DNA of 64,000 bases, taken from positions 43,927-107,926 of the forward strand of contig NZ_CANNGG010000006.1 of the NCBI RefSeq assembly GCF_947504135.1, in the 5' to 3' direction. The stretch comes from an uncultured Tenacibaculum sp. (GTDB lineage Bacteria; Bacteroidota; Bacteroidia; Flavobacteriales; Flavobacteriaceae). Each line of letters starts with the position of its first letter. The first letter of the stretch is position 1. Position numbers and translations under genes: made by a program. This document shows, piece by piece, positions 1 to 64,000 of this stretch. A model generated the notes under the pieces. That model was not told where the DNA came from, made no database searches, and was given only the letters and a program-made list of their open reading frames with translations.

Positions 1-32
1 ACATACACAACCGCTTTTTTGTTTACATCAGC

Positions 33-1310
33 GTGGTTTCGGCATTGTTTTTAGTGTCGTTTTGGATTCCTGTGCTGTATTCTGCAACATGGATGTTAGT
101 ATGGTTGCTTATTATGGCGATGTGTATCGATCTAATCATTTTATATCGATTTAAAAACGGATTTTCAGCAAAAAGAATAGTGTCAGAAAAGCTATCAAAT
201 TCAGATGATAACGAAATAGCGATAACACTTGAAAACAATTATCCGTTTCGAGTTTTTATTTCGTTGATTGATGAGTTACCAGCACAATTTCAAAAAAGAG
301 ATTTTGAGCATGCAATGCCTTTGAAACCTGGAGAAAAATCAACCTATACATATACTGTTCGACCTGTTGAAAGAGGAGAGTATAACTTTGGAAGAGTAAA
401 TGTGTTTGTATCCTCTATTTTACAAATGTTTTCTAAACGTTACACATTTTCTGCAGAAGAGAGTGTAAAAGTATATCCGTCTTACGTGCAAATGAAAAAG
501 TACGAGTTTTTAGCAATGCACAATAACTTAACTGAGTTTGGTATGAAGAAAATCCGACGAATAGGGCATACCATGGAGTTTGAGCAGATAAAAAACTATA
601 TTCCTGGTGATGATGTACGTACGATAAATTGGAAAGCCACAGCAAAGAGAGGTGATTTGATGGTGAATCAATACCAAGATGAAAAATCGCAGCCTATTTA
701 TTCGATGATTGATTTAGGTCGTGTTATGAAAATGCCTTTTGAAGGATTGAAATTATTAGACTATGCGATAAACTCAACCTTAGCGTTTTCAAACATTGCG
801 TTATTAAAAAATGACAAAGCAGGAATGCTAATGTTTTCTAAAAAAGTAGAAAAAATAGTAGCAGCAAGTAGTAAGAAAACAAATTTATCAGTCATTAATG
901 AAGAGTTATATAATATAACTACAGATTTTTCAGATGCTAATTATGCATTGTTGTATGCTAATATTAAACGAAAAATAAATCAGCGAAGCTTACTGATTTT
1001 ATATACGAATTTTGAGCATATATCGGCATTAAAACGACAATTACCGTATTTAAAAGCAATAGCTAAAAAGCACCTGTTAGTAACCGTTTTCTTTGAAAAT
1101 ACAGAGTTAGATAGCCTAATTACTGAAAACGCTGAAGATTTACAAAGTGTGTATCACAAAACGATTGCTGAGAAATACGCATACGAAAAACGTTTGATGA
1201 TAAAAGAATTAGAGAAAAATGCAGTACATGCTATTTTAACCAAGCCACAGCATTTATCAGTTAATGTTATAAATAAGTACCTTGAGTTTAAAGCGAAAGG
1301 AATGATATAA
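33..1310 (+). CDS. DUF58 domain protein (MoxR AAA+ ATPase-associated, vWA-like); N-terminus probably lies before the window
   Basis: 425 aa ORF; frame is open back to the window edge (IHNRFFVYIS...); N-terminal TM segment; EFEQIKNYIPGDDVRTINWKATAK and NQYQDEKSQ motifs typical of DUF58. Confidence 0.9.
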   Translation: MVSALFLVSFWIPVLYSATWMLVWLLIMAMCIDLIILYRFKNGFSAKRIVSEKLSNSDDNEIAITLENNYPFRVFISLIDELPAQFQKRDFEHAMPLKPGEKSTYTYTVRPVERGEYNFGRVNVFVSSILQMFSKRYTFSAEESVKVYPSYVQMKKYEFLAMHNNLTEFGMKKIRRIGHTMEFEQIKNYIPGDDVRTINWKATAKRGDLMVNQYQDEKSQPIYSMIDLGRVMKMPFEGLKLLDYAINSTLAFSNIALLKNDKAGMLMFSKKVEKIVAASSKKTNLSVINEELYNITTDFSDANYALLYANIKRKINQRSLLILYTNFEHISALKRQLPYLKAIAKKHLLVTVFFENTELDSLITENAEDLQSVYHKTIAEKYAYEKRLMIKELEKNAVHAILTKPQHLSVNVINKYLEFKAKGMI

Positions 1311-1337
1311 AAAAAGCGACCATTTGGTCGCTTTTTT
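1310..1337. terminator. Bidirectional intrinsic terminator
   Basis: AAAAAGCGACC-ATTT-GGTCGCTTTTT between convergent genes. Confidence 0.85.
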
Positions 1338-1356
1338 ATTATTATAGAATTCGCTA

Positions 1357-1683
1357 CTATTGTAGCTCTTGTAATCTTTCTTGTAATAATTCAGGGCTAC
1401 CTAAAGCATCCATTCCTATCATAGAAATAACCCAAATGATATAAGCGATAAAAATTACGTTTAATACAATACCAACTATACCCAATGTTTTACCAGTACT
1501 AGCATTTTTTACTCCTTCATATAAATCAGGATTTTCATTATTTAATTTAATAGCTTTATTACCTAAAATAACAGCAATAATACCAAGAGGTAATCCAATA
1601 ACTCCGTAACAACAACAAGTTAAAATAGAGCAAATACCTAATACTAATGAAGTGGTTGAATTTGGTAGTTTTTGTTTTTCCAT
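1357..1683 (-). CDS. CCC-motif membrane protein (DUF4190-like)
   Basis: 108 aa, two TM helices, LVLGICSILTCCCYG motif. Confidence 0.8.
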   Translation of the reverse strand: MEKQKLPNSTTSLVLGICSILTCCCYGVIGLPLGIIAVILGNKAIKLNNENPDLYEGVKNASTGKTLGIVGIVLNVIFIAYIIWVISMIGMDALGSPELLQERLQELQ

Positions 1684-1697
1684 AGTTTTTCTAAAAT

Positions 1698-1991
1698 TTA
1701 AATTATTTGATTCATTTTTATTACATAGCTAGTCACAATAATGGCTATGTTAACGATAGCCAATATACTGATTATTTTTTGAGCGTATTTTACTTTATAA
1801 AAGAAGTTAATAGCAACCACAAAAGCTAACGCTAGTAAGGTATATATAGCAGGGTACATTTTAAAAGCCGCTATAAATTCCCCATGAAAAACTAAGCTTA
1901 ACGCACGTTGTATGCCACAACCTAAACAATCCATTCCAAAGAATTGTTTGTTTAAGCAGGGTAGCATATAATCTTCTAATTGTAAAAACAT
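1698..1991 (-). CDS. DUF2752 family membrane protein
   Basis: LPCLNKQFFGMDCLGCGIQRA...AAFKMYPA matches the DUF2752 C-x8-CPGCG-x2-RA pattern. Confidence 0.85.
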   Translation of the reverse strand: MFLQLEDYMLPCLNKQFFGMDCLGCGIQRALSLVFHGEFIAAFKMYPAIYTLLALAFVVAINFFYKVKYAQKIISILAIVNIAIIVTSYVIKMNQII

Positions 1992-1997
1992 AGCCTA

Positions 1998-2321
1998 TTA
2001 TTTAAACATATCCATTCCAGGAATGTTTGGCATACCGCTTTTTGCAGCAATTGCTAATTCTTGTTCGTTAATTTCACCAGCACGCTTTAACGCTTTGTTT
2101 AAAGCTAAAATTAAGTAATCTTCTAACTCTTCTTTATCTTCTAATAAAGATTCGTCAACAGTAATAGCTTTTATTTCTCTATTTGCCGTTACGGTAACTT
2201 TTACATTTCCATCAGCAATACTTTCATCAATTAAAACGGTATCTAAACGTTTTTTAGTTTCTTCTACTTTTTGTTGGGCTTCTTTTAATTTACCCATCAT
2301 TCCAGAAATATCTCCGAACAT
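1998..2321 (-). CDS. YbaB/EbfC family nucleoid-associated protein
   Basis: 107 aa; [43 protein letters not shown]. Confidence 0.9.
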
Positions 2322-2394
2322 AATCCTTCTATTTTTATGATTTACTTAACAACAAAAATAGTATTTTCACAAGAAATATAAACCAACTTTAAAA

Positions 2395-4557
2395 ATGAAA
2401 AAATTAATGCTATCAGCTTTGGCATTTAGTCTTATTTTTGCGTCTTGTAAAAAGCAAGAAATGAAGAAAGATATCAAAGCTCCAGTTGCTGAAAAACAGC
2501 CTACAAAGTTAGAGAAACATGGAGATGTACGTACTGATGATTATTTTTGGATGCGTTTAACCGACGAGCAAAAAAATGCTGAGGTTAAAGATGAACAAAC
2601 TCAAAAAGTATACGATTACCTAAACGCAGAGAATACTTATTATGATGAAATGACGAAAGAAACGAAAGAGTTTCAAGAAGAGTTGTTTCAAGAAATGAAG
2701 GGACGTATAAAAGAGGACGACGAGTCTGTTCCGTATAAAAAAGATGGATACTTTTACATAACTCGTTATGAAAAAGGACAGCAATATCCTATTTATAGCC
2801 GTAAAAAAGAAACTTTAGAGGCTGAAGAAGAAATCATGTTCAATGTGAATAATGAAGCAAAAGGATATGATTATTTTCAGTTAGGAGGGTTAAATGTGTC
2901 GCCAGATAATAAAATGACAGCTTTTGCTACAGATACAGTAAGCCGTCGCCAGTATTTTATCAGAATTAAAAACTTAGAAACTGGTAAGATCTATAAAGAT
3001 ATCATCGAAAACACGACTGGAGGTTCTGTATGGGCAAACGATAATAAAACGTTGTTTTATGCTAAAAAAGACCCTGTAACATTACGTTCTTCAAAAATTT
3101 ACAAACATACGTTGGGTTCTGATGCATCTTTAGATGAATTAGTGTATGAGGAAAAAGATGATACGTTCGGAGCTTTTGTTACCAAGTCAAAATCTAAAGA
3201 TTATATCATAATAGGTTCGTATAGTACAGTTTCTACAGAGTACCACGTATTAGATGCTAATAACCCTGATGGAGAATTACGTATTATTCAACCTCGTGAG
3301 CGTGATTTAGAATATGATGTAGCACATTACGGAGATCATTTTTACATCAAAACGAATAAAGATGGAGCTACTAACTTTAAGTTAATGAAAACTCCTGTAG
3401 ATAAACCTGGCAAAGAAAACTGGGTAGATGTAATTCCTCATAGAGATGACACTTTATTTGAAGATTTTTCAATTTTTAAAGACTATTTAGTTTTAGAAGA
3501 AAGAAACGAAGGATTGAATAAAATACGTATCAAACGATGGGATGGAACTGAAGACTACTACTTACCTTTTGAAGAAGAAACCTATTCAGCAGGGGTATAT
3601 GGAAATCCTGAATTCGATACAGAGGTAATTCGTTATTCGTATAATTCAATGACAACTCCAAGTTCTGTGATTGATTTCAATATGAAAGAAAGGTCAAAAG
3701 AAGTTAAAAAGGAGCAAGAAGTTTTAGGAGGAAAGTTTGATAAAAATAATTATGTAAGCAAGCGTATATGGGTACCTGCTCGTGATGGTAAAAAAGTAGC
3801 GTTATCAATTGTACACCATAAAGATACGAAGCTTGATAAAAACACACCAATCTTACAATATGCTTACGGTTCTTACGGGTATACAATTAATGATGGGTTT
3901 TCAACAACACGTTTAAGTTTATTAGATCGTGGATTTGTATATGCATTAGCGCATATTAGAGGAAGTCAGTATTTAGGGCGTGAGTGGTACGAAGATGGTA
4001 AAATGTTGAATAAGAAAAACACCTTTACCGATTTTATTGATTGTTCTAAATATTTAATAGATAACGGTTATACATCACCAGAGCATTTGTATGCTATGGG
4101 AGGTTCTGCTGGAGGTTTATTAATGGGAGCTATTGTTAATATGAATCCAGAGTTATATAACGGAATCATAGCTGCAGTACCGTTTGTAGATGTAATTTCT
4201 ACGATGTTAGATGATAGTATTCCATTAACAACAGGTGAGTATGACGAATGGGGAAATCCTAATGATAAAGAGTATTACGATTATATCAAATCGTATTCTC
4301 CATACGATCAAGTTGAGGCAAAGGCATATCCAAATATGTTAGTAACTACAGGATTACATGATAGTCAAGTACAATACTGGGAGCCAGCAAAATGGGTAGC
4401 TAAACTACGTGAGTTAAAAACTGATAATAATTTATTATTCTTACATACAAACATGGAAGCAGGTCACGGAGGAGCGTCTGGAAGGTTTGATGCTTTAAAA
4501 GAAACAGCAGAAGAATACACGTTCTTTTTAATGTTAGAAGGTAAGTTAAAAAAATAA
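2395..4557 (+). CDS. ptrB: Oligopeptidase B (S9A peptidase), lipoprotein
   Basis: 720 aa; lipobox FASC; GGSAGG nucleophile, DSQVQYWEPAKW, AGHGG catalytic His. Confidence 0.92.
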   Translation: MKKLMLSALAFSLIFASCKKQEMKKDIKAPVAEKQPTKLEKHGDVRTDDYFWMRLTDEQKNAEVKDEQTQKVYDYLNAENTYYDEMTKETKEFQEELFQEMKGRIKEDDESVPYKKDGYFYITRYEKGQQYPIYSRKKETLEAEEEIMFNVNNEAKGYDYFQLGGLNVSPDNKMTAFATDTVSRRQYFIRIKNLETGKIYKDIIENTTGGSVWANDNKTLFYAKKDPVTLRSSKIYKHTLGSDASLDELVYEEKDDTFGAFVTKSKSKDYIIIGSYSTVSTEYHVLDANNPDGELRIIQPRERDLEYDVAHYGDHFYIKTNKDGATNFKLMKTPVDKPGKENWVDVIPHRDDTLFEDFSIFKDYLVLEERNEGLNKIRIKRWDGTEDYYLPFEEETYSAGVYGNPEFDTEVIRYSYNSMTTPSSVIDFNMKERSKEVKKEQEVLGGKFDKNNYVSKRIWVPARDGKKVALSIVHHKDTKLDKNTPILQYAYGSYGYTINDGFSTTRLSLLDRGFVYALAHIRGSQYLGREWYEDGKMLNKKNTFTDFIDCSKYLIDNGYTSPEHLYAMGGSAGGLLMGAIVNMNPELYNGIIAAVPFVDVISTMLDDSIPLTTGEYDEWGNPNDKEYYDYIKSYSPYDQVEAKAYPNMLVTTGLHDSQVQYWEPAKWVAKLRELKTDNNLLFLHTNMEAGHGGASGRFDALKETAEEYTFFLMLEGKLKK

Positions 4558-4583
4558 TTATATTTTTGCGCTCGATTGAGTGT

Positions 4584-4651
4584 AAGTGTCATTGCGAAAG
4601 CAACGAACAATCTCAACAGATTTTTCGTGTCTAATTTTCGTAATGACACTT
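4584..4651. repeat. REP-like palindromic element
   Basis: 16-bp arms AAGTGTCATTGCGAAA (4584-4599) and TTTCGTAATGACACTT (4636-4651), one mismatch; inner CAATCT/AGATT arms. Confidence 0.7.
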
Positions 4652-4671
4652 TTTCTTATTTATAAAACATA

Positions 4672-5667
4672 ATGAAAAGACATCAAGGTATTACCAATTC
4701 AATAATAGATTTAGTAGGTCAAACCCCCATGATTCAACTGCATCGAATTACCCAAGATTTACCGGGTACGTATTATGCAAAAGTTGAAGCTTTTAATCCA
4801 GGTCACTCTGCTAAAGATAGAATTGCACTTCATATTATTGAAACTGCTGAAGAAAAAGGAATTGTAAAAGAAGGAGATATTATTGTTGAAACAACATCTG
4901 GTAACACAGGATTTTCATTGGCAATGATTAGCATTGTAAAAGGATATCGCTGTATTTTGGCAGTGAGTGATAAGTCTTCTCAAGACAAAATAGACATGTT
5001 AAAGTCTATGGGAGCAGAAGTGCATGTTTGTCCTGCAAATGTTACTCCTGACGATCCTCGTTCGTATTACGAAGTAGCTAAAAGATTGCATAGAGAAAAT
5101 CCAGGGTCTATTTATATCAATCAGTATTTTAATGAACTAAATATTGAAGCACATTATAAGAGTACGGGACCAGAAATTTGGGAACAAACCGACGGAAAAG
5201 TAACTCACGTAGTTGCAGCAAGCGGGACAGGAGGAACGATTTCTGGAACAGCACGTTATTTAAAAGAACAAAATCCTGATATTCAAATTTTAGGAGTCGA
5301 TGCGATGGGCTCAGTGATTAAAAAGTATCATGAAACAGGTGAGTTTGATTCAAATGAAATTAGTCCTTATAAAATTGAAGGATTAGGTAAAAACTTAATT
5401 CCTACTTCTACCGATTTTGATGTGGTAGATGTATACGAAAAAGTATCAGATAAAGAAGCGGCTTTAAAAGCTAGAGAATTAGTAAAAGCAGAAGGTATTT
5501 TTGCAGGGTATACTTCAGGAGCAGCCTTACAAGCTACACAACAATACGCAGACAATGGTTTTTTTGATGAAAATAGTGTAGTAGTCGTAATTTTACCAGA
5601 TCACGGTTCTCGTTATATGAATAAGATTTATTCTAATAACTGGATGAAAGAGCAGGGGTTTTTATAG
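4672..5667 (+). CDS. PLP-dependent cysteine synthase/cystathionine beta-synthase family protein (no CBS domain)
   Basis: [15 protein letters not shown] (PLP lysine), TTSGNTG, ASGTGGT, PDHGSRY. Confidence 0.92.
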
Positions 5668-5701
5668 GTAGTTCTTACTTACTCTTGTAGTCCTTAGGAA
5701 G
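5626..5701 (+). repeat. 76-bp direct repeat, copy 1 (3' end of the cysK-like gene plus 3' end of the convergent gene)
   Basis: ATTTATTCTAATAACTGGATGAAAGAGCAGGGGTTTTTATAGGTAGTTCTTACTTACTCTTGTAGTCCTTAGGAAG; 75/76 identical to 6519-6594. Confidence 0.95.
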
Positions 5702-6424
5702 ATTAAAAGAGAATTTTTTCATTTCTTCTCTTTTAATTTTATTGGTAATTGTATAGTTCTTTTTGTTAAGAAATTGTACCATAATAGGATAATTAGCTTT
5801 ATTATTAACGTTTTTTAATTCACCTTCTTTGTATTCGAAAATATTAAATGTCCAATAATTATGATTGCTATAATTTGTTAAGGTCATTGTAATAATTTCA
5901 TGGTTTCCGTCTCCATCAAAATCGTATTCTGGTCGAATAGTATCCATTTTATCAGTAAAAGAAATCTTATGGAAGGTAGAGTCTTGTGTTTGAAATAAGT
6001 ATATTACTCTAACATTCATTGCTGAAATACCATTACCCATATACGGAATTATCATTTTTATGTCTTCCAGACCATCACCATTTATATCTCCAACGTAAAT
6101 AGGATCGTGACCTGTATTTATTGTTGAAAATAACATGCTTTCTGGAAATTTGCAGATTTCTTTTTTATTACGAAATAAGCGAATCGTTGAAGTGTTTTCG
6201 AAATAAGTAAGTAAAGAGGTTAATTGAACTGTTAAGCTCTTTTTATTATCAAAAAAAGAGTCAATAGTAAGTGTGTGATGTATCGTATTTTTTGTGTCTA
6301 ACCAATCGTAAAGCTTCCAGTTCTTATATTCTTTATATTCTGTAGAAGGAAGTTTTTCAAAAGGAAATTGAGCAAACGAAAAGCTGCTAATTAAGAGAAA
6401 TATAGTGAAGTAAAATTTTTTCAA
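5675..6424 (-). CDS. Hypothetical secreted protein with Dx[DN]xDG (FG-GAP-like) calcium-binding motifs
   Basis: TTG start, signal peptide MKKFYFTIFLLISSFSFAQ; GDINGDGLED and YDFDGDGNHE. Confidence 0.7.
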   Translation of the reverse strand: MKKFYFTIFLLISSFSFAQFPFEKLPSTEYKEYKNWKLYDWLDTKNTIHHTLTIDSFFDNKKSLTVQLTSLLTYFENTSTIRLFRNKKEICKFPESMLFSTINTGHDPIYVGDINGDGLEDIKMIIPYMGNGISAMNVRVIYLFQTQDSTFHKISFTDKMDTIRPEYDFDGDGNHEIITMTLTNYSNHNYWTFNIFEYKEGELKNVNNKANYPIMVQFLNKKNYTITNKIKREEMKKFSFNLPKDYKSK

Positions 6425-6518
6425 AGCGCAGCAATTTACAATAGTTTTATTTGAGATTATAAAGATAAGAAGTTTTTTTACTTTAGAGTTTACTGTATGT
6501 AAATTGACTTTGTTAAAA

Positions 6519-6594
6519 ATTTATTCTAATAACTGGATGAAAGAGCAGGGGTTTTTATAGGTAGTTCTTACTTGCTCTTGTAGTCCTTAGGAAG
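6519..6594 (+). repeat. 76-bp direct repeat, copy 2
   Basis: Identical to 5626-5701 except one A>G. Confidence 0.95.
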
Positions 6595-6671
6595 GGTTTC
6601 CTTTAATTGACAATTTAGCAAACTGGGGAATTAACTATAGACAATCGATGTGTGAGGAGAAATGATTTAAT

Positions 6672-6711
6672 ATTTATTCTGATAACTGGATGAAAGATTG
6701 ATGTTTTTTAG
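6672..6711 (+). repeat. Degenerate third copy of the cysK-like 3' end
   Basis: ATTTATTCTGATAACTGGATGAAAGA (25/26 match to copy 1) followed by TTGATGTTTTTTAG. Confidence 0.8.
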
Positions 6712-7341
6712 TTAATCTATACCAAAGCAATAAATTTTAATAGTGTAGCTATACCCCATGGCAGTTTGTCCACTGTTTAGCGCAGGAATGATAGCATATT
6801 CTCCTTTTTTAAGTATGTCATCAAAAATTATTTCGTAGGTGTTTTTTTCAATCTTTTTAAGCTTGAAAGTTACTTCATTTTCAGAAGTATCTCTTGCATT
6901 TCCTCCCAATGCTATACTACTTTGAATAAATTGTCTTTTTTTTCTTTTTTCATTAGCCTTTATAACGGTGAATAAATCTTCAGGATTTAAAAGTCCTTCA
7001 TATTTAAATACAATTTTTGGTATTGATTGATTATTAAATCTAACATTAGATTTAGCTTTAAATGCTATTAATTGAGTTTTAACGCCTCCATAACCTAGAG
7101 CCTTGACTTTTGCTTCGTATTTTGCTTTAACTTTTTCTAAGCTTACTAAATCATCTCGATTTAAATAATAGGGTTCATTAAAGTTTTTTAAATTTAATTT
7201 TTTTTCATCTGTTATTTTTTTTGACCAAGTTCCGTCTGAGTGTAGTATAAAAATTTCACCACTAGAGGTTACAGCTTCTTTTGTTTGAGCTAAAGATGGA
7301 GATACGATAATCAGTATAAGTAAAATAAGATACTTTTTCAT
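6712..7341 (-). CDS. Hypothetical secreted protein
   Basis: Signal peptide MKKYLILLILIIVSPSLAQ (ATG at 7341 preferred over TTG at 7347); ILHSDGTWS motif near the N-terminus. Confidence 0.65.
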   Translation of the reverse strand: MKKYLILLILIIVSPSLAQTKEAVTSSGEIFILHSDGTWSKKITDEKKLNLKNFNEPYYLNRDDLVSLEKVKAKYEAKVKALGYGGVKTQLIAFKAKSNVRFNNQSIPKIVFKYEGLLNPEDLFTVIKANEKRKKRQFIQSSIALGGNARDTSENEVTFKLKKIEKNTYEIIFDDILKKGEYAIIPALNSGQTAMGYSYTIKIYCFGID

Positions 7342-7379
7342 AGTCAAAATTTTTAATAATCAAAAGTATTAAAAAAGAA

Positions 7380-8636
7380 CTATTCATACAACAAATACTG
7401 TTCACGTACCTTTTTAAAGTCATTTAGACCTTCTTGCCAACTTGCTTTGATTTCTTCTTCAGAAAGTCCTTGTTCAATTTGTTCTTGTAGTTTGGTAGTA
7501 CCTGCTAGTTTGGTAAAAAAAGTATTAAAAAAATCTTTTTTAGGAGACTGCTCGTATGCTTTTTTAAGCCAATTAAGATCTAAGTTAGCTAAACGGCTGT
7601 GAGTGCTTAAATCTTCTCCAAAACATAATTCTCCTTTATATTTTGGGTGTTTTGCTCCCTCATTCGATTGTGGAGTAAAACTAAAACCAGTTTTTTCTAT
7701 ATATGGCGAACCATAAATTTGAAATTGTTTGTCGGTTCCTCTTCCAGCAGAAACGTTTGTTCCTTCAAAAAAGCACAAACTAGGGTATAGGTTAATCGAA
7801 ACATCGTTCGGTAAATTAGGCGATGGTTTTATCGGTAAACTATATGTTGATTGATGTGTGTAATTTTCTAGCGGAATTACGGTTAAATCACATTGAATAC
7901 CATTTGCTAACCACTTTTCACCATTAATCATTTTACCGTATTCACCAATTGTCATTCCGTAAACTACAGGAACAGGGTGCATGCCTACAAAGCTTTTGTG
8001 TTCAGGTTCTAACATTGGTCCGTCAATATAATGTCCGTTCGGATTTGGTCTGTCAAGTAGTATCACAGGAATATTAGCCTCGGCACAAGCTTCCATTACA
8101 TAATGCAGTGTAGAAATATAGGTATAAAAACGAGCTCCTACATCTTGAATGTCAAAAACAACAGCATCAATTCCATTTAATTGTTCAGGCGAAGGTTTTT
8201 TGTTTTTTCCGTACAACGAAATAATTGGAATCCCTGTTTTTACATCTTTTCCATCAGCTATGGCTTCACCAGCATCAGCTTTTCCTCTAAAACCATGCTC
8301 AGGAGCAAATACTTTTTGAACGTTAATTCTATCGTAATTATGTAAATAATCTACTAAGTGATGTTGTACCATTTCAGACCCCATAATGTTGGGGGCAACT
8401 TCAGCTCGTTGTAACACTTGCAATACGGAAGTTTGATTTGCAACTATGGCAATATTTTTATTCTTTAAAAGAGGAAGGTAAGCTGTAGTTCTATCAGCAC
8501 CCGTTTTAATTGTTTTTGGCTGTTCTTGTATTGGCACTTCTTTAGTAGTTGATTTTTTTTGTTGTTGTGCACAAGAAGAAAATTGAAAACTGAATACTAA
8601 AAAAAGTAAAAAAACGTAATTAAAAGTAAGCTTCAT
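7380..8636 (-). CDS. DUF1343 / exo-beta-N-acetylmuramidase NamZ family lipoprotein
   Basis: FAPEHGFRG, FDIQDVGARFYTYIST, LDRPNPNG, PSPNLP, SAGRGT; lipobox FSSC. Confidence 0.9.
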   Translation of the reverse strand: MKLTFNYVFLLFLVFSFQFSSCAQQQKKSTTKEVPIQEQPKTIKTGADRTTAYLPLLKNKNIAIVANQTSVLQVLQRAEVAPNIMGSEMVQHHLVDYLHNYDRINVQKVFAPEHGFRGKADAGEAIADGKDVKTGIPIISLYGKNKKPSPEQLNGIDAVVFDIQDVGARFYTYISTLHYVMEACAEANIPVILLDRPNPNGHYIDGPMLEPEHKSFVGMHPVPVVYGMTIGEYGKMINGEKWLANGIQCDLTVIPLENYTHQSTYSLPIKPSPNLPNDVSINLYPSLCFFEGTNVSAGRGTDKQFQIYGSPYIEKTGFSFTPQSNEGAKHPKYKGELCFGEDLSTHSRLANLDLNWLKKAYEQSPKKDFFNTFFTKLAGTTKLQEQIEQGLSEEEIKASWQEGLNDFKKVREQYLLYE

Positions 8637-8771
8637 CTATAAAAAATTAAAACATAAAGGTACAGATTTCTATTTTTTAAGAATAATAAAAGTTAAAGAA
8701 TTAAAACCTAGGTATTCTTCTCTTTCTTTACATAAGAATTAGTTACTTTTGGTTTGTAAAAAAGAAAACAT

Positions 8772-10007
8772 TTGAACTTCGAATTATTTATAGCAAAACG
8801 AATCATTGCTGGAAAACAGTATAAAAGCAGTATTTCATCACCAATTATTACCATTGCAACCACTGCCATTGCTCTTGGTGTAGCTATTATGTTAATTGCA
8901 GTGTCGATCACCTCTGGGTTTCAGAATAAGGTGCGCGATAAAATGACAGGCTTTAAAGGGCATATTCAAATTGTAAATTACGATAATAACAATTCAGATG
9001 TTTCAACAGTTCCGATTGATATTAACCAAGAGTTTTATCCAGAGTTTAAAAACATTGACGGTATAAAAAAAGTACAACCTTTTGCTAATGTTGGAGGGAT
9101 AATTAGAACTCCTACTGATTTTGAAGGAATTATTTTTAAAGGGGTTTCGGCTGATTACGATTTTACTTTTTTTAATGAGTGTTTAGTTGAGGGTCGTTTA
9201 CCAGATTTTACTCAGGATAGAAACCGAGAAATTCTAATTTCTCAATCTATTGCAAACCGATTGCATTTTAAACTAAACGATACCATTCAAACATGGTTTG
9301 GAGCAGAAAACAGTAGTTTGAAATTTAAATCAAGAAAGCCAATTATTGTGGGAATATACAATACAGGTTTTGAACAGTTTGATAAGATTATGTTGTTGGG
9401 AGACTTAAGAGAGGTTCAAAAAATTAATCGTTGGAAAGACAATGAAATAGGAGGCTTTGAAGTGTTGATTGATGATTATGATATGCTCAAAGAAAAAGGA
9501 GATGAAGTGTATACAAGTATTGGAGCAACCTTAAATAGTATTACGATTGTAAGTAATTATCCTGCTATTTTTGAATGGTTAAAACTATTAGATAATAACG
9601 TATGGTTTATTATTGGAATCATGGTGTTGGTTGCTGGAATAAATATGGTAACAGCATTGTTGGTTCTTATTCTAGAGCGTGTACAAATGGTTGGAATTTT
9701 AAAAGCACTGGGAAGTGTAAATTGGAGTATCCGAAAAATATTTTTATACAATGCTTCTTACTTAATTTTAAAAGGATTGTTCTGGGGAAATCTCATCGGA
9801 CTTAGTATGCTTTTAATTCAAAAATATACGAAGTTAATAAGTCTAGATCCTGAAACTTATTATGTATCAACAATGCCTGTAGATATTAATTTCTTGGCAA
9901 TTTTATTGTTAAACATAGGTACGCTAATACTTTGCTTTTTAATGTTGATAGTACCTTCATATATCATTACAAAAATTCGCCCTTCAAAATCCATTCGATT
10001 TGCTTAG
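8772..10007 (+). CDS. LolC/E (FtsX/MacB) family ABC transporter permease
   Basis: TTG start; one N-terminal and three C-terminal TM helices; LERVQMVGILKALG; LDPETYY; TACTTTTG promoter box at 8744-8751. Confidence 0.88.
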   Translation: MNFELFIAKRIIAGKQYKSSISSPIITIATTAIALGVAIMLIAVSITSGFQNKVRDKMTGFKGHIQIVNYDNNNSDVSTVPIDINQEFYPEFKNIDGIKKVQPFANVGGIIRTPTDFEGIIFKGVSADYDFTFFNECLVEGRLPDFTQDRNREILISQSIANRLHFKLNDTIQTWFGAENSSLKFKSRKPIIVGIYNTGFEQFDKIMLLGDLREVQKINRWKDNEIGGFEVLIDDYDMLKEKGDEVYTSIGATLNSITIVSNYPAIFEWLKLLDNNVWFIIGIMVLVAGINMVTALLVLILERVQMVGILKALGSVNWSIRKIFLYNASYLILKGLFWGNLIGLSMLLIQKYTKLISLDPETYYVSTMPVDINFLAILLLNIGTLILCFLMLIVPSYIITKIRPSKSIRFA

Positions 10008-10029
10008 TTTTGCATAACATTAATAAGAT

Positions 10030-11388
10030 ATGAAGTACGCAAAAAATATATTAGAAACTATTGGTAACACACCTTTAGTTCAATTAAACTCAGTAACAAA
10101 AGAAGTAGATGCTTTAGTATTAGCTAAAGTAGAAACGTTTAATCCAGGAAACTCTGTAAAAGACCGTATGGCACTTAAAATGATAGAAGATGCTGAAGCA
10201 GATGGTCGTTTAAAGCCAGGGGGTACCATTATAGAAGGTACTTCAGGAAATACAGGAATGGGATTAGCATTAGCAGCTATTGTAAAAGGGTACAAATGTA
10301 TTTTTGTAATTTCAGATAAGCAATCAAAAGAAAAAATGGATATTCTGCGTGCTGTAGGAGCAGAGGTAGTTGTTTGCCCTACGAATGTAGAACCAGATGA
10401 TCCTCGTTCATATTATTCAGTATCTAAGCGTTTAGGGGAGGAAACTCCAAACTCTTGGTATGTAAATCAATATGACAATCCTTCAAACGCACAAGCACAT
10501 TATGAACAAACAGGACCAGAAATTTGGGAACAGACCGATGGTAAAATCACACATTTTGTTGTTGGAGTAGGAACAGGAGGAACGGTTTCAGGGACTGCTA
10601 AGTTTTTAAAAGAAAAGAATCCAAATATTAAAATTTGGGGAGTAGATACGTACGGATCTGTATTTAAAAAATATCACGAAACAGGTATTTTTGATGAGAA
10701 TGAAATCTACCCATATATCACGGAAGGTATTGGTGAAGATATTTTACCTAAAAATGTTGATTTTTCTTTAATTGATGGATTTACAAAAGTAACTGACAAA
10801 GATGCTGCTATTTACACACGCAAAATAGCTAAGGAAGAAGGAATTTTTGTAGGGAATTCAGCAGGTTCAGCTATTAAAGGATTATTACAGTTAAAAGACG
10901 AGTTTAAACCTGATGATGTAGTGGTAGTGTTGTTTCACGATCATGGAAGTCGTTATGTAGGAAAAATGTTTAATGACGATTGGATGCGTGATAGAGGTTT
11001 CTTAGATGAAGAAATTACTACAGCTGAAGATTTAATTAAAGATCATATAGATAAACCATTAGTAACTGTTCAAACAGAAGAATTAGTGTCACATGCTATT
11101 GAAAGAATGCGTACATTTAAAATATCACAGATTCCTGTAAGAGATGCAAATGGGTTTGTAGGTTCAGTAGATGAATCAGCATTATTATATAATTATTTAG
11201 AAGATAAAAATATAGCAGAAAAGCCTATTAAAGATGTAATGGGAAGAACATATCCTACAGTTAAAAAATCAGCTTCTATTGATGAGGTATCTAAGTTAAT
11301 TAACAAAGAAAATCAAGCAGTTTTAGTTGATTTAGAAAATGGAAAACACCACATCATTACAAAATATGATATAATTAGAGCTATTTAA
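10030..11388 (+). CDS. Cystathionine beta-synthase family protein with C-terminal CBS domains
   Basis: AKVETFNPGNSVKDR, GTSGNTG, GVGTGGT, HDHGSRY; C-terminal CBS pair (ISQIPVRD...VGSVDE, HHIITKYDII). Confidence 0.92.
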   Translation: MKYAKNILETIGNTPLVQLNSVTKEVDALVLAKVETFNPGNSVKDRMALKMIEDAEADGRLKPGGTIIEGTSGNTGMGLALAAIVKGYKCIFVISDKQSKEKMDILRAVGAEVVVCPTNVEPDDPRSYYSVSKRLGEETPNSWYVNQYDNPSNAQAHYEQTGPEIWEQTDGKITHFVVGVGTGGTVSGTAKFLKEKNPNIKIWGVDTYGSVFKKYHETGIFDENEIYPYITEGIGEDILPKNVDFSLIDGFTKVTDKDAAIYTRKIAKEEGIFVGNSAGSAIKGLLQLKDEFKPDDVVVVLFHDHGSRYVGKMFNDDWMRDRGFLDEEITTAEDLIKDHIDKPLVTVQTEELVSHAIERMRTFKISQIPVRDANGFVGSVDESALLYNYLEDKNIAEKPIKDVMGRTYPTVKKSASIDEVSKLINKENQAVLVDLENGKHHIITKYDIIRAI

Positions 11389-11409
11389 AATTAGCATCTC
11401 TAAAGAGAA

Positions 11410-11504
11410 TAAAAACAGGAAGCCCGCTCAATTTGAGCGGGCTTCTTTGTTAATCAACTAATTCAAATAATTTACACAATGAAAACAATGTTACTTGCTT
11501 ACGG
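11410..11504 (-). ncRNA. Candidate sigma54-dependent sRNA
   Basis: Minus-strand TGGCAC-N5-TTGG at 11530-11516; about 95 nt without a useful ORF, ending in the 11419-11445 hairpin and U-tract. Confidence 0.45.
11419..11445. terminator. Bidirectional intrinsic terminator
   Basis: GAAGCCCGCTCA-ATT-TGAGCGGGCTTC with T-rich tails on both strands. Confidence 0.88.
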
Positions 11505-11515
11505 TATTGTTGTTT

Positions 11516-11530
11516 CCAATATCTGTGCCA
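11516..11530 (-). promoter_or_regulatory. Sigma54 (-24/-12)-like promoter
   Basis: TGGCACAGATATTGG versus consensus TGGCAC-N5-TTGC. Confidence 0.5.
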
Positions 11531-11628
11531 AAATTATAAATAAAAAGCGGTACTTTATTTAATTTTTAATTATTTGACATTTTTTTAACGTTAAACCGTT
11601 AAAAAGTTAAGGATATTTTAATTTAAGG

Positions 11629-12498
11629 TTAGCTAGCGTGTTTGTGTGCTTTATACGATGAACGTACTAAGGCACCACTTTCTACATACATAAAGCCCAT
11701 TTCTAACCCTAATGTTTCGTATTTTTTGAATTGTTCTGGTGTTATAAATTCCTTAACAGGTAAGTGTTTTTTACTAGGTTGTAAATATTGACCGATAGTA
11801 ATAACATCCAATCCAACATTACGTAAGTCTTTCATGGTTTGTATTACTTCATCTTCTGTTTCGCCTAAACCAAGCATAATTCCAGATTTAGTACGCATTC
11901 CGTTTTCTTTTAGGTATTTTAAAACCCCCAAGCTACGATCATATTTTGCTTGAATACGAACTTCACGAGTTAAGCGACGTACCGTTTCCATATTGTGAGA
12001 AACAACTTCAGGAGCTACTTCAATAATACGGTCTATTAATTTTTCGTTTCCTTGAAAATCAGGAATAAGAGTTTCTAAAGTAGTATTCGGATTAGCTCTA
12101 CGAATAGCCTGTACTGTTTCAGACCAAATAATAGAACCTCCATCTTTTAAATCATCACGGTCAACAGAGGTAATTACCGCATGTTTAATATTCATTAATT
12201 TAATAGAACGAGCTACTTTTTCAGGTTCATCCCATTCAACGGTGTCTGGACGTCCAGTTTTAACACCACAAAACCCACATGAACGTGTACAGATGTTACC
12301 TAAAATCATAAAGGTAGCAGTACCTTCTCCCCAACATTCACCCATGTTTGGACAGCTTCCACTGGTACAAATAGTGTTTAATTTATATTTATCAACAAGT
12401 CCTCTTAGTTCCGTGTATTTTTTTCCTACAGGTAATTTTACACGTAACCATTTTGGTTTTTTCGTTCTTTCTGGTGTTGCTACAGTTTCGTTTGCCAT
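11629..12498 (-). CDS. lipA: Lipoyl synthase
   Basis: [12 protein letters not shown] and CTRSCGFC cluster motifs; VRSSYKA; ATG at 12498 preferred because the TAAATTTG box is at 12524-12517. Confidence 0.96.
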
Positions 12499-12536
12499 TC
12501 CATAAAAATTGAACTGCAAATTTACGAAGAAAAGAT

Positions 12537-13766
12537 TTATAAACTAAGTAAAAACCAAATACTAAATCCGAACAAAAAAACAATACCTATAAGACTGAAA
12601 ATGCGTAAACCAATATTTGGTCTGTACTTTTTTGGCGTATGCTTACCAGTAATTAAGATATAGTTGAGAATAGCATAAAACGGAGCTGTTAAAAAAGATA
12701 AAACTGTGGCTATTCGTACAAGAAATACCATATCACTTAAAAAACAATATAAAATAACAGAGGTTCCAAGCGTTAACAGTAGTAACCAAAACCAGTAGCC
12801 TAATTTTATTGTTCTTGTTGTTCTCGGAAAAAGTAAAAAAGAAGATTTTTCCATAGCTCTTGGTGAAGCATCTAATGTTGTAATAGTAGTACTAAACATA
12901 GTTGTAAAAGCTGCAACACCAATAAATACAGAAGAAAATTCTCCTAAGTTTTTTGTGTATAAATTGATTAGTTGAGAAGCAAAAATAGTTCCTTTACTAG
13001 AGAATGATTCTCCTGATTGATGCATAACTAAAGCACCTAACATAACAAAACAAACTCCTAAAAATAAGGCTCCAATATAGCCAACATTAAAATCAAAAAT
13101 GGCTTGTTTAGGCTTTATTTTTACAAAAGTAGTTTTGTCTTTTTCAACCGACCATAATGAATGCCAAATAGAAATATCTAATGGGGCAGGCATCCACCCT
13201 AAAAAGGCAATTAAAAAAGTTACTTGTGCTGTTCCGCTAGGAATAATTTGTTGAAAGCTGAATCCTTTTTCAGTTTTAAATAAGGCTATAGCTACAGCAA
13301 CAATGGTGCTTACAGTTAAAATGGCTATGATATACTTCATTAAATTATCTAAAAAAGTATACTTGCCAACTCCTAAAAAAAGAATACTAACTAGCATGAT
13401 TGCTAATGACCATGCAACCAAATCGTGTGAAAAACCAAAGAGATTAGCTGCCAAACTCGCGGTAACAATCGTTACAGCAGCTTGAACGGTAAACATGGTA
13501 GCAAAATTTAAAATATAGTAACTTATTAAAACGCCTTTGCCTAGTTTTTTGTAGCCATCTAACAGCGTTTCTCCGGTTGCAGCAGCATAGCGTGGCCCGA
13601 ATTGAAAGAAAGGATATTTAAAAATATGAACTAGGAGAAGCGCCCAAAGTAAACCAAAGCCAAAATCGGCACCAGCTCTTGTAGATTGTACTAAGTGCGA
13701 AACACCAATGGCAGCTCCAGCGAATAATATTCCAGGACCTAATAAACTTAAGAGGGATTTTTTCAT
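12537..13766 (-). CDS. NRAMP-like (APC superfamily) divalent cation/solute transporter
   Basis: 409 aa, about 11 TM; [37 protein letters not shown]. Confidence 0.8.
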
Positions 13767-13781
13767 GAGAAAAGAGAAGGT

Positions 13782-13922
13782 TTAAAAGTTTAGATAATCA
13801 CTATTTCTTAGTTTTCTTAAAATAGCGCTTACATGCTCTTTTCTTCCTCTTTTTAATCGAAGCTTTTTATAGAGTTCTTTTTTGTATACGTTTTTTGCGT
13901 TTGCATGAAACTGTAAAATCAT
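13782..13922 (-). CDS. Possible small basic ORF (46 aa), not in the ORF track
   Basis: Hand-translated MILQFHANAKNVYKKELYKKLRLKRGRKEHVSAILRKLRNSDYLNF; fills the gap between the sigma factor and the transporter on the same strand. Confidence 0.35.
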   Translation of the reverse strand: MILQFHANAKNVYKKELYKKLRLKRGRKEHVSAILRKLRNSDYLNF

Positions 13923-13950
13923 AAGTTTTTGATTTTAATGTTCTTGCAAT

Positions 13951-14514
13951 TTATGATTTCTTTATTATTTCAGCTAATAATTTTTTTGCACGCAATAATT
14001 TAACTTTAACATTGTTAATAGGCTCGTTAATTTGCTTAGAAATTTCTTTATAACTCAATTCCTGAAAATAACGAAGATTGATAACTTCTTGATATTTTGG
14101 TTTTAGTTTTTTAATGTCTTTTAGAAGTTTAGCCAAGTTTTGTTCCGTAATAATTTTATCCTCTGGTGAGGGGGCGTCATCAACAACAGCATACACCTCT
14201 TTTTCTTGTTCTTCAGTAGTTTGAGTATAAATAGAAGATTTTTTCTTACGAAGAAAATCGATATATACGTTTTTAGAAATGGTAATCAACCAAGTTTTAA
14301 ATCGATAGTTTTCATCAAAAGTTTCAATTTTATCAAAAGCTTTAGAAAAAGTTTGAATGGTAATATCTTCAGCGTCATTCTCATTCTGAGTTTGTTTTAA
14401 TTGAAAAGCGTAAACGTTTCCCCAAAAAGTGTCTAACAAATAATTAAAAGCTATTTGATTTCCTTTTTTTGCTTGCTGAATATTGTGAAGTACTTTTTCT
14501 TGATTTATTTCCAA
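13951..14514 (-). CDS. ECF sigma-70 family RNA polymerase sigma factor
   Basis: DAEDITIQTFSKAF, FKTWLITIS (region 2); LSYKEISKQINEPINNVKVKLLRAK (region 4). Confidence 0.92.
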   Translation of the reverse strand: MEINQEKVLHNIQQAKKGNQIAFNYLLDTFWGNVYAFQLKQTQNENDAEDITIQTFSKAFDKIETFDENYRFKTWLITISKNVYIDFLRKKKSSIYTQTTEEQEKEVYAVVDDAPSPEDKIITEQNLAKLLKDIKKLKPKYQEVINLRYFQELSYKEISKQINEPINNVKVKLLRAKKLLAEIIKKS

Positions 14515-15608
14515 TGTTTTGGTTTCGAAATTTGGTTTGTTATAAATATACTAATTTGTACTAATACGAAACAAATATCTAAGAAAGGCAGTAATAGAAT
14601 TACGTTTTTTTCTTGAAGTTTTGAAGCCGCTTTTCCTAAAGCTACATATTGTAAAATGAAATATCCTATTACAACTGGCAAGGCAATTACCCAATTGATT
14701 ACAGCGATATAAATAGCTAAAATGTAGAATACTACTTTCGAAACTTTGAATAAACGAAGTAAAAGCTGATGTTTAATTTTGTATAATGAAATTAAGATTG
14801 TTTCTTTTTTTTGTTGAGAAAACCATTCTTTGAAAGTTACTTTTTTTCTAGCGCTAACAAAACTGTTTACATCAATAGAGTAGGTTGTATTGGTTTTGGT
14901 AGCTGCATCTTTTATGAATAAATCGGCTTCACCAATAAAAAGGTTTACGTGATTGATATATCCGTTAACTCTAAAAAACTCGCTTTTTGTGTAAGCTAGA
15001 TTATGGTTTGTAGCTTTGTACGGATTTCCAAATTTGGTAAAAGTAAAAGTTTGAATGCTGTTTAATAAATGATGAAATCGTATAAATACATTACTGAACG
15101 AATTCTTTTTACGCTTTAATTTTTGATAACCAATAACTATTGATTTTTCTTGTGAAAAATTACTCGACATTTCACTAATCCAGTCTTCAGAAAAAATATT
15201 ACTACTTATTTCGGTAAACAATAGGTGTTCATGTGTAGCAGCTTTCACACCAAGAGTAAGTGCATACTTTTTGTTTCCCCAAAAAGCCTCCGTATTTTTT
15301 ACATCTACAATTTTTAAGTTAGCGTGCTTTTTTTGTAGTTCTTCTAAGATATCTAAGGTATTGTCTGTAGAAGCGTTGTTGACAAGAACTATTTCAAAAT
15401 TATGATATTTCTGCCTAACTAAATATTGAATGTATTCAGTTAAAACATCAGCATTGTTTTTTGTATATACAATTACTGAAATAGGGATATTTACATCTTT
15501 GTTTTTTTCTTCACTTTTCTCAAAAGCAAAAGAACAGAAGAACATATAATACACTACTTGTATAGCCGTAGCTACCACAAAAGTGTAGAACAGTATAGTA
15601 AATACCAT
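14505..15608 (-). CDS. Glycosyltransferase family 2-like membrane protein with degenerate catalytic motifs
   Basis: N-terminal TM, SVIVYTKN, EIVLVNNAS, GNKKYAL, C-terminal TMs; the DxD position reads TEIS. Confidence 0.8.
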   Translation of the reverse strand: MVFTILFYTFVVATAIQVVYYMFFCSFAFEKSEEKNKDVNIPISVIVYTKNNADVLTEYIQYLVRQKYHNFEIVLVNNASTDNTLDILEELQKKHANLKIVDVKNTEAFWGNKKYALTLGVKAATHEHLLFTEISSNIFSEDWISEMSSNFSQEKSIVIGYQKLKRKKNSFSNVFIRFHHLLNSIQTFTFTKFGNPYKATNHNLAYTKSEFFRVNGYINHVNLFIGEADLFIKDAATKTNTTYSIDVNSFVSARKKVTFKEWFSQQKKETILISLYKIKHQLLLRLFKVSKVVFYILAIYIAVINWVIALPVVIGYFILQYVALGKAASKLQEKNVILLLPFLDICFVLVQISIFITNQISKPKHWK

Positions 15609-15638
15609 AAAAATAAAAAGGTTAGTTGAGTAAGACTG

Positions 15639-15842
15639 TTAGTTGTGTTGAGGCTCGCTACAAGTATCGAACTGGTCTGGGGTTTTACCACAAAATCCGC
15701 AAGCTTCACCACTTTCGTTTAGCATTGGGTTTTGACTAGCACAAGTACCAGCAAATTCTCCGTCTTTTTTTGCCCAAATTTTAATGGCAATTCCAGCAAA
15801 TGCTAACGCTAATAATCCTATAGTAACAAAAATTAATTTCAT
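15639..15842 (-). CDS. Small conserved Bacteroidota membrane/secreted protein
   Basis: N-terminal TM then KKDGEFAGTCASQNP...CGFCG; TATCTTTG promoter box at 15949-15942. Confidence 0.75.
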   Translation of the reverse strand: MKLIFVTIGLLALAFAGIAIKIWAKKDGEFAGTCASQNPMLNESGEACGFCGKTPDQFDTCSEPQHN

Positions 15843-16035
15843 CTGTTCGTTTTTAATTGTTTCTCAATGGTCAGATGTAACCTTAAATGTTTAAAATAAT
15901 TATTTTAAACCTACAGGTTTCATGATGTGTTGTTTTGTATTGCAAAGATACGAACTTCCTATTTCTCCTGTATGAATTTAAAAGAGATTTATATAAGTGA
16001 AACTAAAACAGAGGTAGCGTTTTTCTACTATATGC

Positions 16036-17046
16036 TTATTGAATAATATTAACTTCTATTTCAAGGTTAATATCAAATGTATCTTTTATAGTATGTTGAA
16101 TTTTTTGCGCCAATTCATAAATTTCTTTTCCTGAGGCATCCCCGTAATTTACTAAAACTAAGGCTTGCTTTTCGTGAACTCCGTAGTCGCCAAATCGTTT
16201 TCCTTTAAATCCGCTTTGTTCAATTAACCAACCAGCAGGTACTTTAATTTCAGTATCAGAAATAATATAACTAGGAATGTTAGGATGTTTTTTCTGAAGT
16301 GTTTCAAAATGTTCTTTTGAAATCACAGGATTTTTAAAGAAACTACCACTGTTGCCTATTTTTTTAGGATCTGGTAATTTTGATTGACGAATAGCTATAA
16401 CAGCGTCAGAAACATCTTTAATAGTCGGATTTGTAATATCTTTTGAAGATAGCTCAGATTCAATTGCTCCGTAAGAAGTATTGAGCTTATGATTGTTTTT
16501 AGTTAATTTAAAACTAACAGAAGTTAATATATACTTTCCTTTAGCTTCGTTTTTAAAAATAGAATTTCGGTATCCAAATTGGCACTCTTCAGCAGAAAAA
16601 GAAACGAGTTTTCCTGTTTGAATTTCAATAGCTTCTACTTTGGTTATAGTATCTTTAACTTCAACTCCATAAGCTCCAATATTTTGGATAGGGCAAGTAC
16701 CTACATTTCCAGGGATAAGAGATAAGTTTTCCAGTCCACCATAGTTTTGAGAAACGCACCACAACACAAACTCGTGCCAGTTTTCACCAGCATTTACTGT
16801 CAGGTGAATATTGTTAGGGTTTTCTCTATCAATAGAAATTCCTTTAATATCAATATGTACAACTAGGTTTTCAATATCTTTGGTAAGTAACATGTTACTA
16901 CCACCAGAAATTAAAAAAAGATTTTTTTCCTCTTTTAAAAGCTGTTGTAGTTGGTATACAGAAGTAATAGAAACAAAACGTTTGGCATTTACATCAATAC
17001 CAAACGTGTTGTACTCTTTTAAAGATATGTTTTCTTTGATATTCAA
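16036..17046 (-). CDS. murB: UDP-N-acetylmuramate dehydrogenase
   Basis: GGSNMLL, GLENLSLIPGNVG, QNIGAYG, GNSGSFFKNP, HEKQALVLVN. Confidence 0.96.
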   Translation of the reverse strand: MNIKENISLKEYNTFGIDVNAKRFVSITSVYQLQQLLKEEKNLFLISGGSNMLLTKDIENLVVHIDIKGISIDRENPNNIHLTVNAGENWHEFVLWCVSQNYGGLENLSLIPGNVGTCPIQNIGAYGVEVKDTITKVEAIEIQTGKLVSFSAEECQFGYRNSIFKNEAKGKYILTSVSFKLTKNNHKLNTSYGAIESELSSKDITNPTIKDVSDAVIAIRQSKLPDPKKIGNSGSFFKNPVISKEHFETLQKKHPNIPSYIISDTEIKVPAGWLIEQSGFKGKRFGDYGVHEKQALVLVNYGDASGKEIYELAQKIQHTIKDTFDINLEIEVNIIQ

Positions 17047-18237
17047 TTAACTATTATATTTTTCTAAGGCGATTTTTAATATCTCAACCGAACGTTTTAA
17101 ATCAGTTTTATTTAAAACATAGGCAATACGCACCTGATTTTTTCCTTCACCTTCGGTAGAATAGAATCCACTTGCAGGAGCTACCATTACCGTTTCATTA
17201 TTATCGCTAAATTTTTCTAAAATCCACTGAGCAAAATCATCAGTATCTTTAACTGGTAATTCAGCAACACAGTAAAAAGCACCTTTAGGATTGGCAACTT
17301 TTACACCGTCTATTTTTTGTAGTTCAGTGATTAATGTGTTTCTACGATCTTCATATTCTTCTATAACTTCATCAAAATAACTTTGAGGAGTATCTAAAGC
17401 AGCTTCACTGGCAATTAAAGCATACGTTGGTGGGCTTAAACGTGCTTGCGCAAACTTAAGAGCAGTATTTATAAACTCTTCGTTTTTAGAAACAATACAA
17501 CCAATTCTTGCACCACACATACTGTAACGCTTCGAAACAGAATCAATCATAATAGCGTTTTGTTCTAATCCCTCTAAAGCCATTACTGAATTGTGCTTTT
17601 CACCATCGTACGTAAACTCACGATACACTTCATCAGCAATTAAAAATAAATCGTGTTTTAATACAATTTGCTTTAATTTTTCAATTTCTTCTTTACTGTA
17701 TAAATATCCAGTTGGGTTTCCAGGGTTGCAAATTAAAATTGCTTTAGTTTTTGGAGTAATTAACTTCTCAAAATCTTCAATTGCAGGTAACGCAAAATTA
17801 TTTTCAATTTTAGAAATAACAGAAACTACTTTTACTCCTGATGCTGTAGAGAAACCATTATAGTTTGCATAAAAAGGTTCTGGTATAATTATTTCATCTC
17901 CCGGATCAGTAATACTACCAATACTAAAAAGTAAAGCTTCTGATCCTCCTGTAGTAGCAATAATGTTATTTGCAGTAACATGAATATCATTTTTAGCATA
18001 GTAATTAGCAAGTTTAGTTCTATACTCTTCAGAACCTTCAGATCTAGCATAAGATAATACTTCAATAGTATTATTTTTTACTGCATCTAAAGCAACTTGT
18101 GGTGTTTTAATATCAGGTTGACCAATGTTTAAGTGATAAACTTTTGTTCCGTTCTTTTTAGCAGCCTCAGCAAAAGGAACCAATTTACGAATTGGCGATT
18201 GAGGCATTGCGTTTCCTTTACTAGAAATTGATGGCAT
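17047..18237 (-). CDS. PLP-dependent aminotransferase class I/II (aspartate aminotransferase-like)
   Basis: HLNIGQPD, CNPGNPTG, ADEVYREF, SVSKRYSMCGARIG; ATG at 18237 preferred. Confidence 0.93.
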   Translation of the reverse strand: MPSISSKGNAMPQSPIRKLVPFAEAAKKNGTKVYHLNIGQPDIKTPQVALDAVKNNTIEVLSYARSEGSEEYRTKLANYYAKNDIHVTANNIIATTGGSEALLFSIGSITDPGDEIIIPEPFYANYNGFSTASGVKVVSVISKIENNFALPAIEDFEKLITPKTKAILICNPGNPTGYLYSKEEIEKLKQIVLKHDLFLIADEVYREFTYDGEKHNSVMALEGLEQNAIMIDSVSKRYSMCGARIGCIVSKNEEFINTALKFAQARLSPPTYALIASEAALDTPQSYFDEVIEEYEDRRNTLITELQKIDGVKVANPKGAFYCVAELPVKDTDDFAQWILEKFSDNNETVMVAPASGFYSTEGEGKNQVRIAYVLNKTDLKRSVEILKIALEKYNS

Positions 18238-18394
18238 TTTTATATTAATTAGTTGTTTGATTGGCAAATTTGCAAAATATATTTGATAAATTAAGAGAGT
18301 TGTTAAGGAAAAAAGGGGTTAAAAAAATCATAAAAAAGAAAAAAAACGAATAGAAGATTGTATATTTAACTATAGAACCTTAAAACAAGTTCTT

Positions 18395-19735
18395 TTGACT
18401 AAACTATTACTATATACATTAACACTATTTTTTAGTGTGTCTGTTTTTACTCAGCAAAATTTTAATTTTTTAGGTAATAATACAGATAAACAATCGGTTA
18501 GTTTTCAACTAATAAATAATCTTATTGTTATTCCCTTAGAAATTAACGGACATCAATTATCGTTTATTTTAGATACTGGGGTAAGCAGAACAATTTTGTT
18601 TAACCTCTCATCACAAGACAGTGTTGGTTTAAACGATATAGAACGTATTTTAATTCGTGGACTAGGATCTGGAGAACCAGTAGAAGCTTTAAGGTCTAAA
18701 AATAATACGTTCAGAATTAAAAATATTAAAAGTTCAAATGAAGAATTATACGTTATTTTAAAAGATGCTTTTGATATTTCTGCCAAAATGGGAACTACAA
18801 TTCATGGTATAATAGGTTATGATTTATTGAAAGATGTTATTGTAAAAATAAATTATAACAATAAAAGAATTGATTTTTACAACCCGAAAACTTACAAAAA
18901 GTCAATTTGTAGAAGTTGTGAAAGTTTCCCTTTACAATTTTACCGAAACAAACCTTATATAGATACTTATGTTCAGTTAAATTCTCATTCAAGCACGATG
19001 ACACCTGTAAAGTTGTTGATTGACACAGGTGGAAGCGATGCAATTTGGTTGTTTGAAGGAACAAAAGAAGAGTTACAAACTCCTGAAAAGTTTTTTAGAG
19101 ATGTTATTGGAGAAGGTTTTAGCGGAACGATTTATGGAAATAGAAGTAGAGTACAAAAAATAACAATAGGGAAATTTGAAATTGAAGAGCCTACAGTTTC
19201 TTTTTTAGATTCTTCTTCAACATTTAATGCTCGGCAATTTAAAGAACGAAACGGAAGTATAGGAGGTGCTATTTTAAAACGATTTAAAATTTGGATTGAT
19301 TATCCTAACAAAAGGATTGTATTAAAAAAGAATGGTTCTTTAAAAGCAGGTTTTTACTATAATATGAGTGGTTTACATATTGCTTATGACGGACAAGAAT
19401 TAATAAAAGAACAAAAACCTATTAAATTCACTGATAGTTATAATCCAACCAATCAAACTCCGAAAAACAATGTAATATCGTTTGTTAGTAGCTATTTTTA
19501 TCAGTTTAAGCCAAAGTATAAAATAGATAAGATTGTAGAAAATTCTCCTGCAGATAAAGCAGGACTTAAAGTAGATGATGTTATAAAAAAGATTAACGGT
19601 AAAGCAGCACATGAATATCATTTAAATGAAATTATAGAGATGTTTCATACCAAACCAGGAAAAAAAATAAGGATAGAAGTTGAAAGGGCAGGAATAAAGC
19701 TAAAGTTTGAATTTAAATTAGAACAGCGTATATAA
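18395..19735 (+). CDS. Secreted double aspartyl-protease-domain protein with C-terminal PDZ domain
   Basis: Signal peptide; FILDTG and LLIDTG; GIIGYDLL; SPADKAGLKVDDVIKKING. Confidence 0.85.
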   Translation: MTKLLLYTLTLFFSVSVFTQQNFNFLGNNTDKQSVSFQLINNLIVIPLEINGHQLSFILDTGVSRTILFNLSSQDSVGLNDIERILIRGLGSGEPVEALRSKNNTFRIKNIKSSNEELYVILKDAFDISAKMGTTIHGIIGYDLLKDVIVKINYNNKRIDFYNPKTYKKSICRSCESFPLQFYRNKPYIDTYVQLNSHSSTMTPVKLLIDTGGSDAIWLFEGTKEELQTPEKFFRDVIGEGFSGTIYGNRSRVQKITIGKFEIEEPTVSFLDSSSTFNARQFKERNGSIGGAILKRFKIWIDYPNKRIVLKKNGSLKAGFYYNMSGLHIAYDGQELIKEQKPIKFTDSYNPTNQTPKNNVISFVSSYFYQFKPKYKIDKIVENSPADKAGLKVDDVIKKINGKAAHEYHLNEIIEMFHTKPGKKIRIEVERAGIKLKFEFKLEQRI

Positions 19736-19737
19736 AT

Positions 19738-19769
19738 AAAAAGCTCAACTAAATTTAGTTGAGCTTTTT
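19738..19769. terminator. Bidirectional intrinsic terminator
   Basis: AAAAAGCTCAACTAA-AT-TTAGTTGAGCTTTTT. Confidence 0.88.
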
Positions 19770-19790
19770 ATATTTTATTAAGTGTAGTTT

Positions 19791-20195
19791 TTAGCTATCA
19801 CTTACAGTGCTTTTTTCTTTGGTTGGTGTTGCATCTTTTGAGATAAATCCTTTAATTTTCACTAATTTTCTACTTTTCTTAGCGTTAGAAATAATGGTAA
19901 TAGCTTTAGAAAAACCACCTGGTTTTTTAGTATCGTAAGAAACTTCAATTTCTCCTTTTTCTCCTGGCATGATTGGTTTTTCAGGCTTAGATGGTACTGT
20001 ACACCCACAAGTAGAAATAATATCTTTTATAATTAAAGGAGCATCTCCTACGTTAGTGAATTCAAATACACGTTTTCCTTCAGACCCAAGAGCTACTTTA
20101 CCGTAGTCGATTGTTTCAGTTTCAAATTTAAATTCTTGAGCGCTTACTGTTAACGTAATAAAGAAAACAGCGACAAATGATAAAATTGTTTTCAT
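19791..20195 (-). CDS. DUF1573 domain secreted protein
   Basis: FTNVGDAPLII...STCGCT...PIMPGEKGEI. Confidence 0.9.
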   Translation of the reverse strand: MKTILSFVAVFFITLTVSAQEFKFETETIDYGKVALGSEGKRVFEFTNVGDAPLIIKDIISTCGCTVPSKPEKPIMPGEKGEIEVSYDTKKPGGFSKAITIISNAKKSRKLVKIKGFISKDATPTKEKSTVSDS

Positions 20196-20382
20196 AATGT
20201 TAAAATTAATTTTAGAGGTATAAACCAGTACAAATTTAGTATTATTTATTTAAGATATTAAAAAAACAACTTCTAATTTTCTGTACCTCATAGATAGTTG
20301 TATTTTTGCTAATCAATTTTCAAAAACAATGCCAAAAGCTAATTTATTTAGCAAGTGGGCAAAACAAGATATTTTAACATAT

Positions 20383-23022
20383 ATGAATATTCCATCAAAA
20401 TACAATTCTAAAGAAGTAGAAGGTAAGTGGTACGATTACTGGATGAAACACAACTATTTTCATTCTGAAGTAGATGAAAGAGAACCATACACAATAGTAA
20501 TACCTCCACCAAACGTCACAGGAGTGTTGCACATGGGGCATATGTTAAATAATACCATTCAAGATGTATTAATTCGTCGTGCTCGTTTACAAGGAAAAAA
20601 TGCATGTTGGGTTCCTGGTACCGATCATGCTTCGATTGCTACAGAAGCAAAAGTGGTAGCAAAACTAAAAGAGCAAGGTATTGATAAAAATGATTTAACT
20701 CGTGAAGAATTCTTGGCACATGCTTGGGAATGGAAAAATGAGTATGGAGGTATCATTTTAGATCAGTTAAAAAAGTTAGGAGCTTCTTGTGATTGGGAAC
20801 GTACTGCATTTACGATGGATCCTGCATTGTCAGAATCAGTAATTAAAGTATTTGTAGATTTATATAACAAAGGATTAATTTACCGCGGATACCGTATGGT
20901 AAATTGGGATCCTGAGGCAAAAACTACACTTTCTGATGAAGAAGTTATTTATGAAGAGCGTCAAGGAAATTTATATTACTTACAGTATGATATTGTTGAC
21001 TCTGATGAAAAAGTAATTATAGCAACAACACGTCCTGAAACTATTTTAGGAGATACAGCTATTTGTATTAATCCTAATGATGAGCGTTTTACTCATTTAA
21101 AAGGTAAGAAAGCTATTGTTCCTCTTTGTAATAGAGAAATTCCAATTATTGAAGATGAATATGTAGATGTTGAATTTGGTACAGGGTGTTTAAAAGTAAC
21201 CCCTGCACATGATGAAAATGATAAAGCTTTAGGAGATAAGCACAACCTAGAGGTAATAGATATCTTTAATGAAGATGCTACCTTAAATTCATTCGGGTTA
21301 CATTACGAAGGAAAAGATCGTTTTGTAGTTCGTAAAGAAATTACCAAAGAATTAGAAGAAAAAGGGTTTTTAGTAAAAACTGAGGTTCATACCAACAAAG
21401 TAGGTACTTCTGAGAGAACTAAAGCAGTGATTGAACCAAGATTATCAGATCAGTGGTTCTTAAAAATGGAAGAGCTAGTTAAACCAGCTATCGAAGCTGT
21501 TTTGGGTGAAGATAGAGAGGTGAAGTTATTCCCAAAAAAGTTTGAAAACACATATCGTCACTGGATGGAAAATATTCGTGATTGGAATATTTCTCGTCAG
21601 TTATGGTGGGGACAACAAATTCCTGCTTTCTATTTTGGAGATGGAAAAGAAGACTTTGTAGTAGCTGAAAATATTGAAGATGCAGTTAAATTAGCTCAAG
21701 AAAAAACAGGAAATACATCATTAACTGCTTCTGACTTAAAACAAGATCCAGATGCGTTAGACACGTGGTTTTCTTCTTGGTTATGGCCAATAAGTGTTTT
21801 TGACGGAATTCGCAATCCTGAGAATGAAGAAATCAAGTATTACTATCCAACCAACGATTTAGTTACCGGACCAGATATTTTATTCTTTTGGGTAGCACGT
21901 ATGATTATTGCTGGATATGAATGCAAAGATGAACGTCCGTTTGAAAACGTATACCTAACAGGATTAGTACGTGATAAGCAACGTAGAAAAATGAGTAAAT
22001 CATTAGGAAACTCACCAGATGCTTTAAAGTTAATTGAAGATTTTGGTGCTGACGGAGTTCGTGTAGGGTTATTATTAAGTGCAGCGGCTGGAAACGATTT
22101 ATTATTTGATGAAGATTTATGTCAACAAGGAAAAGGGTTTGCAAACAAAATTTGGAATACCTTCCGTTTAATTAAAGGTTGGGAAATAGATGAAAGTTTA
22201 GCGCAACCAGAAACAGCTAAAATAGGATTAGCTTGGTATGAAGCTAAGTTTAATAAAGTGTTGTTAGAAATAGAAGATCACTTTAGTAAGTATCGTTTAT
22301 CAGATGCGTTAATGGCAATTTATAAATTAATTACTGATGATTTTTCATCATGGTTATTAGAAATTGTAAAACCAGGATACCAACAACCGATTGATGCTAA
22401 AACATACAAAGCTGTAATAGAAGTATTAGAGAATAACTTAAAAGTATTGCATCCATTTATGCCTTTCTTAACAGAGGAAATCTGGCAACATATTACTGAA
22501 AGAACTCCAGAAGATGCTTTAATTATTGCTAAATACCCAACGGTTGGAGAAACAAATGAAGAATTAATTACAAATTTTGAGTTTGCAACAGGTGTGGTTT
22601 CAGGAATAAGAACGATTAGAAAAAATAAAAATATTTCGTTTAAAGATGCTATCGAATTATCAGTTGTAAATAACGAAAACTTCACCAAAGAGTTTGATGT
22701 AGTAATTCAAAAGTTAACGAATGCTTCAGAAATTAGTTATGTTTCTGATAAAGTTGACGGAGCAGTATCTTTCCGTGTGAAGTCAAATGAATATTTTGTT
22801 CCAATTTCATTAGATACCATTGATGTAGAAGCGGAAATAACTAAGTTAAATGCCGAATTAAAACGAGCAGAAGGGTTCTTAACAGGAATTCAAAAGAAGT
22901 TGTCTAATGAACGTTTTGTAAGTAATGCTCCTGAGCAGGTGATTACGTTAGAACGTAAAAAAGAGTCAGACACCTTAGCTAAAATTGAAACGATTAAAGC
23001 GAGTTTAGCTTCGTTACAATAG
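20383..23022 (+). CDS. valS: Valine--tRNA ligase
   Basis: [13 protein letters not shown] (HIGH), [17 protein letters not shown]-terminal coiled coil; ATG at 20383 preferred; TATTTTTG box at 20301-20308. Confidence 0.97.
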
Positions 23023-23041
23023 ATTAACAATTTAGAATAAT

Positions 23042-23075
23042 AAAAAAACCGCTGTTTGTAAACAGCGGTTTTTTT
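23042..23075. terminator. Bidirectional intrinsic terminator
   Basis: AAAAAAACCGCTGTTT-GT-AAACAGCGGTTTTTTT. Confidence 0.9.
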
Positions 23076-23098
23076 ATTGTAGTTAGTTTATAATGAGT

Positions 23099-23827
23099 TT
23101 AGTTTTTGTCAACCACGTCTCCAGAACCTAAAGAGTTACTATATATTTGGGTAGGGTTTCCTTTGTAGTAAATATTTCCAGATCCAACGACAGTTGCTTT
23201 AATTTTATTTTTAACTGAAATTTGCACATCACCTGATCCTGCAATACTAGCTTTTAAAGAATTGGTGTCTAATTCGTACGCTTTCACATCTCCTGAACCT
23301 CCAATTGAACATTTTAAATAGTCAGTTTTTCCTTTTAATTTAATATTTCCAGAGCCTCCAATTGACGTATTAACAGTGTTGGCATCTACATTGGCTACAA
23401 TATTTCCAGAACCTCCAAGGGCGAAATCTACTTCATCAGCTTTAATACGCTTTTTGGTAATTATATTTCCTGAACCACCCAAAGAAACAGACTCAAGGTT
23501 TTCAAAAGGAACTGTAATTGTTAATTTCTTAGTCATGCGAATATTGGTGTTGTCTTTAAAACCAAGGTGAAGTTTTCCATTTTTAACTTCAGTTTCAACA
23601 TGTTTTAAAACATTTTCTTCTCCTTCAATTGTTAATTCACCTTCAACACCATCAACTAAATAAACATCGAATGAACCTCCTAGACTTACTTTGTCAAAAG
23701 AACCGACATTTCGTGTTTCTGTAGTAACTTTTCCGTTTCCTCTTACTTTTTTAGTATTCCACCAACTTTGTGCTTGAGATTGTAAGCTGAAAGTAAGGGT
23801 AAGTAAGATAATTACTAATTTTTTCAT
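23099..23827 (-). CDS. DUF2807 / head GIN domain (beta-helix adhesin-like) secreted protein
   Basis: VRGNGKVTTETR then repeated (S/A)xGGSG(N/D) units. Confidence 0.88.
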   Translation of the reverse strand: MKKLVIILLTLTFSLQSQAQSWWNTKKVRGNGKVTTETRNVGSFDKVSLGGSFDVYLVDGVEGELTIEGEENVLKHVETEVKNGKLHLGFKDNTNIRMTKKLTITVPFENLESVSLGGSGNIITKKRIKADEVDFALGGSGNIVANVDANTVNTSIGGSGNIKLKGKTDYLKCSIGGSGDVKAYELDTNSLKASIAGSGDVQISVKNKIKATVVGSGNIYYKGNPTQIYSNSLGSGDVVDKN

Positions 23828-23848
23828 AATAATATAATTTTAAGTTGG

Positions 23849-24922
23849 TTAATCATTTAGTTTTAAAGAAACACCACCATAGTTAGATTTAATGGTGATC
23901 TTTGAATTCGAATTTCCTTTACCAAAAGTACCTTCATAGTATTTTTTAGATGTTTTTTTGATGCTTTTGTATAGCTCTACATTGTTATCAGGATAGCCAA
24001 AACTAGCATAAGATAAGTCGATGTTGAAATTAAAGTTATTATTGCTGTTGGTTCCTAATTTGATACTAGCATAGTTTCCGTCAATAGTAATGTTATCAAA
24101 TCCTTTAGCAATGTTTTGAACTCTAATTCCGCCATAATCGCTATTAATTTTTAAGTTCTTTTTAAGTGTACCTATTTTGACACTAGCGTAATCAGAGTTT
24201 CCAGTTAGGTTAGAAATCTCTTCTGCAGAAATACTTCCATAATCGCTATTAAATGTAACATCAGTAGCCTTACCAATTTTTATAGTTGAATAATCTGCAC
24301 TTACTTTTAAGTTGTTAGATTTTCTAATTTTTAATTTTGAATAATCAACATTAAGATTTCCTGATTTCATGTAATTGATTTCAGAAGTACCGCAATAATC
24401 TAAGCTAATATTATTGTTGCTGTTTAACAGTTGGTCGATTTGAATTTTACCATAATCACAGTTAATATTCGATTTTCCTTCAAGTTCATCTAATAAATAA
24501 ATGTCTCCATACTTATTGTGTAAGTCAGCATTGTTAGTAATAGGCATTCTTACCGAATAATTAATTTTATAATTGGTGTTTTTGCTTCCCCACCAAGACC
24601 AAGAAGATTTACTTTTTTCTATAATTGTTCTAGCTTCTACTAAATTGGAAGTAGCTTCAAACTGAATGTTAATGTCTTTTAGTTTACGTTCAACACTTGA
24701 AAGATCATCACCTTTTACAGTTATTTTAACATTGATTTCAATACGATTTTCATTCCATGTAGTTACGTTTACATTTCCATATTTATTATTAATGTATAAG
24801 GTAGCGTTTTTATTAACGTTAAACGTTTTGCTAATGTTCTTACTTTTTTCGTGTTTTCTATCGTTAGCGATAAGAACGGTAGGAATAAGTAAGAATAAGA
24901 AAAGTAGTTTATATAATTTCAT
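23849..24922 (-). CDS. DUF4097-like beta-strand repeat secreted protein
   Basis: Signal peptide; repeated NKYG/SDYG/ADYS units. Confidence 0.7.
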   Translation of the reverse strand: MKLYKLLFLFLLIPTVLIANDRKHEKSKNISKTFNVNKNATLYINNKYGNVNVTTWNENRIEINVKITVKGDDLSSVERKLKDINIQFEATSNLVEARTIIEKSKSSWSWWGSKNTNYKINYSVRMPITNNADLHNKYGDIYLLDELEGKSNINCDYGKIQIDQLLNSNNNISLDYCGTSEINYMKSGNLNVDYSKLKIRKSNNLKVSADYSTIKIGKATDVTFNSDYGSISAEEISNLTGNSDYASVKIGTLKKNLKINSDYGGIRVQNIAKGFDNITIDGNYASIKLGTNSNNNFNFNIDLSYASFGYPDNNVELYKSIKKTSKKYYEGTFGKGNSNSKITIKSNYGGVSLKLND

Positions 24923-25439
24923 CGTCTAATAATTGTAATTTTGCTGGGTTTTGTAATTGCTCTAACTGTAAAAGAAGTCTTTCTAATACATCTAATCGTT
25001 GTTGATAATTTTGTATCATTTCTCGGATGATTTGACGTTTGTTTTCTTTTTTAGAAAGCTCTTTTTCAAGAGAGTTGTATTGGTCTTCTAATTCTTCAAT
25101 TTCATTTAAAGAGTCTTCAATAACTGTTTCGGTATCTAAATTTCTATATTGTTCAACTTCTCGTAACTCTTGATTTATAGTTGTAACAAAAAAGTTTTGA
25201 GCCTCAGCCATTTTAGGTGAAACATCGGCTAGTGTATACGTTTTTTGTTGTTGGTAATTACCAAGGTAAAAACCTAGCATTAATACAGTTGATGCCGCTA
25301 TACTCATCCAGAAAATTGAAGGTTTTTTATTTCTCTTCGGATTTTCTAGTTTACGCTGAAAACGTTCTAAATGTCCTTGATGAGGTTCAAAAACATCGAA
25401 ATCATTTTCTTTAAAAAATTGATGTAGTTTATCCTCCAT
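24909..25439 (-). CDS. Putative anti-sigma factor
   Basis: PHQGHLERFQRKL N-terminus, one TM, helical periplasmic tail; overlaps the ECF sigma stop codon. Confidence 0.7.
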   Translation of the reverse strand: MEDKLHQFFKENDFDVFEPHQGHLERFQRKLENPKRNKKPSIFWMSIAASTVLMLGFYLGNYQQQKTYTLADVSPKMAEAQNFFVTTINQELREVEQYRNLDTETVIEDSLNEIEELEDQYNSLEKELSKKENKRQIIREMIQNYQQRLDVLERLLLQLEQLQNPAKLQLLDDEII

Positions 25440-26004
25440 ATCCTTGTGTTTTATTAGTATCGTTAACCAATACTTGTTTTAATTTCTTTTTAGCTCTTGA
25501 TATTGTTGTGCGCACATTTTCATTAGTATAATTCAATATCTGAGCTATTTCTTCATAATCATAGCCTTCAATTAAGTTCAAAGTCAATACAATTCTGTAA
25601 TTATCTTTTAAACTTTGCAAACAACTTAATACTCTTTGTACTTCAAGTGAGCTATAATCTATTTCAACTTCTTCGATTTCATAATTAGGAATCACATCCA
25701 TTTTAACTTCATCATATCGGGTTGTTTTTTTTAGTTGGGTTAAACTTTTATTAATAACGATTCGCTTTAACCAAGATCCAAAAGTAACTTCACCTTTAAA
25801 AGAATTTAATTTTGTAAAAGCAGTTAAAAATGCTTCTTGAATTAAATCTTCAGCCTCGAATTCGTCTTTTAAAATACGATACGATGTGTTATACATAGCT
25901 TTATAATAGCTTTGATACACCTGCATTTGTGCAGTGCTATCGTTTTTCTTACAGCGTTCGATTAGTTGGTTGATATGTGTTTTCTGCGACTCCAATGAAA
26001 TCAT
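25429..26004 (-). CDS. ECF sigma-70 family RNA polymerase sigma factor
   Basis: AEDLIQEAFLTAF, FGSWLKRIVIN, GYDYEEIAQIL...VRTTISRAK. Confidence 0.92.
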   Translation of the reverse strand: MISLESQKTHINQLIERCKKNDSTAQMQVYQSYYKAMYNTSYRILKDEFEAEDLIQEAFLTAFTKLNSFKGEVTFGSWLKRIVINKSLTQLKKTTRYDEVKMDVIPNYEIEEVEIDYSSLEVQRVLSCLQSLKDNYRIVLTLNLIEGYDYEEIAQILNYTNENVRTTISRAKKKLKQVLVNDTNKTQGYGG

Positions 26005-26014
26005 TCTATACTAG

Positions 26015-26041
26015 AGACAATTCAACTTTTAAATTGTGACA
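26015..26041 (-). promoter_or_regulatory. Putative autoregulatory ECF promoter
   Basis: Minus strand TGTCAC-17 nt-GTCT just upstream of the sigma start codon. Confidence 0.45.
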
Positions 26042-26194
26042 GTTTGTTTCAATAAAAATAGATTTTTTTTAAGATTCTAGCTTTTTTTATATGTATTTTA
26101 TTGATAGTTAAAAGGTTGGTGGTATGTTTTTTTATTAAAGTTGCGTAAGTAATGCTAAGTAAAAAAATGAATCAAAATATGTATATTTGACACA

Positions 26195-27052
26195 ATGGTT
26201 AACAGTGTTAAAATTATTGAATGCCCAAGAGATGCAATGCAAGGAATTAAAAGTCATTTTATTCCTACAGAGGCCAAGGCAAAATACATCAACTCACTGT
26301 TAAAGGTGGGGTTTGATACGATAGATTTTGGAAGTTTTGTATCACCAAAAGCAATACCTCAAATGAGAGATACCGCAGAGGTTTTGTCAAAATTAGATTT
26401 ATCATCTACTACAAGTAAACTTTTAGCGATTATAGCTAACGTACGTGGTGCAAATGATGCATCACAGTTTGAAGAAATTGATTATTTAGGATACCCTTTC
26501 TCAATTTCTGAAAACTTTCAAATGCGTAATACACATAAAACAATAGAACAATCTATTGATACGTTAAAAGAAGTTTTAACGATAGCTAATAGAACAAATA
26601 AAGAGGTAGTAGCGTATTTATCAATGGGGTTTGGGAATCCTTATGGTGACCCTTGGAACGTGGAGATTGTAGGTGAGTGGACAGAGAAACTTTCTAACTT
26701 AGGTGTTAAGATATTATCTTTGTCAGATACCATTGGAAGTTCAACACCTGAAGATATAGATTATTTATTTTCAAACTTAATACCTAGTTATCCTCAAATA
26801 GAATTCGGAGCACATCTTCATACAACTCCAACAAAATGGCACGAAAAAGTAGATAGCGCTTTTAAAGCAGGTTGTAGACGTTTTGATGGAGCTATAAAAG
26901 GGTATGGAGGCTGCCCAATGGCTAAAGATGAATTGACAGGTAATATGCCTACAGAAAAATTACTGTCGTATTTTACCGCAAATAAAGTTGAAACCAATAT
27001 AAAACCAATGAGTTTTGAAAGTGCCTATAATAAAGCACTTGAAGTTTTTTAA
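26195..27052 (+). CDS. Hydroxymethylglutaryl-CoA lyase
   Basis: ECPRDAMQG, GSFVSPKAIPQM, LSDTIG, AHLH, GGCPMA. Confidence 0.92.
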   Translation: MVNSVKIIECPRDAMQGIKSHFIPTEAKAKYINSLLKVGFDTIDFGSFVSPKAIPQMRDTAEVLSKLDLSSTTSKLLAIIANVRGANDASQFEEIDYLGYPFSISENFQMRNTHKTIEQSIDTLKEVLTIANRTNKEVVAYLSMGFGNPYGDPWNVEIVGEWTEKLSNLGVKILSLSDTIGSSTPEDIDYLFSNLIPSYPQIEFGAHLHTTPTKWHEKVDSAFKAGCRRFDGAIKGYGGCPMAKDELTGNMPTEKLLSYFTANKVETNIKPMSFESAYNKALEVF

Positions 27053-27058
27053 AAGATT

Positions 27059-27865
27059 ATGAAATTAATACATATTATTTTTCTTTTTTTCTTTTTTTCA
27101 GCCTTTTCTCAAGCTACAGATAGTGAAAGAATAGGTACATGGAGTGTGAAAAATGGAGAGATAATACGAAATAGATCTAAAAACGATCAACTGGCAATTT
27201 ATTATTGGAATGAATTTAATAGAATTTTTCCTCAAGAGTTAACCAAAAAATACATCAAGCGAATTGTTTTAATGACGGATGGAATTGATGAAAAAACAGG
27301 AGCTTTGGTGGCCTTGAGTTCAAAAAATGACAAATGGCAACTAGAAATAGACGTTAATGATGTTAACTTTTATTCTAAAGATAAAAAAAGACTTCACGAG
27401 TCTGTTTACACTTTAGTGCACGAATTCGGACATTTACTTACCTTAAACAGAACACAAATACGCCCTACCGATAAAAAACTACAAGACGAAGGTGAGCTAT
27501 ATTTAACTTTGGAAGGAGAGGCGTATAAAAATAGCTACATAAATAGGTTTGTTAATTTGTTTTGGAAAGGAGCGTTGTTAAATCGTTGGGATGTAATTCA
27601 GCGTAAATATTGTTATACCGAAGCGAACTGTGTTGAAAAGTTATATGATTTGTATTTAAACAATCGTACAGAATTTTTAACAGATTATGCTGCCGAAAGC
27701 CCAGAAGAAGATATTGTGGAAAGCTGGACGGCTTTTGTATTAAGACCAAAGATTAAAAAACCTAGAACGATCGCACATAAGAAAATCAACTTCTTTTACC
27801 AATTTCCAGAGTTGGTAGAATACAGAAGAATGATTCGACAAAATACACGTCAATATCTTCACTAA
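27059..27865 (+). CDS. Secreted putative zinc metallopeptidase (zincin)
   Basis: Signal peptide; LVHEFGHLL; YAAESPEEDIVESW third-ligand region. Confidence 0.75.
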   Translation: MKLIHIIFLFFFFSAFSQATDSERIGTWSVKNGEIIRNRSKNDQLAIYYWNEFNRIFPQELTKKYIKRIVLMTDGIDEKTGALVALSSKNDKWQLEIDVNDVNFYSKDKKRLHESVYTLVHEFGHLLTLNRTQIRPTDKKLQDEGELYLTLEGEAYKNSYINRFVNLFWKGALLNRWDVIQRKYCYTEANCVEKLYDLYLNNRTEFLTDYAAESPEEDIVESWTAFVLRPKIKKPRTIAHKKINFFYQFPELVEYRRMIRQNTRQYLH

Positions 27866-27902
27866 ATTTGTAAATTTGATTTCTTTATCAAAGTAAAATC
27901 AA

Positions 27903-29456
27903 ATGAAACAGATTAGAATCCTTTTAGTACTTTTTATCACCTTATTTATAGTTAGTTGTAACACTAATAAAAAAACAGCTAACACTTCTACAAACAAATA
28001 TCAGTTTACAAAGGATGCTGATAAAACGTATTTTACGATTCTTCAGTTAAACGATGTATATGAAATAGCTCCAATACAAGGAGGTAAATATGGAGGAATG
28101 GCTAGGGTAGAAACAGTACACCAAGATTTACTTAAAGAAAATGAGCAAACGATGCTAGTGTTGGCAGGAGACTTTTTATCGCCTTCTTTAATAGGAACCA
28201 TGAGACATAATGGAGAACGAGTTAGAGGTAAGCAAATGGTAGAAGTAATGAATGCAATGAATTTTGATGTGGTTGCTTTTGGTAATCATGAGTTCGATTT
28301 AAGTTACACCCATTTGCAAGCAAGATTGAACGAAAGTAATTTTGAATGGATTTCGGCTAACGTTTTACATAATATAAATGGTGAACACTCATATTTTCAT
28401 AAAACTATTGATGGAGAAAAGCAAAGCTTAAAAGATTCTTACATAAAAGAATTTGTAAATCCAGATGGAACAAAATTAAAAGTAGGTTTTATAAGTGTTT
28501 GTATTCCTTCTAACCCTAAGAGTTATGTACACTATGGAGATATGTACGAAGAAATAAAACGTGCATATAATGAGATTAAAGACAATGTTGATATAGTTAT
28601 CGGTTTAACTCATGCTTCGCTAACGCAAGACAAAGAAATAGCAAAATTATTACCTAATGTACCTTTAATAATGGGAGGACATGAACACACAAATAGCTAC
28701 GATAAAGTAGGAGAGGTAGTAATTGCGAAAGCCGATGCAAATGCTAAAACAGCTTATATTCATAGGTTTGAATATGATCCAGCAACTAAGAAAACTCAAT
28801 TTAAGTCAGAGTTAAAAGAGATTAATGACTCGATAGCTTCAAATAAAAAAGTACAAGATGTAGTTGATAAATGGCAGGTTGTTTTGCAAAATAAAATTCA
28901 AGAAGTGGTATCAAATCCTTATGAAGTTTTATATACTGCTAAAGAACCATTAGATGCAAGAGAAAGTACTATTAGAAGTGTTCAAACCAATATGGGAAAG
29001 ATTATAGCAGAGTCTATGAGTTTAGCTTATAATAATGAAGTTGACTGTGCACTCGTTAATGGAGGTTCTGTTAGGATAGATGATGTTTTGGCAGGAGAGG
29101 TTAATGCTGTTGATATTTTTAGAGTTTTACCTTATGGCGGAGAAGTTTTAAAAGTAGAAATCAAAGGCAGTTTATTGAAAGAAGTGTTAGACTTTGGAGA
29201 AGCTGCTTCAGGAACAGGTGCCTACTTACAACGATTCAATGCTAAGAAAGAAAATGAAGAATGGATACTTAAAAATGGAAAGCTTCAAGAAGATAAAGTC
29301 TATACAGTTGCCTTTTCAGACTATTTGTTAAGAGGACTTGATATACCTATGCTTTCAGACAAAAGCGAAGGAGTTATAAGTATTTATACACCTAAAAAAG
29401 AAGAAATAGCATACGACATACGTAAAGCTGTTGTTAATCTTTTTAAAGGAGATTAG
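27903..29456 (+). CDS. Bifunctional metallophosphatase/5'-nucleotidase lipoprotein
   Basis: Lipobox IVSC; LNDVYE, AGDFL, GNHEFD, GGHEH, NGGSVR. Confidence 0.92.
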   Translation: MKQIRILLVLFITLFIVSCNTNKKTANTSTNKYQFTKDADKTYFTILQLNDVYEIAPIQGGKYGGMARVETVHQDLLKENEQTMLVLAGDFLSPSLIGTMRHNGERVRGKQMVEVMNAMNFDVVAFGNHEFDLSYTHLQARLNESNFEWISANVLHNINGEHSYFHKTIDGEKQSLKDSYIKEFVNPDGTKLKVGFISVCIPSNPKSYVHYGDMYEEIKRAYNEIKDNVDIVIGLTHASLTQDKEIAKLLPNVPLIMGGHEHTNSYDKVGEVVIAKADANAKTAYIHRFEYDPATKKTQFKSELKEINDSIASNKKVQDVVDKWQVVLQNKIQEVVSNPYEVLYTAKEPLDARESTIRSVQTNMGKIIAESMSLAYNNEVDCALVNGGSVRIDDVLAGEVNAVDIFRVLPYGGEVLKVEIKGSLLKEVLDFGEAASGTGAYLQRFNAKKENEEWILKNGKLQEDKVYTVAFSDYLLRGLDIPMLSDKSEGVISIYTPKKEEIAYDIRKAVVNLFKGD

Positions 29457-29501
29457 GCTTAATTTATTGTATGTTAAGCGAATACTAAAAACTGTTAAAT
29501 T

Positions 29502-29597
29502 TTATTTAAAATAAATCTTAATAAAATTTGTTAGATTGATTATCTCTACTAATTTTGCGGTCGTAAAACAAAATTAGTTTAAAATTAATCTAAATAA
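29502..29597 (+). promoter_or_regulatory. Sigma70 promoter flanked by two Fur-like 9-5-9 inverted repeats
   Basis: TTTG at 29527-30 and TAATTTTG at 29550-57; TTATTTAAA-N5-TCTTAATAA at 29502-24; second box ending TCTAAATAA at 29597. Confidence 0.5.
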
Positions 29598-29598
29598 A

Positions 29599-30795
29599 AT
29601 GAAAAAAGTATTTTTCGGTTTATTAGCAGGAGTATCATTATTTGCAACAGCGCAAACGGCTCCAACTGATAGTATTCCAACTAACCCGCAAACTCAGCAG
29701 AATGCTGCGCAACGTCTATTATCTTCAAACTTAAGTCAACAAGGACTTACAGTTGGGGGGTATGCAGAAGCACATTTAAACAGAGCAACTGGTGAAAACG
29801 CTAAACTAGATGTTCATAGATTAGTAATGCTTTTCGGGTACAAGTTTAATGAAAGAACTCAATTCGTAACTGAAATTGAATTTGAACACGTAAAAGAAGT
29901 ATATGTAGAGCAAGCTTTCTTACAATATACTATTGCTGATAATGTAAACTTACGCGCAGGTTTAATGTTAGTACCAATGGGTATTGTTAACGAATACCAC
30001 GAACCAACTACCTTTAACGGAGTAGAAAGACCAAGTATGGATAAATCTATCGTTCCATCTACATGGAGAGAATTAGGTTTAGGGGTTTCTGGTAAATGGG
30101 ATGCAGCTTCTTTACGTTACCAAGCTTATATGTTTAACGGATTCAAATCTGAAAACGACGGTAAGTTTTTAGGAGGAAAAGACGGATTCCGTAGTGGACG
30201 TCAAAAAGGAGCAGAATCTATGATGAACAATATCAATGTTTCTGGTAAAGTAGATTATTACGGATTACCAGGTTTACGTTTAGGTTTATCAGGATACTTT
30301 GGAAGAACACAATCTGAAAACGATGTAGAAGATTTAGAAGGAGCTGATGTAGGAATTGCTATGGTTGGTTTAGATGCTCGTTATGCGTACCAACGTTTTA
30401 CAGCACGCGGTCAGTTTATCCATGCTAGTATATCAGACGCTAAAGAATACAATGACTTTTATGAGTACACTAATGGAGATGGAGAAATTGTTCGTCCAGA
30501 TTTAGGAAGCGCATTACAAGGTTGGTATTTAGAAGCAGCATATAACTTATTACCGCAAGATAAAAAGCAACAATTACATGCTTTTGCACGTTACGAAGAT
30601 TATAACACACACGCCTCTGTAGCTGAAGGAACTGTTAAAAACTTAGCTTACGATCGTGATGAGTGGACGTTTGGGTTAACGTATAAAGTAGCACCAGGAG
30701 CTGCATTTAAAGCAGATTACCAGCTTAAAAATGATGCAGTATCAGGTAGCCAAACAATTAAGCAATTAAACTTAGGTTTCGGAGTTTGGTTCTAA
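29599..30795 (+). CDS. Outer-membrane beta-barrel porin (OprO/P-like)
   Basis: Signal peptide; EIEFEH, VEQAFLQY, HEPTTFNGVERP; C-terminal GFGVWF. Confidence 0.8.
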   Translation: MKKVFFGLLAGVSLFATAQTAPTDSIPTNPQTQQNAAQRLLSSNLSQQGLTVGGYAEAHLNRATGENAKLDVHRLVMLFGYKFNERTQFVTEIEFEHVKEVYVEQAFLQYTIADNVNLRAGLMLVPMGIVNEYHEPTTFNGVERPSMDKSIVPSTWRELGLGVSGKWDAASLRYQAYMFNGFKSENDGKFLGGKDGFRSGRQKGAESMMNNINVSGKVDYYGLPGLRLGLSGYFGRTQSENDVEDLEGADVGIAMVGLDARYAYQRFTARGQFIHASISDAKEYNDFYEYTNGDGEIVRPDLGSALQGWYLEAAYNLLPQDKKQQLHAFARYEDYNTHASVAEGTVKNLAYDRDEWTFGLTYKVAPGAAFKADYQLKNDAVSGSQTIKQLNLGFGVWF

Positions 30796-30817
30796 TATAA
30801 CCAGAAACATATCCTAT

Positions 30818-30856
30818 AAAAAACGAATCAAATTATGTTAATTTGGTTCGTTTTTT
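30818..30856 (+). terminator. Intrinsic terminator after the porin gene
   Basis: AAAAAACGAATCAAATT...AATTTGGTTCGTTTTTT. Confidence 0.75.
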
Positions 30857-30892
30857 GTTTTTTATTTAGACTAATTCCAATATTTTTGTAAC

Positions 30893-31429
30893 ATGAGAAA
30901 ACAACTATTTTTTCCTTTTTTATTATTTGTAGCTTCTTTTGGCTTGCTGTCGTTTGTCATTCCTAAAAATGTACAAAAAAAAGTAACAAAAGAAATAAAT
31001 AATACTTTTGAGGTAGAGACTTTTAATCTAGAGGAAATAAAGATTTCAAAAAATGTAAACGATTTATTAGTTCGAAAAATTGAAGAGGATAAGCTTTTTA
31101 AAATTCATGTAAAGAACGAACTAATAGGGTATGCTTATGTAGATAAAGCTCCGAGTAAAACAGATGAGTTCGATTATTTAATCTTATTAGATAAAAACTT
31201 AATTATAGTAAAAACTAAAATATTGATTTACCGCGAAGATTATGGCGGAGAAATAGGAAGTAAGCGTTGGTTAAAACAATTTAACGGAAAAACTTCTACA
31301 GACGCCTTACAATATGAAAAAGATATAATGGCAATTTCAGGAGCAACAATTTCAGCATCTTCAATGACTATTGCGGTAAATACATTTCTTCAAAATTTAG
31401 CAGTTCTTCATCAAAATAAGGTATTATAA
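30893..31429 (+). CDS. FMN-binding domain protein
   Basis: YREDYGGEI, WLKQF, DIMAISGATIS flavinylation-type motif. Confidence 0.88.
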   Translation: MRKQLFFPFLLFVASFGLLSFVIPKNVQKKVTKEINNTFEVETFNLEEIKISKNVNDLLVRKIEEDKLFKIHVKNELIGYAYVDKAPSKTDEFDYLILLDKNLIIVKTKILIYREDYGGEIGSKRWLKQFNGKTSTDALQYEKDIMAISGATISASSMTIAVNTFLQNLAVLHQNKVL

Positions 31430-31924
31430 ATGCAAGTACACGGAGTTATTCATCAGTTTCCTAGAGAAATAAAATTTTTAATAATTGTTTTTGTAGCCAC
31501 GTTAAGTATAGGCTATTTTGGTGGGCTTTCATTTGTAAATGACACCACCAATGCGAGTTCTAAAGGAATTCAAGAGCGTTATTTAGGAAACGAAGACGAT
31601 GAAGAAGCTACCAAAATGATGTTTAAAAAATCTGAAGGAGAAATAAAAACATTGGTACACAACCATATATTATCAATTTCAGTAATTTTCTTTTTATTGG
31701 CAATTATTTTATCTACAACAAGTATTGGAATGAAACTTAAATTATTTTTAATGATTGAGCCTTTTGTTTCGGTAGTTTGTACTTTTGGTGGTATCTATTT
31801 AATGTGGACAGGTATTACGTGGATGAAATACATAGTAATGGTTTCTGGCTTTTTTATGACAACTACTTACATACTCTCTTCATTCTTTATTATAAAGTCG
31901 ATTTTAGTATCAAAAAAAGACTAA
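31430..31924 (+). CDS. Hypothetical membrane protein (4 TM)
   Basis: Abuts the FMN-binding gene stop; HNHILS motif; hydrophobic segments. Confidence 0.7.
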   Translation: MQVHGVIHQFPREIKFLIIVFVATLSIGYFGGLSFVNDTTNASSKGIQERYLGNEDDEEATKMMFKKSEGEIKTLVHNHILSISVIFFLLAIILSTTSIGMKLKLFLMIEPFVSVVCTFGGIYLMWTGITWMKYIVMVSGFFMTTTYILSSFFIIKSILVSKKD

Positions 31925-32001
31925 CGTTAAATTAACCGATATTATATATTTTGTAGTATATTTGCATGCAATTAATTAACAACACACTAAATTGATTGCA
32001 T

Positions 32002-33477
32002 ATGCAAGCTCATCAAAATAAAATATTAGGTGAAGGATTAACGTACGACGACGTTTTATTAGTTCCTGCCTACTCAGAAGTACTTCCAAGAGAAGTTTCA
32101 ATCCAAACAAAGTTTACAAGAAACATAACAATCAATGTTCCAATAGTATCAGCAGCTATGGATACGGTAACCGAATCTGCTATGGCAATTGCTATTGCAA
32201 GAGAAGGAGGAATAGGCGTGTTGCATAAAAACATGACAATAGAGCAACAAGCTCTTGAGGTTCGCAAAGTTAAACGTGCAGAAAGCGGAATGATAATCGA
32301 TCCGATTACTTTGTCGTTAAGTGCAATCGTTTTAGATGCTAAACAAGCAATGCGTGAGCATAAAATTGGAGGTATTCCAATTGTTGATGAAGCAGGAAAA
32401 TTAGTAGGAATTGTAACGAATCGTGATTTGCGTTTCGAAAAAAATAACGAGCGTCCTATTGTTGAAGTTATGACCTCTGAAAACTTAGTAACAGTTGCAG
32501 AAGGAACTTCTTTAAAAGATGCTGAAGTTATCTTGCAAGAAAACAAAATAGAAAAGTTACCTGTTGTTAATGACGATGATAAGCTAGTAGGATTAATTAC
32601 TTTTAGAGATATTACAAAGCTTACACAAAAACCAATAGCTAATAAAGACTCATATGGACGTTTACGAGTAGCTGCAGCGTTAGGTGTAACGCACGATGCA
32701 GTTGATAGAGCAGAAGCCTTAGTAAATGCAGGGGTAGATGCTGTGATAATTGATACAGCTCACGGACATACCAAAGGAGTGGTTTCTGTATTAAAAGAAG
32801 TAAAAACTAAATTCCCTGAATTAGATGTTGTTGTAGGGAACATTGCAACACCAGAAGCAGCTAAATATTTAGTAGAAGCTGGAGCAGATGCAGTAAAAGT
32901 AGGAATAGGACCAGGATCTATTTGTACAACTCGTGTAGTTGCTGGGGTAGGATTCCCACAATTTTCAGCAGTGTTAGAAGTTGCAGAAGCTATTAAAGGA
33001 AGTGGAGTTCCTGTAATTGCTGATGGAGGTATTCGTTATACAGGTGATATTCCAAAAGCTGTTGCGGCTGGAGCAGACTGTGTAATGTTAGGTTCATTAT
33101 TAGCAGGAACCAAAGAATCTCCAGGAGAAACCATTATTTACGAAGGAAGAAAATTCAAATCGTACCGTGGAATGGGATCTGTTGAAGCCATGAAACAAGG
33201 TTCAAAAGATCGTTATTTCCAAGATGTAGAAGACGATATTAAAAAGTTAGTTCCAGAAGGAATTGTAGGACGTGTTGCTTACAAAGGAGAATTACAAGAA
33301 AGTATTCATCAGTTTGTAGGTGGATTACGTGCAGGAATGGGATACTGTGGAGCAAAAGACATTGAAACACTAAAAAATACAGGAAGATTTATCCGTATTA
33401 CTGCAAGCGGAATTAACGAAAGTCACCCACACGATGTAGCAATTACTAAAGAAGCACCTAATTACAGTAGAAGATAA
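32002..33477 (+). CDS. guaB: IMP dehydrogenase
   Basis: [12 protein letters not shown] pair, [17 protein letters not shown]; TATATTTG box at 31957-64. Confidence 0.97.
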
Positions 33478-33505
33478 TTCTGGTAAAATAATCGCAATAA
33501 AACTC

Positions 33506-33540
33506 AAACTCTGTTAATAATTAAATTAGCAGAGTTTTTT
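33506..33540 (+). terminator. Intrinsic terminator after guaB
   Basis: AAACTCTGTTAAT...ATTAGCAGAGTTT followed by a T-run. Confidence 0.7.
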
Positions 33541-33593
33541 GTTTTTAAGTAGTAAATACTATTTTAGCAGAGACTTCAATTTCCTTTATTTTT

Positions 33594-35450
33594 ATGACTC
33601 AAGAAACAAAATATACCGAAGATAATATTCGCTCGCTCGATTGGAAAGAACATATCCGTATGCGTCCTGGGATGTATATTGGTAAATTAGGAGACGGTTC
33701 TTCACCCGACGATGGTATTTATATTTTGGTTAAAGAAGTGCTCGACAACTCTATTGATGAGTTTGTTATGGGTACAGGAAAAACAATTGAAGTTTCGGTA
33801 CAAGGCGATAAAGTAATTGTACGTGATTATGGTCGTGGTATTCCGTTAGGAAAAGTTGTCGATGTAGTATCGAAAATGAATACCGGAGGTAAATACGATT
33901 CACGTGCCTTTAAAAAATCGGTAGGATTAAACGGAGTAGGTACCAAAGCGGTAAATGCCTTATCTACTTACTTCAGAGTTGAGTCTACTCGTGATGGTAA
34001 ATCAGCAGCAGCAGAGTTTGAAAAAGGAAATTTAACCAATGAAGAATTTCTTGAAGAAACATCACGTCGTAGAGGTACCAAAGTAACCTTTGTAGCAGAT
34101 GAAACCATTTTTAAGAACTACAAGTATCGTCCAGAGTATATTATAAAACTACTGAAAAACTATGTATACCTAAACCCAGGACTAACCATAGTTTTTAACG
34201 GTGAAAAGTTTTATTCAGAAAACGGATTAAAAGATTTATTAGAAGATAACAACAATCAAGATGATATGTTGTATCCAATAATTCATTTACGAGGAGATGA
34301 TATTGAAGTAGCAATTACACACAGTAAAACGCAATATTCAGAAGAATATCATTCGTTTGTAAACGGACAAAACACCACGCAAGGAGGTACGCATTTAAAT
34401 GCTTTTAGAGAAGCGGTGGTAAAAACGGTGCGTGAGTTCTTCGGAAAAAACTTTGATGCGTCTGATGTTCGTAAATCTATCATAGCAGCCATTTCTATCA
34501 AGGTAATGGAGCCTGTTTTTGAAAGTCAAACCAAAACCAAATTAGGATCTACCGAAATGGGAGGTGATTTACCAACCGTTCGTACCTATATCAACGATTT
34601 TGTAAAAACACAGTTAGATAACTTTTTACATAAGAATACCGAGATAGCAGATAAACTTCAAAGAAAGATACTACAAGCTGAGAAAGAGCGTAAAGAGTTA
34701 TCAGGAATTCGAAAATTGGCTCGTGAACGTGCTAAAAAAGCGAGTTTGCACAACAAAAAATTACGTGATTGCCGTATTCACTTTGGAGATACCAAAAAAG
34801 ACGGATATTTAGATACAACTCTGTTTATTACCGAGGGAGATTCGGCAAGTGGATCGATTACCAAATCACGTAATGTAAATACCCAAGCAGTATTCAGCTT
34901 AAAAGGGAAACCTTTAAACTCGTACGGATTGTCTAAAAAAATCGTGTACGAAAATGAGGAGTTTAACTTATTACAAGCTGCTCTAAATATTGAAGACGGA
35001 CTAGAAGATTTACGATACAACAACATTGTAATTGCTACCGATGCCGATGTAGATGGTATGCACATTCGCTTGTTATTAATCACTTTCTTTTTACAGTTCT
35101 TTCCAGAGGTAATCAAAGAAGGGCATTTATATATTTTAGATACTCCGTTATTTAGAGTTCGAAATAAAAAGGAAACAATTTATTGTTATTCAGAAGAAGA
35201 AAAGCAAGCTGCAATTGATAAGCTAAGAGGAAAACCAGAAATAACTCGATTTAAAGGATTAGGGGAGATTTCGCCTAACGAATTTGTTCATTTTATTGGC
35301 GATGATATTCGTTTAGACCCAGTAATGTTAGATAAAGAAATGTCGATAGAGCAGATGTTAGAATTCTATATGGGTAAAAACACTCCAGACAGACAAAAGT
35401 TTATCATCAATAACCTAAAAGTAGAGTTAGACTTAGTAGAAGAAAATTAA
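33594..35450 (+). CDS. parE: DNA topoisomerase IV subunit B
   Basis: [49 protein letters not shown]; 618 aa. Confidence 0.93.
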
Positions 35451-35451
35451 T

Positions 35452-35670
35452 ATGAAAAGCGTACGAAAAATTTTTGATGCTATGTCGATCCTTTTTGGAG
35501 TCATCTTAATTGGATGGTTTACACAAATTGATTACAGTAATTTGAGTTTTAATGACAACTTATCTCCGTACTTAGGAATCATTTCAGCTGTCTTATTCAT
35601 CTTTGTAATGCAGTTTACAAAAAAACATCAGGTAAATAAACAGCTTGTAACTAAGAACAAGAAAAAATAA
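35452..35670 (+). CDS. Small 2-TM membrane protein A
   Basis: 72 aa; IDYSNLSFNDNLSPYLGII loop; 1 nt after the parE stop. Confidence 0.7.
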   Translation: MKSVRKIFDAMSILFGVILIGWFTQIDYSNLSFNDNLSPYLGIISAVLFIFVMQFTKKHQVNKQLVTKNKKK

Positions 35671-35861
35671 TGGATAGAAATAGAAGAGCTAGAATATATT
35701 TATTAATAGCATTTTCAATTTTTTTTGTCAACGTATTCAATGTTGATTTTGACAATTTAAGTTGGGAGGCAAATAGGGCATCTTATATCAATATGATAGT
35801 TGCAGCCTTAGTTTTTATAGCTATTTTTTTACTAATTAAGAAGAAACAAAAGAACTCTTAA
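35670..35861 (+). CDS. Small 2-TM membrane protein B (paralogue of A)
   Basis: 63 aa; VDFDNLSWEANRASYINMI loop; TAATG overlap with A. Confidence 0.7.
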   Translation: MDRNRRARIYLLIAFSIFFVNVFNVDFDNLSWEANRASYINMIVAALVFIAIFLLIKKKQKNS

Positions 35862-35887
35862 ACGAATAAACGTTTAAACATTCATAT

Positions 35888-38593
35888 ATGAGTGAAGAAA
35901 ACAACAATTACGAACACGACGAAGAATTAAATCAACCTATTGAAAGTACCGAAACCATTACCAAGGTAACTGGTATGTACAAGGAATGGTTTTTAGATTA
36001 TGCTTCGTATGTAATTTTAGAACGTGCTGTACCCTCGATTGAAGACGGATTTAAACCCGTACAACGTCGTATTATGCATTCGATGAAAGATTTAGACGAT
36101 GGTCGTTACAATAAGGTTGCGAACATTGTTGGGCATACCATGCAGTATCACCCGCATGGAGATGCTTCTATTGCCGATGCCATGGTACAAATGGGACAGA
36201 AAGAATTGCTGATAGACATGCAAGGTAACTGGGGTAATATCCTTACAGGCGATCGTGCTGCAGCTTCCCGTTATATCGAAGCACGTTTGTCGAAGTTTGC
36301 TTTAGATGTTGTTTTCAACGCCAAAACTACCGAATGGCAAGCATCGTACGATGGTCGTAAAAAAGAACCTGTAAACTTACCTGTAAAGTTTCCATTATTA
36401 TTAGCACAAGGGGCAGAAGGTATTGCAGTTGGATTGTCGACTAAAATTCTTCCACATAACTTTAACGAGTTGATAGATGCTTCTGTTAAATATTTAAAAG
36501 GAAGAAGTTTTACCATTGTTCCTGATTTTTTAACTGGAGGTATTGTTGATGTAACTGATTATAAAGACGGAAAAAGAGGAGGAAAAATCAGAGTACGTGC
36601 TAAAATTTCAGCATTAGATAAAAAAACGCTAGTTATTAATGAAATTCCGTTCGGAACTACTACATCATCTTTAATTGATAGCATTTTAAAGGCGAATGAT
36701 AAAGGTAAAATCAAGATTAAACGTATTGAAGATAATACAGCTGCTGAGGTAGAAATTTTGGTGCATTTACCACCTAATGTATCCCCAGATAAAACGATTG
36801 ATGCTTTATACGCTTTTACTAATTGTGAAAACTCAATTTCTCCGTTATGTTGTATTATTGAAGATAACAAACCGGTATTTATTGGAGTAACAGAAGTCTT
36901 AAAAAAATCGACAGATTTTACAGTTGAGTTACTTAAACGTGAGTTAGAAATTCAGTTACACGAATTAGAAGAACAATGGCATTTTGCTTCGTTAGAGCGT
37001 ATATTTATTGAAAATAGAATTTATCGTGATATTGAAGAGGTTGAAACTTGGGAAGGTGTAATTGAAGCTATTGATAAAGGTTTACAGCCACATACCAAAC
37101 ATTTGAGGCGTAAAGTAACAGAGGAAGATATTGTGCGTTTAACAGAAATCCGAATTAAAAAGATTTCTAAGTTTGATATTGATAAAGCGAAACAATTTAT
37201 TGAAAGCTTAGAAGAAAAAATAGCTGAGGTTAAACATCATTTAGATAATTTAATTGATTTTGCAATAGACTATTTTAAAGAGTTAAAAGCAAAATACGGA
37301 AAAGGTAAAGAACGTAAAACTGAAATTCGAATTTTTGATGATATCGTAGCCACCAAGGTAGTAATGCGTAACTCAAAGTTATATGTAAACAGAGAGGAAG
37401 GATTTATTGGAACATCGTTGAAAAAAGACGAATATGTTACCGACTGTGCTGATATTGATGATGTGATAGTGTTTAGAGAAGATGGGTCGATGATCGTAAC
37501 TAAGGTTGATTCGAAGACTTTCGTAGGAAAAGGAATTATACACGTTGCAATTTTCAAAAAGAAAGATAAGCGTACTGTTTATAACATGATTTACAGAGAC
37601 GGAGCTAAAGGAGCTTCGTTTATGAAGCGTTTCAATGTAACTTCGGTAACACGTGATAAAGAGTACAATTTAGCAAATAATAACCCGAAGTCGAAAGTAT
37701 TATATTTTTCTGCAAACCCTAACGGTGAAGCAGAAGTAGTAACCATTTTACTTCGAGCTGTTGGAAGTATTAAAAAATTGAAGTGGGATATTGATTTTGC
37801 AGATTTAGCGATTAAAGGTCGTAGTGTTCGTGGTAACCAAGTAACTAAATATGCAATTAAAAAGGTAGAATTTAAAGAGGCAGGTGTATCTACTTTAAAA
37901 CCACGTAAAATTTGGTTTGATGATACGGTTAAGCGTTTAAACGTAGACGGAAGAGGAGAGTTGTTAGGCGAATTTAGAGCAGAAGACAAAATTTTAATCG
38001 CTACACAATCAGGAAAAATAAAGGCGGTAACTCCAGATTTGGCAATGCATTTCGAAGGCGATATGATTGTTTTAGAAAAATGGAAACCAAACAAGCCCAT
38101 TTCAGCAATTTATTTTGATGGAAACAAGGAACGTTATTTTGTAAAACGTTTTTTAATTGAATCAACAGATAAAGAAGAAACCTTCATTTCTGAGCACGAA
38201 AAGTCGAAGTTAGAAATTATTGCAACAGATTATCGTCCAGTAGCTGAGGTTATCTTTTCTAAACGAAGTTTAGAGGATATGGAGGTTAATTTTGAAGAGT
38301 TTATAGCAGTTAAAGGAATAAAAGCCTTAGGAAATCAGTTAACTACTGAAAAAATTAGAACCGTAAACCTATTAGAATCGCTTCCGTATGAAGAGCCCGA
38401 AGAAGAAAAGGTTGAAGATGTAGAAGTAAATGACGAGGAGGAAATTATTGAAGATGTATTGCCGTTAGACGTTCCAGAGGTTAAAAAAGAGTTTGAAGAA
38501 TCGAAAGAAGATAAAGCAAAAAAAGCCTTAGAAAGAGCACTTCAAAAAAAGAAGAAAGATAAAGATGACGAAAGTCAAACTGCATTATTTTAA
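35888..38593 (+). CDS. parC: DNA topoisomerase IV subunit A
   Basis: DGFKPVQRR, YHPHGD, AAASRYIEARL (catalytic Tyr); acidic C-terminal tail. Confidence 0.93.
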   Translation: MSEENNNYEHDEELNQPIESTETITKVTGMYKEWFLDYASYVILERAVPSIEDGFKPVQRRIMHSMKDLDDGRYNKVANIVGHTMQYHPHGDASIADAMVQMGQKELLIDMQGNWGNILTGDRAAASRYIEARLSKFALDVVFNAKTTEWQASYDGRKKEPVNLPVKFPLLLAQGAEGIAVGLSTKILPHNFNELIDASVKYLKGRSFTIVPDFLTGGIVDVTDYKDGKRGGKIRVRAKISALDKKTLVINEIPFGTTTSSLIDSILKANDKGKIKIKRIEDNTAAEVEILVHLPPNVSPDKTIDALYAFTNCENSISPLCCIIEDNKPVFIGVTEVLKKSTDFTVELLKRELEIQLHELEEQWHFASLERIFIENRIYRDIEEVETWEGVIEAIDKGLQPHTKHLRRKVTEEDIVRLTEIRIKKISKFDIDKAKQFIESLEEKIAEVKHHLDNLIDFAIDYFKELKAKYGKGKERKTEIRIFDDIVATKVVMRNSKLYVNREEGFIGTSLKKDEYVTDCADIDDVIVFREDGSMIVTKVDSKTFVGKGIIHVAIFKKKDKRTVYNMIYRDGAKGASFMKRFNVTSVTRDKEYNLANNNPKSKVLYFSANPNGEAEVVTILLRAVGSIKKLKWDIDFADLAIKGRSVRGNQVTKYAIKKVEFKEAGVSTLKPRKIWFDDTVKRLNVDGRGELLGEFRAEDKILIATQSGKIKAVTPDLAMHFEGDMIVLEKWKPNKPISAIYFDGNKERYFVKRFLIESTDKEETFISEHEKSKLEIIATDYRPVAEVIFSKRSLEDMEVNFEEFIAVKGIKALGNQLTTEKIRTVNLLESLPYEEPEEEKVEDVEVNDEEEIIEDVLPLDVPEVKKEFEESKEDKAKKALERALQKKKKDKDDESQTALF

Positions 38594-39459
38594 TGAGTGA
38601 GTTAATACCATATCGTTTTAATTTAGATACTTTTTTTGGTGTTTTAGGTTATATTGTAGTTGTTCTTTTAACCTCTTGGCTTATATCTAGATTAGTTAGG
38701 GCAATTATTTGGCAATTAATTAAAAGTAAAAAAGAAGACCGTTTTGGTAGAACCAGTATTCAGTTTTTACGTAATTCAGTAACTTTTGTAATAGGACTTT
38801 TAACTGTTATATACATTATTATGACAGTTCCTGCTTTTAGAAGTAAGGCAACACTAATTTTTTCTGGAGCAGGTATTATTGCTGCAATTATAGGTTTTGC
38901 TGCACAAGCAGCGCTTTCTAATTTAATTGCAGGAGCTTTTATTGTTATTTTTCGTCCGTTTCGAGTAGGTGATTATATTAAGTTAGACGAAACTCGCGTA
39001 GGAATTGTTGAAGATATTACACTACGTCATACAGTAATTAATAATTTTGAAAATAAGCGATTAATTATACCAAACTCGGTAATTAGTACTGATTCTATTT
39101 TAAATCATACGATAGAAGATTCTCATATTCTAAGTTTTAATAATTTTAAATTAGGAATAAAAGCCGATATAGATTTAGCGCGAAAAATCATTCAAGAAGA
39201 AGCTGTAAAATTACCTACAGTAATAGATTACCGTACACCCGAGCAAGTAATGGCAGACATAAATCAAGTTGATGTTCGTGTTATTGATGTACATTCAGAT
39301 CATATACATATGCGTGCTTATGTATGGCTAAACGAGCCTTTTCAGGAGTTTAAAACTAAATGTAATTTAAAAGAAGCTGTGCATAAACGTTTCTTAAATG
39401 AAGGAGTAGACTTGCCAATTCCTATTAACATTAATGAAATAATTAACAAAGTAGACTAA
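38593..39459 (+). CDS. MscS family mechanosensitive channel
   Basis: IIGFAAQAALSNLIAG, RPFRVGDYI, IPNS. Confidence 0.92.
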   Translation: MSELIPYRFNLDTFFGVLGYIVVVLLTSWLISRLVRAIIWQLIKSKKEDRFGRTSIQFLRNSVTFVIGLLTVIYIIMTVPAFRSKATLIFSGAGIIAAIIGFAAQAALSNLIAGAFIVIFRPFRVGDYIKLDETRVGIVEDITLRHTVINNFENKRLIIPNSVISTDSILNHTIEDSHILSFNNFKLGIKADIDLARKIIQEEAVKLPTVIDYRTPEQVMADINQVDVRVIDVHSDHIHMRAYVWLNEPFQEFKTKCNLKEAVHKRFLNEGVDLPIPININEIINKVD

Positions 39460-39712
39460 GTTTACTTTGTTAATAGATTTCAAAAGTTATAAAAAGCTTT
39501 TTATCAGAAGGTTTAGGGATTTCAGAAATTAAACCATAAATACCTTTGTCTAGTATTCCTTTTTGTAAAGGTTTCAAACGAAGTTAGGTTTTGTTAGTGA
39601 TTCTTTTTAGGAAAAAGGAGCTAATAGAGGAGGTGTTACAAATCTTACTGACGTTCGAAAATAAGGAATTATAAAAGGAAAATTAAAGGTAAATACCTGA
39701 TTATTAGTTTTT

Positions 39713-40024
39713 TTAATCGTTTTTCTTAAAAAGAAATCCTAATCCAAGACGACTTAAAAATTTTTTTTCAAAGTCCCAGAAAAAATTAAATTGACCAAAT
39801 AGCCAACCCAATATAGGTAAGGTAGTTTGATAAATAGGAAAAATAAGCAGAATTCTTAATGGATAATACAACCAAGGAGACATGCTTTCAGGCGATAAAC
39901 CAAGTAAGCTAGTAACAGGTTTAGCTACCCAAGCAGCAAAAGAACCATTCATAGCGAACACAATAAATATTGCAGCTAAAGACCAGTTATTGTCTACTCC
40001 CCAACGTTGTTTTAATTTTTCCAT
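39713..40024 (-). CDS. DUF6787-like membrane protein
   Basis: MEKLKQRWGV...IFIVFAMNG...FGQFNFFWDFEKK. Confidence 0.75.
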   Translation of the reverse strand: MEKLKQRWGVDNNWSLAAIFIVFAMNGSFAAWVAKPVTSLLGLSPESMSPWLYYPLRILLIFPIYQTTLPILGWLFGQFNFFWDFEKKFLSRLGLGFLFKKND

Positions 40025-40058
40025 ACAGTAATAATCATGGCAAAAGTAATTAAAAGAA

Positions 40059-40084
40059 AAAGGGCAAACAAATGTTTGCCCTTT
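40059..40084 (-). terminator. Intrinsic terminator after the DUF937 gene
   Basis: AAAGGGCAAAC-AAAT-GTTTGCCCTTT, with the T-tract on the minus strand. Confidence 0.75.
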
Positions 40085-40107
40085 GATTAATTGTTAAAAG
40101 AGAAAGT

Positions 40108-40758
40108 TTATTTTTTTCCGAAAACACCACCTAGTAAGCCACCTAATAATCCTCCTGATTTTTGTTGGCTACTGCTAGCATTTCCTAGTACCATTCCAGC
40201 TACATCATCAACAATACTTCCATCACCATCAGCATCTAAAATTTTTTCTAAGAAGCTTTGCTCTTTTTCAGTAGAGCTTCCACCTAGTAATCCGCCTAGC
40301 AAACCGCTTAAATCGCCTGAGTTGCTAACGTTGTTTTGGCGCTTCTGTTGCCCCAAAACCCCCATTAAAATTGGAGTAGCAACTTTTAAAATATCGGCAA
40401 CAGAGCTAGTATCCATACCTGCTTTTTGACCAATTACTTGTTCTACACCTTGTTGTTTATTTCCTAAAACGTGTCCTAAAATTTTACTTCCATCTTGTAT
40501 AACATCTGCATTCACACCACCGCTAAACAAACCTCCTAAGTTGTCTAAAATTCCACCATCGTGTTTATTTAATGCTCCCATTAAACCTTCTGCACCCTCT
40601 GGCGTAGAAGCGTTACGTTGCATAGCCTTCATTAAAACAGGTAAAGCCATGGTTAATACATCGTTCGTTTTGTTAGTGTCTTGCCCTGTTGATCCTGCTA
40701 CACCAGATACAATTGTTTTACCTAAGTCACTGTTTAATAAATCTAAGATTCCTGCCAT
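40108..40758 (-). CDS. DUF937 family protein
   Basis: ALNKHDGGILDNL, DGSKILGHVLG, LDADGDGSIVDD; Gly/Leu-rich. Confidence 0.88.
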   Translation of the reverse strand: MAGILDLLNSDLGKTIVSGVAGSTGQDTNKTNDVLTMALPVLMKAMQRNASTPEGAEGLMGALNKHDGGILDNLGGLFSGGVNADVIQDGSKILGHVLGNKQQGVEQVIGQKAGMDTSSVADILKVATPILMGVLGQQKRQNNVSNSGDLSGLLGGLLGGSSTEKEQSFLEKILDADGDGSIVDDVAGMVLGNASSSQQKSGGLLGGLLGGVFGKK

Positions 40759-40881
40759 TTTTTTTATTTAATAAGATTAGTATTAAGTTCTCAATAATTG
40801 AGACACAAGATACGAATTAGAAGTCACTTTTTTTTAAATAATTCTTTTTACCTTACAGCCTTAAAAAAAATAACAGATTAC

Positions 40882-42207
40882 ATGAGGAAACTTGCACTAC
40901 ACTGGCAAATTTTAATAGGAATGATTTTGGGTATTTTATTTGGTTTGGCGATGACTTTTGTTGAAGGAGGAGCGTCATTTGTAGCTGACTGGGTAAAGCC
41001 TTTAGGAACTATTTTTGTAAAATTATTAAAGTTAATAGCAGTACCACTCATTATTGCCTCTCTGATAAAAGGGATATCTGATTTAAAAGATATTTCTAAA
41101 TTTAAAAATATAGGTTTACGCACCATACTAATTTACATAGGTACTACAATAATAGCTATAACAGTAGGGTTAGTATTGGTTAATGTTGTGCAGCCTGGAG
41201 ACGGAATTTCAGAAGATACCATAGCCAAACTAACAGCCGATTATGCAAATAGTGAAGGAGTACAAGCTAAAATAGCAGAAGCTAGTAAACAAAAAGAAAG
41301 CGGGCCACTTCAATTTTTAGAAGATATGGTTCCTGATAATGCTATGCAGGCGATGAGTAATAACAAAGCAATGTTACAAGTAATTTTCTTTACTATTTTC
41401 TTAGGAATATCAATGTTATTAGTAGGAGAGAAAAATGCAAAACCATTAAAAAACTTCTTTGATTCGTTAAATGAAGTGGTGCTAAAAATGGTGGATTTAA
41501 TCATGTTAACTGCTCCTTATGCAGTATTTGCATTGTTAGCAAATGTTGTGGTTTCTTCTAATGATCCAGATTTATTATTAGCATTGTTAAAATATGGATT
41601 AACAGTTATAGGAGGATTGTTGTTAATGGTAGCATTTTATATGCTTTTAATAAGTGTGTTTACCAAGAAGAATCCTTTGTGGTTTTTACAACAAATTAGT
41701 CCAGCACAATTATTAGCATTTTCAACAAGTTCAAGTGCTGCAACGTTACCTGTTACAATGGAAAGAGTAGAGGAGCATATTGGAGTAGATAAAGAAGTAT
41801 CAAGTTTTGTGTTACCAGTAGGAGCTACTATTAATATGGATGGTACTAGTTTATATCAAGCTGTAGCTGCTGTATTTATATCACAAGCTTTAGGTTTCGA
41901 TTTAACCTTTGGAGATCAATTGACAATTATTTTAACAGCTTTACTAGCTTCAATAGGTTCAGCAGCTGTACCAGGAGCAGGAATGGTAATGTTAGTAATC
42001 GTATTAGAGTCAGTTGGTTTTCCAGCAGATAAATTAGCCATAGGTTTAGCATTAATTTTTGCAGTTGATAGACCATTAGATATGTGTAGAACAGTTATTA
42101 ATGTAACAGGTGATGCAACGGTGTCTACTTTAGTAGCGAAATCTGTAGGTAAGTTAGGAAAGCCACACCCACATGAATGGGATGAACATTATGATGAAGT
42201 AAAATAA
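40882..42207 (+). CDS. Dicarboxylate/amino acid:cation symporter (GltP/DAACS)
   Basis: AFSTSSSAATLP, LPVGATINMDGTSLY, AVDRPLDMCRTVINVTGD; ATG at 40882 preferred. Confidence 0.94.
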   Translation: MRKLALHWQILIGMILGILFGLAMTFVEGGASFVADWVKPLGTIFVKLLKLIAVPLIIASLIKGISDLKDISKFKNIGLRTILIYIGTTIIAITVGLVLVNVVQPGDGISEDTIAKLTADYANSEGVQAKIAEASKQKESGPLQFLEDMVPDNAMQAMSNNKAMLQVIFFTIFLGISMLLVGEKNAKPLKNFFDSLNEVVLKMVDLIMLTAPYAVFALLANVVVSSNDPDLLLALLKYGLTVIGGLLLMVAFYMLLISVFTKKNPLWFLQQISPAQLLAFSTSSSAATLPVTMERVEEHIGVDKEVSSFVLPVGATINMDGTSLYQAVAAVFISQALGFDLTFGDQLTIILTALLASIGSAAVPGAGMVMLVIVLESVGFPADKLAIGLALIFAVDRPLDMCRTVINVTGDATVSTLVAKSVGKLGKPHPHEWDEHYDEVK

Positions 42208-42213
42208 ACTTGT

Positions 42214-43050
42214 ATGCTTACAGTAAAATCACCTATAGTTTCTGTTGATTGGTTGCACGATAATTTAAGTGCAGATAACTTAATAGTTCTTGATGCAACT
42301 ATTCAGAAAGTAGGAGTCAAAACAGATGATAAAAAAGAAAAACAGCAGATTAAAAATGCTGTTTTCTTTGATTTAAAGAGTGTCTTTTTAGATGTTGAAG
42401 CAGAATATCCTAACACAATTCCGTCAGAAAAATATTTTGAAACTGAAGTTCAGAAATTAGGAATAAACAATGATAGCTGTATTGTTGTTTATGATGATTT
42501 AGGAGTATACTCATCTCCTAGAGTTTGGTGGTTGTTTAAAGTGTTTGGTTTTGAAAATGTCGCAGTTTTAAACGGAGGTTTACCTGCTTGGAAAGACGCT
42601 GGTTATACAGTTGAGTCTAAAAAAGAAAGAGAATTCTTAACAGGGAACTTCAAAGCTAACCTTAATAAGGGTAAAATAAGTGTTACAGAGGAAGTATTAA
42701 AAGCTTCTCTTGATAATAAAGTTATATTAGACGCTCGTTCAAAAGGAAGGTTTTATGCTACAGAGCCAGAACCAAGAAAAGATTTAAGAGGAGGTCATAT
42801 TCCAAATTCTAAAAGCTTACCTTATGCAGAATTGCAATTAAATGGTAAGATGAAATCGAAAGAAGAGCTTCAGAAAATATTTTCAGATATGAACCCGAAT
42901 AAAGAAGAAATGATTTTTTCTTGTGGTTCAGGAATTACAGCATGTATACTTGCATTAGGAGCTGAAGATGCAGGAAAAACTAACTACAGTGTATATGATG
43001 GTTCTTGGACAGAGTGGGCTAGTAGACTAGAATTGCCTATTGAAAAATAA
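42214..43050 (+). CDS. Sulfurtransferase (rhodanese / 3-mercaptopyruvate sulfurtransferase type)
   Basis: SPRVWW, VLNGGLPAW, GGHIPNS, FSCGSGITAC, YDGSWTEW. Confidence 0.93.
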   Translation: MLTVKSPIVSVDWLHDNLSADNLIVLDATIQKVGVKTDDKKEKQQIKNAVFFDLKSVFLDVEAEYPNTIPSEKYFETEVQKLGINNDSCIVVYDDLGVYSSPRVWWLFKVFGFENVAVLNGGLPAWKDAGYTVESKKEREFLTGNFKANLNKGKISVTEEVLKASLDNKVILDARSKGRFYATEPEPRKDLRGGHIPNSKSLPYAELQLNGKMKSKEELQKIFSDMNPNKEEMIFSCGSGITACILALGAEDAGKTNYSVYDGSWTEWASRLELPIEK

Positions 43051-43057
43051 TAAAAAT

Positions 43058-43085
43058 AAAAAGCCCCTAATCAGAGGCTTTTTTT
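43058..43085. terminator. Bidirectional intrinsic terminator
   Basis: AAAAAGCCCCT...AGAGGCTTTTTTT between convergent genes. Confidence 0.75.
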
Positions 43086-43086
43086 A

Positions 43087-43599
43087 TTATATCAATTTCT
43101 TTACTTCTTGTTTTAAAAAGGAAATAGCTGTGTTTGCTGGACTTTCTTGTTGAGAATAGTCAATTAATACATTTTCACGTAAATCTTTAGCTGTTTCAGA
43201 ACCTTCTGCTGTAGAACGAAGCTTCGCAATGATAGCTAATTTAGCGGCAGTAACAGCCTTCCAGCTATCATCAGAAATGTATAATTGCTGTACTAAATTA
43301 TGTTCAAACTCTTGTTCTATGTTACCAATTAAAAGTTGTAGATAATTATCAGTATCATCTCCAATTGGATTAACTCTTAACAATAATTTAGAAGGGTTGA
43401 TACGCTCACAAAATAATAACATACGTTCATAAGCTTGTAGTTTTGTAGGTAAACTTTCACGCTTTTTCTCAACTAAAGCGTTAAACGCTTTTTCTTTATT
43501 GTCTTGTTCAATAAAGCGGCCTAAAATTAAGTAAGCTACGCCGCCAGTTACTAGTGCTGGTAGGGCATAAGCAAGCCCTTCAATAATTTTATCTTCCAT
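43087..43599 (-). CDS. Conserved Bacteroidota hypothetical membrane-anchored protein
   Basis: N-terminal TM; LQAYERMLLFCERI, EQEFEHNLVQQLYIS. Confidence 0.8.
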   Translation of the reverse strand: MEDKIIEGLAYALPALVTGGVAYLILGRFIEQDNKEKAFNALVEKKRESLPTKLQAYERMLLFCERINPSKLLLRVNPIGDDTDNYLQLLIGNIEQEFEHNLVQQLYISDDSWKAVTAAKLAIIAKLRSTAEGSETAKDLRENVLIDYSQQESPANTAISFLKQEVKKLI

Positions 43600-44302
43600 A
43601 ATGCGAATATACGAGTCCTGTTAAAATTGCCAATCCAAAACTTAGTAAAGTTCCAATCAGTACATATTCAGTAAGTTTTCTGTCTTTTGATGCTGTTAAA
43701 TCTCCAAATCTAAATATAGATTTTGCTGCGAGTAAAAACCCAACACCAGCCCATTGGTTAATTGCAATAAAAACGAAAATTAATATACGTTCTAAAAAAC
43801 CAATATACTTACCTGCATTGGCTAACGATTGTTCTGTTGATTTATTACCTTTTTCTGGATTCCATTTAGAAATTAATGTATTTATGATAATAGACGAAGT
43901 ATAAGTAACAAAAATTAAACAAGCAAAAAGTAATAAGCTTTGCTTAGTTAAAATAGTATCGATATTAATTTTAAAAGGAGAATAAATGTATGTAGCAAGT
44001 CCTAAAATGAATATATGTAAAGCTTGGTCTAAAAAGAAGAATAAACGTTTGTTCTTTTTCTTTTGAAAATATAGTTTCCCAAGATCAATTAAATAATGAG
44101 AAATAATTACAAGTAAAAAAACACTCCAGTATGTAGAATTGACTTGTAATAATAATAGTAATAAAATAGCATGAACACCAATGTGAGCATAGAGTTTAAT
44201 AGATTTTATTTTCTTTTTCTCCTTGTTTTTTACCCAGTTTTTAGGTTGAAACACAAAATCACCTAATAAATGAGCAACGAGTAGTTTTAAGAAGAGTATC
44301 AT
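43589..44302 (-). CDS. DUF3307 family membrane protein (SatE-like)
   Basis: VAHLLGDFVFQP, SHYLID, DQALH, AGKYIGFLER, AAKSIFRF, EYVLIGTLLS. Confidence 0.9.
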   Translation of the reverse strand: MILFLKLLVAHLLGDFVFQPKNWVKNKEKKKIKSIKLYAHIGVHAILLLLLLQVNSTYWSVFLLVIISHYLIDLGKLYFQKKKNKRLFFFLDQALHIFILGLATYIYSPFKINIDTILTKQSLLLFACLIFVTYTSSIIINTLISKWNPEKGNKSTEQSLANAGKYIGFLERILIFVFIAINQWAGVGFLLAAKSIFRFGDLTASKDRKLTEYVLIGTLLSFGLAILTGLVYSHYGR

Positions 44303-44916
44303 AGGTTAGTTAGTTTCTGATTCATAAGTTTTCTATAACGTTTTTCTAGCTTCATAATTTCATCAAACCCAGAACGTTTTCTTCGTTCACTAGCGCTACT
44401 TTCTGAAATAGCTAGCTTTTTTGCAATTACTTTTTGAGTACATTCAGGATTTTGTAGAGACATATTCACAAAAGCAGCTGAGTTGGTTGTCCAATTGTCC
44501 ATTATTAATAAACTTAAGTTTATAGAAACTTCAAACTCGTCGTTAATATCTTCCCAAGGAGTTTTCAAAGCTAAATTTTGCTTTTTAAGTAAATAATCAA
44601 AAGCATACCCAGAATTTATAAAAGCTTCACCGTTGGCTTCGGTAATTTTTTCTGTATCAAAACTTTTATTACCGATACCAATAGCTAAACGAATGTCTAA
44701 ATCTTTTATTTTTTTAATAGTAGATTTTAGCTTAAAAGTAAAAAGAAGAGCTTCTGCAATATTTTCAATTTCAATTTGAAAACTGTCTCCACGAAAAAGC
44801 TCCCACGTTTTTGGTGTTTTCCCTACAGTATTGAAGGATTCTTTCAGTACAGGAAGCCATGTTTCAGCAGAAACACCTCTAGAGTTTATAATATCACCAG
44901 TAATTACACTTGTCAT
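44299..44916 (-). CDS. SatD family protein with C-terminal HTH
   Basis: VITGDIINSR, FRGDSFQ, IRLAIGIG, NGEAF; TQKVIAKKLAISESSASER HTH. Confidence 0.88.
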   Translation of the reverse strand: MTSVITGDIINSRGVSAETWLPVLKESFNTVGKTPKTWELFRGDSFQIEIENIAEALLFTFKLKSTIKKIKDLDIRLAIGIGNKSFDTEKITEANGEAFINSGYAFDYLLKKQNLALKTPWEDINDEFEVSINLSLLIMDNWTTNSAAFVNMSLQNPECTQKVIAKKLAISESSASERRKRSGFDEIMKLEKRYRKLMNQKLTNL

Positions 44917-44965
44917 GTATTCAATTTTTAGTAAAAATAGCTTTTCAAATTGAAAACTCCAAATA

Positions 44966-45041
44966 ATTCGGGTTTTAAAACGAATGTTTTAAAATAAGGG
45001 TTATAAGGCGAATCTATGTTAATTCGGATTTTAACATGAAT
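44966..45041. promoter_or_regulatory. Three 20-bp operator-like repeats with a 28-bp period upstream of satD
   Basis: ATTCGGGTTTTAAAACGAAT (44966), ATAAGGGTTATAAGGCGAAT (44994), ATTCGGATTTTAACATGAAT (45022). Confidence 0.75.
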
Positions 45042-45145
45042 TTATAACACTAAAAATTAGTGAATAAAAAAAAGGGTAGAATCTTTAAAAAACCTAAAAG
45101 ATTGGTTAATTTTCCATTTTTAAAATACTTTCAATTTAATTTCCA

Positions 45146-47476
45146 TTGAATACTTATTTAGAGCAACTTAACGAACCACAGAGAGCAGCTGTTTTACAAA
45201 AAGACGGCCCAATGATAATTATAGCAGGAGCAGGATCGGGTAAAACGAGAGTGCTGACTTATAAAATTGCTTATTTAATGGAGCAAGGTGTAGATGCTTT
45301 TAACATTTTGTCGTTAACATTTACCAACAAGGCTGCTCGTGAAATGAAAGATCGTATTGGTAAAGTAGTGGGGTATAGTGAAGCTAAAAACCTTTGGATG
45401 GGAACATTTCACTCAGTTTTTGCACGTATCTTACGTTCAGAGGCTGATCGATTAGGCTATCCGTCAAACTTCACCATTTACGATACACAAGATTCAGTTC
45501 GATTGATAACGGCGATTATCAAAGAAATGAATTTGGATAAAGATCGATACAAACCAAAACAAATTTTAAGCAGAATATCGTCTTTTAAAAACAGTTTAAT
45601 TACGGTTAGAGCGTATTTTAATAACTCTGATTTACAACAAGCCGATTTAGAAGCGAGTAGACCGAGAACAGGTGATATCTATAAAGAATATGTAGATAGA
45701 TGTTTTAAGTCTGGAGCGATGGATTTTGACGATTTATTATTGCGAACCAATGAATTATTAGCACGTTTTCCAGATGTGTTGGCAAAGTATCAAGATCGTT
45801 TCCGATATATTTTGGTAGATGAGTACCAAGATACCAACCATTCGCAGTATTTAATTGTACGTGCGTTGGCAGATCGCTTTCAGAATATTTGTGTAGTAGG
45901 AGATGATTCGCAAAGTATTTACGGATTCCGTGGAGCAAATATTCAAAATATCTTAAACTTCCAGAAGGATTATCCAGATGTAAAAACGTTCAAGTTAGAA
46001 CAAAATTACCGTTCAACAAGTAACATTGTTCGTGCTGCGAATAGTGTAATTGATAAGAATAAAACGAAGCTAGATAAAGAAATTTGGACAGCTAACGATG
46101 CAGGAGATAGTGTGAAGGTAATGCGTACAATTTCTGATGGAGAAGAAGGACGTTTCGTAGCACAATCTATTTGGGAAAACCAAATGAATCATCAGTTAAC
46201 AAGTGATCAATTTGCCATTCTATACCGTACCAACGCACAATCGAGAGCGATAGAAGATGCATTACGTAAAAAAGATATTAAGTATAAAATTTACGGAGGT
46301 ATTTCATTCTACCAACGTAAAGAAATTAAAGATTTACTATCGTATTTACGAATTTTAATCAACCCGAATGATGAGGAAGCATTAAAACGTATTATTAACT
46401 ACCCAGCAAGGGGGATTGGAGCTACAACGTTAGATAAATTAACAATTGCAGCGAATCATTACAAAAAATCGATGTTTGATATTTTAAAAAATATCAGTAC
46501 AGTAGATATTAATATAAACTCTGGAACCAAAACAAAGTTGCAGAATTTTGTAAACATGATTCAGCGTTTTCAAATTGAAGCGCAAAAAAAAAATGCTTTT
46601 GAAATTGCTGATTTGGTGGTAAAGCAAACTCAGCTAGTAAAAGATTTACAAAAAGATGGAACTCCAGAAGGCGTTAATAAGGTTGAAAACGTTCAAGAAC
46701 TTTTAAACGGAATAAAAGACTTTATTACCGATAAAATAGAAACAGGAGAAGACGCATCGTTAACTTCATTTTTAGAAGACGTCGCACTAGCTACTGATTT
46801 TGATTCCGATAAACAAGATGAAGAACCTAGAGTTTCTTTAATGACGATTCACTTATCCAAAGGGTTAGAGTTCCCTTACGTGTACATTGTAGGTTTAGAA
46901 GAAAGTTTATTCCCTTCAGCAATGAGTATGAATACTCGCAGTGAGTTAGAAGAAGAACGTCGTTTGTTTTATGTAGCGTTAACAAGAGCTGAAAAAGGAG
47001 CTTATTTAACTTATGCACAAACACGTTATCGTTGGGGAAAATTAACTGATGGTGAACCAAGTAGGTTTTTAGAAGAAATAGATGAGCAATATTTAGAGTA
47101 TTTAACGCCAAAAGTACCTGAACCATCAGTAAATAGGTTTATTGATGCTAGTTTATTTGAAGACGATTCACCAAAGAAAATACGTTTTCAAAAACCAATT
47201 CAAAAGAAAAGAAAAGAGTTCTTAGCGAAGAAGGAAAAAACAAATATGGTTCCTCCAAAAAGTAAAATGAAGAAGGTTTCAGAAATGAGCCCAAAAATGA
47301 ATTTGTTTGATGGAGAAATCACAGTAGGAAACGTAGTAGAGCATAACCGTTTTGGTACTGGAAAAGTAGTAGCTTTAGAAGGTAAAGGGCCCAATAAAAA
47401 AGCAGAAATAGAGTTTAGTACCGTAGGTAAAAAGAAATTATTGTTACAATTTGCAAAATTGAAAGTAATCGGGTAG
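45146..47476 (+). CDS. ATP-dependent DNA helicase UvrD/PcrA
   Basis: TTG start; AGAGSGKT, VDEYQDTN, VGDDSQSIY, LEQNYRS, EERRLFYVALTRA. Confidence 0.96.
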   Translation: MNTYLEQLNEPQRAAVLQKDGPMIIIAGAGSGKTRVLTYKIAYLMEQGVDAFNILSLTFTNKAAREMKDRIGKVVGYSEAKNLWMGTFHSVFARILRSEADRLGYPSNFTIYDTQDSVRLITAIIKEMNLDKDRYKPKQILSRISSFKNSLITVRAYFNNSDLQQADLEASRPRTGDIYKEYVDRCFKSGAMDFDDLLLRTNELLARFPDVLAKYQDRFRYILVDEYQDTNHSQYLIVRALADRFQNICVVGDDSQSIYGFRGANIQNILNFQKDYPDVKTFKLEQNYRSTSNIVRAANSVIDKNKTKLDKEIWTANDAGDSVKVMRTISDGEEGRFVAQSIWENQMNHQLTSDQFAILYRTNAQSRAIEDALRKKDIKYKIYGGISFYQRKEIKDLLSYLRILINPNDEEALKRIINYPARGIGATTLDKLTIAANHYKKSMFDILKNISTVDININSGTKTKLQNFVNMIQRFQIEAQKKNAFEIADLVVKQTQLVKDLQKDGTPEGVNKVENVQELLNGIKDFITDKIETGEDASLTSFLEDVALATDFDSDKQDEEPRVSLMTIHLSKGLEFPYVYIVGLEESLFPSAMSMNTRSELEEERRLFYVALTRAEKGAYLTYAQTRYRWGKLTDGEPSRFLEEIDEQYLEYLTPKVPEPSVNRFIDASLFEDDSPKKIRFQKPIQKKRKEFLAKKEKTNMVPPKSKMKKVSEMSPKMNLFDGEITVGNVVEHNRFGTGKVVALEGKGPNKKAEIEFSTVGKKKLLLQFAKLKVIG

Positions 47477-47522
47477 TTAATTCATAATAATTACCTATTT
47501 TGCATAGATAAAATATAGAGAA

Positions 47523-48155
47523 ATGACGTTTGATTTAGAATACAATTCGAAAAGATCCAAATTAATTATCCCAGAATATGGGAGGCATATACAAAAGCTA
47601 GTAAATCATTGTATCGCTTTAGAAGATAAAGAAGAACGAAATACAATGGCTAAAGCTATTATTGATGTAATGGGTAATTTACAACCTCACTTACGTGATG
47701 TGCCTGATTTTAAGCATAAACTTTGGGATCAGTTACATATAATGGCAGATTTTCAGTTAGATGTTGATTCTCCTTACGAAACACCTTCAAAGGAAGAGTT
47801 GCAAGAATCTCCTGAGCGATTGCCATATCCAAAATCAGCATCAAAGTATCGTTTTTATGGTACAAATATTCAAACCATGATTGATGTTGCTTTAACATGG
47901 GAAGAGGGAGATATGAAAGAAGCTTTGGTATTCACCATTGCTAATCATATGAAAAAATGCTATTTAAACTGGAACAAAGACACAGTTGAAGACAGTGTTA
48001 TTTTCGATCATTTATATGAGTTGTCTGAAGGAAAAATAGATATTCGAGGTATTGATGAGGACTTAACAGATAGCAAAAGCCTGTTAAGAAAACGTAGCGG
48101 ACAAGGACAGCACAAATCAAAAGGAAAAACAAATACTAAATACAGAAAAAAGTAA
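47523..48155 (+). CDS. DUF4290 domain protein
   Basis: LEYNSKRSKLIIPEYGRHIQ, HKLWDQL, IANHMKK; adjacent to murA. Confidence 0.88.
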   Translation: MTFDLEYNSKRSKLIIPEYGRHIQKLVNHCIALEDKEERNTMAKAIIDVMGNLQPHLRDVPDFKHKLWDQLHIMADFQLDVDSPYETPSKEELQESPERLPYPKSASKYRFYGTNIQTMIDVALTWEEGDMKEALVFTIANHMKKCYLNWNKDTVEDSVIFDHLYELSEGKIDIRGIDEDLTDSKSLLRKRSGQGQHKSKGKTNTKYRKK

Positions 48156-49475
48156 ATGGCATCATTTAAAATAGAAGGAGGTCACAAATTAAAAGGAACA
48201 ATAACACCACAAGGAGCAAAAAATGAAGCATTACAGGTAATATGTGCGGTGTTGTTAACGTCAGAAAAAGTAATTATAAACAATGTTCCTGATATTATTG
48301 ATGTTAATAAACTGATTTTTATTTTAGGAGAATTAGGAGTTAAAATAGAAAAATTATCTAAAAACTCATATAGTTTTCAAGCAGACGATATCAATTTAAA
48401 ATATCTAGAGTCACCCGAATTTAAAAGAGATGGAAGCTCTTTAAGGGGGTCTATTATGATTGTTGGTCCGTTATTGGCTCGTTTTGGAAAAGGATATATA
48501 CCACGACCAGGAGGCGATAAAATTGGACGTCGTCGTCTAGATACTCACTTTGAAGGATTCATCAATTTAGGAGCAAAATTCCGATATAATCGTGAAGAAT
48601 ATTTCTACGGGGTTGAAACAGAAACAGGGTTAGTAGGAGCAGAAATGTTGTTAGATGAAGCTTCTGTAACGGGTACTGCAAATATTATTATGGCTGCGGT
48701 TTTAGCTAAGGGAACCACAACTATTTATAACGCTGCATGTGAACCTTATATTCAACAATTATCAAAAATGTTGAACTCTATGGGAGCGAAAATATCAGGA
48801 GTAGGATCTAACTTGTTAACTATTGAAGGAGTAGAGTCTTTAGGAGGTTGTGAGCATACCATTTTACCAGACATGATTGAAATTGGAAGTTGGATAGGTA
48901 TGGCTGCTATGACACGTTCTGAATTAACTATTAAAGATGTTAGTTGGGATGATTTAGGACAAATACCTAATGTGTTTAGAAAGTTGGGAATTCAACTAGA
49001 AAAAAGAGGAGATGATATTTTTATTCCTGAGCAAGAAAGCTATGAAATCCAAAGTTATATTGATGGTTCGGTATTAACTGTTGCTGATGCACCTTGGCCA
49101 GGGTTTACACCAGATTTGTTAAGTATAGTTTTAGTAGTAGCTACTCAAGCAAAAGGAACAGTGTTAATCCATCAAAAAATGTTTGAAAGCCGTTTGTTCT
49201 TTGTCGATAAATTAATTGATATGGGGGCAAAAGTAATTTTATGTGATCCACATAGAGCTACGGTAATTGGTCACGATTTCAAATCGCAATTAAAGGCTAC
49301 AAAAATGACTTCACCAGATATTCGTGCGGGTATTTCTTTATTGATAGCAGCACTTTCTGCTAAAGGAACGAGTATCATCGATAATATTGAACAAATTGAT
49401 AGAGGCTATGAAGATATTGAAGCTCGTTTAAAATCTATCGGAGCAAAAATTGAAAGAATTGAAAATAAACACTAA
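48156..49475 (+). CDS. murA: UDP-N-acetylglucosamine 1-carboxyvinyltransferase
   Basis: GAKNEAL, PGGDKIGRR (Cys>Asp active-site variant), SVTGT, PWPGF, PDIRAG, IDRGY. Confidence 0.96.
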   Translation: MASFKIEGGHKLKGTITPQGAKNEALQVICAVLLTSEKVIINNVPDIIDVNKLIFILGELGVKIEKLSKNSYSFQADDINLKYLESPEFKRDGSSLRGSIMIVGPLLARFGKGYIPRPGGDKIGRRRLDTHFEGFINLGAKFRYNREEYFYGVETETGLVGAEMLLDEASVTGTANIIMAAVLAKGTTTIYNAACEPYIQQLSKMLNSMGAKISGVGSNLLTIEGVESLGGCEHTILPDMIEIGSWIGMAAMTRSELTIKDVSWDDLGQIPNVFRKLGIQLEKRGDDIFIPEQESYEIQSYIDGSVLTVADAPWPGFTPDLLSIVLVVATQAKGTVLIHQKMFESRLFFVDKLIDMGAKVILCDPHRATVIGHDFKSQLKATKMTSPDIRAGISLLIAALSAKGTSIIDNIEQIDRGYEDIEARLKSIGAKIERIENKH

Positions 49476-49510
49476 TTAGCAAATTAGCGGATTAGGTAAA
49501 ATTATAGATT

Positions 49511-49540
49511 AAAAATCGTGTCAAGTTGACACGATTTTTT
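49511..49540 (+). terminator. Intrinsic terminator after murA
   Basis: AAAAATCGTGTCAA-G-TTGACACGATTTTT. Confidence 0.85.
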
Positions 49541-49594
49541 TATTGGCAACATTCTTGTTAATCAAAAGAGAGAAAATAAAAGAAACTATTTACA

Positions 49595-50155
49595 ATGAGT
49601 AAAGATCAATATACAAAAGAAGACGAAATTAATGACGCTGTAAAAAGTGGGGAATTAGGGGGAGATCAAGAAGAAACTCAAGAAAATAAGGAGGTTGAGT
49701 CAAAAGAAGCGCCTACTGCTGAAGAGTTAATTCAAGCAGAAAAAGACAAATACTTACGTTTGTTTGCAGAGTTTGAAAACTATAAAAAACGTACTACTAA
49801 AGAACGTGTCGAGCTTTTTAAAACTGCAAGTCAAGAATTAATGACAGCTTTACTGCCAATTATGGATGATTTTGATAGAGGTTTGGCAGAAATTAAAAAG
49901 TCTGAAGATTCTGAGTTATTAAAAGGAATGGAGCTTATTAATAACAAGTTTAAAAGCACTTTAACACAAAAAGGATTAGTAGAGATAGAGGTAAAGCCAG
50001 GAGATGATTTCGATGCTGAAATTCATGATGCAATTACACAAATACCTGCTCCAACAGAAGATTTAAAAGGAAAAATCATCGATTGTGTAGAGAAAGGATA
50101 CAAATTAGGAGATAAAATTATTCGCCACCCTAAAGTAGTAATGGGGCAAGCGTAA
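49595..50155 (+). CDS. grpE: Nucleotide exchange factor GrpE
   Basis: YLRLFAEFENYKKR, LLPIMDDFDR, KGYKLGDKIIRHPKVV. Confidence 0.96.
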   Translation: MSKDQYTKEDEINDAVKSGELGGDQEETQENKEVESKEAPTAEELIQAEKDKYLRLFAEFENYKKRTTKERVELFKTASQELMTALLPIMDDFDRGLAEIKKSEDSELLKGMELINNKFKSTLTQKGLVEIEVKPGDDFDAEIHDAITQIPAPTEDLKGKIIDCVEKGYKLGDKIIRHPKVVMGQA

Positions 50156-50237
50156 ACGGTTATCATAAGTAGTTTGATAATAGTTTAATTTAAGTTGTTA
50201 GTAAAAAACTAATGACTAAAGACTAATAACTAATAGA

Positions 50238-51362
50238 ATGGCAAAACAAGATTATTACGAAATATTAGGAATATCAAAATCGGCATCGCAAGCTGAAATA
50301 AAAAAAGCCTATCGAAAGATGGCCATTAAGTATCATCCAGATAAAAATCCGGATGATAAAGATGCTGAAGAAAAATTCAAGTTAGCTGCTGAGGCGTATG
50401 AAATATTAAGTGATGAGAACAAGAAAGCTCGTTACGATCAATATGGTCATGCTGCTTTTGAAGGAGGTCATGGAGGCTTCGGTGGTGGCGGAATGAATAT
50501 GGATGACATTTTTAGCCAATTTGGAGATATTTTTGGAGGAGCTTTCGGTGGTGGTTTCGGAGGTTTTGGTGGCGGTGGTCATCGTCAAGCACGAGTAAAA
50601 GGTAGTAACTTGCGTATTCGTGTAAAACTTACCTTAGAAGAAATTGCCAAAGGAGTAGAGAAAAAAGTAAAAGTTCGTAGAAAAGTTCAAGCCGAAGGAG
50701 TAACGTACAAAACTTGTTCAACCTGTAATGGTACAGGGCAGCAAATGCGTGTTACCAATACCATTTTAGGTAGAATGCAAACAGCTACTACCTGTGGTAC
50801 TTGTCAAGGTGCAGGAGAAATGTTAGATAAGAAACCTAGTGGTGCAGATGCTCAAGGTATGATCGTAAAAGAAGAAACCGTTTCTATCAACATTCCTGAA
50901 GGAGTTACCGAAGGAGTTCAATTAAAAGTAGGAGGAAAAGGTAACGAAGCTCCTGGTAAGAACTCAATTCCTGGTGATTTATTAGTATTAATTGAAGAAG
51001 TACCACATGATACTTTAAAGAGAGAAGGAAGTAATATACATTATGATTTATACATAAACTTCTCAGAAGCTGTTTTAGGAGCTTCTAAAGAAGTAGATAC
51101 AGTCACAGGAAAAGTTAAGATTAAAGTTGATGCAGGAACGCAATCAGGTAAGATTTTACGATTAAAAGGTAAAGGATTACCGAGTATTGAACGTTACGGG
51201 CATGGAGATTTCTTAATTCATATAAATGTGTGGACACCACAAGAATTAACAAAGAATCAACGTAAGTTTTTTGAGGAAATGCAAGAAGATGAGAACTTTA
51301 GCCCAAATCCTCAAAAGTCAGACAAGTCGTTCTTTGAAAAGGTTAAGGACATGTTTTCTTAA
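50238..51362 (+). CDS. dnaJ: Molecular chaperone DnaJ
   Basis: J domain with HPD, G/F-rich linker, two CxxCxGxG repeats. Confidence 0.97.
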
Positions 51363-51434
51363 AAAAAACATAAAATTTGAATTTTTTTTGATTTAAAGTT
51401 TTTTTAAAACAAAAAACGTTTATATATTTGCAGT

Positions 51435-51508
51435 GTCTAGGAGACGTTCTAGACACTTTTTCTTTTTCATAGCAATTTTCCCACTCAATTTTTTGAGTGG
51501 GTTTTTTT
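51435..51508 (+). ncRNA. Candidate ~75-nt sRNA between dnaJ and rnpB
   Basis: TATATTTG box at 51423-30; hairpin AGTGTCTAG-N8-CTAGACACT; pyrimidine-rich linker; terminator CCCACTCAA-TTTT-TTGAGTGGG-T7. Confidence 0.55.
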
Positions 51509-51548
51509 ATGAATGAAGGTGTAAACTTTTATTTGACAACAATATAAT

Positions 51549-51852
51549 AGCAGACCTATCTTATCGACTTATAGAAAATATAAGTAGGAAAGTCTGGACA
51601 CCATAGAGTGGCATAGCGGATAACATCCGTCCGGTGTAAACCGAGGACAAGTGCAACAGAAAGTATGTACAGGTAATGCTGTAGTGAAACCAGGTAAACT
51701 CTATGCGGTGCAATGCCATGTACATTAGAGGTTGAGCGTTACTCGCGCGATTCTAAGGGGTAGGCAGATTGATTCTGAGAGTAATTTCAGAACTAGATAA
51801 ATGATAAGAGCCTCATTTTTTTGAGGGACAGAATCCAGCTTATGGGTCTGCT
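51549..51852 (+). ncRNA. rnpB: RNase P RNA (bacterial type A)
   Basis: P1 ends AGCAGACCTAT / ATGGGTCTGCT; GGAAAGTCTGG and ACAGAATCCAGCTTAT (P4); AGTGCAACAGAAAG; GGTAAACTC. Confidence 0.95.
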
Positions 51853-52223
51853 TTTTTCCTATTTAGAATCATTATAGTTTTTTCTATACTTTACTTAAAA
51901 CACCTAAATTGTCAAATTGATAATTAATCGACTGGTTTTTAAGTGTTTTTTTGGGATATTTTTAAAAATAGCTATTTAAATTTAAATAAATTCATTATTT
52001 ATTCTGTTTTGCTGTTTATTTTTAAAATTGAGGTTAAAATAGTACTTTTGCTAGGCAAAAAATAACAAGATATATCCGTATGTAAATTTGATATATGTGC
52101 TTACATATAACAGTTTATATACAGATAAATGAAGAAATAATAAGAGTAGTTTTTTAGTTGTATATCAACTTTAATAAACCCTAATTTTAGAGTTTCTTTC
52201 AAATATTAAATAATAAACCTTTT

Positions 52224-55001
52224 ATGAACACATACTCAGATTACCTAAAGGAGATTGAAGTAAGAAAAGGGCAAGGTCTACACCCTAAGCCAATTGACGG
52301 AAGTGAATTGTTAACTGAAATCATCTCACAAATTAAAGATGAAAATAACGAGCATCGTAAAGAGTCTCTTAATTTCTTTATTTATAATGTTTTACCAGGT
52401 ACAACAAATGCTGCAGCTGTAAAAGCAAAATTTTTAAAAGAAATTATTCTTGGTGAATCTGTAGTAGAAGAGATAACTCCATCTTTTGCTCTAGAACAAT
52501 TAGGGCATATGAAAGGAGGAGCTTCTGTAGAAGTTCTACTTGATTTAGCTTTAGGTAATGATATTGCCATCGCCGAAGAAGCTGCAAAAGTGTTAAAAAC
52601 ACAAGTTTTCTTATATGAAGCTGATACAGAACGTTTAGAAGAAGCATACAAAGCAGGTAACAAAATAGCTAAAGAGCTTATAGAAAGCTATGCACAAGCA
52701 GAGTTTTTTACAAAGCTTCCAGAAATAGAGGAAGAAATTAAAGTTGTAACATACATTGCTGGAGTAGGAGACATTTCTACAGATTTATTATCTCCAGGTG
52801 CTGATGCACACTCTAGGTCTGATCGTGAGTTACACGGACAATCAATTTTTGAGCATAATAAAGATATGCAAAAAGAATTGTTAGCATTAAAAGAACAACA
52901 TCCAGATAAACGTGTGATGTTAGTTGCTGAAAAAGGAACTATGGGAGTAGGTTCTTCTAGAATGTCAGGTGTAAACAATGTGGCTTTATGGACAGGTGTA
53001 GAATCTAGTCCGTATGTACCATTTATCAACATAGCACCAGTAATTGCAGGGACTAACGGAATTTCTCCAATTTTCTTAACTACAGTTGGGGTAACTGGAG
53101 GTATTGGTATTGATCTTAAAAACTGGGTTAAGCAAAAAGATGCTGAAGGAAATACAATTGTAGATGAAGAAGGAGAGCCAGTTTTAAAGCAAGAATATTC
53201 TGTGGAAACAGGAACTGTTCTTACAATTAACACAAAGACTAAAAAATTATATAACGGAGATAAAGAATTAAAAGATATTTCAGCAGCATTAACTCCGCAA
53301 AAAATGGAGTTTATTAAAGCTGGAGGTTCTTATGCAGTTGTTTTTGGTAAGAAATTACAAACCTTTGCAGCTAAAGTATTAGGAATTGATGTTCCTCAAG
53401 TATATGCTACTTCTAAAGAAATTTCTGTAGAAGGACAAGGATTAACTGCAGTTGAAAAAATCTTCAATAAAAACGCAGTAGGAACAACTCCAGGAAAAAC
53501 ATTACATGCAGGTTCTGATGTGCGTGTAGAAGTTAACATTGTAGGTTCTCAAGATACTACAGGGTTAATGACTTCTCAAGAGTTAGAAATGATGGCCGCT
53601 ACAGTTATTTCTCCAATAGTTGACGGAGCTTACCAATCAGGTTGTCACACGGCTTCTGTATGGGATGATAAGTCAAAAGCAAACATTCCAAGGTTAATGA
53701 AGTTTATGAACGACTTTGGTTTAATTACAGGTCGTGATCCTAAAGGACAATACCCTGCAATGACAGACGTAATTCATAAAGTATTAAATGATATTACCGT
53801 AAGTGATTGGGATATTATTATTGGAGGAGATTCACATACACGTATGTCAAAAGGTGTTGCTTTTGGTGCGGATTCTGGCACGGTAGCATTAGCTTTAGCA
53901 ACTGGTGAAGCAACTATGCCAATTCCACAATCTGTAAAAGTTACATTTAAAGGAAACATGAGAAGTTTCATGGATTTCCGTGATGTAGTGCATGCAACAC
54001 AACAACAAATGTTAAAGCAGTTTGACGGAGAAAATGTTTTCCAAGGAAGAGTAATAGAAGTACACATTGGTACTTTAACAGCGGATCAAGCCTTTACATT
54101 TACTGACTGGACTGCTGAGATGAAAGCAAAAGCTTCTATCTGTATTTCAGAAGATGAAACATTAATTGAATCATTAGAGATTGCTAGAGATCGTATCCAA
54201 ATCATGATTGATAAGGGAATGGATAATGAAAAGCAAGTATTACAAGGTTTAGTTGATAAAGCGAATACTAGAATCCAAGAGGTTAAAACAGGTATTAAAC
54301 CAGCTTTAAAACCAGATGCTGATGCTAACTATTACGCAGAAGTTGTGATTGATTTAGATGAAATCGCTGAACCAATGATAGCTGATCCTGATGTAAATAA
54401 CGAAGATGTTTCTAAACGTTATACACACGATACTATTCGTCCATTATCATTCTACGGAGGAACTAAAAAAGTAGATTTAGGTTTCGTAGGGTCTTGTATG
54501 GTGCATAAAGGAGATATGAAAATCTTAGCTCAAATGTTAAAGAACATTGAAGCACAACAAGGGAAAGTAGAATTCAATGCTCCATTAGTAGTAGCGCCAC
54601 CAACATACAACATTGTTGATGAGTTAAAGGCTGAAGGAGATTGGGAAGTATTACAAAAATACTCAGGATTTGAGTTTGACGATAATGCTCCTAAAGGATT
54701 GGCACGTACAAAGTATGAAAACATGTTGTATTTAGAGCGTCCTGGATGTAACTTATGTATGGGTAACCAAGAAAAAGCAGAACCAGGAGATACGGTAATG
54801 GCAACTTCAACACGTTTATTCCAAGGAAGAGTTGTAAAAGATTCTGGTGAGAAAAAAGGAGAATCGTTATTATCATCTACTCCAGTAGTAGTATTATCAA
54901 CTATTTTAGGAAGAACTCCTACCATGGAAGAATACGAAAAAGCTGTTGATGGAATCGTATTAACGAAATTTAAACCATCTCAAAAGCAATTAGTAATGTA
55001 A
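52224..55001 (+). CDS. acnB: Aconitate hydratase 2 / 2-methylisocitrate dehydratase
   Basis: N-terminal HEAT-like domain; GTMGVGSSRMSG, GSQDTTG, GGDSHTRM, VGSCM, PGCNLCMGNQ. Confidence 0.95.
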   Translation: MNTYSDYLKEIEVRKGQGLHPKPIDGSELLTEIISQIKDENNEHRKESLNFFIYNVLPGTTNAAAVKAKFLKEIILGESVVEEITPSFALEQLGHMKGGASVEVLLDLALGNDIAIAEEAAKVLKTQVFLYEADTERLEEAYKAGNKIAKELIESYAQAEFFTKLPEIEEEIKVVTYIAGVGDISTDLLSPGADAHSRSDRELHGQSIFEHNKDMQKELLALKEQHPDKRVMLVAEKGTMGVGSSRMSGVNNVALWTGVESSPYVPFINIAPVIAGTNGISPIFLTTVGVTGGIGIDLKNWVKQKDAEGNTIVDEEGEPVLKQEYSVETGTVLTINTKTKKLYNGDKELKDISAALTPQKMEFIKAGGSYAVVFGKKLQTFAAKVLGIDVPQVYATSKEISVEGQGLTAVEKIFNKNAVGTTPGKTLHAGSDVRVEVNIVGSQDTTGLMTSQELEMMAATVISPIVDGAYQSGCHTASVWDDKSKANIPRLMKFMNDFGLITGRDPKGQYPAMTDVIHKVLNDITVSDWDIIIGGDSHTRMSKGVAFGADSGTVALALATGEATMPIPQSVKVTFKGNMRSFMDFRDVVHATQQQMLKQFDGENVFQGRVIEVHIGTLTADQAFTFTDWTAEMKAKASICISEDETLIESLEIARDRIQIMIDKGMDNEKQVLQGLVDKANTRIQEVKTGIKPALKPDADANYYAEVVIDLDEIAEPMIADPDVNNEDVSKRYTHDTIRPLSFYGGTKKVDLGFVGSCMVHKGDMKILAQMLKNIEAQQGKVEFNAPLVVAPPTYNIVDELKAEGDWEVLQKYSGFEFDDNAPKGLARTKYENMLYLERPGCNLCMGNQEKAEPGDTVMATSTRLFQGRVVKDSGEKKGESLLSSTPVVVLSTILGRTPTMEEYEKAVDGIVLTKFKPSQKQLVM

Positions 55002-55024
55002 TCACAAACATTATTTATAAATAG

Positions 55025-55052
55025 AAGCCCGAGTTTTAACTCGGGCTTTGTT
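55025..55052 (+). terminator. Intrinsic terminator after acnB
   Basis: AAGCCCGAGTT-TT-AACTCGGGCTT. Confidence 0.8.
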
Positions 55053-55184
55053 GTTATTAATTAATTTCTGGATTAAACTCTACTATAGAAAAAACTTATG
55101 TAAACTTATTATAATTATATAGCTACTTCATCTTTTTTACTGTTTTTTTTGGTAAATTCGTACAGCAACAAAAAAATTACATAT

Positions 55185-57452
55185 ATGGCTTTTGATATTA
55201 ATATGATAAAAGAGGTATACAATAAAGTAGTTGAGCGAGTAGATGCTGCCCGTAAAATTACAGGTAAACCTTTAACATTAGCAGAGAAAATTTTATATAC
55301 ACATCTTTGGGATGGAACACCAACGAAAGCTTTCGAAAGAGGAAAGGATTATGTTGATTTTGCTCCAGACCGTATAGCTTGTCAAGATGCAACAGCGCAA
55401 ATGGCGTTATTGCAATTTATGCAAGCAGGAAAAGATAAAGTAGCAGTACCAACAACGGTGCACTGTGATCACTTAATTCAAGCTAAAGTAGGTGCTTCAA
55501 CAGATTTGCAAACTGCGTTAAATAATTCAAATGAAGTCTTTAATTTCTTAGAATCGGTTTCTAATAAATATGGAATTGGCTTCTGGAAACCAGGAGCAGG
55601 TATTATTCATCAAGTAGTATTAGAAAACTATGCATTTCCTGGAGGAATGATGATTGGTACAGATTCTCACACGGTGAATGCAGGAGGATTAGGAATGGTA
55701 GCCATTGGTGTAGGTGGTGCTGATGCAGTAGATGTAATGGCTGGTATGCCATGGGAGTTAAAATTTCCTAAGTTAATAGGTGTAAAATTAACAGGTAAAT
55801 TATCTGGTTGGACAGCACCTAAAGACGTGATTTTAAAAGTAGCAGAAATTCTAACTGTAAAAGGAGGAACAGGTGCAATAGTTGAATATTTCGGACCAGG
55901 AGCAATGGCAATGTCATGTACAGGTAAAGGAACTATTTGTAATATGGGAGCAGAGATTGGAGCTACAACTTCTACTTTTGGTTACGATGAATCTATGGAG
56001 CGTTATTTACGTGCTACGGATAGAAATGATGTAGCTGATGCAGCAAATGAGATTAAAGAATATTTAACGGCAGACCCTGAAGTATACGCAAATCCTGAGC
56101 AATATTTTGATCAAGTAATAGAAATTAATTTATCAGAATTAGGCCCATTATTAAACGGACCTTTCACTCCAGATTTATCTACTCCTGTAGGAAAAGAAAT
56201 GACAGAGAAGGCTCAAGCAAATGATTGGCCATTACAAGTTGAATGGGGACTAATAGGTTCCTGTACAAACTCTTCTTATGAAGATTTATCACGTGCCGCT
56301 TCTATTGCACAACAAGCTATAGATAAAGGACTGAAAACGAAGGCAGAATTTGGTATTAACCCAGGGTCGGAGCAAGTACGTTATACGGCGGAAAGAGATG
56401 GAATCTTGCAAGTTTTTGAAAACTTAGATGCTAAAATATTTACTAACGCGTGTGGACCGTGTATTGGTCAGTGGGGACGTTATGAAGATCCAAAGAATGC
56501 ACCTAAAAATAGTATTGTTCACTCTTTCAATCGAAACTTCGCTAAACGTGCTGATGGAAATCCAAATACACATGCTTTTGTTGCTTCTCCAGAATTAACA
56601 GCAGCTATTGCCATCGCAGGACGCTTAGATTTTAATCCGTTGAAAGATAAACTAATCAATGAGAATGGAGAAGAGGTGATGTTAGATGAACCAACAGGTT
56701 GGGAATTACCTCCAAAAGGATTTGAAGTAGATGATAATGGATATTTAGCACCAGAAGCAGATGGAAGTAACATAGAAGTGGTTGTAGATCCAAATTCAGA
56801 GCGTCTGGAGTTATTAACTCCGTTTGAACCATTGGGAGATACTATCAAAGATGCTAAATTGTTAATCAAAGCGCATGGTAAGTGTACAACAGATCATATA
56901 TCTATGGCGGGACCTTGGTTACGTTATCGTGGACACTTAGATAATATTTCTAACAACATGTTAATTGGAGCTGTAAATGCTTTTAACATGAAGACAAACT
57001 TCGTGAAAAATCAGTTAACAGGAGAGTATGATGCGGTACCTAAAGTACAACGTGAGTACAAAGCAAAAGGAATTAAAACAGTCGTAGTTGGAGATCATAA
57101 CTATGGTGAGGGGTCTTCTCGTGAGCATGCTGCTATGGAGCCTCGTCATTTAGGGGTGGCAGCTGTGTTAGTTAAATCATTTGCACGTATTCATGAAACG
57201 AACTTGAAAAAACAAGGGATGTTAGGCTTAACATTTGATAACGAAGCAGATTACGATTTAATTCAAGAAGATGACACGTTTAACTTTATAGATTTACATG
57301 AGTTTGCGCCAAATAAACCATTAACTATTGAAGTTGTTCATGCTGATGGTTCAAAAGATAGAATTATTGCTAATCATACCTATAACGAAGGACAAATAGA
57401 ATGGTATAAAGAAGGTTCTGCTCTAAATTTAATTAAGAAACAGAACGCTTAA
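55185..57452 (+). CDS. Aconitate hydratase (mitochondrial-type/AcnA clade)
   Basis: [55 protein letters not shown]; ATG at 55185 preferred. Confidence 0.94.
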
Positions 57453-57473
57453 TATATAAACTAGTTTATTTAT

Positions 57474-57501
57474 AAAAAGTGCAGTAATTACTGCACTTTT
57501 T
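57474..57501. terminator. Intrinsic terminator
   Basis: AAAAAGTGCAGTAA-TTACTGCACTTTTT. Confidence 0.85.
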
Positions 57502-57513
57502 TAATATTTAATT

Positions 57514-58224
57514 ATGACAGACTTTTTAGGTAATATTTCTCAAAAACCATTGTATGTAATTGATGCAAGTATACCTTTTAGTGAGTACATCCCAATTTCA
57601 ATAGCTGCATCTAACGAGGAGTTAACTTTTGATGTTTCTTCATCAAAAGAATGGGAGGCTTATTTGGAAGATTATTTTTCAAAACATAAAAAAACAGTTG
57701 CTTTTGGGGGATATTTAGAGCAAAGAGATATTTATAGTAGAAGTGAACATTTCAATAAATTATCAGAAGAAAATCAACGAAATATTCATCTGGGAATTGA
57801 TTTGTGGTGTGATGCAGGTACTGAAGTATTAGCTGTGCTAGATGGAGAAATCCATAGTTTTAAAAACAATACAAACTATGGAGATTACGGTCCAACAATT
57901 ATTCTTAAGCATTCAATAGAAGGAAATGAATTTTATTCATTGTATGGTCATTTATCCTTAGAATCTTTAGAAGACATATCAGTTGGTAAAAAAGTTAAAC
58001 AAGGAGATAAAATTGGAACTTTAGGAGATAGTTCTGTAAATGGAGATTATGCTCCGCATTTACACTTTCAGTTAATAATAGATATTGAAGATTATTATGG
58101 AGATTATCCAGGAGTGTCTTCAAAAAAGACGTTGGATTTTTACAAGCAAAATTGCCCTAATCCTAATTTATTATTAAAATTGCCCCATGAAACCCTCATA
58201 GATGGATTAAGCAAAACAATATAA
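57514..58224 (+). CDS. M23 family peptidase-domain protein, no signal peptide
   Basis: HLGIDL, YSLYGHL, PHLHFQ zinc motifs. Confidence 0.85.
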   Translation: MTDFLGNISQKPLYVIDASIPFSEYIPISIAASNEELTFDVSSSKEWEAYLEDYFSKHKKTVAFGGYLEQRDIYSRSEHFNKLSEENQRNIHLGIDLWCDAGTEVLAVLDGEIHSFKNNTNYGDYGPTIILKHSIEGNEFYSLYGHLSLESLEDISVGKKVKQGDKIGTLGDSSVNGDYAPHLHFQLIIDIEDYYGDYPGVSSKKTLDFYKQNCPNPNLLLKLPHETLIDGLSKTI

Positions 58225-58285
58225 TCGCCCTAAGTAAAGAGAATGAATAAAAGTTAGGGTCAGTTAATTATTAAAATTTGAATTT

Positions 58286-58759
58286 TTGAAATATAGACAA
58301 CTTACAAAGGAGCAGTTTGAAGGACTACACGAAGAGTTCGCACGTTTTTTAGCATCACAAAACATTGATAAAAAAGAATGGGATGAATTAAAAAAAGAGA
58401 AACCACATGTGGCAGAAGATGAAATGAATGTATTTAGCGATGTTGTTTGGGATGATGTATTAACCAAAACAGAGTACTTAGAACATTTCTCTCCAGATTT
58501 AGTAAACCTATTTAAATGCGAAGAAAATGAAATGCATCGCATTGTGATAAAAATTGATAAAGAGATTAATGTTTTAGAGCAAGAAGGATTTGAATGGCTA
58601 TTAAAAAATCCAAATGATGAAGCAATTGAGTTTTTAAGAGGCTCAAAAGCATATCAAGAAGAAAGAAATGTTGAAATTTTTGACTTAATTGAGAAAGGAA
58701 GTACTATTTCTAAAGGAGAACTGTACGAGTATTTTGATCGCTTAACATCAAACTCATAA
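58286..58759 (+). CDS. DUF6495 family protein
   Basis: MKYRQLTKEQFEGLHEEFARFLASQ, FSDVVWDDVL. Confidence 0.8.
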   Translation: MKYRQLTKEQFEGLHEEFARFLASQNIDKKEWDELKKEKPHVAEDEMNVFSDVVWDDVLTKTEYLEHFSPDLVNLFKCEENEMHRIVIKIDKEINVLEQEGFEWLLKNPNDEAIEFLRGSKAYQEERNVEIFDLIEKGSTISKGELYEYFDRLTSNS

Positions 58760-59446
58760 AGCCTTATTAAGTATTGTAATTAACTTATCAGTACCAGAAC
58801 TAGCAACGTCTTCAATAATAGTTAAGTTATTGAAGACGTTTTTATTTACAGCAGGTTTAGGATCTATAAAATAAATTGGTGTGTTATGCTGTACATAGTT
58901 AACCAAACTAGCAGCAGGATATACTTGCATAGAAGTCCCTATAATTACTAAAATATCAGCTTGTAAAGTAATTTCAGCAGCTTTTTCCAATAATGGAACA
59001 TCTTCACCAAACCAAACAATATGTGGGCGTAATTGAGCTTTTTCTTCACAAACATCTCCTAAAGCAATATCCTTTTTCCAAGGATATACTAAGTTTTCAT
59101 TTTGGGTACTACGTACTTTTAATAGTTCACCGTGTAAGTGAATCACATTAGAACTACCTGCCCGTTCGTGTAAATCATCTACGTTTTGCGTAATAATATC
59201 AACTTCAAAATTATTTTCTAAAGAAACTAGATTATGATGTGCTTTATTAGGAGAAACTTCTAAAAGTTGCCTTCTACGCTGGTTATAAAAATCTAACACT
59301 AACTCAGGGTTAGCACGAAACCCTTCAGGTGAAGCCACCTCATAAATATCATGTCCTTCCCACAAACCATCAGCATCCCTAAAAGTTTTAATACCGCTTT
59401 CGGCACTAATTCCTGCCCCTGTTAATACAACCAATCGTTTTTTCAT
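58754..59446 (-). CDS. NAD-dependent deacylase (sirtuin, CobB-type)
   Basis: TGAGISAESGIKTFR, TQNVDDLHERAG, HLHGEL, RPHIVWFGE, IGTS. Confidence 0.94.
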   Translation of the reverse strand: MKKRLVVLTGAGISAESGIKTFRDADGLWEGHDIYEVASPEGFRANPELVLDFYNQRRRQLLEVSPNKAHHNLVSLENNFEVDIITQNVDDLHERAGSSNVIHLHGELLKVRSTQNENLVYPWKKDIALGDVCEEKAQLRPHIVWFGEDVPLLEKAAEITLQADILVIIGTSMQVYPAASLVNYVQHNTPIYFIDPKPAVNKNVFNNLTIIEDVASSGTDKLITILNKAL

Positions 59447-59534
59447 AAATATAAATTTTGTTGCAAGTTTAAGAAAATAAATACTGGGCTATCGCTCTGC
59501 GCTTAAAAATAGGAAAAATTACTATGTTTGTTGT

Positions 59535-60206
59535 ATGATTGATGAAGGATTATTAGCCTATTTAGAAGGCTACATTACTGAGAAAAGAAAAGAAACCTTT
59601 TATAAGGTTTTAAATGAACGCACACGTCATTTCACGGTAGTGTTAGAAGATATTTACCAACCACACAATGCCAGCGCTGTGGTGAGAAGTTGCGATATTT
59701 TTGGAGTACAAGATGTGTATGCAATTGAAAATAAGTTTACGAACAAGGTTTCAAGACATGTAGCAAAAGGAAGCCAGAAATGGTTAGACATCCACCGATA
59801 TAAAGAAGATGGAGATAATACCAAAGCTTGTTTAGAAGATTTACGAGCAAAAGGATACCAAATTATTGGTACTACTCCACATACTGATTCTTGTATTTTA
59901 CCTGATTTTGATGTGACAAAAAAGGCGGCATTTGTTTTTGGAGCTGAAAAAGATGGGATTTCAGATTATATCAAACAAGAAGCGGATGGGTTTTTAAAAA
60001 TACCAATGGTAGGTTTTACCGAGAGTTTAAACATATCAGTAGCAGCAGCTATTATTTTACAAGATGTAACTACACGTTTGAAAAGAACAGATATGCATTG
60101 GAAACTTTCAGAAGAAGAAAAGAAAGTATTGTACTTTAAATGGATAAAAAATACGATTAAAAATCCTGATAAATTAATAGAATACTACTATAAAGAACTT
60201 ACTTAG
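59535..60206 (+). CDS. TrmH family (SpoU) tRNA 2'-O-methyltransferase
   Basis: PHNASAVVRSCD, FVFGAE, IPMVGFTESLNISVA. Confidence 0.93.
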   Translation: MIDEGLLAYLEGYITEKRKETFYKVLNERTRHFTVVLEDIYQPHNASAVVRSCDIFGVQDVYAIENKFTNKVSRHVAKGSQKWLDIHRYKEDGDNTKACLEDLRAKGYQIIGTTPHTDSCILPDFDVTKKAAFVFGAEKDGISDYIKQEADGFLKIPMVGFTESLNISVAAAIILQDVTTRLKRTDMHWKLSEEEKKVLYFKWIKNTIKNPDKLIEYYYKELT

Positions 60207-62526
60207 AAGTCAATATTTTACATATTAATTCTTTGGTTAACGGTTGTCCGTTAGCCGTTTTTTTGATGTTTTCAAAAGTAAACACAAAGTCACAACCATT
60301 TTTATACTCAGAACATCCATAGGCAGACTTACCTTTTAAAACAGTTCCTTTATTACATTTAGGGCAGGTTATTTTTTCACTGTGATTACGAGGAGTTTGT
60401 GACGAAGTAATCTTTTCTTTTGTAGTAATTCCTTTTTTTGGTTCAAATTTTAAATTGAAGTTATCATCAAAACGAACCAAACCTTCAACTTTTTTATCGT
60501 CTTGTTTGAAGCCTTTTAAATTGGTAGTACAACCTTTGTCAAGTAAACGAATTAGTTGGTTTTCGGATATTTTTTTGTCCATAAATTCAAAAGTCAGTGT
60601 AAAATCACAACCATTTTTATAAGCAGAACAGCCATAAGCAGCACTTCCTTTTAATAATTGACCTTTTTTACATTTTGGACATTCTTTACCAACAACGGTT
60701 TTCTTTTTAGAAGTTGTTTTTTTGGGCGGTTGTTTTGTTTTTTGAGCTTCGTAAGAAATTCGTTTGGTTTTAGAACTCGAACGAACTTCATAGACCAAAT
60801 CGTCTACCATTTTTTTCATTTGATTGATAAACGTAGCAGCGTGGTATTCACCACGTTCAATTTCCTTCAAACGTTTTTCCCAGAGCCCTGTTAATTCAGC
60901 AGACTTTAAAAGTTCATTGTCAATTAAATCAATTAAATCAATACCAGTTTGGGTAGGAATAATTAACTTTTTTTGGCGTTCAATATATTTTCTTCTAAAT
61001 AAGGTTTCAATAATACTCGCACGTGTAGATGGTCGTCCAATACCATTTTCTTTCATCAATTCACGCATTTCATCATCATCTACTTGCTTACCAGCAGTTT
61101 CCATGGCACGTAACAAGCTCGCTTCGGTATAATTACGAGGAGGTTTGGTTTCTTTTTCAAAAAAAGAAGGTTCGTGCGGACCTTTTTCCCCCTTTTCAAA
61201 AGTAGGAAGCACATCTTTCTCTTCTGTTTTTTTAGAATCATTTCCATGCTCAAAAACAACTCGCCAACCTTTAGTAAGTATTTCTTTTCCTGAAGTTCGA
61301 AAAGGCACTTTATCAGCTTCACCTTTAACTTCGGTTTTTGAAATATCGCTATCAGGATACAACACGGCAATAAATCGTTTTACAATAATATCATATACCT
61401 GTTGTTGGTTGTATTGCAGATTGATTTCTACTCCTGTAGGAATAATAGCATGGTGATCGGTAACTTTTTTATCGTTAAAAACTTTACTCGATTTACGTAT
61501 TTTTTTTCTTAATAAAGGTTGTGTTAACGAAGCATATTGTTTTAGTCCTTTTAAAATATTTGGAACCTTAGGATAAATATCATTCGGTAAAAAAGTAGTA
61601 TCCACTCTAGGGTATGTAACTACTTTCATTTCGTATAATTTCTGAACAATTTTTAAGGTTTCATCTGCTGAAAACCCAAATTTGTTGTTGCAGTATACTT
61701 GTAAACCTGTTAAGTCGAAAAGTTTTGGAGCGTATTCTTTTCCTTTTTTCTTAGTAACCAAGGTTATTTCAAAATCACTTTCTTTTACCTTGTCGGCAAA
61801 AGCTTGTCCGTCTTCTTTCTTTAAAAAGCGACCTTCTTCACAACTAAATAAAGTTTCACGATATTGCGTTTGTAACTCCCAATAAGGTTCAGGTTTAAAG
61901 TTTTGAATTTCCTTATAACGATCTACCAACATAGCTAGGGTAGGAGTTTGTACCCTACCAATAGATAACACTTGTTTGTAACCGCCAAATTTTACAGTGT
62001 ACAAACGAGTAGCATTTAAACCTAATAGCCAATCACCAATAGCACGAGAAAATCCCGCGTAATATAAATTATTATAATCGTCGTTGTCTTTTAGGTTTTC
62101 AAACCCTTCTTTAATTGCTTCTTCCGTTAGAGAAGAAATCCATAACCGTTGAATTTTACCTTTGTAATTTGCTTGATTGATAACCCATCGCTGAATAAGT
62201 TCTCCTTCTTGTCCAGCATCCCCGCAGTTAATGACTACATCAGCTTTTTCAAATAAAGACTTAACAATTTTGAACTGTTTCTGAATACCACTATCGTTGG
62301 TAACCTTAGTATCAAAACGTTCAGGAAGCATGGGTAGATTGTTCAAATCCCAACTTTTCCAGTGAGGCTTGTAGTCTTTAGGCTCTAAAAGTGTGCATAA
62401 ATGACCAAATGTATACGTAACTGCATAGCCGTTCCCTTCGAAATATCCATCTCGTTTGGTACTGGCTCCTAAGATATTAGCAATCTCACGGGCTACACTA
62501 GGTTTTTCGGCGATACAAACTTTCAT
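60199..62526 (-). CDS. topB: Type IA DNA topoisomerase (topoisomerase III-like) with two C-terminal Cys4 zinc-ribbon repeats
   Basis: IAEKPS, CGDAGQEGE, GRVQTPT, TYPRVD, GIGRPSTRA; CPKC..G...KG..AYGCS.YKNGCDF twice. Confidence 0.92.
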   Translation of the reverse strand: MKVCIAEKPSVAREIANILGASTKRDGYFEGNGYAVTYTFGHLCTLLEPKDYKPHWKSWDLNNLPMLPERFDTKVTNDSGIQKQFKIVKSLFEKADVVINCGDAGQEGELIQRWVINQANYKGKIQRLWISSLTEEAIKEGFENLKDNDDYNNLYYAGFSRAIGDWLLGLNATRLYTVKFGGYKQVLSIGRVQTPTLAMLVDRYKEIQNFKPEPYWELQTQYRETLFSCEEGRFLKKEDGQAFADKVKESDFEITLVTKKKGKEYAPKLFDLTGLQVYCNNKFGFSADETLKIVQKLYEMKVVTYPRVDTTFLPNDIYPKVPNILKGLKQYASLTQPLLRKKIRKSSKVFNDKKVTDHHAIIPTGVEINLQYNQQQVYDIIVKRFIAVLYPDSDISKTEVKGEADKVPFRTSGKEILTKGWRVVFEHGNDSKKTEEKDVLPTFEKGEKGPHEPSFFEKETKPPRNYTEASLLRAMETAGKQVDDDEMRELMKENGIGRPSTRASIIETLFRRKYIERQKKLIIPTQTGIDLIDLIDNELLKSAELTGLWEKRLKEIERGEYHAATFINQMKKMVDDLVYEVRSSSKTKRISYEAQKTKQPPKKTTSKKKTVVGKECPKCKKGQLLKGSAAYGCSAYKNGCDFTLTFEFMDKKISENQLIRLLDKGCTTNLKGFKQDDKKVEGLVRFDDNFNLKFEPKKGITTKEKITSSQTPRNHSEKITCPKCNKGTVLKGKSAYGCSEYKNGCDFVFTFENIKKTANGQPLTKELICKILTSK
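60381..60413 (-). repeat. Half REP-like element embedded in frame in topB
   Basis: Coding strand AGATTACTTCGTCACAAACTCCTCGTAATCACA aligns with the right arm of the 4584-4651 element (AGATTTTTCGTGTCTAATTTTCGTAATGACA). Confidence 0.6.
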
Positions 62527-62666
62527 GAAAGTAATTTAGAGGGTCGAAATTACTAAATTATTTATGAATGTAGAATCTTACTTTTTATAATACTTAATAT
62601 TTAAAATAGTTGGTATATTTAAAAAATAAAAAAATCGTTTTTAGCTATTTTTAAAAACAAAAAAGA

Positions 62667-64000
62667 ATGAAAATAACAGAACTTATAAAACCTAATACAT
62701 TTAATAACGAGAACCATTGGTACCCTAAGGTGCTGAATGCTACAATTCATCCAATGGTAAATTTTTTTTTAAATCTTGATAAAGAACGAATTATTGCTAG
62801 GTATTGTCACTTACATCCAAAAGTAAATGCAGAAAAGCTACGAGAAATTTTATCGTATGAATGTAAGTACTTTTTATGGGGGAGGAGCCGATTTAATTAA
62901 TTCAACTTCGGCTGAAGGAGATAAAAATATGGTCATAATCGAGAATAACTCATGTCCGTCAGGTCAGAAGTCAATGCCTTTATTAGACGACAATAAAGAA
63001 GATGGAGCTTATCGTTTACTGATAGAACGAACTTTCAAGCCTATTTTAGAAAAGAAACGAAAACTTGTTAAAGATGGTAGGCTGGCAGTGTTTTATGATA
63101 AAAACTATATGGAAACATCTGGTTATGCAGCCGTTATAGCAGATGTTTTTAAAGAAGATGTTTTTCTTGTGCCTTATTATTCAGACAAAGATAACAATCA
63201 TGTAAAAATAGAAAATGAAATCTTTTATCTAAAACAAGAAGATGAATGGATTCCGTTACGAGGTATTTTTAGATATGTAACCCAAAAACCATGGAATAGG
63301 TTCCCTATTAATAGTAAAACAAAGATTTTAAATCCGATTATTACCTGTTTGGCTGGTGGAAGAAATAAAATGGTTGCAGCCAAAGCATATGATATTTACA
63401 ATACAGAATTACAGGAATATGGAATGAAAATAAACATTCCAGATACTATTTGGGATGTAAGCAAGAATGAAATACCGTTATGGGTGAAAGAAATGGGAGG
63501 ACAAGCAGTAGTAAAAATTCCATATAGTAATGCCGGACAAGGGGTTTATACGATTGTTAATGAACAAGAGCTAGAAGAATTCATGAAGTTAGAAATCGAA
63601 TATGAACGTTTTATTGTACAAAGTTTAATAGGTAATTATAATTGGAGCTCAGTAAGTACAAAAGGCAAATATTACCATGTTGGTACAATGCCAAATGCTA
63701 AAGGAGAAACATTTGTGTCAGATATTCGTATGATGATTAGTAGTACAAAAGATGGGATAAAACCATTATGTATGTATTCGAGAAGAGCCTTGTTACCTTT
63801 GGAGAATGACTTAGAAACTAGTAAAGATTCTTGGCAAATGTTAGGGACTAACTTATCGGTTAAGTTAGGTGAAAATGAATGGACTTCAGACACTAATCGT
63901 TTGTTAATTATGGACAGAAGAGATTATAATAAACTAGGTTTAGGTATAGACGATTTAATAGAAACTTTTATACAAACTGTACTTTCTACCATTGCTATCG
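62667..64000 (+). pseudogene. Frameshifted uncharacterised ATP-grasp-like gene (runs off the window end)
   Basis: ORF 62667-62900 stops 6 codons after a G5 run (62878-82); the +1 frame from 62881 is open to 64000 (GGADLI...IENNSCPSGQKSMP...VKIPYSNAGQGV...FIVQSLI...DIRMMI); deleting one G joins the two. Confidence 0.8.

Follow-up and report, generated by a model that had tools for sequence, protein, structure and literature searches.

What could have repeated the end of a conserved enzyme gene three times within about one kilobase, with genes for secreted proteins lying between and beside the copies? The question arises from a locus in the window (the whole 64,000-nucleotide stretch analysed) of an uncultured Tenacibaculum, where the original prediction saw a cassette-like array resembling repeated att-type integration. 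Part of that proposal stands, as one insertion after another at the 3' end of the gene left the displaced tails behind, but its site-specific mechanism finds no support: no tyrosine recombinase accompanies the array. We think it reasonably probable that the array consists of stacked recombination scars in an integrase-free hypervariable islet between capA and namZ. The anatomy of these scars, the intermediate states found in relatives, the absence of an integrase and the variability of the boundaries can all be read directly from the genomes compared.

The capA tail and its copies

The gene whose end is repeated, initially labelled cysK-like, matches Pfam PALP (E = 3e-80) and the NCBIfam cysteate synthase family NF053679 with 634 bits (cut-off 600), and its synteny with an S9 peptidase gene is kept across the genus. 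It is therefore a cysteate synthase gene, capA, rather than cysK, and its product is an enzyme of the sulfonolipid pathway. A repeat search of the window recovered a three-copy family (5620-5664, 6513-6557 and 6666-6710) and a 79-nt pair (5623-5701 and 6516-6594; 97% identity, 893 bp apart), which corresponds to a 76-bp unit with a single mismatch (A at 5681, G at 6574). The final 42 bp of capA are present at 5626, 6519 and 6672 and at no further site in the 2.6-Mb genome. Likewise, the 26-bp core ATTTATTCTRATAACTGGATGAAAGA has exactly three matches, all on the + strand (up to 3 mismatches, whole 2,618,841-bp genome), against none genome-wide for the reversed pattern used as control, so that the three predicted copies are borne out (Table 1).

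Copy 1 is the genuine 3' end of the 331-aa capA (stop codon 5665-5667), and the gene A stop codon lies 7 bp past that of capA. Copy 2 holds the capA tail together with the final 9 codons of gene A, and the pseudo-stop of copy 3 (6709-6711) adjoins the gene B stop (6712-6714). The displaced copies contain stops and frameshifts. A small inverted repeat, TTATT-CT-AATAA, marks the left edge of copies 1-3, but they do not share the common left boundary that had been proposed: copy 3 differs from copy 2, and its less decayed orthologues extend the capA homology at least 4-6 nt leftward. A promoter and terminator scan of 5400-7500 gave no signal exceeding background. Two candidates for a fourth, heavily decayed tail were rejected or remain doubtful: local alignment did not beat the genomic null, either in the gap between gene B and namZ (7342-7379; p = 0.65) or in the haplotype that carries gene C (p = 0.03).

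Table 1. Features of the capA-namZ interval and its flanks, in window coordinates.
Feature	Coordinates	Strand	Evidence
capA, cysteate synthase, 331 aa; conserved left islet flank	4672..5667	+	ORF, Pfam, NCBIfam, synteny
Copy 1, a 76-bp unit made up of the functional capA tail (42 bp with its TAG stop), 7-bp spacer, last 9 codons and stop of gene A (opposite strand)	5626..5701	+	Repeat search
Gene A, secreted 249-aa FG-GAP/VCBS-like repeat protein, accessory	5675..6424	-	ORF, domain search, homologues
Gene A upstream (promoter) region; right end of the 893-bp unit	6425..6518	-	Sequence and carrier comparison
Copy 2: displaced capA tail (pseudo-tail 2), continuing into 34 bp left over from the 3' end of an earlier gene A	6519..6594	+	Repeat search
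3'-end relic of a HxlR-family regulator gene (PLIDNLANWGINYRQSMCEEK, then stop), joined to the gene A relic at an old deletion junction	6595..6665	+	BLASTP
Copy 3: oldest displaced capA tail (pseudo-tail 3, IYSDNWMKD, then stop), right behind the hxlR stop; pseudo-stop abuts gene B	6666..6711	+	Repeat search, null-tested alignment
Gene B, secreted, 209-211 aa, near-orphan, function unassigned; one of several alternative slot occupants	6712..7347	-	ORF, homologue search
namZ, exo-beta-N-acetylmuramidase; conserved right islet flank	7380..8636	-	Pfam NamZ_N and NamZ_C

Both secreted-protein genes had been described as orphans. This does not apply to gene A, which has 152 homologues across Bacteroidota and an FG-GAP/VCBS-like repeat; gene B comes close to the description, yet has two matches, and an AbiU2-like gene occupies its slot in other strains. 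Close copies of gene A (at least 92% identity) occur within the genus only in G000, G084 and G075 (3 of 267 species), always at the capA site, and in T. agarivorans, outside the clade, gene A has no capA gene nearby. The junction of the gene A promoter with copy 2 (TTGTTAAAA joined to ATTTATTCT) is identical in all carriers, and clear homology of the gene A upstream region to G075 is limited to the ~45 bp nearest gene A.

Copy 3 and the hxlR relic

The sequence between copies 2 and 3 (6598-6665), first taken for ~80 bp of unrelated residue, is the 3' end of a HxlR-family gene (17 of 21 residues identical, E = 7e-13, BLASTP), and intact hxlR genes occupy the same position in CP187509.1, G058, G077, G186, G042, G055 and G075. 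The alignment score of copy 3 (56) was reached by no null window, decayed orthologues of this pseudo-tail lie behind hxlR in six other genomes, and CP187509.1 has the intact order dsbA, hxlR, pseudo-tail 3, gene B. Copy 3 is an old capA tail displaced by the long-ago insertion of a DsbA-like/HxlR pair. One relative, G075, carries capA, gene A, dsbA, hxlR and pseudo-tail 3 in this order, without pseudo-tail 2, and represents the state before the deletion that left the relics. The internal residues are products of ordinary microhomology deletion.

Variation of the islet among relatives

Across the genus, the interval between capA and namZ ranges from 22 bp to more than 4 kb; in 13 close species it measures 546-4,094 bp and contains differing genes, and in G005 and G007 the two flanking genes abut. 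Among strains whose CapA proteins are identical, the islet occurs in at least four haplotypes of differing gene content, two of them scar-free, and wholesale islet swaps leave no scars. The haplotypes regain homology within ~10-25 bp of the namZ stop codon. The gene content thus varies among both conspecific and congeneric genomes, as anticipated, and the interval is a hypervariable islet that changes fast in Tenacibaculum genomes. Repeated capA tails were not found in 20 other species of the genus.

Two genomes, G147 and G062, lack the 893-bp unit and show capA, a tail, the gene A relic and the hxlR relic, with a junction in TTTAATT. The 76-bp unit of the window is single-copy in G147 (89.5% identity). 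These empty sites match the product expected from recombination between the repeats, although they do not thereby reveal the mechanism; as had been proposed, the 76-bp repeats should be able to delete gene A while capA stays intact.

A separate insertion has taken place in G055, where an SDR and TetR module lies between tail duplications of 57-58 bp that are 98% identical (57/58) and correspond to a single copy in the relatives G077, G186 and G058. Homologues of this module elsewhere in the genus do not lie beside capA and are only 77-79% identical to the cargo, whereas the two repeat copies are nearly identical, a pattern in keeping with target duplication. For the start of the insert (~200 bp, of which 192 bp were searched), no real match or donor was found in 267 genomes.

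Origin of copy 2

In the window strain, 75 of the 76 positions of copy 2 are identical to copy 1. All other carriers have the same junction and the same 893-bp spacing, but their copy 2 is decayed (75.6% identical to the unit), the window strain being the sole one among more than 10 carriers with a near-perfect version. The near-perfect repeat is thus a strain-specific short patch and not a sign of recent integration; recent activity of the unit is not supported either, as it occupies one and the same site in every other carrier. The islet is otherwise ~0.2% diverged from that of G084/SRR9020973, with all 28 differences confined to 6536-6603, while divergence amounts to 5-14% in the genes that flank it, those for the S9 peptidase and NamZ. 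Position 5681 is A in copy 1 of the window and G in all relatives and in copy 2. Plain conversion of copy 2 by copy 1 explains only part of the patch, since its 3' end (GGAAGGGTTTCCTTTAATTG) agrees with the G147 allele and not with copy 1. In the other strains, moreover, copy 2 is 24% diverged and apparently older than the adjoining hxlR relic (~5% diverged), which requires an additional allele exchange. Past the capA tail, copy 2 matches the end of gene A for 34 bp up to the deletion junction, the sequence beyond being gone. At the junction where copy 2 was created (gene A promoter to ATTTATTCT), neither a donor nor a microhomology was identified.

The main alternative to an insertion upstream of the relics is that copy 2 arose by in-place tandem duplication of the 893-bp segment (from -42 of capA to the gene A promoter) in a G075-like ancestor, followed by a single deletion across dsbA that also took the greater part of the second gene A and of hxlR. 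In this case, G147 and G062 would be secondary losses of the unit via its two tails, loss through direct repeats being easy and able to recur, and copy 3 would stay an older insertion scar. Tandem duplication predicts exactly what copy 2 contains, a capA tail and a gene A tail in the register of copy 1. It also suits the restriction of close gene A copies to the capA site in 3 of 267 species, which makes a second independent acquisition of gene A less parsimonious, and spontaneous tandem arrays carrying the tail of the upstream gene are known in this genome (C1:434048-435976). Nevertheless, copy 2 and the relic of most carriers are not of the allele type of copy 1 (identity is 77% to the G062 type and 76% to the unit), which is unexpected if they were once identical. 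The right end of the unit cannot be compared with what lay beyond it, as the deletion took that sequence; homology of this end (6470-6518) to the spacer downstream of dsbA, which would have placed a duplication joint at TTTAT, was rejected (score 27.5 against a null mean of 25). Finally, the G055 event cannot be a tandem duplication, as foreign DNA lies between its repeats, so that an insertion route with tail duplication exists in any case. We regard tandem duplication as a rather unlikely, though still credible, source of copy 2.

Is a site-specific recombinase involved?

Direct repeats duplicating the target 3' end flank the inserts (76 bp at 5626 and 6519, with a 26-bp core at 6672; 57-58 bp in G055), as att-type integration would have it. 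In that case, the capA tail would be the attachment site of small cassettes mobilised by an integrase acting in trans, and the array a series of attL, hybrid att and attR sites. Single-gene units whose repeats regenerate the gene 3' end, no fewer than three duplications of this one tail within the clade and the small inverted repeat at the left edges are in keeping with this, as are six PF00589 tyrosine recombinases encoded in the genome. However, these are all located on other contigs, the 129-kb contig C6 of the window has no PF00589 match, and in more than 10 related loci none of the genes called up to 6 kb to either side is a mobility gene, upholding the earlier statement that no integrase is nearby (the genome-wide recombinase search covered the tyrosine recombinases of PF00589). 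No recombinase gene lies in or beside the inserted unit.

The boundaries also argue against site-specific integration. Of the three independent tail duplications, copy 2 has its left end at -42, the orthologues of copy 3 have theirs at -46 or further out, possibly at -51, and G055 has its own at -57, so that no constant core or crossover point is shared among the insertions and the predicted fixed boundary is not supported. The right boundaries merely follow the points where haplotypes diverge, the stop codon or the gene A relic. In G075, gene A was inserted without any tail duplication; many haplotypes are scar-free, wholesale exchange of the islet being at odds with cassette behaviour; and the 26-bp core is absent from the rest of the genome. 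A second locus in the window genome, on contig C3, bears the same type of scar at the tail of a methyltransferase gene, which favours a general recombination route over a capA-specific att site. Taken together, these observations make att-type integration very improbable. An integron can be ruled out on anatomy, as there is no integrase and the boundaries TTGTTAAAA to ATTTATT and TGATTTAAT to ATTTATT share no palindrome. That the near-perfect copy 2 is an assembly artefact, an idea invited by the 16-contig draft and by the uniqueness of this copy, is scarcely credible, since the same architecture and 893-bp spacing recur in independent assemblies including complete chromosomes, the 76-bp repeat is below typical read length and no assembler would invent the G at 6574 (A in copy 1) or the G147-matching 3' end of the patch.

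A proposed history of the islet

For the stacked scars that we favour, we infer both an order of events and a molecular route for each insertion. New gene modules would have recombined in repeatedly at the very end of capA; wherever the incoming joint fell within its last 40-60 bp, the gene would have kept a full tail and a second, silent one would have been stranded downstream. The first step was probably the insertion of the old DsbA-like/HxlR pair, stranding the original tail as copy 3 beside an older neighbour, gene B. Gene A may then have been inserted directly behind the capA stop, after which a deletion between 7-bp microhomologies (TTTAATT) would have removed dsbA together with the bulk of gene A and of hxlR, leaving a gene A relic of 34-75 bp fused to a 70-bp hxlR relic. 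In a fourth step, the 893-bp unit (tail, gene A and its promoter) would have been placed upstream of this relic, giving rise to copy 2. Last, and confined to the window strain, recombination over a short tract would have made copy 2 nearly identical to copy 1, ectopic conversion by copy 1 being the likeliest form. Entire islet haplotypes also pass from one lineage to another, through ordinary homologous recombination within the flanking genes capA and namZ, and the present 76-bp repeats can delete gene A by RecA-type recombination. The insertions themselves may have proceeded by single crossover of a circularised fragment or by homology-facilitated illegitimate recombination. Stacked scars provide no mechanistic explanation for the clustering of joints inside the last 60 bp of capA.

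A bolder possibility, which we consider unlikely, is that the last, conserved 40-80 bp of core genes serve as portable homology arms for integrase-free cassette traffic in this Tenacibaculum clade, and perhaps widely. A module between two tails would loop out as a circle by RecA recombination, pass between cells and enter a matching tail by single crossover, displacing the resident one. The re-homogenised 76-bp repeats would make gene A of the window excisable today, and the same cycle would also have produced the insert of G055 and, on contig C3, the scar at the methyltransferase tail. If such tail-mediated exchange of circles is real, it would constitute a general integrase-free route for single genes between related bacteria.

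With or without such traffic, the stacked scars of this locus document step by step, and with unusual completeness, how a small hotspot of accessory genes was built without mobile-element machinery, with living intermediates in sister species for tail-duplicating insertion, microhomology deletion, allele swapping and the short-tract conversion that regenerates recombinogenic repeats. They also hold a warning for annotators: near-perfect direct repeats around a gene need not signal recent or site-specific integration.

Comparison with known systems

Integrative elements and genomic islands that insert at the 3' end of a tRNA or protein gene duplicate the target end in their repeats and so leave the gene intact, and tandem accretion of islands leaves partial repeats between cargo blocks. 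The window resembles them in its duplicated target end and in the partial repeats between cargo, but it has no integrase, constant core or element-like gene set, and its units measure 0.7-1.8 kb. Integron cassette arrays, or attC clusters without IntI, similarly consist of serial single-gene units with the newer ones nearest one fixed end. Unlike these, however, the capA islet has neither IntI nor attC palindromes, its repeats are copies of a coding tail, and its genes, equipped with upstream regions of their own, point towards the anchor gene.

The closest known cases are insertion with long target duplication and 3'-end displacement. The latter has produced arrays at rhs, CDI and T6SS effector-immunity loci, for which two routes without integrase have been proposed, single homologous crossover of a circular intermediate and homology-facilitated illegitimate recombination (Jackson et al. 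2009, PMC2935791; Kirchberger et al. 2017, PMC5361080). Like the window, these arrays present an intact gene followed by dissociated 3' fragments of variable length from successive insertions, and the three capA tails indeed vary in core length (42, at least 46 and, in G055, 57 bp). The target here is, by contrast, a housekeeping-type enzyme gene. Whereas the displaced tips of rhs, CDI and T6SS genes are alternative toxin domains kept with immunity genes under selection, the tails in the window are dead relics of 26-76 bp; old and new tails encode the same CapA C-terminus, with no alternative functional C-termini or immunity genes, and the cargo of the islet is unrelated to toxins or immunity.

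Insertion with long target duplication was reportedly described by Nobusato and colleagues in 2000. As in the window, foreign genes are inserted without transposase or integrase, between direct repeats longer than 30 bp that align to one copy in a related "empty" genome. This definition applies to G055 (57-58 bp) and, when G147 serves as the empty genome, to the 893-bp unit, and neither insert contains other mobile-element genes (gene A alone in the window, SDR and TetR in G055). In most strains of the window lineage, however, the two repeat copies differ in allele type, and conversion at a later stage has blurred whether both stem from the recipient's own target. The published cases, which include Haemophilus influenzae examples with 46-bp repeats overlapping a gene 3' end, were collected for restriction-modification cargo (Furuta, Abe & Kobayashi 2010, PMC2853133), unlike the secreted FG-GAP-like protein, SDR/TetR pair and DsbA/HxlR pair of the window clade. 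The processes seen here have thus already been described for restriction-modification genes and rhs/T6SS loci and, as no integrase is involved, the case is a fairly ordinary one; it is nonetheless an instructive example, in which, unlike in the published long target duplications, several events are stacked at one gene end together with deletion and conversion.

The repeated tail of capA and its neighbourhood

The 3' end of capA, which encodes a 331-aa PLP enzyme, forms a family of three copies in the window (see table below). A pattern search of the whole 2.62-Mb assembly, allowing up to three mismatches, found the 26-bp core of this tail only three times, always at the capA locus (a reversed-pattern control gave 0 matches), which bears out the repetition noticed in the original prediction. 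The gene itself had been labelled cysK-like and is instead assigned to cysteate synthase CapA by the NCBI equivalog model (634 bits, cut-off 600). Gene A and gene B had both been described as orphans. Gene A, whose product is a secreted FG-GAP/VCBS-like protein, has 152 homologues across Bacteroidota; for gene B the description nearly stands, with only two database relatives, one of them 96% identical and bearing the source name Tenacibaculum ascidiaceicola.

The genes within 6 kb on either side encode an S9 peptidase, YbaB, DUF58, MoxR, an FtsX-type permease, a CBS-PALP enzyme and a radical-SAM protein, and none among them is a mobility gene. A second PALP enzyme, 4 kb downstream of capA and 55% identical to CapA, looks like a cystathionine-beta-synthase (~452-aa open frame, weak CBS-domain match), and its position is conserved in relatives. 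An inverted repeat occupies the whole spacer that separates the S9 peptidase gene from capA; lying upstream of capA, it may serve as a terminator or as a regulatory hairpin.

Features of the capA locus and related structures (positions in the window unless a contig or locus is named)
Feature	Position	Strand or orientation	Description
Spacer inverted repeat	4584-4651		16 nt, 94% complementary, 36-nt loop (AAGTGTCATTGCGAAA ... TTTCGTAATGACACTT)
Copy 1	5620-5664		True capA 3' end
Repeat pair	5623-5701 / 6516-6594		79 nt, 97% identity, spacing exactly 893 bp
Gene A	5675-6424	minus	Stop 7 bp past copy 1
Gene A inverted repeat	5699-5740		15 nt, 93% complementary, 12-nt loop; in gene A 3' coding end
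Copy 2	6513-6557		capA tail, then final 9 codons of gene A repeated
Clustered differences	6536-6603		28 differences from G084 and SRR9020973
Copy 3	6666-6710		Ends in pseudo-stop touching gene B stop codon
Gene B	6712-7347	minus	
namZ			Right flank of islet
Second PALP enzyme	about 10042-11004 (G000:C6:53968-54930)		
capA-dsbA hairpin	L066 (CP187509.1), about 4,300-4,440	capA orientation	ATACATAAGCAATAGCGG ... about 50 nt ... GTTGCTATTGCTTATGT; also in G058, G077, G186, G042, G055
SDR+TetR insertion	L077 (G055:C1:114000-123500), about 1,015-2,871	capA orientation	
Second tail scar	C3:529810-533280 of G000		Gene at 532561-533280 (minus), tail copy at 529810-529885
Small-gene array	C1:434048-435976 of G000		Three ~190-bp tail copies

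A variable interval between capA and namZ

In two Tenacibaculum genomes (G005 and G007) capA and namZ abut, with 22-25 bp between them, and in most other species examined namZ lies kilobases away or is missing from the capA neighbourhood. Among 13 close species (CapA 96-99% identical) the interval ranges from 546 to 4,094 bp and differs in content, with genes for AbiU2-like, AbiC-like, erythromycin-esterase-like, DUF2834 and DUF4405 proteins and a radical-SAM/SPASM pair. Strains with identical CapA carry at least four contents, namely gene A with gene B, gene A with an AbiU2-like gene, a 243-aa gene alone, or ~466 bp with small ORFs only, so that the anticipated variation across conspecific and congeneric genomes is indeed present. 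No pseudo-tails occur in the last two of these haplotypes. Identities along the locus are mosaic; the genome G147, for example, is near the window in capA and namZ and far in the next gene.

Probable successive displacement of the capA tail

In CP187509.1 and SRR33145576 the gene order is capA, a dsbA-like gene (minus strand), hxlR (plus strand), copy 3, gene B and namZ. The ~80 bp that follow copy 2 in the window, formerly considered unrelated residue, retain part of hxlR: positions 6598-6665 translate to PLIDNLANWGINYRQSMCEEK and a stop, with 17 of 21 residues matching the HxlR C-terminus of those two relatives (E = 7e-13). Copy 3 lies directly 3' of the hxlR stop in the window, CP187509.1, G055, G058, G075 and G042, and must be old because it has decayed differently in each. 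We read it as the original capA tail, which would have been stranded when the dsbA-hxlR pair inserted upstream. In its less decayed orthologues, homology to capA reaches at least TAAG (-46 from the capA 3' end), possibly the TGA of hxlR; its left boundary therefore differs from that of copy 2, and the common boundary originally proposed does not hold. Past the capA stop, before the dsbA-like gene, lies a long conserved hairpin, probably a terminator acting in both directions.

For copy 2, sister species preserve intermediate states. G075 has the order capA, gene A (92% identity), dsbA, hxlR and copy 3; no pseudo-tail separates its gene A from dsbA. G062 and G147 have capA with its functional tail, a gene A relic (about 75 or 34 bp) and an hxlR relic (about 70 bp). 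The G062 relic junction falls in TTTAATT, which occurs in both gene A (…CTCTTTTAATTTT…) and hxlR (…CTCCTTTAATTGAC…) and therefore points to a microhomology deletion that took out dsbA along with the greater part of both gene A and hxlR. The right arm of the inverted repeat in gene A includes this same motif, and the hairpin segment is itself deleted from the gene A relic of both the window and G147. In the window lineage the 893-bp unit (capA tail, gene A and its promoter) comes first, followed by copy 2 and the same relic junction; relative to this unit G147 and G062 represent an empty site. Copies of gene A with at least 92% identity were found in only 3 of 267 species, always at the capA site.

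Two routes may account for the 893-bp unit. The allele types favour its re-insertion into an already deleted haplotype, the decayed copy 2 of other carriers being as similar to the G062 type (77%) as to the 76-bp near-perfect repeat (76%). They are less favourable to an older tandem duplication of which the unit would be one half, the other having been hit by the deletion, with G147 and G062 as later losses. Whether re-inserted or duplicated, the unit is flanked by 76 bp of near-identity, which suffices for occasional deletion by RecA recombination. Deletion of the 893 bp would yield a G147-like site with capA intact, as originally predicted.

A strain-specific patch in copy 2

Exact gene A matches occur in over 20 contigs, among them GCA_001027945.1, GCA_024124505.1 and several from SRA assemblies, all with copy 2 at the identical 893-bp spacing and with an identical left junction (between TTGTTAAAA and ATTTATTCT). 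In these other carriers copy 2 has decayed to a pseudo-tail with 75.6% identity to the 76-bp unit, as in the complete 3,344,178-bp chromosome of G084, which otherwise has the arrangement of the window. In the comparison with G084 and SRR9020973, divergence amounts to 5-14% in the flanking S9 peptidase gene and in namZ, and to only ~0.2% in the islet (5640 to 7400), except for 28 differences crowded into 6536-6603. This distribution argues that the near-perfect repeat is a short strain-specific recombination patch within a recently shared islet; the decay of copy 2 elsewhere and the confinement of the differences rule out the repeat as a sign of fresh insertion. The patch carries G at 6574, like copy 1 of all other strains (copy 1 of the window strain has A at 5681), and its final ~10 bp (GGAAGGGTTTCCTTTAATTG) correspond to the G147 allele, unlike copy 1. 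Ectopic conversion from copy 1 would thus explain most of the patch, not all.

The genome of the window (G000) measures 2.62 Mb (estimated completeness 99.97%), and relatives with ~99.8%-identical islets and 97-99%-identical neighbouring genes about 3.3 Mb; its lineage may be markedly reduced, or its assembly may lack some accessory DNA.

Independent insertions and their possible route

A genus-wide pattern search found multi-copy capA tails in only three of 267 genomes: that of the window, G084 and G055. In G055, a 1.75-kb SDR+TetR module sits at the capA stop between two capA-tail copies (57-58 bp, 98% identical), and beyond the downstream copy come the ancestral spacer and dsbA. The duplicated stretch runs from -57 to the stop codon. 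Other species have homologues of the module (77-79% nucleotide identity), never adjoining capA, and for the first 200 bp of the insert the search for a donor gave no result. Its structure indicates an event independent of that in the window. Comparison of boundaries thus gives three tail duplications, each with a left end of its own, and the G075 insertion without duplication.

A second displaced tail of the same kind lies outside the window on contig C3 of the same genome, where a 239-aa methyltransferase-like gene has its last 55-77 bp repeated (87-94% identity) 2.7 kb downstream, past inserted thioesterase-like and NADH-dehydrogenase-like genes. A weaker relic follows a thioesterase+metE block in G058, G187 and G075, and none is present in G147. 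This scar favours a general route of recombination over an attachment site peculiar to capA. Elsewhere in the genome, the 3' end of a 536-aa gene is present in three copies (74-82% identity), each overlapping the beginning of a gene for a small lipoprotein (143 and 134 aa). They make up a tandem array of small genes, each with a relic of the upstream gene's tail.

The suggested att-type integration is made unlikely by the differing left ends and the scarred second gene, and also by the lack of tyrosine recombinases on the 129-kb contig, which agrees with the integrase-free neighbourhood first noted; attC-like structures are absent from the boundaries. The best-supported origin of the array is integrase-free insertion duplicating the target gene tail, with deletion, allele exchange and conversion as later steps. 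Each insertion would have proceeded by recombination at the capA tail, with a circle crossover or an illegitimate joint as candidate routes. Published proposals for comparable structures are entry of a circularised fragment, bearing a piece of a conserved gene, by single crossover (Jackson et al. 2009, PMC2935791), and homology-facilitated illegitimate recombination (Kirchberger et al. 2017, PMC5361080). Restriction-modification genes supply catalogued cases of "insertion with long target duplication", which lack mobility genes and frequently overlap the 3' end of a gene (Furuta et al. 2010, PMC2853133).
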